From NCBI GenBank assembly GCA_021613535.1, contig CP075492.1:13082001-13146000 (forward strand): DNA of 64,000 nucleotides. Direction: 5' to 3'. This DNA comes from Adineta vaga (lineage: Eukaryota > Animalia > Rotifera). How positions within the stretch are numbered: the first letter of the stretch is position 1; every line of letters begins with the position of its first letter. Of the stretch, positions 1-64,000 are shown in pieces. The notes below the pieces were generated by a model. It was not told the origin of the DNA. It ran no database searches and was given only the letters and a program-made list of their open reading frames with translations. The position numbers were made by a program, and so were the translations under genes.

Positions 1-2
1 GT

Positions 3-350
3 GGATTTGTTGTAACTCCAGAAGGTCAAGATCATTTGACATTAAAATTAAATTCACCACCAGTTCGTTCACTTGGTGATCAAGTTAAAGTTGAATTTAA
101 ACTAAATCCATCGTGGTATTATAATGGTACAAAATGTGCAACATTCAATCCCATCACATTCACTTCAGATAATTGGCAAATTCCCCAACAAGTTGACATG
201 ACATTTGCTGACTATGGTTGTTGTAGTTATGTCATGACAGCAACTAGTGGAGGATATGAATGGCAATATCAATATTCCGCATTCGTTGTTTACGGATGTG
301 AAGGAGAAGCTGGATATGGATGTAAAGGAAAATATCCATGTGGTGGTTAA
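3..350 (+). CDS. C-terminal part of an uncharacterised Cys-rich protein with a Calx-beta/Ig-like 'FTxxNWxxPQxV' module (5' truncated by window edge)
   Basis: The frame is open from nt 3 (GFVVTPEGQDHLTLKLNSPP...ITFTSDNWQIPQQVDMTFAD...CKGKYPCGG*) and AATAAA follows at about 408. Confidence 0.6.
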   Translation, partial: GFVVTPEGQDHLTLKLNSPPVRSLGDQVKVEFKLNPSWYYNGTKCATFNPITFTSDNWQIPQQVDMTFADYGCCSYVMTATSGGYEWQYQYSAFVVYGCEGEAGYGCKGKYPCGG

Positions 351-909
351 AACGCACTTGAAAGACATGAATATTCTACTATTTATGGATCGTTTTTTTT
401 TTCAACAAAATAAAATCTTCTCTTAGAACACAGTTGATCAATAAGTTTCATCAAATGTTTCCATTTTTCAAACGATTTCCATCTTATATAAATATTACTT
501 TACACTATGCATATCGTAAAGAAAAACAAAAAAATGACATGCTCATTTTATACAAATCACAAGTATAATCGATGCACACGAGTTGATATAGAAAGCTGTT
601 AATTTAAAATTATTTCTGAAATAATAAAATCAGATTGTTTATTAACAATTGGTATAAGAGGAAAAACTTATGTATCATTCGCCCGATTATCTAACTTCTT
701 CACGTTCTTTTCAAAAATAATGACACATTGATTTTTTTCTCTTGTTGTTACGCATGAAGTCGTTTCGCACGTTGATATAATAATTTTTCATTTCATACGA
801 AGTGCTAATGTAATTTCTCAATTGAGTTGTAAAAAAATACATAAAAGAGGAGCCGTTAAATGTGACAGAATGAATTGGTATTTTCTATTCTTTTGTTTGT
901 AGAATTCTA

Positions 910-1744
910 ATGATTTCTTCAATAGTAAATAATTTTCTTTATCCTCGTCCAAATCCTGCACATTATTCAGCAACATCACATCCTAATTATTTGATTTGGA
1001 TTCCTTCCAACGGATCAATACCATCGATTCCATGTTTCTATTTTCATTTATCACAAACACGTCCATTGATTATATGGAGTCATGGTAATGGTTGTGATAT
1101 CGGTACCATGGCTCCATTACTTCAATTTTTAAGTCAACAATTACATGTCAATATTTTAATATATGAATATCCTGGTTATGGTTTATGTACGAACGAAATA
1201 CCATCAGAAGAGACCATCAATCAACATACTCAACAAGCGTATCATTTTGCTCGAAATCATCTACATTACTCACCAGATCGTATCGTTTTCTATGGCCATA
1301 GCATCGGTAGTGGAACAGCATGTATGATGGTAAAAAAAACCTATTCTAATATGAAGTATTTGGATTGATACACATGATTTATTCAACTATTTTTAGGTTG
1401 CTTCTCTACTACAAAAAGGTATTTCTGTCGGTGGACTCATTCTACAAAGTCCATACAAATCATTAACAGAACTTGTTAAACAAAAAGCAGGAGTATTTAG
1501 TTTCTTCATACGACATATCGGATGGAATAATTTCAATTCAATGCAAATCATAACTTGTCCTGTCTTATTTCTACATGGTAAACAAGATGATTTAATTTCA
1601 TATGATAATTCTGTTGCATTGTATAACGTATGTCCTTCGCACAAGAAACATATTATATTGATTGATAATGCTGATCATAATACAATTAATCTACAGGTTA
1701 TTCTTCAACATCTAGGAAGATTTCTGCATGCATATTTACATTGA
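910..1744 (+). CDS. ABHD17/ABHD13-like alpha/beta hydrolase, 2 exons (910-1329, 1397-1744)
   Basis: Motifs SHGNGCDIG, YEYPGYG, nucleophile GHSIG, GLILQSPY, LHGKQDDLI and ADHN. A GT-AG intron at 1330-1396 joins the two ORFs in frame. Confidence 0.88.
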
Positions 1745-1951
1745 AAAATTTTCCATTCGTAATCATTTACAATTAGATATGTTCATTTCGATCAAAATAT
1801 CCAAGTTTTATTCGTTAAAACAATATAAGTCTTATTAAAGAGAATAGAAAAAGAAAAGAAATACCTGGAATGTAACTAACTGACAAATATTATTATTTAA
1901 AAAAATGACTAGAATTTGGATTATCTTATGCAATGATTTATCGTTTTCGAA

Positions 1952-3111
1952 TCAGAATGGTCGATTGAAAAGAAGACATCGATTCGAAAGAACACTGTCC
2001 ATTTTGGCAAATTCACTGTTCTGTAATTCACCATGAGATACATTTGGACCGAGTCGGTTAATTAATAGCTATCAAAAGAAAATTTCCTAGATAAAAAATA
2101 TTAACATCAATTCTTTACTTACTCGAATACTTTCTCCATATCGTTGATCAGCAGGTAAATGATAAACAGTATCATTTATCCATAAACAATTCGCTGCTAC
2201 ATCATCAGGAAGTGTGATAATCTTATAGGATTTATATTCACTCATCTCTTCCATTTGCTACAACAGGAAATCAAATTATTTTCTCTAGGGCAAGAAAATC
2301 TTTCTTACACGAAGAAGATCTTTAGCAATATCTGATCCACCAACTGTCATTGTGTCCATTCCAATCATTGAAACATAATTTTTTAAATGTGCACCTTTCT
2401 TTACCTAAATTAATTTCATGACAATTCGACGCAAGAAAGAGAAGACAAACCACATACCCTGAGTAGAGTTACTGGATATTCAGGAAATGTAGATGCAACT
2501 GCTTTTGCTCCCGATAGATTAGTCGTTTTCGATAGACCAACAAAAAATTCACGACCTAGAATAAAATTTAGAAAAAAAGGAAGTTTTCCATACGATTCTA
2601 AAGCAATAACATACCAGTGAATAGAACATCACTACCATCAATGGTCGCAGATGAATCTTTAATATCAACAATTTGAAGACCTTCTCGTCGAAGTATTGTT
2701 CGAATAATATCAACCTAAACATAGATATTCGTTTTTCTGGAAGTCTCTTGAGAATATGTCTCACTTCTTTCAATCGTCCATATACACTAGGTCGACATAT
2801 CAATGCAATTCCATCACAAATAACTGCTGTATCTTCTACAAATACTCCTTCTGGTAAGGATTCATCTGCAGGTAATTCAATAACATCCAAACCAAGTTTC
2901 CTAAAAAATGAACTTTCTTCTTTCTAATTCATAAAACAAATGATTATATTTACCTTAAAATTGCAATATAATCTTGATGTTGTTTCCGTGCTTTATCAAT
3001 ATTAATTACTTCTCTAATATCAAGTTGACAAAGTGCTGCATCTTTTAAACTTGCTGCGACTCGACTAACAATTGCCGATTGAAAATGAAAATCGAATGGA
3101 TATGTTAACAT
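1952..3111 (-). CDS. DDAH: Dimethylarginine dimethylaminohydrolase (DDAH)-family protein, 7 exons
   Basis: Spliced translation gives MLTYPFDF...KARKQHQDY, LPADESLPEGVFVEDTAV, IDGSDVLFTGREFFVGLS, HLKNYVSM, AANCLWIN, EFAKMDSVLSNRCLLFNRPF*. Confidence 0.92.
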
Positions 3112-3280
3112 GAATAATCTTTCAAATAGAAAAAAAAACCGAAAGAAGAAGTAAAGAAATTGAATAAATAGTAAATGAATGTATAGATATATATATTGCA
3201 CACACATGAAATCAAATGAAACAACAATAAGAATTAAAGATTTACGAGATGAAATTTAAAAAAAATATGCCATAAAAGAA

Positions 3281-6200
3281 TTAATTAACTTTAGCTCGAT
3301 TTGATGAGCCAGTTGCTTCTTTAATCGTATTCACCGTTTTGGATAACCAACTAACTGTCGACGAGTTCGAATTCGTATTAACTGAACGCATACTATTCAC
3401 AGAATTTGTATCCGAATCACTTGTAATTGAAGATGAATGACGAAGTTGATGAACAAGTTCTTGATTTTCACAGAGAGCTTGTGTAAGTGCAAGTTTCTTT
3501 TCAGCTAATTCAATTTCTACTTGACGTAAACGATCAGCAACAGACGATGGAATGGAAGAGATCGAAGGTAAATCATTTTCTTCATAATTATCGTTGTTAT
3601 TCATAGTTTCGCGTTCGGGAGTTGAAGCATTACTGGATGCGGGAGATATGATATTATTAATAGTTGATTTACATGAATCACAACAACGATTCTAAAGAAA
3701 GATAAATAGAAATAAATATATCAATATTAATGAATATCTTTACTTGAATAGATTCAATTTTATTTCGATATTTATCTTTTTGTTTATCTAATTGATGATT
3801 TAATTGTGAACAAATCTGTAGAGATAAAAAGAAAACAATATCGAAATTTATACAAATGATTAATCATTTCATTTACTTGTTTATAATCTGAAACGATCTT
3901 TTGTGTTTGTTGAAGTTCATCACATGTACGTCGAAATGCTTCTCGAATCTAAAGAAATGTATTTAGTTTTATGCAATAATTTTCTCTACGAAACTTTCAA
4001 TTACATTCTCTGATTCTTCATTTAAACGAATGGTATGTTGTTCACTTTCTCGTATAATTGTTCGCGTTGCTTGTACTTCTTTTGTTAATGTTTCAATACG
4101 ATCTTCTGCCTAATATACAAATTTTTTCATAGAATCAAAAAGTGTTCAAAATGAAAAGAATAATTGACAGACCTCATCGAGATTACTCTTTAATTTTACT
4201 CGATCATTAACTAATTCCAATGCAAGCATTTCATTCTCTAATTCAGAACGCATACAAATTTCTGTTAAACGTTTATTATCTAATTCAAGACGTTGCAATG
4301 GTAATTCTCCTTGTTCTTCTTCAGCTCGACGAGTTAAATAATCTTTTTCATATCGTTTTAATTTTTTTACATTAATCTACGAAACAAATCATATATTTTC
4401 ATTCGAATTGAAACGAATATTACCTTCATTAGACATGCAGTTTGAATTAATTCATCAGCGTGATCTTCACTTCGATATTTTTTCGGTAAATTAACACGAA
4501 AAAATCTCATTACACCTTCAAAATCAAGTGATAATAAATCTTTTTGACAACCCTAAAATTTATCGATTGAATTCAATAGAAATGCAAAGTTTTCGACCAA
4601 AAAAAATTTACCTTAAGCAAAGCTAAGGCAACACCAAACAATGCATTGAATCCCTTGAAGAAAAAAAAACGAAAATCAAATTATTTTTATAAAAATGAAT
4701 TCAAACATGTCGAACGAACTTCATATAGAAATATATCCATAATACGAAAGACTAAATATAATGGAAATTTGGCTGTAAATAATGTTAAAAGCCATTGAGA
4801 CGCGTACATATGACATTCAACTTTTAAATCATCAAAATGTGCATAAAGATCAGGAAGATTATCTTGAATCAGACATGTTAATTGATAAAAGCGAACTTGT
4901 AAATTTTCGAAATTAGCTTTATACATTTCACGTAATAAATATCTTGAATCTTCCATTAATTTACATAATAACATAAACGCTTGTTCTTCTGGCATCTAAA
5001 TTCAATAAAAGGAAAATTAGAGAAAAACTATTGATTTCTATCTTACATGAATAAGTAATGTTGCGATAACAAAGGATAAACCTTGACAATATCCAACTTC
5101 TTCATCTCGAACAGAGTAAGCCTATGAAAAAAAAACAAGAGATAAATCTTTTCCATTTGTTGAAAGAAATGTTGCTACTAACTCGACTTAATTTATAAAG
5201 AGCTTCTTGACCAATACCACCTGCATCTTTAAAATATTCATGAGCAGGAAATGTTCGATTTAAATCATTAAGAATCACACGTTCACTTGCAGATTCCTAT
5301 GAGAAAATTTCGATTCTATAGAAATCGCATATTAAAACAATGTTTTCAACAAACTTTAGTTAATAATAAACGGTAAGTATTAATCATTTCATTTTCATCA
5401 CCAACACTTCCGACTAATAATTGCCATACTTCACCACGTAATGCTTCCGGAATACCTTTTCGTACAAGTGATTGTAAACCACGTGGTCGTTCAGCATAGT
5501 TTTTTCTCCATTTAGATAATATATCACTCCAATTGCCAAGAACTTCTTCATCACATTCTTTGCTTACATGACCAAAACCACTTACCATTGGTTCATCATC
5601 ATCATCTTCAGGTCCAGCTATAAAATAAAGATTCTCATGATTTGACTATTCAAATAACAGTCGCTTACCTGCACCTGATTGTCGTAATTTTGCACGTCGT
5701 TCTGCTTCAGATTTACTTTCTAAGAGAATCACTTCATACGTATCATCTTGATGCGTTGATGACGAACTTTTCGATGGTATCTAAATATTACATTGGGTGT
5801 TAGTTCAATTTGAACAAATGTAGAAAGAAAAATATATCGTCTACTTCTTTAAGAATCATATCGAATTCTTCTGTAAATGGTGTTAATTTTTTGAATGAAG
5901 ACCAAATTGTATCACTAATGTCTTGTGATAGAATGTCTCCTTTACTATTTGACACGCAAATACGAGCTTTTGCTTCGATTAAAAAACGAACTGGTTCGTG
6001 AATACCACTGATGACAAGGTCGATAGCGATTGTAAAAAATACACGGGCTCCTAATAGAAAAGCAAAAAAGAAAGAAAGAGAGAACGTTTTGTATTGAAAG
6101 AGCAGGTGGTAGTCATTTTCATATTTGCACAAAACCATAGGAAAAGAGAAATATAACAAAGTAAAGAAAGAAAAAAAGAGAATCAGTATATCTTAATCCA

Positions 6201-7945
6201 TCTTACATACCTTTCGGTGTTTCTTCGTTAAGATGTGTTAATTCTTTGAATCCACGTGCTAGTGGATCCCAATTTCCTCGTACCATGTAATATCGACCAT
6301 CTTCTGATTTACCCATTGATTCCTATTGACAAAAAATAAATATTATTCAACAAAGAATAGAAAAAAAAATACGAACTAAATCAAGTAATTGCATATCACT
6401 TGCACGAACGTTTCTTCCTTGAGCAAGAAGCATACCAAAACATCTAAATTTATTTTTCAAAAACAAAGAAGAGTTTTATTTTCTCGTATTGGAAAAGACT
6501 TATTTCATATACCTTTCGATAATTAAAGGAAATCCACGAATTTGATGAAGAGCAACTGTAACATTCTTACGAATATCTTTTCGTAAACGGAAAACATTTT
6601 TTTCTGGTCTATAAAACAAATCAAATCTATATTGAAGATATCGTTCGAAAGAAAAACAGAATCTTACCTTGGTACAGAGACAAAACTAACATTTCCTTTA
6701 TTATCGATAGTTTCTTCTTTAATATCGAAATAACTTCGAAATCTAATTGTACCATCGGATGGTTTTTGTGAAGTTTGTTGTTGATTATTGGATGATTGAG
6801 TCGAATTTGATGATGGTTGTTGTAATTGTGCAACAGTTGCTTGTATTGCTTGACCAATTAATGTTGTTGTTCGACGAGATATCGATCCTGTAGCTTGATT
6901 GCCTTGTGTTGGAGATTGATTATTCGACGCTGATGGAGTTGAACGTCGAAATGCATTAGCAAAACTGAGTAGAATTTTATAAATCTAATTAGATAAAGAG
7001 AAAAACAATAATGTAATCTTCTATCCATCACCAAACAAAAATTTGAAAGGAAAAGAAAACGATTTAACCATATCCCTCTATCTGTCTCACTTACAAACTG
7101 AATATTTTCAATCTAAATATTTGAATCTAATCGGAAATAGAATTTAGAAAAACAATGCACATATCATTCTTACCGCATCTTGCATATCACAACGAAAAAT
7201 TTGACATTGATAGAGAACTTCTTGTTGAGGTTTGCCATTTTCATCCACTGGCATGGAACTATTTGTTGACGTTAATACACGTGATGTTGTAAATGCCCAA
7301 CAACATGCTAATGGTGTATTGGTTGGACCACGTGAACAGAAAAGAATTTGAGATATACGATAGGATATAATTTCAAGTTCAGTTTGAGGATCAAGTAATC
7401 TAATTAAAGGATAGAATAGAATGAATTCTAATTATAATAAAAAAAAAACAAATTTGTAAATTCCTTACCGAACAACACCCGTTGCATTGTCAGGAACACA
7501 TAATGTAACTTCGATAGCCATTTTGCTTTGTTCATTTAATATTGCCATATTTCTAGATAGAGAACATAATAATAGTTTTATTGTTTTATTCATTTATACC
7601 TATTGAGTTCCTCTTCAGATCGAGGAGCATTAATACTAGCTGATCCGAGATAGGTTACACCATGAAAAAGTACACTGTTCGTTAAATCGGGTCGTTGTTG
7701 TTTGACTAGACCTATTCATAGAATGAGAAGAACGAAAAAAAAACAACTATGGACTATGTTACCAATATCATCATTGATGGGTGTTTGAGGCAAACTCTCA
7801 TCAGATGGAGTGGGAGAAGAAGATTCTGGAATAAGATTACTATCATTTGGAGTTGTTTGTTCAGCAGACTGAAGAATAAGTAAAAATAAAAAAATGATAC
7901 AAAAAAGAAATAATTTATTCATACTTCGTTCAATATTTCGGCCAT
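3281..7945 (-). CDS. RABGAP1: Rab GTPase-activating protein 1-like (PTB + TBC + coiled coil), many exons
   Basis: PTB-like VLFHGVTYLGSASINAPRSE; TBC domain KGIPEALRGEVW with Arg finger ILNDLNRTFPAH and Gln finger GYCQGLSF; HMYASQWLLTLFTAKFPL; C-terminal coiled coil (RLRQVEIELAEKKLAL). The start MAEILNE at 7945 is inferred. Confidence 0.9.
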
Positions 7946-9889
7946 ATTATTTTCTAGATCAGTACTACCACCTCCTAAAACAAAAAGAATTCATTTATTT
8001 TGATTAAACATTGCGAAGAAAACGAATTAAATTAAAGCAAAGGCAAATTACATGTAAGATTGCTTATTTATTAGAAGATGTGTTAAAATCTCTTTGGAAA
8101 AAGAAGAAGAAGAAGAAAACTAGTAGCTTTCACTTACTTTTGTTGACAAGTACAAAAATAAAAAAAGATTTATTCCCTCTCACACTATTCTGGAATGAAA
8201 AGTTATATATAGTTACCAAACAACTGTCATCGAATAAAGATCAAAAGTTTAATTTTCTTACCGGCAGGTACTTTTAGTCGAGGTTGTTCTTTCCCAATGA
8301 AAATAAAATCAGCTGAATTTAAACTACTTAAACTTGTTGAATCGTCCATGGATTCATATAAAAAAAATGAATATTATCTTAAAAAATAGGAAGATGATTG
8401 AACATTGACTGACAAGCGAGACTAGTTGTTGTCGAAAAAACTGAATATAATCTGTCAATGAGAAGTAATTTACATAGAACAGATCTTTCATCGAACCGTA
8501 ACCAATAGATGATGTCAAAACTATTGAAAACAGATCTTTCAATTCTATTTGATTAGATGATCGGAATTTTTATTTATCTTCTTTTGTTCTCCTCAACGGA
8601 TTTCATCATTGGAAAAATGAGGAGTTTGTATTATATTCGTGAGAAGAATAGAATAGAAGATATGTGATATGTTCGGCGATCTCATTTGTTTTTCTTTTTC
8701 TTTCGCGAAGACAAATAGAAAGAAGAAGAGAGAGAGAGAGAGACGAGTCAAAGTAGTTCTACCATACGACTGGATGATTGTCTTGTCTATTCCAAAAAAG
8801 AAAATGAGAATTAATAAATTGATGATTGATGTTTTAGAATAATATTCATTAGTTGAAAATTATAAATTAGTTAAACAGAGATTTATTTCTAATGGACGAC
8901 GAGATTCTCAAAGAAGTAAATAAATATGATTATGAAAAGAAAAGAAGTTAACCGGATATTATTTATTTATAGATGTCACCAGTTGATGAGCGCCTCGATA
9001 AACTTGAGTCATGCGAATATATTTGAATGAATGTATGATGAAATGAAGAATGTGCATGCGAAACAAACAATACATCATATGATATTTAGAGAGAAAGGAA
9101 GTCATGATGTACATATACATTTTTTCAAATATCACAAATGACACATAAAAGAACGAAAATGTAGTCTTATTCATTTCGTGTAAACATTACTGTATGAACA
9201 GAAACAAGAACAAGCTTTCGAAGACATCTAAAAACGTCATCAGAATGTAAGAATAGATAACAGAATGATTTTAAGATAATCTTCGTGGATAGTATACAGT
9301 TAACTATTCTTTCGAATTGACATGTCTAGTCAATCAAAAATGTATATTACAGTATTATCTGATGCATCATATTTTTTAACGTTGGAAATTTATTAGGAAG
9401 TACCTTTAACATATATGTATTTAAAAACGAATTAGTATGACGCAGCGTAAGGAGCCGTGTGTCTAGAACATTGATCAATATCTCTTAATCATTCGAATAA
9501 CATATTTTTCGAAAAAGAGAAAAATAGGGAATGTTTTCTTTTTACGTAAACAAGTATCACATCTGTATATTAATTAATTTTTAATCTATTCTTATGACAC
9601 TCATTTTCTCATTATATTCATCGATGGTAATACCAATAAATAAAAATACAACATCAAAACATTTGTCTGAATTATTTTCGGTTGCTCAATTGAAAATCAA
9701 TTTGTTTCTTAGATCATAAAGATGAGGCATTTATTCTAGTTTAAAATCAAACACATACATATCATAAAAATGACATTCATTAAAAAATAAAATCATAAGT
9801 TAAAGAAACAGACACGTCGAATCTTTGTTAAACAATCAAATACATTGAAAATTGGCTTTTTCTTATAGTCAGATTCTAGTTTTGACACA

Positions 9890-10251
9890 TCAAAAACGTC
9901 CAACACCTTCTGTTACGACTGCACGTACTACATTAAAGGCAAGCAAAAGAGTTTCCCATGCACCTTTTCCTGCTTTTTTTCCAATCTCCAAAGGTTCAGT
10001 TTCATTTTCATCTACTGGTCGAGTACCAGCTCTCGATTGAACGCCAGTTCTACTTCTCATTTGATTGTTGCCATCGACATAATACATGTCTCCTTGAATG
10101 AAAAATATATTTATACTTTTGAATTCATCGAACTAATTTATTTACCTAACGTTGTTGTGTACTGTGTATTGTAATATGAAGAATAACTAGAAGGATATTG
10201 ATGAAACTGCATTTGATTTGGATAAATACTATATGATTGATACATGGCCAT
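9890..10251 (-). CDS. Small orphan protein (about 100 aa), Tyr/Gln/Ser-rich N-terminus, 2 exons
   Basis: MAMYQSYSIYPNQMQFHQYPSSYSSYYNTQYTTTL joins GDMYYVDGNNQ...GVGRF* through a short GT-AG intron (about 10094-10145) in frame. Confidence 0.55.
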
Positions 10252-11271
10252 GATAGTTTTGTTAAAAATACAAATACTGTACAGCAATACTAAGAAGAGA
10301 AAAAATGTTTCATATGAAGTTTTGTTTTCGTTTATATAGTTTTGTACTCGTCAGCAAATTAACCTGGAAAAAGGAAATTTTATAACTAAAGGTAAAATAT
10401 GTCTATGCATAAAACGACCGGAGGGTGCAAAGGTTTGTCTTAGAAGATAATTTTTCATGATATCGAAAGAGAACGTCTAATTACTTCCTGAAAGGTGCAT
10501 TTTGATTTTTCGTTTAATTAACGTAGACATTTGGAAATCAATCAATATCAACGTCATCAATGGGTTTTTGCCAATATTCGGTACTTTCTTTCGTTTGTTT
10601 TTCCTTGATAGTTTTTCTATTCTTTTACATATATTTTATTTTCGAAAAGATTCATGTCAAAGAGCAACATTGATTCAGTTCTATGCCATTATTTTCAAAT
10701 AATGAGGTATGCAAGTGATACATTACAGTCGATGTAACTATGACAATAAATTACATCAGATTGTTTATAATCTTCTCAAACAAATATCAACATCGAACTG
10801 ATATTTTATTGGCATAATGATACTGTAAATCAATCTTATACGATATTATTCGAGTAATAAAAATTCTTTCGATCTTCGGTGCAAACATGATTTAAACAAT
10901 ATGATTCGTTGTTTAGAATTATAATGATCTTATCAAACAGTTATACTTTTGTGAGAATAAACTTCAACTGAACTTTAGGACAGAGTACAATGTTTCGTCG
11001 TTGTTGTGTTCACATTCAATGAATTATTTATTTGAAACAAAATGATGTAACTGATGAATTTAAGAATTCTCCTGGATCATTTAATTTTATGACTCAATTC
11101 TAACTGAAATAAACATTTTATCTTGATAAGAACGCAAGTGACATCGAAGAAAGAATAGTTATACAACTATATATGCTTTCAATGCAAAAGATTATTCATT
11201 TTATCAAATTTAAATCTACGCATATAAATTCTTTCTGCACTTTATGACTTTTTTCCTAGTATTAGATTAAT

Positions 11272-12913
11272 ATGTGTGCTAATCAACAAAAAGTTATAGT
11301 AATTAATGAAGTATCCGATAATCAATATGAAAAATCTAATAATGATATAATTTCCGTTATTGAAGCGGATACGACTCTTGCTCGAAAGATGCATTTGGTA
11401 AACAATGCAATTGATGAAATTGGATTTACATCGTATCAAATGAAGCTTTTCTTTCTTAATGGTTTTGGATATGCTGTTGATTCATTACTTATTCTTCTCA
11501 ATGCTTTAACACAGCCACAAGTCGCTTTACAATATAAACCTGTAGTTAGTAAAGCACAAACAATGTCTGTTGGAGTTGGTCTATTATTTGGAGCATTATT
11601 TTGGGGTCTAGGAGCAGATGTACGTTTTTTGTTCTATTGAAGAAAAAAGCAATTCTCATTTTTCTATGTTGCAGGTCATTGGTCGTAAATATGCTTTCAA
11701 TATTACTTTACTTTGGTGTGCCATATTTGCTACTGTTGCTGGAGCTTCACCTAATTATGTATTCGTATGTGTATTCATGGGATTGATGGCTTTTGGAGGT
11801 GGTGGAAATCTTATTTTAGATACTGCTGTTTATTTAGAATTTCTTCCTGGTAAATATCAATGGTCACTTACATTTATGGCTGCATGGTGGGGTATTGGTC
11901 AAATGGTTGCTGGTCTTGTCGCATGGCCATTTCTAGCGAAGTTTTCTTGTACGAAAGATGAAGTTTGTACAAATGCAAACAATTCTGGATGGCGGTATAC
12001 CTTTTACACACTGGGATCACTCGTTTTCGTTCTTTCAATACTTCGTATGCTAATTATTCGATTGAAAGAATCTCCGAAATGGCTTCTATCACAAAATCGA
12101 GATGAAGAAGTAGTGAGAATCATCAGAGAAATCGCACAATCAGCAGGTAAAGAAAGTCCATTAACACTTGAACAATTACAAGACATTGGACCTGTTATTA
12201 CTGCAAATAGTAGAAAGAAATATGATTTAACCATAATTTACTATCATATCAAAGGTAAATATCAACAAACACTTTGTTCTATTATTATTAGTCTCTCTAA
12301 ATATCATCGTTTAGGACTTTTTCCAAATAGAAAAACGAGTTATTCAACTCTTCTTAATATTGCTTCATGGGCTCTCATTGGCCTTGCCTATCCACTCTAT
12401 AATGTGTTTTTACCTTATTATTTACAATCTCGGGGTGCTAGTATGGGTGATGGTTCAACTTATACGACCTATCGTAATTATGCTATTGTGAATGTTTGTA
12501 GTGTTTTTGGTCCGATCATTGCTGGTGGTCTTGTTGAAGTTCGTTTTCTTGGTCGTCGATATACAATGGTCATTGGAGCTCTTCTAACAATGGTTTTCCT
12601 ATTTTTATACACTATTGTTCGTACACAAGCTCAAAATTTGGCATTCAGTTGTATTATTAGTGTCTGTCTAAATATTTATTATGGAACTTTATATGCTTAT
12701 ACACCCGAAGTACTTCCATCTGAACATCGAGGTACAGGTAATGCAATAACAGTTGCATGTAATCGAGTGATGGGTATTGTTGCAGCAATAGTAGGAACAT
12801 ATGCAGATCTATCATCAAGTATACCTATATATGTATGTGCTGGATCTTTTGGTGCTTTAGCATTGTTTAGTTTTTTGTTTCCATTCGAAACTCGAGGAAA
12901 AACAAGTGCTTAA
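11272..12913 (+). CDS. MFS transporter (SV2-like/sugar-porter related), fungal type, 3 exons
   Basis: KMHLVNNAIDEIGFTSYQMKLFFLNGFGYAVDSL, GADVIGRK, LEFLP, ESPKWL, YAYTPEVLP, PFETRGK. Introns at 11620-11674 and 12255-12314 (60 nt, in frame and stop-free, so the ORF track reads through it). Confidence 0.9.
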
Positions 12914-13145
12914 TAAATGAAAGATAAATATTTTCTGTGATGAGGCACTCTGGTATATTGAATTTAATGAACAATATGAATAAATTTCAAAATTAACAAA
13001 ATACTTCTCGATTGATAAAAGCAACGAAGTTCAATCGAGATTAAATAAAAAATAAAAAATAGACAAAAAGAAAAGAAAACACCATTGGACTGATTTCCAA
13101 AACAAATACTTAAAAATATAAACACTTGAAATTTTATCTTGGTTA

Positions 13146-16100
13146 TTAAATATTGTTGTCATCACGTAAAGATACTCCAACATCTGAACTAGAGCTAAAG
13201 AAAAAAAATAATATTCATTATCTTTTTGATTATTACACTATTGTTCATTTTTACCGTTCGTTACCAGTATATCTTCTAAAAAATAATGAACATAAATCAT
13301 CTTCCAAAAGAAAATTCATCATAAGAAATATTTACTTTCGAGGAGGTGGAATTGGTTTTTCTGTTTTCTTCGAAGTATTTTTATATCGACGACATCGATA
13401 TATAATAAAAATCATTCCACCAATCATAGTAAGGAATACTATGCCCAAAACAACACCCAAAATTACCCATTTACTTGGGTATCGACTTTTACGTCGTTTA
13501 TCGGATGAATCCGAACGTGGATCTAGAATAAAATGCATAACAAAAGACATGTATTTTGGTTGAATATTTATCTGACAAAAACGACTACTACAGATACTAC
13601 AACTAGAAAACTCAAATTTTTTATACGAAAATGAAAAGATGCACTTGATCTATATGCCAAATCTCTGTCTGCAAGAAAGAATATATCAATACTAGAAACA
13701 AATCAATGGATTAGAATGAAAAAAAAACTTACCAATACGTGATTTACTGGTTTGTTTAGTTATTTTTTGTTCACCAACACCAGCTTCATTGAGTAAACGA
13801 ACAACTATTAAATAGGTTGTATCAGATTGCAATCCTTGTAATTCAAATTCAGTTGCTGATGGTTCAAGTTGAATCGGTGGACTTGTCTGTTCTACAGCAT
13901 TTGGACCTCGAATCTAAAACTTTTTGCATTAGAACACTAATGTTTCGTATTGAATCAATTTACCTTTGCATAAGATATTTCAATTCGTGAAATGGGTGAT
14001 CCTCCATCAGATTCAACAAGCCATTTAATTGCACAAGAATGATCCGCAAGACAAGACATATCTGACGAAAGAATTTTAAATTGTGGAACTTGTCGATCAA
14101 GTGTTTTCAATTGATAAGGTATTGATAGTGAACCTTCTCCAGCACGAGATTTTGCAACAATTTGTATACGATAAGATGTTGCTGGTTGAAGAGATTCAAG
14201 ACGAAGTATTTGAGGTTCATTAGATACAAATGGATATGTTTGTGTTTTGAAAGAATTTGGGATACCATTTTGTTCATACTTAACAAGATATTCAAGTAGT
14301 GGTAAACCACCTAATTCTAATGGTGGTTGAATATTTAGTTGAATAGAATTCGATCGTGGTTTGACTTCAACAACACGAACTTGTCGAGGTGGTTCTGCTA
14401 AACGAAGATTCATCGAATAACGACCAATACGAGGATTAATTGCACGACATTCAAAATTTAAACCAAAATCTTGTTGAGCAGGATTGTACTACAACATCAT
14501 CAATGAATCAATATGAGATAAATGAATTAAAATACTTACTGTTAATTGTGTTTCGTACAGTGTAGGACCAATTTGTCTCGTTAATATATCGATAACTTGT
14601 GGATCATTATCTTGTACAAGTACATGACCACCTTCAGGATCTCTTGGTGTTCGAATCATTTTAACCCATTGAATAGTTGGTTGCGGATAACTATCAAATT
14701 GACATTTCATAATTGCTAAAAAAAGAATAGAGTATATTTTCTATTAACAAGAAAGAGAGAAGATTGTTTCTACCGCGATAATTTGGAACACTATAAATAA
14801 CAGGAATATCTGCTCCAATAAAGACAGGTCGATCTAAAATTAAGATATGATATAGATGAGATTGATTCGAATTCTTTTTTTGTCGTTACATTCAACAGCA
14901 AGAGTAGCAATGGTTGTACTAATATCAGCAAGATTTTTTGCTACACATGTATAATTGCCATGATGTTCACGACGTACAGGTTCAAAACGTAATTCAACAA
15001 AACGATTTAATGCTAATTGTGTAACATCAATTGAAATACCATTGATTGGCTATTGCATAAGAAAAACAATTCAAATCAGTTTATTGTTTTAATTTTACCT
15101 GTAATGGAGTACCATCGACAAGTACCCATTCTAAACTAAGACTATCTGCTGATCCACGTAAAACACGACATTGAAAAACAACTCGTTGTGGTGGAGTATT
15201 TTCATCAAGATTAACTTTAATTGGTGGTATGGGTGCCAATCGAGGTGGCACTAAAAATATTGTTTTTAATCATATACTATCAAATTCATACTTTTCAACT
15301 TTATTCTTACCTATAACATTCAACATATATTCTGCTCGTTGTCCACGTCGATCATAATCATTAAATGCTTGACATGAATATCGACCATTATCAGTTTCAT
15401 CAACATAATTGATTACTAAAGTATTTCCACGAACAACAAATTTCGATATACCATTTGCACCAATTGGAACATCCTATTCAATCATTCAAAGGAATTATAT
15501 TTCAACAAAATTTTCATCAAATTAACCTGTCCATAAAACCACATGAATTGTGGTGGTGGCATTCCACCTGCTTCACAAACCAATGTTGCTGTTTGTTTTT
15601 CGACAGCACATGGTGCTGCACAAACAATTCTCGGTGGTGTGATACCCTCTATAATATATATTGTTTCTTTTTCTTCCTCAATGATGAATAGTGAAACTTA
15701 CGAGCAATAACAACTTGAATAGGATAATCTTTTGATTCTCCTGTTTCAAGTACATCGGCCTGACACCAAAATACATCATTGTCTGCTAATGTAACACGAA
15801 GAATCTTTAATCCATCATTACTTCGTTCATAATTTGATGAAGTCAAACGAGTTTTATCTCGACCTTTAAACCAAGTGACTTCGGCCGATGGATTCGCTAA
15901 CACTCGACATTTAATAATTATTGCAGAATTTAATTCCGCATATTGAATTGGATCACCAAAAAATGTAATCGGAACTGAAGAAACGAGCAAATATTCAATC
16001 AATCAATCAATAGTAAACAATGATCTAACACAAAGGATTATTCTACCTTTAACATTAATTTGTAAAGTACGTGATAACGGTCGTCCCTCTTGATCAGATC

Positions 16101-16535
16101 CTAAACATTCCCATATTCCTTGATCAGTTCGTGTTAAATTTCTTATACGTAATCGTAATCCATATGTCTGACGTTCGACTGTTACTCTATAGACAAAATA
16201 ATTAGAATTTTCAATCTTGAACACATTATTTATTTACCTTGCAGTATCATCTTCTGCAATATCAATTTGTAATGGAGATCTCCAAGTGGCTATGAAAGAA
16301 TAATATCAAATTTCGATTGAATATAAACAATAATACTGACCAACTCGAGTGTTTGGTTGTCCTGTACATGAAGCAACAAAGGATTTAAATTGATCACGTA
16401 AGACAATCGATTCCGATGGTTTAATAACCAATTGACCAAATGAAAGATTGATTAACGAAATAACTAAAAAGCAATGTTGAATTCGATAAGACGAAAAGAG
16501 AAGATTAACTTACGTAAGATAATTGAAATGAACAT
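13146..16535 (-). CDS. Fasciclin-2/NCAM-like cell adhesion molecule (signal peptide, Ig domains, 2 FN3), with alternative GPI or TM C-terminus
   Basis: Signal peptide MFISIILLISLINLSFG; Ig motifs DQGIWEC, DNDVFWC, DNGRYSC, HHGNYTC; FN3 motifs LGGLPLLEYLVKY and LQPATSYRIQIVA; two alternative 3' ends (see findings). Confidence 0.85.
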
Positions 16536-18433
16536 TTGTTTTTCGTTTTTTTTTAAAAATCGTATCTGACAATTATCAAACGTGCCTAAAATTATACGTA
16601 TGTAAATCATCAAGGTTTACGAGATGATCATGAGATTCATATTCAATTATTGTTAGTCAGAAACTTCATAAGAGCAAAAGAAAAGTTCAAGGAAACATGT
16701 TACTTATCTATATCAGAAAAGTACATTTAAATATTCTTTTTTTTTTGTTAGAACGAGAGATTCCTTTCAACAGTTATGTAATGGACAACATCTGAGGCGT
16801 GATTTTACAAGAAACCTAAATGTACTCATCTGTAAGAGTACTCATCTGTTATATGTATTCTCAATGCCTAAGAACAATTATTGGAATGGTTGATTAATAA
16901 CTTAATGGATAGTATGTTCTACATGAAGTGGATTCTTTACAAAGAAGTGAGTCTGAAAAGTTGAATGGAATAATTGTTGGACAGATGCTTTACTTTCTCA
17001 TCATCCACGTACCTTTAAGTTTTTTAATCGATTAATAAATTCTATTTATGAAGAACTCAATCTCTTCTCCTTCGTCTTCATCTTCATCCGTGAATCGTGT
17101 TTATTCAACAAATACATGTCCGTCGATCGTTCTCTATCTTTCTCTATCACCGAGCCAGGTCAACAAACGCGTGTACACAACATCATTAAAACTCTGATTT
17201 GTATTTAATTTTACACATATTAGATCGCTAAGCTATACAACATTCGAACGAAAAGAATTGAAGTAATGTTTATATATCTCCTATATTGCATTTCTTCTCG
17301 AAATAAATATGCTGGTCAACATTTGTTTTTACTTACTATGATAGAAATGATGTCGTTAGTCTCTCTTTCGTTGTTGTTATTTTATGCATATGACCTCGGC
17401 TTCGACACTCGTAAAATTCAATCTTTCTTTCTTCCTTTCTGTCTCCTTTTTTCTTCTTCTTTCTTTCCTTCGTTCTTCTGTCAATATAAGTATACACTTC
17501 TACTCATTTTTTCTCTTACCTTCATCGAACAACGATAACATACATGATGAATAAAGAAAGAAAAAAAAAGGAAAGAAAGAAAGAAAGAAAGAAACGAATA
17601 TCAATCAATGAGAGTTTTCAAAATGATACAGAAAGGCTGTTAATAACGAAATAGTATTCTGAAACTACTAACTGCCCAAATTGTTGTTAGACCACCTCAG
17701 TTTAAAAAATGATTTCTCATACAATAATTGTCAAATTCTTGTGCGATGACAGATTTCTTTTGAGTGATAAAGAATTCGATCCACATCTGTTCAACAAGGT
17801 TATTATCAAGAAAACGGTTAAAATGAAATGTTCACTGCTTAGTCATCAACACTCATAGGTTTCAAATTTTCATGCTTCTTGACTAGTTGAATAATAAACC
17901 ATCGAGTTCAAATTGAAGATCATTTGCATGACCAGAATTGAATAATCAACAGAAGATTGCATAGAAAAAAAGACATTTTGTATATTCAAACAATGTATAG
18001 CATGCCTTTATATACTTGATAAAAGTGTCCACAATACAATGTCATTTCAATTAATTAATCTCTTTTTTTTATGAACACAGCAATTGGGACTATAATCAAT
18101 TTTTTTGTATTTTTTGTTTTGAAGAAGACATATATCTCAGATACAATGAAAACGCCATTTCTTCAAGTTTAGACCGCACCTTTCTTGTTAAAACAAATTG
18201 GGATAATTAAAATACGTCAATAACTAAGATTTGTTTGAAAAATGATCTCTAATATAATATATCTCGATGAAATAAGAAATCTTATATTGGTATAGAAGAT
18301 ATTGAAGATAAAGTTAGGTTCAAAGAAATATGCTATGCTCAAAAAGAAAAAAATTCGGAAATGAGAAGATTCGTTTGAAGTTTTCGAGTATGTGTAATAC
18401 ATGATATAATGTATGATTTTTTTAAGCCATATA

Positions 18434-18725
18434 TCAATGATTTGTTGGTTTTGGATACTTCTCAGTTTTTGCGTAACAATGATGCGTATTCATGGAACAT
18501 TCAGCATTGGATCCACAGTCACGTCGAGTTCTACAAGTACATGCTCCTGATCTCCACTATTTTCCACAGTCATCCACACCTTTGTCATATCAGCAATACC
18601 TAGAACAACATTCTCCTAAAGGGCATCCTTTTGTAGCACATGTACCATTCCTACGTTTACCAGTGAGAATACGCTTGTTGAATAATAACTATAAACTAGA
18701 GGAGAAAGCATGTCCATTTGTACAT
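18434..18725 (-). pseudogene. Decayed secreted hevein/chitin-binding type-1 (CBM18)-like gene
   Basis: The minus strand reads MYKWTCFLL*FIVIIQQAYS, then after a frameshift GKRRNGTCATKGCPLGECCSRYC*YDKGVDDCGK*WRSGACTCRTRRDCGSNAECSMNTHHCY. This matches the C-x4-C-x4-CCS-xY Cys pattern. Confidence 0.55.
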
Positions 18726-19538
18726 AATAAATGCAATGCTTATTATCTTGAATATTACAAAACGGAAATCAATATCTAACTGAGTGGAAAAAAATTCATT
18801 TCTATACTATATGTATTTGAGAGAAGTATCTAGACGGATCAATCGAGTAAGCAATCTTCTCATCAAAACGAGAGAGAGAGTAATTTATTAAGTAATTGTG
18901 TATGTGCTAAAAATAAGAATTAATTTTGGAGATGATTGACTAATTATATATACAAGTTCGTCATTGATTTAAATCATAATTATTACATTCATTTGACACT
19001 TTCACAATATAAAAAAAACAACGGACAATATTGACCATTTGTACATTCAATTAAAATACGGGAGAATAATAATGATGTCAGATCATTTTGTTACATCTAT
19101 GAGGTAAGGTATACTCATCGCAATACTATTCTATTGGAAAGATGATGATGATGATGAAAAGCCCCCATTATTAACTCTGTATCTATCATAGTGAAGAGAT
19201 CTGAATACTTATTAAACCGAAACAGATCCGAAACATTGGAAAACATGTTCTGATCAACAATTGTAAAAGTTAACAGTGCCAACTAAAATCCAATAGGATA
19301 TATTCCTTATAACAAACAACTGATCTATATTTCTCTCGGCAAAATGTGTCTGTGTACGAAAAGAACATCTTCACAATATCTGTATATAGGCACATTCATA
19401 TCTTGAATTGTATGAGAAATAAATATACGAAAAGAACAAAATTTTCTTTCTATAAAAATATAAAGCCCTAGTTAAATATCAATAAAAAAACCGATCAAAT
19501 CAAAGTTCGAAAAAAGTCAGCTGGAATATGTAAAACGA

Positions 19539-21485
19539 TTATATCCTCAAAGTGCCCATTACAAGAAAGATAAACATGAATATCACTGGTTCGACTATTG
19601 TCGAAGATGAAATAAGGAGTGGAGATATCTTGTGAGACATTTGCGTTCGTCTTCCACATAAGGTAAACATTTCAGGTGGTGATTGAATTAATCCTTCATA
19701 ACGTCCATTTCGTTCTACAGAAAAAACAAGAGCCATACCTGGCCAGATATGCCATTCCATATGACAATGTAAAAACCATGGACCTGGATTCGTTGCAGTA
19801 AATCGAAAAACAATATAACTTTCACGTGGAATATTAAATGAATCACCCATACTAAGAACGGGTGGTGTTGAATTCAATGCTGGTAAAATACTAGCATAAT
19901 CAAATTTATGAATATCTCGTCTTGTTCGATTACATGTTGCTGGTTGTAAACTTGGTATTTTTCCAGCCGCAATAAAATCAACTGAATAACCATGTAAATG
20001 CCATGGATGTAATTGAGGATCATAATTAATCATTAAAATTTCATAAGTTTGACCGTATTCCAAATGTTGAATATGAGTCGCATGCCTATTGTTGACACGA
20101 CCAGATCGTTCATCAGCTATGCAATTTTGAAATGTACCATCGAGAAAATTAGCATGAAGTATGGGTTCTTTTGGAGGTTCGAAAGTGATACCGTTGACAG
20201 TCCATTCTTCTAAAGCATCAACGTACGAACGATTATCCCAATGAACTTCGAACTCGAGTTTAATACGACGAATAGCAACAGGTGCAAAACGAGATTTAAC
20301 TGGTTTTAAAAACTTATATTCAAAAAATGAATCATCAGCATCAACAATTGGTTCTTCTATCGATTGAATTGCACGACTATGAATAGAAATATTTGAATAG
20401 GTTAGTAATGCCCATGTCCACATCATTGGCGTCTGTCCAGTCATATTTTTCGTTGGTAAATAACTATTTCGACTAGCAACAAAGATTGTATATTTTAATC
20501 TCGCATCTTGACTACAATTTACAATTAAATCAAGTCTTTGCCCAATAGCAATATGTACATGTGGCACAGTTATAGGTAGAATTTCAATACTATCTCGAGC
20601 AACAATCGTAAAATTATGTTCATCAATCCAGAATCGAAATGGAATACCACTAGCAGCATTGATTAATCGAAGACGAACTAATTTACCGGATGGACATAGA
20701 AATTCATCGATTGGATGTGCATCAGGATTACAATCACCAAGAAAAGGTGCACGTAATGGTACACATTGACTTGGATGTCGACGACCACAAGTATCACGCC
20801 AAGTATTAGCTTCCGTACAATTCGATATTCGACAATCGAAACGACCATGACCATTAATCAAGAAAGAAGTAGGTGGCCATGGATAAATCGGTGCACTACC
20901 ACGATATGCATCATATGGTCCTTGATATGCAGTCATTAGGTCAGGCCATGTCTCATGGTACCATTCTTGTAACATAATCACATAATCATGCGAACCATAA
21001 TCATATTGCTGTTCAATACTATCATGATCAAGTATGATAGGACCAATTAACCCATCAGCATATTGTTGTGCATTATGTGAATGATACCAAAACGTTCCTG
21101 TTTGCGTTATATTAAATTCATAAATAAAGCTTTCATGTGGATGGATGGGACATTGAGTAATATGTACAGTTCCATCAGCCCATGGATTATTTAACATGTG
21201 AAGACCGTGAAAATGAATAGCTGTTGACTGATCACGTAGCATATTAGTCACATGAATACGAAGTCGATCGCCGAGTTTAGCCCGAATGAGAGGACCAGGA
21301 AATGGCCGATCAATATTCCACGAGGAATTGGCATGATGCATAATAATAACAGGTCGTGGATATCCATCTGGATTTGCTGGAATACTACGAATGATGAAAT
21401 CATATTCAACAAGTGCACATTGAATCAAAGAATTCCGACAACAAAGGTAAAAGAGTAAAATGAACTGAATGGAAATATGATACAT
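19539..21485 (-). CDS. Multicopper oxidase (laccase/ascorbate-oxidase-like), intronless, signal peptide and hydrophobic C-tail
   Basis: All four copper motifs are present: HFHG, WYHSH, HPWHLHG, HCHMEWHIWPGM. Single 648-aa ORF. Confidence 0.95.
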   Translation of the reverse strand: MYHISIQFILLFYLCCRNSLIQCALVEYDFIIRSIPANPDGYPRPVIIMHHANSSWNIDRPFPGPLIRAKLGDRLRIHVTNMLRDQSTAIHFHGLHMLNNPWADGTVHITQCPIHPHESFIYEFNITQTGTFWYHSHNAQQYADGLIGPIILDHDSIEQQYDYGSHDYVIMLQEWYHETWPDLMTAYQGPYDAYRGSAPIYPWPPTSFLINGHGRFDCRISNCTEANTWRDTCGRRHPSQCVPLRAPFLGDCNPDAHPIDEFLCPSGKLVRLRLINAASGIPFRFWIDEHNFTIVARDSIEILPITVPHVHIAIGQRLDLIVNCSQDARLKYTIFVASRNSYLPTKNMTGQTPMMWTWALLTYSNISIHSRAIQSIEEPIVDADDSFFEYKFLKPVKSRFAPVAIRRIKLEFEVHWDNRSYVDALEEWTVNGITFEPPKEPILHANFLDGTFQNCIADERSGRVNNRHATHIQHLEYGQTYEILMINYDPQLHPWHLHGYSVDFIAAGKIPSLQPATCNRTRRDIHKFDYASILPALNSTPPVLSMGDSFNIPRESYIVFRFTATNPGPWFLHCHMEWHIWPGMALVFSVERNGRYEGLIQSPPEMFTLCGRRTQMSHKISPLLISSSTIVEPVIFMFIFLVMGTLRI

Positions 21486-22136
21486 AACGATAAGATATCT
21501 AACAGGAAATTGAATAAGTAGTCAGTTAACTTGATCATTTATTCTTTTATAGTCTGATATATGCCTGCGTATATGCCATTGAGAAAAAGGGCGTCGTTTA
21601 ATCCTATTATCCTTATTAATCATCAATGAAGGATTAAAATACCATTAAAGTACAAAACATAAGCAGATCGAAAGTATATTTATTATGAAAGTTGTTGTAT
21701 ATACAGGATTTTTCCTCGTTAGAAAATCAATAAATAGAAGTATTTGATATATTTCATTTTCCTTGGTTTCTAGGTTATGTTTTATTAAAGACATAAGAAA
21801 AGTTTTGAATTACAGAAGTGTTATAATACAAATTACTCATGAGTAAGAATGACTCATTATCAAAACTCTATCGTCATTGTCGATTATACGAGTAGAAAAA
21901 AACAGAACGAACAAATTTGTATTGTGAATAAAAGAAAATCTGACATCTATAAACAACGTAAGAGAAAAACGTGCATTTTTTTCTGCTTTTACATCCAGAT
22001 AAGCATATTTAGTGTACATGCTGTATTCTATTTCTACTTTGCTTTTTTTATGAAAATGGCTCGTTAATGATGTAACTCACTCGATACTTTTAGATTAAGA
22101 AGAAAACAGTCATTTATTTTCTGCCGATCATAAACT

Positions 22137-23796
22137 ATGGCGTCATTTAAAAGACTATTTAAAAACAATACTAGTGCAGCAAATATTCCGAGCCGAAAAC
22201 CACCAAAACTTACTTGGCAACATTCATGGCCATTGGATCAAACAGCAAATGCTTTAGTTGATTCTTCTTTTCGACTTCTCCCACCCGAAGTACTGTTACA
22301 GATTTTCAAAGGTTTATCAGTGCATGATTTGGGTAATGTTGCATTGGTTTGTCGAACATTTAAAATGATTGTTGATCAAGATGATATATGGAAAACGAAA
22401 TGCAATTGTAAGTCGTGCTGTATTCTGTTGTATAGTTTGATTATTGTTTGAAATTCGTAGCATCAACAAAAATACAATCGAAATCTTTTAAAGAAATATA
22501 TATGGATTGGATGTATGAGAAATATTTGCGAAACATTGAATTAGAAGAAGTTGAAGCTCATTATTTTATAGAAAGTTCACATGTTGCCTGTGGAATGCGA
22601 TGTGGACCACCTCAGTATCCTATTCGACAAAATGGCATACATGATTTCGCAGCTATCGGTGAATTTAAACAACATCCAAATGAATCGAGTGATATGTAAG
22701 TTCTATATTTTGATCTTTCTCGAACGTTTGTTTATTTTATTTAGGACAATTACACTGTCCGTCAATCTTGATAAAACAGCATGCGAACTTATTTCATTGT
22801 TACAAAAGGCAACACCATTTCAAGATAAATGGCGTGAATCATCTGTGATTAAACAAATGATTACTCGTTATTATCGTTTCATGCAACTCAAAGCTGCATC
22901 ACCGAATAATCTTTTACTTGTTCCAACACTAGATATTGAAATCATTTGGCAAACTCATCTTCTTCGACCAACAATGTATCGGGATGATTGTATGAGATTG
23001 TTTCATCGCGTGATTGATCATAGTTTGTTAACCAATGATGTAGAACAATTCTTAAAAGAACAAGCATTTATTGAAACTTGTAAATTATATGAAGAACGAT
23101 TTGGTGAACAATATTGTCCATTACCTGAAAATAAGAAAGACAAAAAAGCTCCTCCGAGATATGTTCATCGTCTATTTGATTCATTAAAATGTCTGATTCC
23201 AGAGTATACCTATTGGGATGAAACACATTTTCAATTTCAATCTTCATCAATAGCTAATCATGATGATAATCCATTTTCATTTACGGAAGCTGATATTATT
23301 CTAGACGGAAATTGGCTTAGTTTATGTCAGAAATTTATGACAGAAATGCAAGAAAAAGTTAACTTTCGAGGGCATTATGATCCGTATGAGGGTCGTATTA
23401 ATATAGGAGCAGGAATGTTGAAACGATTAAAAAAATCTTATGAACGATTTTTATACATGGCAACGAAATATCCACCTTCAAGTGGTTATAAATTTATTCA
23501 TCCTACCTATGCTGTAAGATGATTTTTATTTGAAAATAACATATATCTATATATCTATTTAGATTGATATTATTTGGCATTCACATATGCAAGAACCATT
23601 GAAATATGTTTCTGATTGTCTACGTCTTGTTGGTTATGTTATTGATCATGCACCATGGCCATCGGTTGATGCAAATAAAATGAAAACTTCTTGTGATGAT
23701 ACAACAAAAGCATGGAAAAAAGAATTCGATAGTGATATGTACACAGATCATCTCTATAATACTAAGGATAACATTAGTGATTATTATGATTATTAA
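22137..23796 (+). CDS. F-box protein with two glycine-rich-domain-protein (GRDP/DUF1399-like) repeats, 4 exons
   Basis: F-box LLPPEVLLQIFKGLSVHDLGNVALVCRTF; repeats YYRFMQL...LVPTLDIEIIWQTHLLRPTMYRDDC and YERFLYM...IHPTYAIDIIWHSHMQEPLKYVSDC. Introns at 22408-22460, 22696-22744 and 23514-23562 keep the frame. Confidence 0.8.
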
Positions 23797-24220
23797 CATA
23801 TTTTCATAAAGACAATTCAGTTTTACTTTTTAATTGAATAAAAATATTCATGAATTCAAAATTAAATCCAGGTCATATTTATATGTATGACTATACAAAA
23901 AAAAGTGAAAATCTGTTCGAGTTATACTAATATTATTTTTTTTTTGTTATGCTGTAATTCAAGCAGAAAATGACAAGACGTAAGATGTTATTTCTGATGT
24001 GATAGAAAAATTTGCGTCATAGATGCAATCATAATTATTTTTCAGTACAAAAAATATAGAATATGACGTTTTTGTGTTTAAGGATATTCGATGATCAATC
24101 TATTCATATCTCTTTGATTCTATTATTCTAAACAAAACATATATAAAAAAGAATTCAGTAAATATGAACCAAAGATTAATTCAAAGTCTCAATGTTTGTT
24201 TGTTCTGATTTCGTCTTCAT

Positions 24221-24972
24221 TTATGAATCATTAATATCTGTTGCCATTTGAACTCGAACAGCCAATTGTCGTAGAAGACTTTCAGCAGTTTGAACAACAT
24301 CCGATGCATTGTTATTATCTGGAACAATATATTCCAAAACACCATTAACTTCTAAGGCAATACATTCTTGTCCCCATTCGATACATTTGCTTTTAATTGC
24401 ATCTCGAATATTTTGTTCATTTTCTGACCATTTGTTTTTTGTGCAAAATGTTTCAACCGATGTAACTGTTACTTGAATTAATTCATCATTATGTACTAGA
24501 TAAGAACTTTGTTTTGCTGGATATACCGTGCAACCACCGCATGTTTTGCAAAGTAAATTTTGAAATGAAGCTAAAAAACAATAGATTTCGTTTGATAGAT
24601 TTATGATTTCTCAGAAATTTAATTACCGAGACGAGTATTAAAATCCGACGTAGTAGTAGGACTATTCATCGGATTTGTCGATGGAATAACAATACGAAGA
24701 CGAACACCTGCTTTATTAGCATCCGAATCAGCTAAGAATAATAACCAACTAACTTCATCCAAAGATAAATTTCCAGTATTATCTTTATCACAATATTTAA
24801 ACATGGTTTCAATTTGTTCGTCATTAAAACCCAACTTAAATCGTTTTGAATGTGCTTTCAATTCATCCAATGTCACTGTTCCATCATTATTCACATTGAC
24901 TTTACCTTTTTTTGATGTTTTCGTTTTGACTTTTTTTCCTGATGTATCACCTTTATTAGCTGCATTACCCAT
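24221..24972 (-). CDS. Probably N-myristoylated EF-hand protein fused to a small PII/DUF3574-like domain, 2 exons
   Basis: MGNAANK start; EF loops NVNNDGTVTLDE and DKDNTGNLSLDE; intron 24571-24626; exon 2 reads ASFQNLLCKTCGGCTVYPAKQ...EWGQECIALEVNGVLEYI...INDS*. Confidence 0.75.
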
Positions 24973-25666
24973 GATAACAACGGATTATGTTAGTCTTAAT
25001 GCCAAGTAGAAGAAGAAAAAAACGATCGAAAAAGAGCAAGTATAATTAAATGTTTACTTATATATATATATATATATATGTCTATATATATGTGAATGCA
25101 AATTAGTTTGCTTTTTACATTTGCAACGCAATGAATCGGAACATATTCATCTATCAATTGACATCATCAGAGCAAGAGAGGGAGAGAGAGAGAGAAACGT
25201 GATGGAAACCAAATTATACAAGATTTCAATATATGTATACATGTTTTTCTGTCGAATATGACCGAATATATCAATGTTTTTTCGGTAACGTACGAAACCT
25301 ACCAATATAATTATATAGTTCACACTTGTTATTTTATCTCTCGATATTAAAGCAATCTGTAGAAGAGGAAAAGAAAAAAAAATATTTCGCGATTGAATAG
25401 ATTGTAATTAATGATGCGTTCATGTCAATCGTCAATATATTCGGAACCGTTTTGCTTAATATCGATCAATTAGTTACCGTAACGAAGTTGTGAATGATCG
25501 TTACCGCAGTAGTTTTAGGTGAAAATATGTGATGTCGTATACGACAATAAATCATAAGAATATCCATACATTTAATATAAAGATGAAAGTTTTGTTTAAA
25601 TTCTATTTCATATGTTTATTTTTCGAATGAATTAAGTACAAATTAAAAAATTCATCTGTTTTTTGT

Positions 25667-47537: not shown

Positions 47538-50500
47538 TTATTTAATAGCTTGTAAAACACCATTCACTCGTTTGGATGTGATTTGACCATCTTCTTCGGT
47601 TATTTCAGTTACCTGACCATTTTCTTCCACTCTATACACAAACAAAAGAGAGAGAAACAAAGTAATCTTTTTTTGATAAGAGATAATCAAAATTTGATGT
47701 TACCTCGTCGTTGTAACACGGCGACCATTGATTGATTTAGTTGATTTAGTAGTTTTTTTCGAAATCGGTCGAGAACCATTGCCACCACTAGAAACAAATG
47801 CAAACAAATTGATTTTGTTTTTCTTTATATTCATATAAAATCTACATACCCAAACGAGATATTAAATGATGAAATTGTTCCCATATTATCTCCACCCAAA
47901 TTACCGGCAAATGATTGATGATTGAATAAAGGCGTTCTCATTGGAGAAAAGAAATTATCGAACAAAGTCATTTGTTGTGGTGCACGTCTTGAATTGGAAC
48001 TATTTGGATCTCGACTATGGCGACGGTGTAAATCAGCAAATGGATGCATACCAAAACCTAGAAACGAAATATCATTCCAATCAATTCTTCCACGAAAAAA
48101 CAACAAAATTTCTAGTTAAAATAGGATCATTTTAGATGCAATTTTAGTTAAAAAAAATTTCCCATCACCACATGCGCAATGCAAGCATCATTCAAAAACG
48201 AGAAAAATTCCTTCAGAATCCATCTGGTGTTCTCACCAGAACATACTATATGATGTGTCCATATGTCTAAAAATAAGCCAGAAGCAACGTATGCAAGCTT
48301 ATGCTTATGTTTGTTGTTCGTTTTTATTTTTTTTATATGGGCTTTGTTGAATTGATTAAACGAAACATACGAACTTACCAAACTCATCTTCCATGCCGAA
48401 ATGTGACATGAATTGTTCAAAGATATCGAATGGATTGTGAAAATGAAATGTTCGATTAAGAAAATCTTCGGAAAATCTTCCATAACCTTCATTCGATGAA
48501 GAACCACCATTGTTACCATTGGTGAAAGCTCCTCTACCCAACTGATCATATCGACGACGTTTATCTTCTGAAAATTTTTTTAGAAAAAAAAACAAAAACA
48601 CATATATCCATTCTAGGTTAGTAAAGAGCAATTAATGAGCAGCAGCAGCAGTAGTCGTCATGTCTACTTCAATTCCAATTTCCCATGTGTGATTTTCTAC
48701 GAAAGTTTTTACCTTTACTTTTTTCCTTGAAAACTGGTTTATTATTAATTGCTGTTTCATTTTTATGACGAATACTACGTCGAATACTTTTTAATGGTGA
48801 AGTTAATTTCGATGTATTATCTGATATTCCATCAGTAATTGTTGGTGATGGACGTTTATCACCTGTATCAGTTTGACAACTCATATGTCTCATAGATTTC
48901 GCACGACGAAGACCAGGACTAGCTGGTAATGGATAATCATCTAATGTTTCATAACTAATTAAACGAAAATCTTGATATTGATTTTCTGTTGTTTTATTAT
49001 TTGGAATTTCTAATAATTCAATGGATTTAATATTATTAGGAATTTTATCTCCACCAAGTGCAACAGCAGATGAAATAATACCTTGTTGACCAAGAATTAA
49101 AAGTTTATCACGTTCATCTTGTGATGGAATTGGATGAGAGATAAGATTATCAACCAATGTACATGGTTTACGTAGGAAACAATTTAGATTTGTTTTAGGA
49201 AATTCAATATCGTCAATACGATGACGAGCCATTTGTTCTTTTACGGACGTAAGCAATGATGGAGCTTGAACAAATTTGGCACGATGCATCGAATGAATAC
49301 GAGATGATTGAGTAGCAATTGGATTAAAATTTTCCATTGTTGCAGCAAAACGTGCCGCTTCTAATTGCTCTTCAACAATTCGAGCTAATGCAGCAGAATC
49401 AAATTCCCGTGATTCACTTGTTGATGATATTGTTGAACGTCGTCGTGGTTCAACATATGTTTGTCGTCGTTTAATTGTAGGTTTTTTATGATGATGATGA
49501 TGATGATGATGATGAACTTCTGGTTTGGTTATTTTTGGTTCTTGTAATGTCGGTGGTGGTGCGCAAGGGGGCATTACTGGTGGTTGCTGTTGTTGTTGTT
49601 GTTGCTGCTGCTGTGGTGGTGGTGGTGGAGATCCTTGCTGCTGCTGCTGCGGTAGTTGTTGTTGTTGTTGTTGTTGTTGCTGTTGTGGTGGTGATGGCGG
49701 CGTTGGTGGTGATGGTGGTGTTGGTGTCGGTTGCTCCTGCTGCTGTTGCTGCTGCTGCTGAGAAGAGTGACGAACATAATCATGTATTTTAATCAGACGT
49801 TCGATATCATTGGAAAGATTTAGATTTGAAAAACGATTATTTTTTATAATATTTTCATTTTCTTCGGGAATAATATTGATATATCGTTTAACGAATTTTA
49901 AATCAGAATTCTCTCGATCAACTTGAAAATCATAATAAACTGACATATTTATTTCATGAACAACACGTGGTTTTAATTCATTTTCGCTTTCAGTCGTTGC
50001 TGGAATTTCTTCATAATCATTTTTATTTGTTGATAAGATAAATGCTGGTAAATCTTCTTTATCAAATGTGTCATGTTGTTGAAATTCTTTTTGACAAACA
50101 TTAAGAAATTCTTCATCATCAATTATTGTACGAAATAATTCTTCTAATTCTTCGTTGGTTCGTTCGCTATAAATAATTGATGAACCCAATTGATCATATA
50201 AAAACCGTCCACGACCTGTTTATATATTTATTAAGGGGAAAAAAAGAAACGACTACTGCTGATGCTGTTTTCTTCAAAAAGCATGAAAAGCTTTTTCTGT
50301 TTTTTTTTATTTTCTTCATTTACTCACTGTCTGATAAAATTTCATATGCTTCAGAGATTAATTTGAATTTTTCTTCTGCTTGACTTTTATTTGAAAGATT
50401 TTTGTCCGGATGCCACTAGGAGAATATGAAAGAAGAGAAACCGCGTATTATTATGAAATTGAAACCAATTAGTATATACGCAATGTTTTACCTTTAAAGC

Positions 50501-50638
50501 TAATCGGCGATATCTAAAAATAGTATACATATAATCTAATTAGATGATTCTTATCTCGACAAATATAACATACGCTTTCTTGATTTCATCTTCAGTGGCC
50601 GTCTTCTCGACCTCAAGTATTTCGTAAAAGTCGGTCAT
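47538..50638 (-). CDS. DNAJB6: DnaJ homolog subfamily B member 6/2-like co-chaperone, canonical isoform of about 249 aa (exons 50574-50638, 50492-50513, 50328-50415, 48379-48567, 47850-48057, 47704-47787, 47538-47631)
   Basis: J-domain [10 protein letters not shown]...YRRLALKWHPDKN...[24 protein letters not shown]; G/F region with [13 protein letters not shown]; C-terminal domain [43 protein letters not shown]. Confidence 0.92.
48669..50215 (-). CDS. Alternative terminal exon of the DNAJB6-like gene encoding a polyQ/polyP/polyH low-complexity tail (isoform of about 573 aa)
   Basis: An acceptor (pyrimidine tract...AAACAG) at 50216-50217 is in phase with the J-domain donor at 50326-50327, giving ...[21 protein letters not shown].... 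The frame is open for 1547 nt. Confidence 0.8.
49490..49760 (-). repeat. Coding trinucleotide repeats (CAG/CAA, CCA, CAT) giving polyQ, polyP and polyH
   Basis: tgc/tgt/tgg/tga runs are directly visible on the plus strand. Confidence 0.9.
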
Positions 50639-51933
50639 TGTAAAAATTTACTAAAACAAGATAGAAATACAATGATATTTTCACGAAAAAGATTTCTTGA
50701 CAAAAATATCTCTCTTTTTTTCTCATCATACAGTAGTTACTTGTCGTTTACTTATCTAAATATACTCTATTGTCCATGTCTCTTTTTCTTTTCTCTCTCT
50801 CTCTTTCTTTCTCTTTCTCTGTCTTCTCGTCTCCTTCTACACCGAAAGCAAATGTACAAGCGTTCGTACATATCGTACGCTTACGACAAACTAACTATGT
50901 ACATTATGTGTATAAAGAAAGCAAAAGAAAACAAAAAACGATGAAAGACAGACAACGTCGTTTTTATTATGACGCTACGTCGTACAATGATCATCCTTGT
51001 TGCAATTGACTGCTCTTCAAAGTCTACCTTGAACTGTTCGACAATGATCTTGACAGAGAAGAAAAAAGAAACGAAACGAAATGTATAAAAACCTTCACGC
51101 CGCAATGCTATGACGATTAGAATTATGAACCTAGGTGAATGAGCACCAAATTATAAGTGCATACCTTAGCAATTGATTGTCGTTATAGATAATTTGACAA
51201 GCAACAGACGAAAAAACGAAAAGAGGGTCAACCTAAACGAAATAATATTGACAAAAAAGAAATTCCATGAATAATGATTGTCTCGTTGAGATATTCTCTT
51301 ATCTTTGTCACATCTCCGCCGATTCAGTGACAGAAAAAAAAATAAGAAGAGAAAAGTCTTCTATTCAACACTACCTACTGAATCTACTTAAGAAAATGAC
51401 ATCATTTATTAACAAAGAAGAAGAAGAAACGAAAGAAGCAAGTCTACGAAAAATCGATTGTAAATATGAATAAGGAAATATATTAGTTATAAACGTTATT
51501 TCCTTGGAAAAAGCCTGTTGAGATTTTTCTTTTCTTTACTAGAAAAGATAAAAAGTCTTCGGTAGTTGTGACGACCGTAGGAAGAAAACGAACAATAAAA
51601 TCATCGTAATCAAAACAGAATACATACTTAGTTGTAGTTTTTATTTAATATACTTTTGTTGGATTGATCATTCTTCTCGTTTTTTTAAAGAAAAAAAAAG
51701 GCGGGGAAAAGTAAATGGACGTCATAAATGAAGGACAAATAAATAAATATGAGATGAAGGGAGAAAAAAAGAGAGAAATCGTCCGATTGGATGCATATCT
51801 AGCCAATCCAATGAGTATGTTTTATTTGCATTACTATGTCAATTATTACGCAGCGTACTCGTCATGTGCTTTGACTTCTGAATACTTATCAGCTGCTCCT
51901 ATATATAGTGACAGTAATCTTCAGAAGTATAAA

Positions 51934-53596
51934 ATGAGTAATCATGATGAAATATCTACGCATTCGAAATGTATAGAAGATTTACCTGAAGAAATTCTAT
52001 TACGAATCTTTCGATTTATTTTACCATATAAGTAAGAGAAAAATATTAAATAAAAAATAAAAAAAAGAAGCTTGTTTTCTTTTCCAGAGATTATGCGTCA
52101 ATACGACTTGTTTGTCGACAATGGGAACGGTTATGGCGTGAAATCAAACAATGGCGAATAGAGAATTTTTCAAACCACATATCATCATCTACATCAGCTG
52201 TATCAATTCATTGGCAATTAATCGATCCATCAACAAAATTTAATTTAACACCAAGATTTTCTCATTCAGTTTGTTATGTTGATTCAAAACAAATGTTATA
52301 TGTTTTTGGTGGCAGTCGAGATATGGCAACATCGTTAAATGATTTCTGGCGTTTAAATTTATCTACGCGAAGGTAGATTTGAAATGATCATTTTATCTAC
52401 AATAAGAATTCTTTTTGTTTTCAATTAGTTGGGAACGAATTTTACCCATAGGACAATATCCACCACCGAAATGTTCAGCAACATTTATTGATGATGAAAA
52501 TGGAAATCTAATATTATTCGGTGGTCGATCAAAGATCTATACAGATGATATACATATGCGAGAACAACTTCATCATGAACTTCATTCGTATTCAATAGAA
52601 GGAAATACATGGAATTTACATTCAAATTTAAGCGAACCTGGACCAATTTCTGATCATAGTGCATCGATTGTAGCTATAAATAATCAAAAACGAATGATTG
52701 TTTTTGGTGGAATGGTTGGAACAATGAATCAACAATCATTACTTCAGGGAACAAATGATTTGTGGCAATGGACAGATATAGAAACAAATACTTGGACAAT
52801 GATACAAATTGATTGTAATCGACCAGAGCCAAGAAAAGGTAATTTAACAAGATAAACGATTTTCTCAAAAGAAATTCTGTTACATTTAGGTCATTCTCAA
52901 TTTACATTAAATTCTAATCATATTCTTATTGTTGGTGGTTTATCATTAACTCGTGTTTGTCGTGATGTATGGCTTTTCTCATTTCAAACAAATCAATGGA
53001 CACAAATAACTGTAAATAATCAATATCCAAATGATTTCTCACCAAGTAATGATGATTTACCATATTTACCATTTTGTTTTATTCCATCTTCACAATTATT
53101 AATTACATTTGGTCGAGTAAAACGACATCCAACTGAACATGAACGTCAGACATACAGTCAATATGACTTTTCTCATTGTGATTGGAAATCTCATGAACAC
53201 TTCCTTGTTCTTCCAAGTAGTTCCAGTGATGATAGTGATGAACCAACTCGTCATACGAATACTTATAAACGACCTCTTGTACCTCCTTTAAAAACGAAAT
53301 ATAACATGTTAGAACTTTCAACTGGTTTACAAATGTATCGTTTGGATATTTCTAATTTATTTTCATTATATCCATGTGTAACATGGTTACCATCAAAATG
53401 TACATCGGTATTTGGCAGTCCAACACGTTCATCTCTTTATTATTCATTAAGTTATGCACGAAATGAATTCATACTTTTTGGTGGAATAGAAAAACGAAAA
53501 TTACAGTTACAAAAACTTTCTTCAGAGAATGATCATCGATTACAATCGATATCAGGCACTCTTGCTTTTATTACAATATCGAATATTCCTCTTTAG
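51934..53596 (+). CDS. FBXO42: F-box/kelch-repeat protein, FBXO42-like, 4 exons
   Basis: F-box IEDLPEEILLRIFRFILPYKDYASIRLVCRQW; kelch-type repeats PRFSHS..YVFGG..NDFW, PPPKCSAT..ILFGG, DHSASI..IVFGG, PRKGHSQ..LIVGG. Introns at 52032-52087, 52373-52428 and 52839-52889. Confidence 0.8.
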
Positions 53597-53655
53597 ATAA
53601 AAGAAAATAGATAATTCTATTTATTTCTAGATATAAAAAATTTTCAAAATAAACT

Positions 53656-54165
<510 letters not shown>

Positions 54166-54548
54166 AATGATGATCATCAATAATTTTAATATGTACATTA
54201 TTTCTTCTCGATAATGACGATGATTTGAGCCGGTAGAACTTTCTCTTGTCAATATATACATATGTATCCTTGAACTTTGTATGATTTTTCTTTCTTTTTT
54301 TTTGTCAACTAGCTTGAATAAATTTACTCGAGATTATTAGCTCATACAATATTCAATCAGTTTGCATCTTATCATAAATATGAGAAGGAAAACTTTGTCT
54401 GTCAAATATTGGCTCACGGATCAGTCAAGTATGGAATAGTAACATTTTGTAAAACTCTATTGCTGAACAGAAATGTATTGAAGAAGATTATAAGTTTAAT
54501 GAACAACATTAAGATAGTTATAAAGTCGATATAGATAAATAGTAGTTC

Positions 54549-55322
54549 TTAAATTTTTTGAGAACGGATATTTCCTGATGTTGGTCGTTCAATATTAACC
54601 ATTGGTATTTGAGGTGTTAGATCGTATACAGGTAATGAAAAATAGGAATTTTCTCCTTTTTTGAGTAAACTAGCAAAAGCTGCATACCAAGCGATGACAG
54701 CTGTTATAATTCCAAAAACACCTGCGGCACGTTGTAAATTATAATCATTTTGTTGAAATTTACATGCTGTAAGAAGAATAAATGTAAGTGTTAAACAGAA
54801 GAATAATGCTATTAAAGCAACATTAGTTCGAAGAGATGAAACCAACATAGCTGCTGTAAATATAGTCCAAGCGAGGAAAAAAACACCAAAGGCTTTGTTC
54901 ATTGTTACAATATCGATAGAATTCAAAAAATTAAACAAATAAATGTTCAATGAAGATAATCCAAGCCAAAAGCCACCATACGAACAAAATGCTAACGCAC
55001 CGAAATTATTTCCAATACGAAATTCTAATAAACCAGCAATAAGTTGAATTAAACCACCATAGAACAAAGCTAAACCCATGACAACACCATGTGAAGCTGT
55101 TACAGGTATACCAATACCTGCATTGTACATCGAGAGGACAAATGTTGTCAATGCAAAAGCACAGAGACCAAGTGGTGTTGGATTTAAACGTGGTGCTGCT
55201 CGTGGTGATGATGACGATGTTGGTGGATACATTTTCAATAAACGTTCAAATTCAAGAAATCGGTCGTATGTTGTACGTGTTGAAGTTTCAACCGTTTCAT
55301 AATACTGCTGTTGATGTGACAT
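54549..55322 (-). CDS. GPR1/FUN34/YaaH (SatP/Ady2) acetate transporter family, intronless
   Basis: Family signature NPTPLGLCAFALTTF, plus FYGGLIQLIAG, GNNFGALAFCSYGGFW and six hydrophobic segments. The likely start is MSHQQQYY at 55322. Confidence 0.92.
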   Translation of the reverse strand: MSHQQQYYETVETSTRTTYDRFLEFERLLKMYPPTSSSSPRAAPRLNPTPLGLCAFALTTFVLSMYNAGIGIPVTASHGVVMGLALFYGGLIQLIAGLLEFRIGNNFGALAFCSYGGFWLGLSSLNIYLFNFLNSIDIVTMNKAFGVFFLAWTIFTAAMLVSSLRTNVALIALFFCLTLTFILLTACKFQQNDYNLQRAAGVFGIITAVIAWYAAFASLLKKGENSYFSLPVYDLTPQIPMVNIERPTSGNIRSQKI

Positions 55323-55887
55323 ACTTCGTTCGTATAAGCAAAAAGATATTTGAAAAAAATCTCTTTGAATTTTATATCTATCAATCAAACGACGTGAGAG
55401 ACAATTCACTTGTATATATGGACAGTTAAATAGCAACAATCTATCGTACTTATCTGCAAAAAGAAACAACTGAATATTGACTTTTATCAATCGTACACAA
55501 GTAATAAATAACTCATAAACTCGAATATAAGGATTATAGAATGCTGTTGTTGTTGTTTTGTGTATTGATGATTACAACGAATGTAGATCTTTATCAAGGC
55601 AAATAGAGTTATTTTTACTACTGATTAATCCTATTCATAAAATGTATCTTTTCGCTTTGATTACGCATCGATAAATTTGTCTAAGAACGCAAATAAACGC
55701 ATGTGAATCATGATCAAAAGTGAAACGAAAGTTTATTCGACTTTTTTGAAATTCCTTTAATATTTTGTTACTCTTTAGTAGTATTACAATTATTTTTAGC
55801 AATTCTTCATCTTAACTTTCTGATAAGCAAACTGCACTTGCATGATAACGAATATCTTTCGTTTTCTTCTCTTTTCATGGGCTGAAA

Positions 55888-58073
55888 ATGCATTTTTCGA
55901 CGTTTTATATCTTAGTATTCCATGTTATTAACTACGCATTTACTTTATCGTCAATTTATGTTGTTCCAAATCTACAACCGATCAGTAAAGAAGATGGATC
56001 ATTACAGAATCCCTTTTCTAAAATTGAACATGCTCGAAATTATCTTCGTATGCTATCTCGAACGACAGTTCAACGTGTTGCTCTTTATCCTACATATCAT
56101 TTTTTAAACAATCATACATTATCATTTGATGAACGTGATCATTTAACAATCTATACAAAAATGTCTGATAATGAACGAAATCAAATTTCATTTGATAGAA
56201 AACAAAATTTGATTGAATTAGATTTTCCAATCATTAGTGGTGGTATTCGTTTAACAGACTGGACTATTGATAAAGAAGTAAGTATTAAGAAAAAATCTAC
56301 TTTTGAAATCTTTCTTTTACACTAAACGTTTAGATCTGGCGTATTCGTCTACCTACTTCTTTATCTACTGTGACACAACTATTCGTTAACGGTCAACGTG
56401 CTATTCGTAGTCGTTTACCGTTAAATGATTATTTCTATTATGAAAAAGGACTTGCTTATCAAGGTTTTATCTATCGTGAACATCAGTTTGATAATATTAC
56501 ACTTAGTTCTACATCAAGTAGTGAAATTATTATTTATCATTCATTTACTACGTCTCGTCATTATTTCTCTCGAATATTTCCACAAAATCGTTCAATACTT
56601 TTTACAAATCCATCATTATCAGTCATTGGTAATACATCAATTATTCAACAATCTGGTCAACGTTTTCATCTCGAAAATATTTACGAAGGAATGATTTTAC
56701 AATCAGGTTCATTCTATTTTGATTCGCTCACACAAATATTATATTATCATGCACGACCAACGGAACATTTACAAAATACATTGATTATTTTACCAATAAT
56801 CGAAATAGTTCTATCAATGATTAATGTTACTAAACTTGAATGGAATTCAATTGGAATTGAACATAGTGCATGGATGGTATCTACAAAGATGAATAAGAGT
56901 CTTCCAATTGATGGACGAGCAGCAGCTGATTATACCGATCGATCAATCATTGCTGTCTATCTTCGTAATACATCTGAAGTTACATTCAATAAAATTGAAA
57001 TAGCACATATAGCTGGTTATGCAATACAAATCGATGAAAATTGTCAAGAGATTCAAATTGAAAATAGTCAATTCTATGATTTAGGTGCAGGTGGTATACG
57101 AATGGGATTGACTAGAGTAAATGAAAATGATAAGAAACAATTTATAGAAAATATTCGCATCGAAAATTGTTCTTTATTTAATAATGGTCATCTATTTCCT
57201 ATGGGTGTTGGTATTCTCCTTCAACTTGCAACAAGAAATATCTTAATAAAACAAAATACTTTCTATGAATTTTTTCATACCGCTATCCATATTGGTTGGT
57301 CATGGTAAGTTATTATTATGTTATCATTTACTTTTTTTTACATAACTACTATAACGTTTTCTAGGAGTTACGATCAAAGTTTCTGTTATAATCATACAAT
57401 ATCTTTTAATTATATTCATCATCTTGGTCAACATGTGTTAAGTGAACTTGGTGGTATTTATACTTGTGGTGTATTAAATGAAACATTTATAACAAATAAT
57501 ATCATACATGATATCTATGGATATTTTTTACATGATTGGGGAATCTATTTAGCTGATGGAAGTTCACAAATCATAATAAGCAATACCATTGTTTATAATA
57601 CAGGTTCAGCTTCATTTACAATGATCTATGGTTTTAATAATACATTTCAAAATAATATACTTGCTCGATCAAGTAATGAAAGTGATGGTGCACTTTCCCT
57701 ATATCGTCGTGAAGCAATTGATCATTTAGCATTTACATTTTCGAACAATATTATCTATGATATTGTCAATACAACTGGCCGTTGGATATTTCAAGTTCAA
57801 GCACCGGATCCATTTTCAGCACCATTAGTAAGGATGAATTATAATTGTTATTTTAATTCGTATGGAGCGATGTTTATTTTTGGTCTTGGACGACTAGTTT
57901 TCAGTGAATGGCAAGAAACAAATCATGATATGAACAGTCTTATTACAGATCCATTGTTTATCAATGCAGAAGATCAATGTAATTTCTTTCGATTTCATAC
58001 CAACAGTCCAGCATTAAAATTAGGTTTTAAACCAATTGAATTCTTGTCTCAATGGAAACCTGGATGTTCTTAA
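55888..58073 (+). CDS. Secreted right-handed parallel beta-helix protein (pectin-lyase fold, GH141-like), 3 exons
   Basis: Signal peptide; DGSLQNPF; PIISGG; QLFVNGQRAIRSR; DLGAGGIRMG; IGWSW; LSELGGIYT; WGIYLADGSS; SPALKLGF. Introns at 56278-56333 and 57305-57364. Confidence 0.82.
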
Positions 58074-58781
58074 AATAAAAGTTTCTTTGTTTTCTTTTAC
58101 CTATCCATGTCTATGCACATATGAGATAGAGTGTTTCTTTCATATCTTCATACCATTAATAATCTGTAATTTTGGGATCGATATATCCATTAATACTATT
58201 TTTCGTCTTGTAAATGAAGATTTAATTGACAAACTTCAACTACCGTATATTTATAGTGTTCATGTATCTTTGGCTAGCTATCTAGATCTACACAAACATT
58301 ATCATGTTCGTATTGAAAGTATCAGTAGTGTGATAGAATCACCTAGCGAAGTGGAATATATTGCGAAAGAATATAACGTTCACCATGTTATTTCTGCTCA
58401 TCGTTTGGTAAATATCATGGTATGCAAAGTTGAATTCATCCTGTTACATCTGAATTTAGATGATCCGTTTTCTAGACAACTTGAATTGAGTACTTCATTT
58501 TTACAGTACTTCTATTAATAGATAAAAACTGAGTTATTCTTTTGGCCGTCAATTGAAATGATGATATGCATGAAAGGATTTCTTTCTAGTTTTAACTTAT
58601 TTTATATCTATCAGGCAAATAATCATGCTTTCATTTTGAAGTACTCCATATTTTCAATTTACTGAAGTTTGTCGAAGATAACATTCAACGGTAACAAAAT
58701 ATTCTTCTACGTAAATATGATAATTTATTTTTATATTACAGATCAATTCCTTCGAATCTTCATTTTCTTGTCTACAAAAAC

Positions 58782-59741
58782 ATGAATACAACAACAACAA
58801 CAGCAGTCGATTCATTACCTGCCGATAACGTTGAAGATTATCGGCTTGTTGGTTTAATTTCCTTAATATTTACCATTATTTCTGTGATGATTAGTACTTT
58901 GATCTTAATATTAGTATGGCGAACAAAACCTCGTTTACATACAGTAAATCATTTATTGATTTGTAATACAGCTTTTGCATCGATCTTCTATTGTGTAACA
59001 TTGAAAAATAATTTTGCCTATGTTATATTTGGTCAATGGGATACAAATGATGTTAGTTGCCGATTTCGAGCATATTTTGCATATAGTGGTATTGCTGGCG
59101 TGTTATATTCATATCTTATTCAAGCTATATCACGATTCTTTTTTTCTGTTTTATCAATAAACCATCGATATTTAACATCGTTTACAACACATTACATCCT
59201 CATTGCTTGTCAATGGATTGTTGTGTTCTTAGTTACAACACCTTCTATCTTAACTACCGATATTAATTTCTATCCCCATGTGTTTTGTTGGGTACCAATG
59301 AATCATATGTTACATGTAGTTTACACGATTTCTGTATATTACATAATACCAGTGACGGTTATCATTATAATTTATATTTGTATATATATACAAGTTAAAC
59401 GAGCAGGAATCAATACAACAGTTGCTTCCCGAAGCAGTCAAAAACGTGATTTAGAATTACTTCGTCGAATTATGATATTACTTAGTATTTATTTAACAAT
59501 AGGAATACTAACAGTTTTGTTTATAGTAACATCTAGTCGTTTGATTTATTTTGCGAGTTTAGTTTGGCCATCGGTGTGTGTCACTATTGAGAAACTATGT
59601 ACAATTCTGCTTGATAGAGAAATTTATCAAGTCATTCAAGCTAAGATGGATCGAGTACCATGTGTATCACGGTTTAGAAGGCAAATCGTACCGGTTTCTG
59701 GTAGACAAGATATTCAAGTGACAAGACAAGTAAATATATAA
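58782..59741 (+). CDS. Rhodopsin-like (class A) GPCR, intronless
   Basis: Seven hydrophobic segments, LHTVNHLLICN, Cys at the TM3 start (SCRFRAY), a DRY-variant QAISRFF, ECL2 Cys (FCWV) and YIIPV. Confidence 0.8.
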   Translation: MNTTTTTAVDSLPADNVEDYRLVGLISLIFTIISVMISTLILILVWRTKPRLHTVNHLLICNTAFASIFYCVTLKNNFAYVIFGQWDTNDVSCRFRAYFAYSGIAGVLYSYLIQAISRFFFSVLSINHRYLTSFTTHYILIACQWIVVFLVTTPSILTTDINFYPHVFCWVPMNHMLHVVYTISVYYIIPVTVIIIIYICIYIQVKRAGINTTVASRSSQKRDLELLRRIMILLSIYLTIGILTVLFIVTSSRLIYFASLVWPSVCVTIEKLCTILLDREIYQVIQAKMDRVPCVSRFRRQIVPVSGRQDIQVTRQVNI

Positions 59742-60406
59742 TATTATCAAACCCGTATTGAAAAACAAGAACTATTCATGACAAAAATAAGTGTCGTAAG
59801 TTACTGGCTTTCGATGTTTCCTAATTTTATCAATAACGATTGTACATTTGCATTTTCCATTGTTTCGAAAAATAACAGTTCATACTAGAGACATACATGA
59901 CCATTACTTACGTACACAACTTGTACGAGAATCATTCAAAGAGAAAAATTAGTATATGAGAAATCACAATCCATCGGCGAAACAAGTAATGAAAGTTTTA
60001 TTAATATAAGAATTTTTTATGAGAAAAGCGTTTGAAATGCAAATCTTTTATCTAATTTTCCGGACATGAAAATAAATTTCATATTTCTGAATTCATAAGC
60101 TACATGCTTAATTAAACAAGTAATTGTATCAACAAAAGGAACTCATAATCGATAAACTAAACCAGAAGTGACATGGTTTTTCCGAAAACTAACACATGAA
60201 TGACTTCGGTATTTATCATAACTTTGAATACAAGGGGCGCAGATATAAGTTGCTTTGAAAACATTCAAAAAATATACGTATATGGTACGATTTTCAAATT
60301 TCTTATTTCTTATAAAATATTATCCATCAAGGTTAAATAATTTAATTGCCAAAGAAAAGAATACAATAAAACATTAATTGCTATATTTTCGATATGAAAC
60401 AGTCAT

Positions 60407-60826
60407 TTACCAATTCTGTAATGCTACACCGTGACCATCGGGAAAAGAATCAGTTAATACCCTTATCCAGTCAACTAAAGCCCAGATGCCAAAACCACCA
60501 AATGTCAATAATTTAAACACACCTGCTACAATATACCCTGCGTTACCAGCCGATAAATAAAACCAATCAGCTCCGACAGCTCCAAGCAATAACGAAAGAA
60601 GAAATGCAACGAGTTTCTCTTTCTGTTTGTACGCACATGGTTTGTTAGATTCAACAGTAACATAACCAGCTGTCGTACAATTACATGTACTTGTTGCTAC
60701 AGCACATATTCCATTTGAACCACAATCACTATTTGATACACATGATGTTGTAGCAAGAGAGAATGACGGTGTGAAAGAAATTGTACAGAATAGAAAAGTA
60801 AAACAAAGAAAATATGTTGTAACCAT
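60407..60826 (-). CDS. TM2 domain protein with signal peptide and EGF-like Cys module, intronless
   Basis: CVSNSDCGSNGICAVATSTCNC; TM2 motif KEKLVAFLLSLLLGAVGADWFYL...KLLTFGGFGIWALVDWIRVL. Confidence 0.88.
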   Translation of the reverse strand: MVTTYFLCFTFLFCTISFTPSFSLATTSCVSNSDCGSNGICAVATSTCNCTTAGYVTVESNKPCAYKQKEKLVAFLLSLLLGAVGADWFYLSAGNAGYIVAGVFKLLTFGGFGIWALVDWIRVLTDSFPDGHGVALQNW

Positions 60827-61229
60827 CTTAGTAAAGTTTTTGAATTAAAAAATGACAATGAAAACCAGTATATTTATACGCAACAAGTTGGAATTTTTGA
60901 CGTCATTCTTTCCTACTTTATTTAAATAGAATTTTTTCTTCCGTCTTTAATGTTAGTACGAATGAGTAATTCGTTGCTTATCAACTATTGTGTGTTTGAC
61001 TTTATGAAATGATATATATTATTACTTAGATCAATAGAGACTTAACAGATGACAGTAATAAAAAAGTCGATCGATGTGAAAAAACCTACTTCGATTCTGA
61101 TTCAGTATTTATTTTAAACTTGAGTCATAAACTTGAAAAAACCGAGTTTGAGTTCTTAAGGAAATAAAGAGAGAGAGAGAGAGAGAGAAGAAACTTATTT
61201 TATGTAGGATGATTATGATTTCTCCTCTA

Positions 61230-61301
61230 TGGTAGACCTTCGTTCATTGGATGCGTGTGTTAGTAAATGCTTTTCCCGATGGTAAATATGTGGCATTATA
61301 G
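61230..61301 (+). pseudogene. Decayed C-terminal fragment of a TM2-domain paralog, inverted relative to the intact gene
   Basis: Reads W*TFVHWMRVLVNAFPDGKYVAL*, compared with IWALVDWIRVLTDSFPDGHGVALQ in the neighbouring gene. Confidence 0.65.
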
Positions 61302-62859
61302 GTTTCGCAAATGATAAGAATAATTAAATATGCGTTTTATAGTTGTTATTTGATCATTAGTATTTATTGTGATTTTCTTGAATAATGTTCAATTGTGATT
61401 CCATACAAGATTAGGAGGATCACCAAATATTCAGTGTGTTCTCGTTCAAAGAAGTCGGATTGACTGACAGGTTCATCTTACTCTCTACTTAGTAGATCAA
61501 TAGATTTGAACAAAACATATAATGAGTATACTGGAGTTTTGCGGTCGAAAGTTTGCTATTAATATTTCTCAAATTTTATAGCTACTCTATACATTAAACA
61601 ACATATGGCTAAATGATATAGTTCTTCAGCAAAAGTACGATTAACATTCAATACGAGAAAGTTGTAATTGAACAAATCGAAGTATTTGAAGTAGACAAAA
61701 GTGAGAAATTTGAAGATCGATCGGCAAGAATTGTAAATCATTCTTTCATATTGAATATTTAGGCTGTTTACCATGATCATCATCTCGAAAAGTGTCAAGA
61801 CGTATATATCTAGCAGATCGATACTGATGCCATTGATTTTGACGACGATAAAATACTCTTAATGCATCATGGCATACAGCAAACAATTTAGGACTAACTG
61901 GGCTTATTGTTTTGAAATGTAAAATATTTTCTCTTGGACAGTCATAAATTCACTGCTTAAAAATGGCTATGTTGACACAACTCCTAAAGTAGTACGTGTC
62001 TCTCTATCTCCATGATCACATTCATAAGTGATCATACAGCTAAGAATCGATGGACATTGCTTTTGCGTCGTTTAATAAGTACAATATATAGCTTATAGCA
62101 TCATTTAGCGTTCTTCTATGAAACAATAGTAACGTCTTTCGTTCTGTCATTGATTCTATGAAATATAATAAATAGAACAAAACATAGACAATCAATGAAT
62201 GATGGGGCGACCATTGGTTCTTGGATCTCTATCCAACGGATGATTAGCAATACAACGGCATGGAAACAAATCTTGTGCAAAGTTGACAGACGTATTTATT
62301 TCATGAAGAAGGCAGAACTAAATATATAGATCAGAATTGCAAAAGAGTGCTCTGACTATGAATCTTTCTCTCTTTTTTCTATTGAATTTCTAGTATTTGA
62401 ATACTTGGATTTGAATTAAGTATGATTTATTCTGTGACTACTCATAATGATCGAAAAACGTTTGTTTTTGTTTGACAAAAACACTAAAATTCTTTCGTTC
62501 TTATTATCGAAAATAAACTTCGATAACAAAAAAATGCAAAATGTGCACAACAATAGTAGCTTAAAGAAAGCGAACGATTGTTAAAAATAAGAATCATATT
62601 TCAAAATTGTTCCACTCAACGACAGAGGACGCTTCCTTGATTAATCCAAATCTTTTCTTTTTTGAAGTTTTCTTTTTATTAAAACCGAATTCTTCTTATC
62701 ATATGGATCTATAATTTTATTTATTTAATCATCATCAAATCTAGTAGTAGTCTGGCAGAGTTTCAAAGAAAAAAACAAAACAAACTTGATTTCGATTTGT
62801 CAGCACAATCTTTTGTGATTGTCTGTCTATAATTTAGATTTGCACATATATTTTCCATA

Positions 62860-64000
62860 ATGCAGAGTAGACTTTCAAAAACACATAATTCTACAACTTC
62901 ATTTTCCAATCAACCGAAAGATGCTCAACGATCCAAATTTCGATCAACAATTCTTCCTCCTATGTAAGTTCATTTTCATCATTGGAACTTTTAGTTTTCA
63001 TTCGAATATAATTTCGTTAAGAAATGATACAACATCTTCGATGGGAAATCTTATGTATGATCGTCGTATTGTTCGTGGAAATACCTACGCTGTGCATACA
63101 CTTCCAACAGTAGATTTTTTAAGACTTTCATTTCAATTATTTGTTTACTTTTTGAATAGTTACCTCCAATAAATTTAATTACAATTCAACGTCAACAAGA
63201 AGCACGTCGACGTGTTCAAGCAAGACGAAAAGCTCGACAATTCTTTCGAACAATAACACCTGAGCCTGTTTCTGATCGTAAACATATGAATGTTCAAACT
63301 GAACTTTATCTTGAAGAGCTCACGTGAGTTGTTGTTGTTGTTGTTGTTTTGTTTCAAAGTCATACATCTATAGACATGAGCGAATCTTACTCGGAAATTA
63401 TTTTGAGTTATTAGATGTCTATGTTATTTCTCTTGAGTACTTATTTAGTAACATTTAAATATAATTATGAACTTCATTTCCTTTAATTATATTAATGCTT
63501 TTTTTTAAAATATGATTTGATTATTATGTATTAAAAATAATTTTCAATTTTAGTGATCGAGTTGAAGAAGCAGATGTTTATATTCAAACAGATAGATTTC
63601 TTGATCGACCTTCAACACCATTATATATTCCACAATCTGTAGGTAGAGATACTGCGACACAAATTCAAATTGGTGATGTAAATATTGACATTTTTGTTTT
63701 CTCTTCAATTGATTTAATTGAATATCGTTACAGTTATTCTCTTTTGATGTGGACGTCAAACCTATTGCTGAAGTTCTCGTTGGTAGAACTACTGAACAAG
63801 CTTTAGTTGAGGTTGCTGAAGAAGAAGAAATCCGAAGAATTCATGATCAACAACGAGCTTTTGAAGAATTTCGTAATGCAGAATTAATTGAATTGCAACG
63901 TTTCGAAGAGCAAGAAAGACGTTTACGTGCTGAGAAAGATCGTCGTATACAACAAGCAGAAGAAGTATATCAATTAGAACGTGAAGTTCAAGAGAAAATT
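62860..64000 (+). CDS. RSPH3: Radial spoke head protein 3 homolog (3' truncated by window edge)
   Basis: MGNLMYDRRIVRGNTYA, RKHMNVQTELYLEEL, QTDRFLDRPSTPLYIP, LFSFDVDVKPIAEVLVGRTTEQALVEVAEEEE. Splice phase implies a 7-nt first coding exon at 62860-62866. Confidence 0.9.

Follow-up and report, generated by a model that had tools for sequence, protein, structure and literature searches.

Several systems are known in which base pairing between distant parts of a transcript influences the choice of exons. In Drosophila Nmnat, two boxes surround the proximal acceptor, bring the distal acceptor near the donor and are needed for skipping; when the stem was broken the distal acceptor was used less, and compensatory mutations brought its use back (PMC2724269). 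The human CASK, PHF20L1, DST and GPR126 genes contain conserved and stable arms in both of the introns that flank a cassette exon (PMC8052449, PMC10790352), and amongst human looped exons stronger pairing is associated with less inclusion (PMC8052449). In Drosophila Dscam1, exon choice is governed by long-range intronic pairing that displays compensatory changes (PMC10790352, PMC12962786).

A DNAJB6-like gene of the bdelloid rotifer Adineta vaga, I4U23_014987, most likely represents a new and well-supported example of the known exon loop-out mechanism. A conserved helix of about 19 bp, formed between two introns, would loop out a symmetric cassette exon, with skipping as the default and inclusion when the helix is absent, an explanation whose probability is put at roughly 0.8. 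No paper on this duplex was found in the literature, nor was any such structure found described for the bdelloid or rotifer group.

The gene lies on the minus strand of the window, which is the whole 64-kb stretch of DNA that was analysed (from contig C3), and all of the features described below are on this strand. A non-coding 5'-UTR exon (approximately 51679-51628), which precedes the ATG exon by about 1 kb, is known from the spliced contig L035. The first coding exon (50574..50650, with the ATG at 50638) and a 22-nt J-domain exon (50492..50513) were placed from the sequence and the alignment of L035 to the window, and are followed by a J-domain exon with the HPD motif (50328..50415; Pfam PF00226 and L035), which ends in a phase-1 donor (50328/50327) that is common to both isoforms. 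The canonical next exon (48379..48567) encodes the end of J-domain helix IV, the G/F region and a helix-V-like motif, and three further exons (47538..48058) encode a DNAJB6-type C-terminal beta domain, as indicated by L035 and by structure matches. The other introns of the gene are mostly 56–74 nt long. With a near-identical protein as the query, the best PDB match of the skip product is human DNAJB6 (PDB 6u3r, E 2.5e-36), a match that spans the J-domain, the helix V motif and the C-terminal beta domain. The protein belongs with the DNAJB6/B8/B2-like group, having a J-domain with HPD, a G/F region with helix V and the DNAJB6-type C-terminal beta domain. In most orthologous loci the gene is arranged head-to-head with an F-box/Kelch gene and has an EF-hand gene after it; several Rotaria models fuse this EF-hand gene to the long isoform, probably erroneously.

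Between the shared donor and the canonical next exon lies an in-frame cassette exon of 1503 nt (48713..50215), equivalent to 501 codons in phase 1-1. It is preceded by an upstream intron of 112 nt (50216..50327; 80–148 nt in the orthologues), which has an A-rich, pyrimidine-poor acceptor, and is followed by a downstream intron of 145 nt (48568..48712; 101–169 nt in the orthologues), which begins with the donor GTAAAA. The cassette acceptor is A-rich beside its AG in 14 of the 15 loci. The sequence-only reading had correctly placed the end of the alternative acceptor AG at 50216, that of the canonical AG at 48568 and the length of the skip intron at 1760 nt. Its exon model, on the other hand, overlooked the cassette donor at 48713|48712 and let the exon run on to a stop. 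This stop, a TGA at 48669, is in fact intronic, lying 41 nt into the downstream intron, and its position is not conserved; in the orthologues the first read-through stop is found 5–173 nt past the donor, and in L026 there is none within the intron. The protein conservation of the long exon ends at KEKSKG, where the donor sits, and the G|GTA donor is kept in 14 of the 15 loci, six of them with differing preceding codons; L026 probably uses a GT three bases upstream of the usual donor. In none of the 15 loci does the cassette contain a stop, and its length, 849–1503 nt, is always a multiple of three; it opens with another version of J-domain helix IV, which duplicates the first codons of the next exon. 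Finally, L027, a contig from a distant lineage, has the cassette spliced at the predicted donor to the canonical exon, with the later introns absent. Taken together, the conserved donor, the inclusion junction and the unconserved stop identify the exon as a cassette that is neither mutually exclusive nor last, which gives an exon loop-out rather than a mutually exclusive switch.

The two arms of the helix, 50267-50249 (arm 1) and 48658-48640 (arm 2), are located where the sequence-only reading had put them. An inverted-repeat search recovered the same 19 nt on each side with 18 pairs, arranged as 5 bp, one U-C mismatch and 13 bp. Arm 1 (50249..50267) is CAG/UAG-rich and begins 60 nt past the donor at 50328|50327, in keeping with the distance first proposed; arm 2 (48640..48658), which was traced by the inverted-repeat search and the orthologues, is composed of CUA/CUG repeats, contains several YGCY motifs and ends 72 nt ahead of the canonical acceptor. 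The loop between the arms measures 1590 nt. With 60 nt and 72 nt outside the arms, only about 130 nt of the 1760-nt skip intron remain unpaired, as had been calculated before. The branch point suggested for the canonical acceptor also has a counterpart, a branch-point-like TACTAAC (48617..48623) whose CTAAC is 54 nt upstream of that acceptor.

The energy of the arm duplex is -30.5 kcal/mol according to RNAduplex; exon loop-outs of this kind are recognised by complementary segments of at least 10 nt, at -15 kcal/mol or lower, in the two flanking introns. Against dinucleotide shuffles the inter-intron duplex of the window has a z of -6.0. When the 1791-nt pre-mRNA segment was folded in full, all 18 pairs had P>=0.95 at both 20 and 37 °C. 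Arm 2 has a single partner in this fold, with a P of about 0.94 averaged over the arm, and other partners are below 0.003. Amongst 644 seeded inverted pairs no more than 3 kb apart in the window, only the pairing of arm 2 with CAG tracts of the exon is equally stable (-30 to -34 kcal/mol), and the next unrelated inverted pair is at -27.7 kcal/mol. None of the Rfam RNA families matched at gathering score in four orthologous loci.

The fold extends the pairing beyond the arms into a second helix, in which a pyrimidine tract ending in a C-run behind arm 1 (50234..50248, followed by a branch-like motif) pairs with the stretch preceding arm 2, where the partner of the C-run is a G-run, GGGAA (48673..48677), that is found in 12 of the 15 loci. 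On its own this second helix is weak, with z between +1.2 and -2.4. It had been proposed that the duplex masks the branch region of the alternative exon. The predicted pairing does reach over the pyrimidine tract of the cassette up to the branch-like motif, but the second helix is not significant alone, and hence such a cover is best regarded as suggestive. Two other small elements were seen in these introns. A small hairpin upstream of arm 1 (50293-50277), consisting of AAGC, a pyrimidine loop and GCUU, recurs in L014, L019, L020, L024, L028 and L032. Between the cassette donor and arm 2 (48712-48659), 12 of the 15 loci carry one to three copies of a TAGA(A) motif, often near +12 and just ahead of arm 2; in six loci this motif provides the read-through stop, at +11. 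It is possibly a protein-binding site.

The arms are present in all 14 orthologous bdelloid loci in which both introns are readable, making 15 with the window. They are the best conserved blocks of their respective introns, standing above the flanking intron sequence, and they carry compensatory changes. In the 13 loci tested, the z of the duplex against shuffles ranges from -3.7 to -6.7. Covariation was tabulated in a fixed 19-position register anchored by motif, from which two small indels (in L017 and L019) were removed by hand. The 270 cells of this table contain eight pairing-preserving double changes, which fall at six positions in six loci, eight single changes to wobble pairs and 14 broken pairs. 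When arm 2 is permuted among species, in a procedure that ignores relatedness, 1.6 double changes and 23.9 broken pairs are expected, with a P of about 1e-5.

The double changes are spread along the helix. At pair 1, C-G becomes G-C in L033, at pair 4, C-G becomes U-A in L013 (R. socialis) and at pair 12, G-C becomes A-U in L015 (R. sordida), the same pair being G-U in five other loci. Pair 14 changes from A-U to G-C in L033, pair 17 from C-G to G-C in L019 and to A-U in L026 and L033, and pair 18 from G-C to A-U in L029. The mismatch of L033, the locus with three double changes, is closed. A swap test gave the same picture, with arm pairs from the same species at -29.4 kcal/mol and cross-species combinations at -24.8 kcal/mol (p 4e-5). 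Moreover, in L026 the UAG and CUA repeats have expanded together on opposite arms, and in L029 a private extra helix, UUA-UUG/CAA-UAA, has grown on both sides. L034 fits poorly, with only about 11 of the 18 pairs in the ungapped register. Pairs 8–11 are invariant across loci, which may reflect an additional sequence constraint. The co-evolution of the arms across 15 related gene copies means that they almost certainly pair in the RNA. The checks against shuffled controls and orthologous loci that had been recommended came out in favour of a long-range duplex so placed that it could loop the exon out and make the skip intron shorter.

The enclosed exon has been seen both skipped and included. 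The spliced contig L035, which is 85–97% identical to the exons of the window, has the exact skip junction from 50328 to 48567, and the A. vaga annotation of I4U23_014987 gives only the short form, the 249-aa skip product. Both L035 and L027 come from relatives, and the inclusion form is represented by the single distant-lineage contig L027 together with predicted Rotaria gene models; the Rotaria annotations found for this copy give the long form only, of about 700 aa. It was also observed that the first 11 nt of L027 (1-11) are the end of the upstream intron although all of the later introns have been removed, and so it may be a splicing intermediate in which the upstream intron is slow, or a transcript that starts inside that intron. 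Eight short J-proteins on contigs of roughly 1 kb fall outside the clade of the cassette-less paralogue (100/99 support) in trees built from the C-terminal parts of the proteins, and they are presumed to be skip products, one of them (P0039) having been checked at the DNA level. Homologue searches that scored 8000 candidates each found no transcript-type ORF containing both the J-domain and the cassette. In transcript-like contigs, skip-type proteins far outnumber inclusion-type proteins, and skipping is probably the default and commoner form.

A second copy of the gene, I4U23_027760 (L006, C6:1700011-1701541), has neither the cassette nor the arm motifs, which shows that the exon and the arms occur together. 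Its intron at the cassette position is 240 nt, longer than usual. A Didymodactylos contig groups with this copy and stops short of the cassette region. An ATG8/GABARAP-like gene, recognised by eye from its translation, is apparently head-to-head with the C6 copy.

The protein encoded by the cassette has 39 invariant residues and a mean column identity of 45% over 20 sequences. After the helix IV substitute, conserved helical and beta-hairpin blocks are separated by variable linkers in models of low confidence; AlphaFold gave a mean pLDDT of 49.5 and 47.6, and Foldseek matched only the DNAJB6 parts of the modelled protein. Searches of Pfam, of the ESM Atlas and, with a profile, of 1.8 billion proteins did not provide the cassette with an identity. 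The profile search returned 12 clusters at E<=1e-30 with no convincing match outside them, and the named members are all bdelloid. A zf-C4H2 Pfam match in the cassette was set aside, as it is below its cut-off and covers a polyQ stretch. In A. vaga the cassette carries an insertion of about 90 aa of polyQ, polyP and polyH (49490..49762, approximate limits), which is missing from the aligned orthologues; the protein that carries it is related to a chaperone whose known activity is the suppression of polyQ aggregation. [quoted passage not shown] Inclusion of the cassette would move helix V hundreds of residues away and could in this way loosen its inhibition.

In the proposed mechanism, the paired helix would place the exon of 0.85–1.5 kb in a loop and leave only about 130 unpaired nt between the J-domain donor and the canonical acceptor, whilst the pairing probably also ties up the pyrimidine tract of the weak cassette acceptor. 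The default mRNA would then skip the cassette and encode the ordinary DNAJB6-like chaperone of 249 aa. Without the helix, both short introns would be spliced, and the product would be a J-protein of about 750 aa with a substitute helix IV, then 280–500 new residues, and only after these the G/F region and helix V. The covariation demonstrates pairing and not the direction of its effect on splicing; that the paired state should favour skipping is argued by analogy with Nmnat and the human looped exons.

What might open the helix can be approached through the sequence of arm 2. A better lead than the CAG tracts of the exon, though still a doubtful one, is a muscleblind protein bound to its YGCY/CUG cluster. 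MBNL favours inclusion from sites downstream of an exon, prefers sites that are unpaired or weakly paired and can shift helices towards unwinding (PMC6158504). The downstream intron contains 2–8 YGCY motifs against 0–3 in the upstream intron, most of them within arm 2 itself, and 12 of the 15 loci have retained one more YGCY immediately 3' of arm 2. Two muscleblind-type loci, with three PF22628 matches each, are found at C1:7399579-7402340 and C4:5553245-5556914. The rate of elongation or a small RNA are alternative openers, control by a small RNA or microRNA having been reported for Nmnat (PMC13092977). A broader and frankly speculative proposal, which is considered unlikely as a whole, is that of a protein-gated switch, whereby muscleblind, another CUG-binding factor or a small RNA would open the helix via arm 2 and the U-C mismatch, in particular cells or upon desiccation. 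This would make a bdelloid-specific giant DNAJB6 isoform, whose substitute helix IV and new scaffold would free the J-domain of inhibition by helix V and direct Hsp70 towards new clients.

The duplex may also be explained in other ways. It is possible, if less probable than regulated skipping, that the helix is an unregulated, constitutive splicing aid that bridges the 1760-nt intron and that the cassette is included only rarely or leakily. The shortness of the other introns in the gene and the excess of skip-type proteins in transcript-like contigs would both fit, and the bridging step is common to this explanation and to the loop-out. However, the cassette ORF is intact and conserved, with its invariant residues and 45% identity, which indicates that the inclusion product is under selection. 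Moreover, the U-C mismatch is retained in 13 of the 15 loci even though one change would repair it, which suggests a tuned stability or a binding site. The exon could instead be an alternative last exon of the Nmnat type, as in the sequence-only model; the donor would be read through to a stop and polyadenylation, and the J-domain would receive a new tail in place of the DNAJB6 C-terminal domain. A read-through stop does occur within 41 nt of the donor here and at 11 nt in six of the 15 loci, and L022 and L026, which lack the G|GT donor, depend on an A|GTAAA close by. Yet protein conservation ends at the donor, G|GTA persists in almost all loci even where the codons before it differ, the stop lies anywhere from 5 to 173 nt away or is absent, and L027 is spliced at the cassette donor. 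As the main form a terminal exon is rejected, because the stop is not conserved and the donor is; the reading is quite improbable overall, though such an exon could coexist as a third, minor isoform.

An opposite effect of the helix is more improbable still, namely that it promotes inclusion or orders splicing, either by joining the ends of the long exon as a unit or by blocking decoy AGs in arm 1. Arm 1 does contain four AGs whose distance from the donor, 63–75 nt, is typical of introns here and whose use would shift the frame, and RNA bridges can favour inclusion (PMC8052449). Nevertheless, the geometry joins the outer splice sites and not the inner ones, the predicted pairing covers the pyrimidine tract of the cassette, and looped exons are on average less included (PMC8052449). 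It had also been suggested that the CAG tracts of the exon compete for the CUG arm, capturing arm 2 and freeing the acceptor. In this species the isolated pairing of arm 2 with an exon tract reaches -29.1 kcal/mol, against -33.4 kcal/mol with arm 1, but in the full fold it has P<1e-4. Runs of four CAG are found in only two of the 15 loci, the other 13 having runs of no more than two, the aligned orthologues have no polyQ insert, and in every locus the strongest partner within the exon falls 4–21 kcal/mol short of arm 1. A conserved switch by CAG competition is rejected, since long CAG tracts are species-specific and lose to arm 1 in the fold, and this suggestion now appears highly improbable. 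Least credible of all is a chance complementarity of trinucleotide repeats, or the presence of two independent protein-binding motifs. Both arms are certainly repeat-like and CUG clusters are known protein sites, but neither origin agrees with the eight matched double changes and the swap test, nor with both arms missing from the exon-less gene copy.

The loop-out reading is preferred to these explanations, and it has a bearing on the chaperone family. The rotifer protein resembles human DNAJB6 in its J-domain, its G/F region with a helix-V-like motif and its C-terminal beta domain (PDB 6u3r). The human DNAJB6 isoforms a and b differ at the C-terminus, whereas in the rotifer protein the alternative part forms a large insert where the J-domain ends, for which no homologue was found elsewhere. 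An anti-aggregation chaperone of a desiccation-tolerant animal would have a long isoform that is missing from the A. vaga annotation, where only the short form appears.

With regard to RNA structure, the locus resembles Dscam1 in its long-range intronic pairing with compensatory changes, and the rotifer cassette begins with a duplicate of the next exon's first codons. It differs from Dscam1 in lacking competing selectors and mutually exclusive exons. The docking and selector analogy that was originally drawn does not hold, as there is one arm per side, with a single partner, and L027 joins the cassette to the canonical exon; Dscam-type mutual exclusivity is rejected on account of this junction and the conserved in-frame donor. 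The likeness to Nmnat is that of two boxes around a proximal acceptor which bring a distal acceptor near the donor. The Nmnat loop, however, is about 350 nt and contains a terminal exon and a poly(A) site, whereas the rotifer loop of 1590 nt holds an internal in-frame cassette, and the second rotifer box sits in the downstream intron. The human loop-outs of CASK, PHF20L1, DST and GPR126 are similar in having conserved, stable arms in both introns that flank a cassette. By its energy the rotifer duplex falls into their most stable class (-30 kcal/mol or lower), for which skipping is expected, although the rotifer introns are only 80–170 nt around an exon that is about ten times longer. In comparison with the human cases, where 3204 of 909,146 regions reached covariation significance (PMC8052449), the covariation of the rotifer helix is unusually clear. 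The locus offers a natural test case for exon loop-out, in which disrupting, wobble and rescuing changes are already present among species.

Follow-up and report, generated by a model that had tools for sequence, protein, structure and literature searches.

A 1.5-kb open reading frame in a bdelloid DNAJB6 gene is probably an in-frame cassette exon held off by a long-range RNA duplex

The DNAJB6-like gene in the window (the whole 64,000-nt stretch of Adineta vaga DNA analysed here) poses the question of what a very long open reading frame is doing between the exon that carries helix III of its J-domain and the exon that carries helix IV. The frame is open for 514 codons, which has a chance probability of ~7e-19 at the local base composition, and an initial annotation had read it as one of two mutually exclusive endings of the gene. 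The central part of that proposal, that an apparently orphan frame belongs to the DNAJB6-like gene as an alternative exon, is borne out by our analysis, in which the exon is conserved, is under purifying selection and completes the J-domain (Pfam DnaJ, 1-63/63). Its ending, its products and its regulation now read differently. On the sequence evidence, the 1.5-kb frame is with good probability a frame-preserving cassette exon, carried by one of two bdelloid DNAJB6 copies and normally kept out of the mRNA by a long-range RNA duplex.

Gene identity and the borders of the cassette

The gene is A. vaga DNAJB6-like I4U23_014987, and our model of the form that skips the cassette is identical to the annotated protein over 249 aa (Table 1; the A. 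vaga genome used comprises 100.8 Mb in 6 contigs). This skip form has the features of a DNAJB6-like protein, namely an HPD J-domain, a G/F region with a helix V-like segment and a DNAJB6-type C-terminal domain, and its best solved match is the human DNAJB6b structure 6U3R (E 2.5e-36), in an alignment that spans residues 1-135 and 194-247. The Pfam DnaJ domain is complete (1-63/63) in P0047, a protein 94% identical to the window skip form, and also in inclusion-type Rotaria proteins. The annotation of these genes needs correcting, as A. vaga lists the short form only and Rotaria the long form only.

Table 1. Features of the DNAJB6-like gene, in window coordinates
Feature	Position	Strand	Remarks
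Coding exon 1, DNAJB6-like	50574..50638	-	ATG; J-domain helices I-II; skip model identical to I4U23_014987
Coding exon 2	50492..50513	-	22 nt
Coding exon 3	50328..50415	-	HPD motif, helix III; phase-1 donor
Upstream intronic arm	50249..50267	-	19-nt core; pairing in the folded pre-mRNA predicted to extend over the pyrimidine tract to ~50237
Cassette exon (probable)	48713..50215	-	symmetric phase 1-1; 1503 nt, 501 codons; own J-domain helix IV plus ~490 aa limited to bdelloid-like sequences; second in-frame donor at 48719
Gln/Pro/His low-complexity tract within the cassette	49488..49760	-	apparent lineage-specific expansion at a length-variable site
ORF read-through into the intron	48669..48712	-	14 codons + stop; unconserved; C-terminus proposed by the initial annotation
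Downstream intronic arm	48640..48658	-	19-nt core with YGCY cluster; complementary to the upstream arm
Constitutive exon 5	48379..48567	-	native helix IV, G/F region, helix V
Alternative microexon, unannotated	48237..48266	-	30 nt, in frame, after helix V
Exon 6	47850..48057	-	coding
Exon 7	47704..47787	-	C-terminal domain begins here
Last coding exon with stop	47538..47631	-	coding

A calmodulin-like EF-hand gene of 168 aa (window 46573-47182, - strand) lies downstream of DNAJB6 in all loci, and several Rotaria annotations (P0013, P0016, P0017) fuse the two genes, probably in error. Elsewhere in the window, Pfam identifies a 648-aa single-ORF multicopper oxidase (19539-21485, - strand), a GPR1/FUN34/YaaH transporter (54549-55490, - strand) and a beta-helix protein (56370-57308, + strand), gene types that are often of foreign origin in bdelloids. 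A set of large exons at 35226-44513 (+ strand) includes a 989-codon ORF without a Pfam match; because one of these exons gives a weak MOR2-PAG1 match, this gene is probably Furry-like.

At its 5' side the exon is bounded as the initial annotation had drawn it. The last nucleotide of exon 3 is 50328, where a GT donor follows in phase 1, the AG acceptors at 50215 and 48567 both carry on its frame, and the cassette and exon 5 both begin with the R..YDQLG helix-IV motif in the same register, with YDQLG 17 nt past the acceptor in each. The translated models are a short form of 249 aa and, as drawn there, a long form of 573 aa. Because phase, register and YDQLG are all shared, the sequences suggest that the cassette arose when the beginning of exon 5 was duplicated.

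The 3' side is another matter. The long exon had been ended at the stop at 48669, but a phase-1 donor 44 nt before that stop (AAAG/GTAAAA at 48713/48712) is conserved and the 14 codons that follow it are not. A phase-1 donor, a length that is a multiple of three (849-1503 nt) and a frame without stop or frameshift are found in 14/14 distinct loci, where the donor count takes in either the main donor or a tandem one 6 nt upstream. Past the donor, the read-through amounts to 2 to 46 codons whose sequence is unrelated between loci, and in two loci it reaches exon 5 without any stop. The window itself has two in-frame donors 6 nt apart (48719, 48713); in the lineage of L019, L022, L029 and L031 only the upstream donor survives, the downstream one having been lost.

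The conserved in-frame donor also speaks against mutually exclusive endings, as does a JGI contig, L014, in which none of the four downstream introns is present and the cassette runs from this donor directly into exon 5. A twin of L014 on another contig, 93% identical, continues into the intron at the cassette donor. Because its introns are absent, while its twin keeps intron sequence at this point and the intron is also present in a related genomic contig, L014 is best read as a spliced transcript, represented by one contig from a distant species whose library type is not stated; its 5' start consists of 11 nt of the upstream intron. The model of this inclusion form (cassette to exon 5) is 750 aa long and retains the entire C-terminal part, including the substrate-binding domain that the long form had been thought to lose. 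For the joint between exon 3 and the cassette, we draw on gene predictions in Rotaria and A. ricciae and on the start of the cassette, which completes the J-domain and has 21 invariant residues in its first 40. Database searches used single exons of the window, with public Rotaria proteins representing the joined J-domain and cassette. Skipping of the cassette is well supported by sequence: intron-free, cDNA-like skip proteins of 247-266 aa are many on 1-kb contigs, and several, of 247-264 aa, fall within the clade of the cassette-bearing copy (P0047; support 97/86).

These borders bear directly on the alternative that the ORF is a last exon, closed by intronic polyadenylation after the stop at 48669 to give a 573-aa J-protein without the substrate-binding domain, which we regard as unlikely. 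Such an arrangement would have a counterpart in the human DNAJB6 short isoform, which is made by intronic polyadenylation (PMC6917656), the frame is open for 14 codons beyond the donor, and AATAAA stands soon after the first stop in 3/15 loci (15 nt into the intron). However, the poly(A) signal expected after 48669 did not appear, as the intron has neither AATAAA nor ATTAAA in the window, and the same holds for 10 other loci; the read-through codons are unrelated, with two loci lacking a stop before exon 5; and the donor is conserved and always in frame, with both exons joined in L014. A terminal form of 573 aa may exist as a minor third product.

Intronic arms flanking the cassette

Flanking the cassette is an inverted repeat that the initial annotation did not contain, in which 19 nt at 50267-50249 pair with 48658-48640. 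The predicted duplex between the flanking introns reaches -33 kcal/mol, as against -7 to -19 for the gene's other 20 intron pairs, and in all 13 loci tested it is stronger than in shuffled sequences (z -3.1 to -6.7). In the alignment of the arm core around a fixed 5-bp anchor (the triplet repeat allows slipping), 193/196 cells are paired and 18 have two-sided changes, with one pair seen as G-C, G-U and A-U in different species; these counts are descriptive and non-independent, given that anchor and bulges were fitted and that the loci are related. A check independent of the fitted anchor comes from the four loci that diverge most: their arm sequences differ from the others, and each arm pairs best with its own partner. 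When the whole 1760-nt region is folded, the arms pair in the minimum-energy structure and the helix continues into the cassette acceptor, covering its pyrimidine tract, and in L026 the arms pair in both the minimum-energy and centroid folds. The cassette acceptor is, in most loci, pyrimidine-poor beside its AG compared with the exon 5 acceptor, and the downstream arm carries 2-8 YGCY motifs per locus. An Rfam search returned chance matches only, and no conserved competing partner for the arms was found in the cassette or the other introns.

Several further features of these introns were observed. The CAG-rich polyQ stretch of the A. vaga cassette (window ~49630, - strand) can pair with the downstream arm at -29 kcal/mol, compared with -33 for the true partner, and the best in-exon partner of this arm in other loci is weaker than in A. 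vaga; polyQ-arm pairing could shift inclusion, in A. vaga only. Conserved intronic words also occur outside the main helix, one being a GTAGAAA..CA..GGGA element after the donor (window ~48701-48680, - strand), which may extend the duplex toward the branch-point region, and another the AGCTTTTC.TGC element of the upstream intron (50290-50277, - strand). A divergent species (L033, 190-300) no longer has an intron separating coding exon 2 from coding exon 3, and keeps the cassette together with a fully rewritten arm pair.

In the mechanism that we propose, the arm of the downstream intron, once transcribed, would pair with the upstream arm, and the duplex would mask the pyrimidine tract at the cassette, where the acceptor is weak and A-rich, while drawing the exon-3 donor near the exon-5 acceptor, such that the cassette would be looped out and the 249-aa DNAJB6 would be the default. 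The direction of this effect, toward skipping as opposed to aiding inclusion or back-splicing, is read from geometry and precedent, and it is from the human PHF20L1 and CASK cases that we infer skipping as the default (PMC10573301, PMC8052449). Looped-out exons are less included, and among complementary-region pairs the strongest class lies at <= -30 kcal/mol (PMC8052449, PMC10573301). With PHF20L1 exon 6, CASK exon 19 and the PCCR catalogue, the bdelloid gene shares two conserved intronic arms around a cassette and membership of the strongest energy class. In contrast to the human loop-outs, the exon here is very large (0.85-1.5 kb), the introns are tiny (74-161 nt), the two arms lie directly against the splice sites, with the pyrimidine tract covered, and the covariation that is often missing in vertebrate cases is rich. 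Literature searches found no rotifer loop-out duplex of the PCCR type.

The duplex might instead serve mainly for back-splicing, yielding a 1503-nt circular RNA with a stop-free frame and leaving the linear long protein secondary, a reading that we consider more unlikely still than a terminal exon. A long single exon with short inverted repeats within ~40-60 nt of its two splice sites is a known recipe for circles (PMC4201285), the exon size and a lariat route are compatible with it (PMC4479058; also PMC8052449), and the back-spliced frame is stop-free in all loci. Any symmetric cassette, however, automatically gives a stop-free circle, the best-conserved first 40 codons make sense only when joined to the J-domain, and the extended duplex covers an acceptor pyrimidine tract that back-splicing would need too. 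Known inverted-repeat circular RNAs (the ZKSCAN1 and HIPK3 minigenes, Drosophila laccase2) likewise have a single long exon with short arms near both splice sites, but the arms here are conserved unique sequence and not transposon repeats, and selection acts on the exon at the protein level, as a linear insert, with the circle only putative. A circular by-product is plausible by analogy of geometry.

Docking site-selector systems of the Dscam1 type act on mutually exclusive exons, with a docking site that has at least two competing conserved partners. They resemble the present gene in their long-range intronic pairing beside a duplicated exon; here, unlike in those systems, there is one arm pair only, without a conserved competitor, and both exons can share one transcript.

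Conservation of the cassette and its absence from the sister copy

A search of relatives, set as a check, recovered 36 relatives of the cassette at E <0.001, including annotated Rotaria proteins of ~700 aa. A profile search of 1.84 billion representatives returned 15 proteins, all recognisably the same exon, and found no homologs beyond bdelloid-like sequences. Pfam and the ESM Atlas offered no usable match to the cassette, the best Atlas lead being 0.76, and a Pfam zf-C4H2 match on the ORF was set aside as below cut-off and caused by polyQ.

Selection on the protein, a further check, was evident in a pooled pN/pS of 0.24 for codons 1-45 and 0.30 for codons 81-150, with 0.4-0.7 elsewhere. Over the same locus pairs, the ratio is 0.46 for the whole cassette and 0.29 for constitutive exon 5, with synonymous sites partly saturated among the 14 stop-free loci. 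Constraint on the cassette is uneven, since one close Rotaria pair (L011-L012) has a cassette dN/dS of ~1.06. Protein conservation is strongest across the first 40 codons, the stretch with the 21 invariant residues. The polyQ/polyP/polyH tail, to which the initial annotation had given importance, fares differently: Gln runs of 8, 10, 5 and 10 with Pro5 and His9 are indeed present in the ORF, but the tract has 0-7% identity to relatives, and a Gln run is absent from 9/13 other loci and present in only three. PolyQ as the functional core of the cassette was rejected for this poor conservation, and the Q/P/H tract is, judged from the alignments, a lineage-specific expansion at a length-variable site.

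It is very unlikely that an internal promoter drives the ORF by itself, with no J-domain attached, or that the ORF is a separate nested gene. L014 does start inside the upstream intron and a Met follows directly after YDQ in several species, but the Met site is Leu, Ile, Phe or Tyr elsewhere, the window included, an invariant RGRFLY lies upstream of it, and the AG acceptor of the cassette is kept in all loci.

The second DNAJB6 copy of A. vaga (L009; G000:C6 near 1.70 Mb; candidate annotation I4U23_027760) has a plain 240-nt intron, and the cassette and both arms are absent from it. This copy keeps the microexon and the downstream EF-hand gene, and has a His run of its own in exon 6. In the DNAJB6 tree, which is unrooted and has a long branch as its deepest row, cassette gain may precede or follow the genome duplication. 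The 30-nt in-frame microexon after helix V (window 48237-48266, - strand; L009 near 4731, - strand) occurs in each of the two A. vaga copies as well as in four further loci, but is missing from the A. vaga annotation; its third-codon Trp is conserved, it is included in the cDNA-like P0046 and P0059, and it would carry a stop in L025. Least likely of all is that the cassette is a decaying duplicate, silenced by the duplex and without a useful protein now, a reading for which one could cite its loss from the C6 copy, the dN/dS near 1 in one Rotaria pair and the rarity of inclusion transcripts in the sequence collection, but against which stand 14 loci without stop or frameshift at partly saturated synonymous sites and the invariance of 21/40 first residues.

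The long protein and a possible splicing switch

In the 750-aa inclusion form, the cassette's own helix IV would finish the J-domain and two conserved helices would follow, while the substrate-binding domain and the original autoinhibitory element (G/F-helix V) would come to lie 500 aa further downstream. The G/F region and helix V are displaced 501 codons from the J-domain in this model, and its match to 6U3R stops at residue 70. A predicted structure for the N-terminus (residues 1-112) of the protein from Rotaria sp. Silwood1 (pLDDT 79.6) has helices at 79-90 and 93-108 after helix IV and matches DNAJB1 JD-GF over 90 residues at 2.7 A and 6U3R at 3.5-5.9 A, with the qualification that it was built from a shallow alignment and may echo training structures. 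A larger 215-aa model was discarded (pLDDT 42.7). The resemblance to helix V proposed by the initial annotation does not hold in sequence, where the profile-profile match covers 11 columns around YDQLG at 23% probability, but in the model the first helices can sit at the helix V site, which lends weak support to the idea that the cassette supplies a replacement helix V.

In DNAJB6, helix V blocks Hsp70 binding, and its release causes muscular dystrophy in people and Hsp70 hyperactivation in worms (PMC10624832), so that moving helix V 500 aa away should alter regulation, either way. The inclusion form is likely a J-protein with differently regulated Hsp70 binding and a mostly disordered insert that carries conserved short motifs. 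The likeness to DNAJB6/MRJ (class B, DNAJB2/6/8) lies in the skip form, with its J-domain, G/F-helix V and C-terminal domain. Human DNAJB6 isoforms a and b differ in terminal exons only (PMC6917656), whereas the alternative exon in bdelloids interrupts the J-domain ahead of helix IV, provides a substitute for that helix and adds 500 aa. A literature search found no paper linking DNAJB6 and rotifers.

Under the loop-out mechanism proposed above, inclusion could be reached by three routes. The upstream intron would be spliced before the far arm exists, 1.6 kb later, in which case elongation rate would matter; the downstream intron would be removed first, the state seen in L014; or a protein bound to the YGCY-rich arm would open the duplex, our guess being a protein of the Muscleblind type. 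Taken further, the duplex could be a condition-sensitive switch (responding, for example, to drying, heat or elongation rate) between autoinhibited DNAJB6 and a 750-aa form confined to bdelloids, where the cassette would rebuild the J-domain end and remove or replace autoinhibition, while the skipped exon might yield a circular RNA with an endless frame. This full scheme is speculative, and we put it forward as a tentative and rather doubtful extension of the cassette reading.

Loop-out duplexes as such are known; we found no description of one that flanks a lineage-specific cassette of 500 codons within a J-domain. The duplex is an unusually clean and strongly co-varying example, contained in 1.8 kb of a compact invertebrate gene, and the sister copy has lost both the duplex and the exon. 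A natural isoform with helix V 500 aa away and a new conserved module would show another way of tuning Hsp70 recruitment and, if the proposed switch is true, Hsp70 recruitment would be regulated by splicing inside the J-domain itself, in a drying-tolerant animal.
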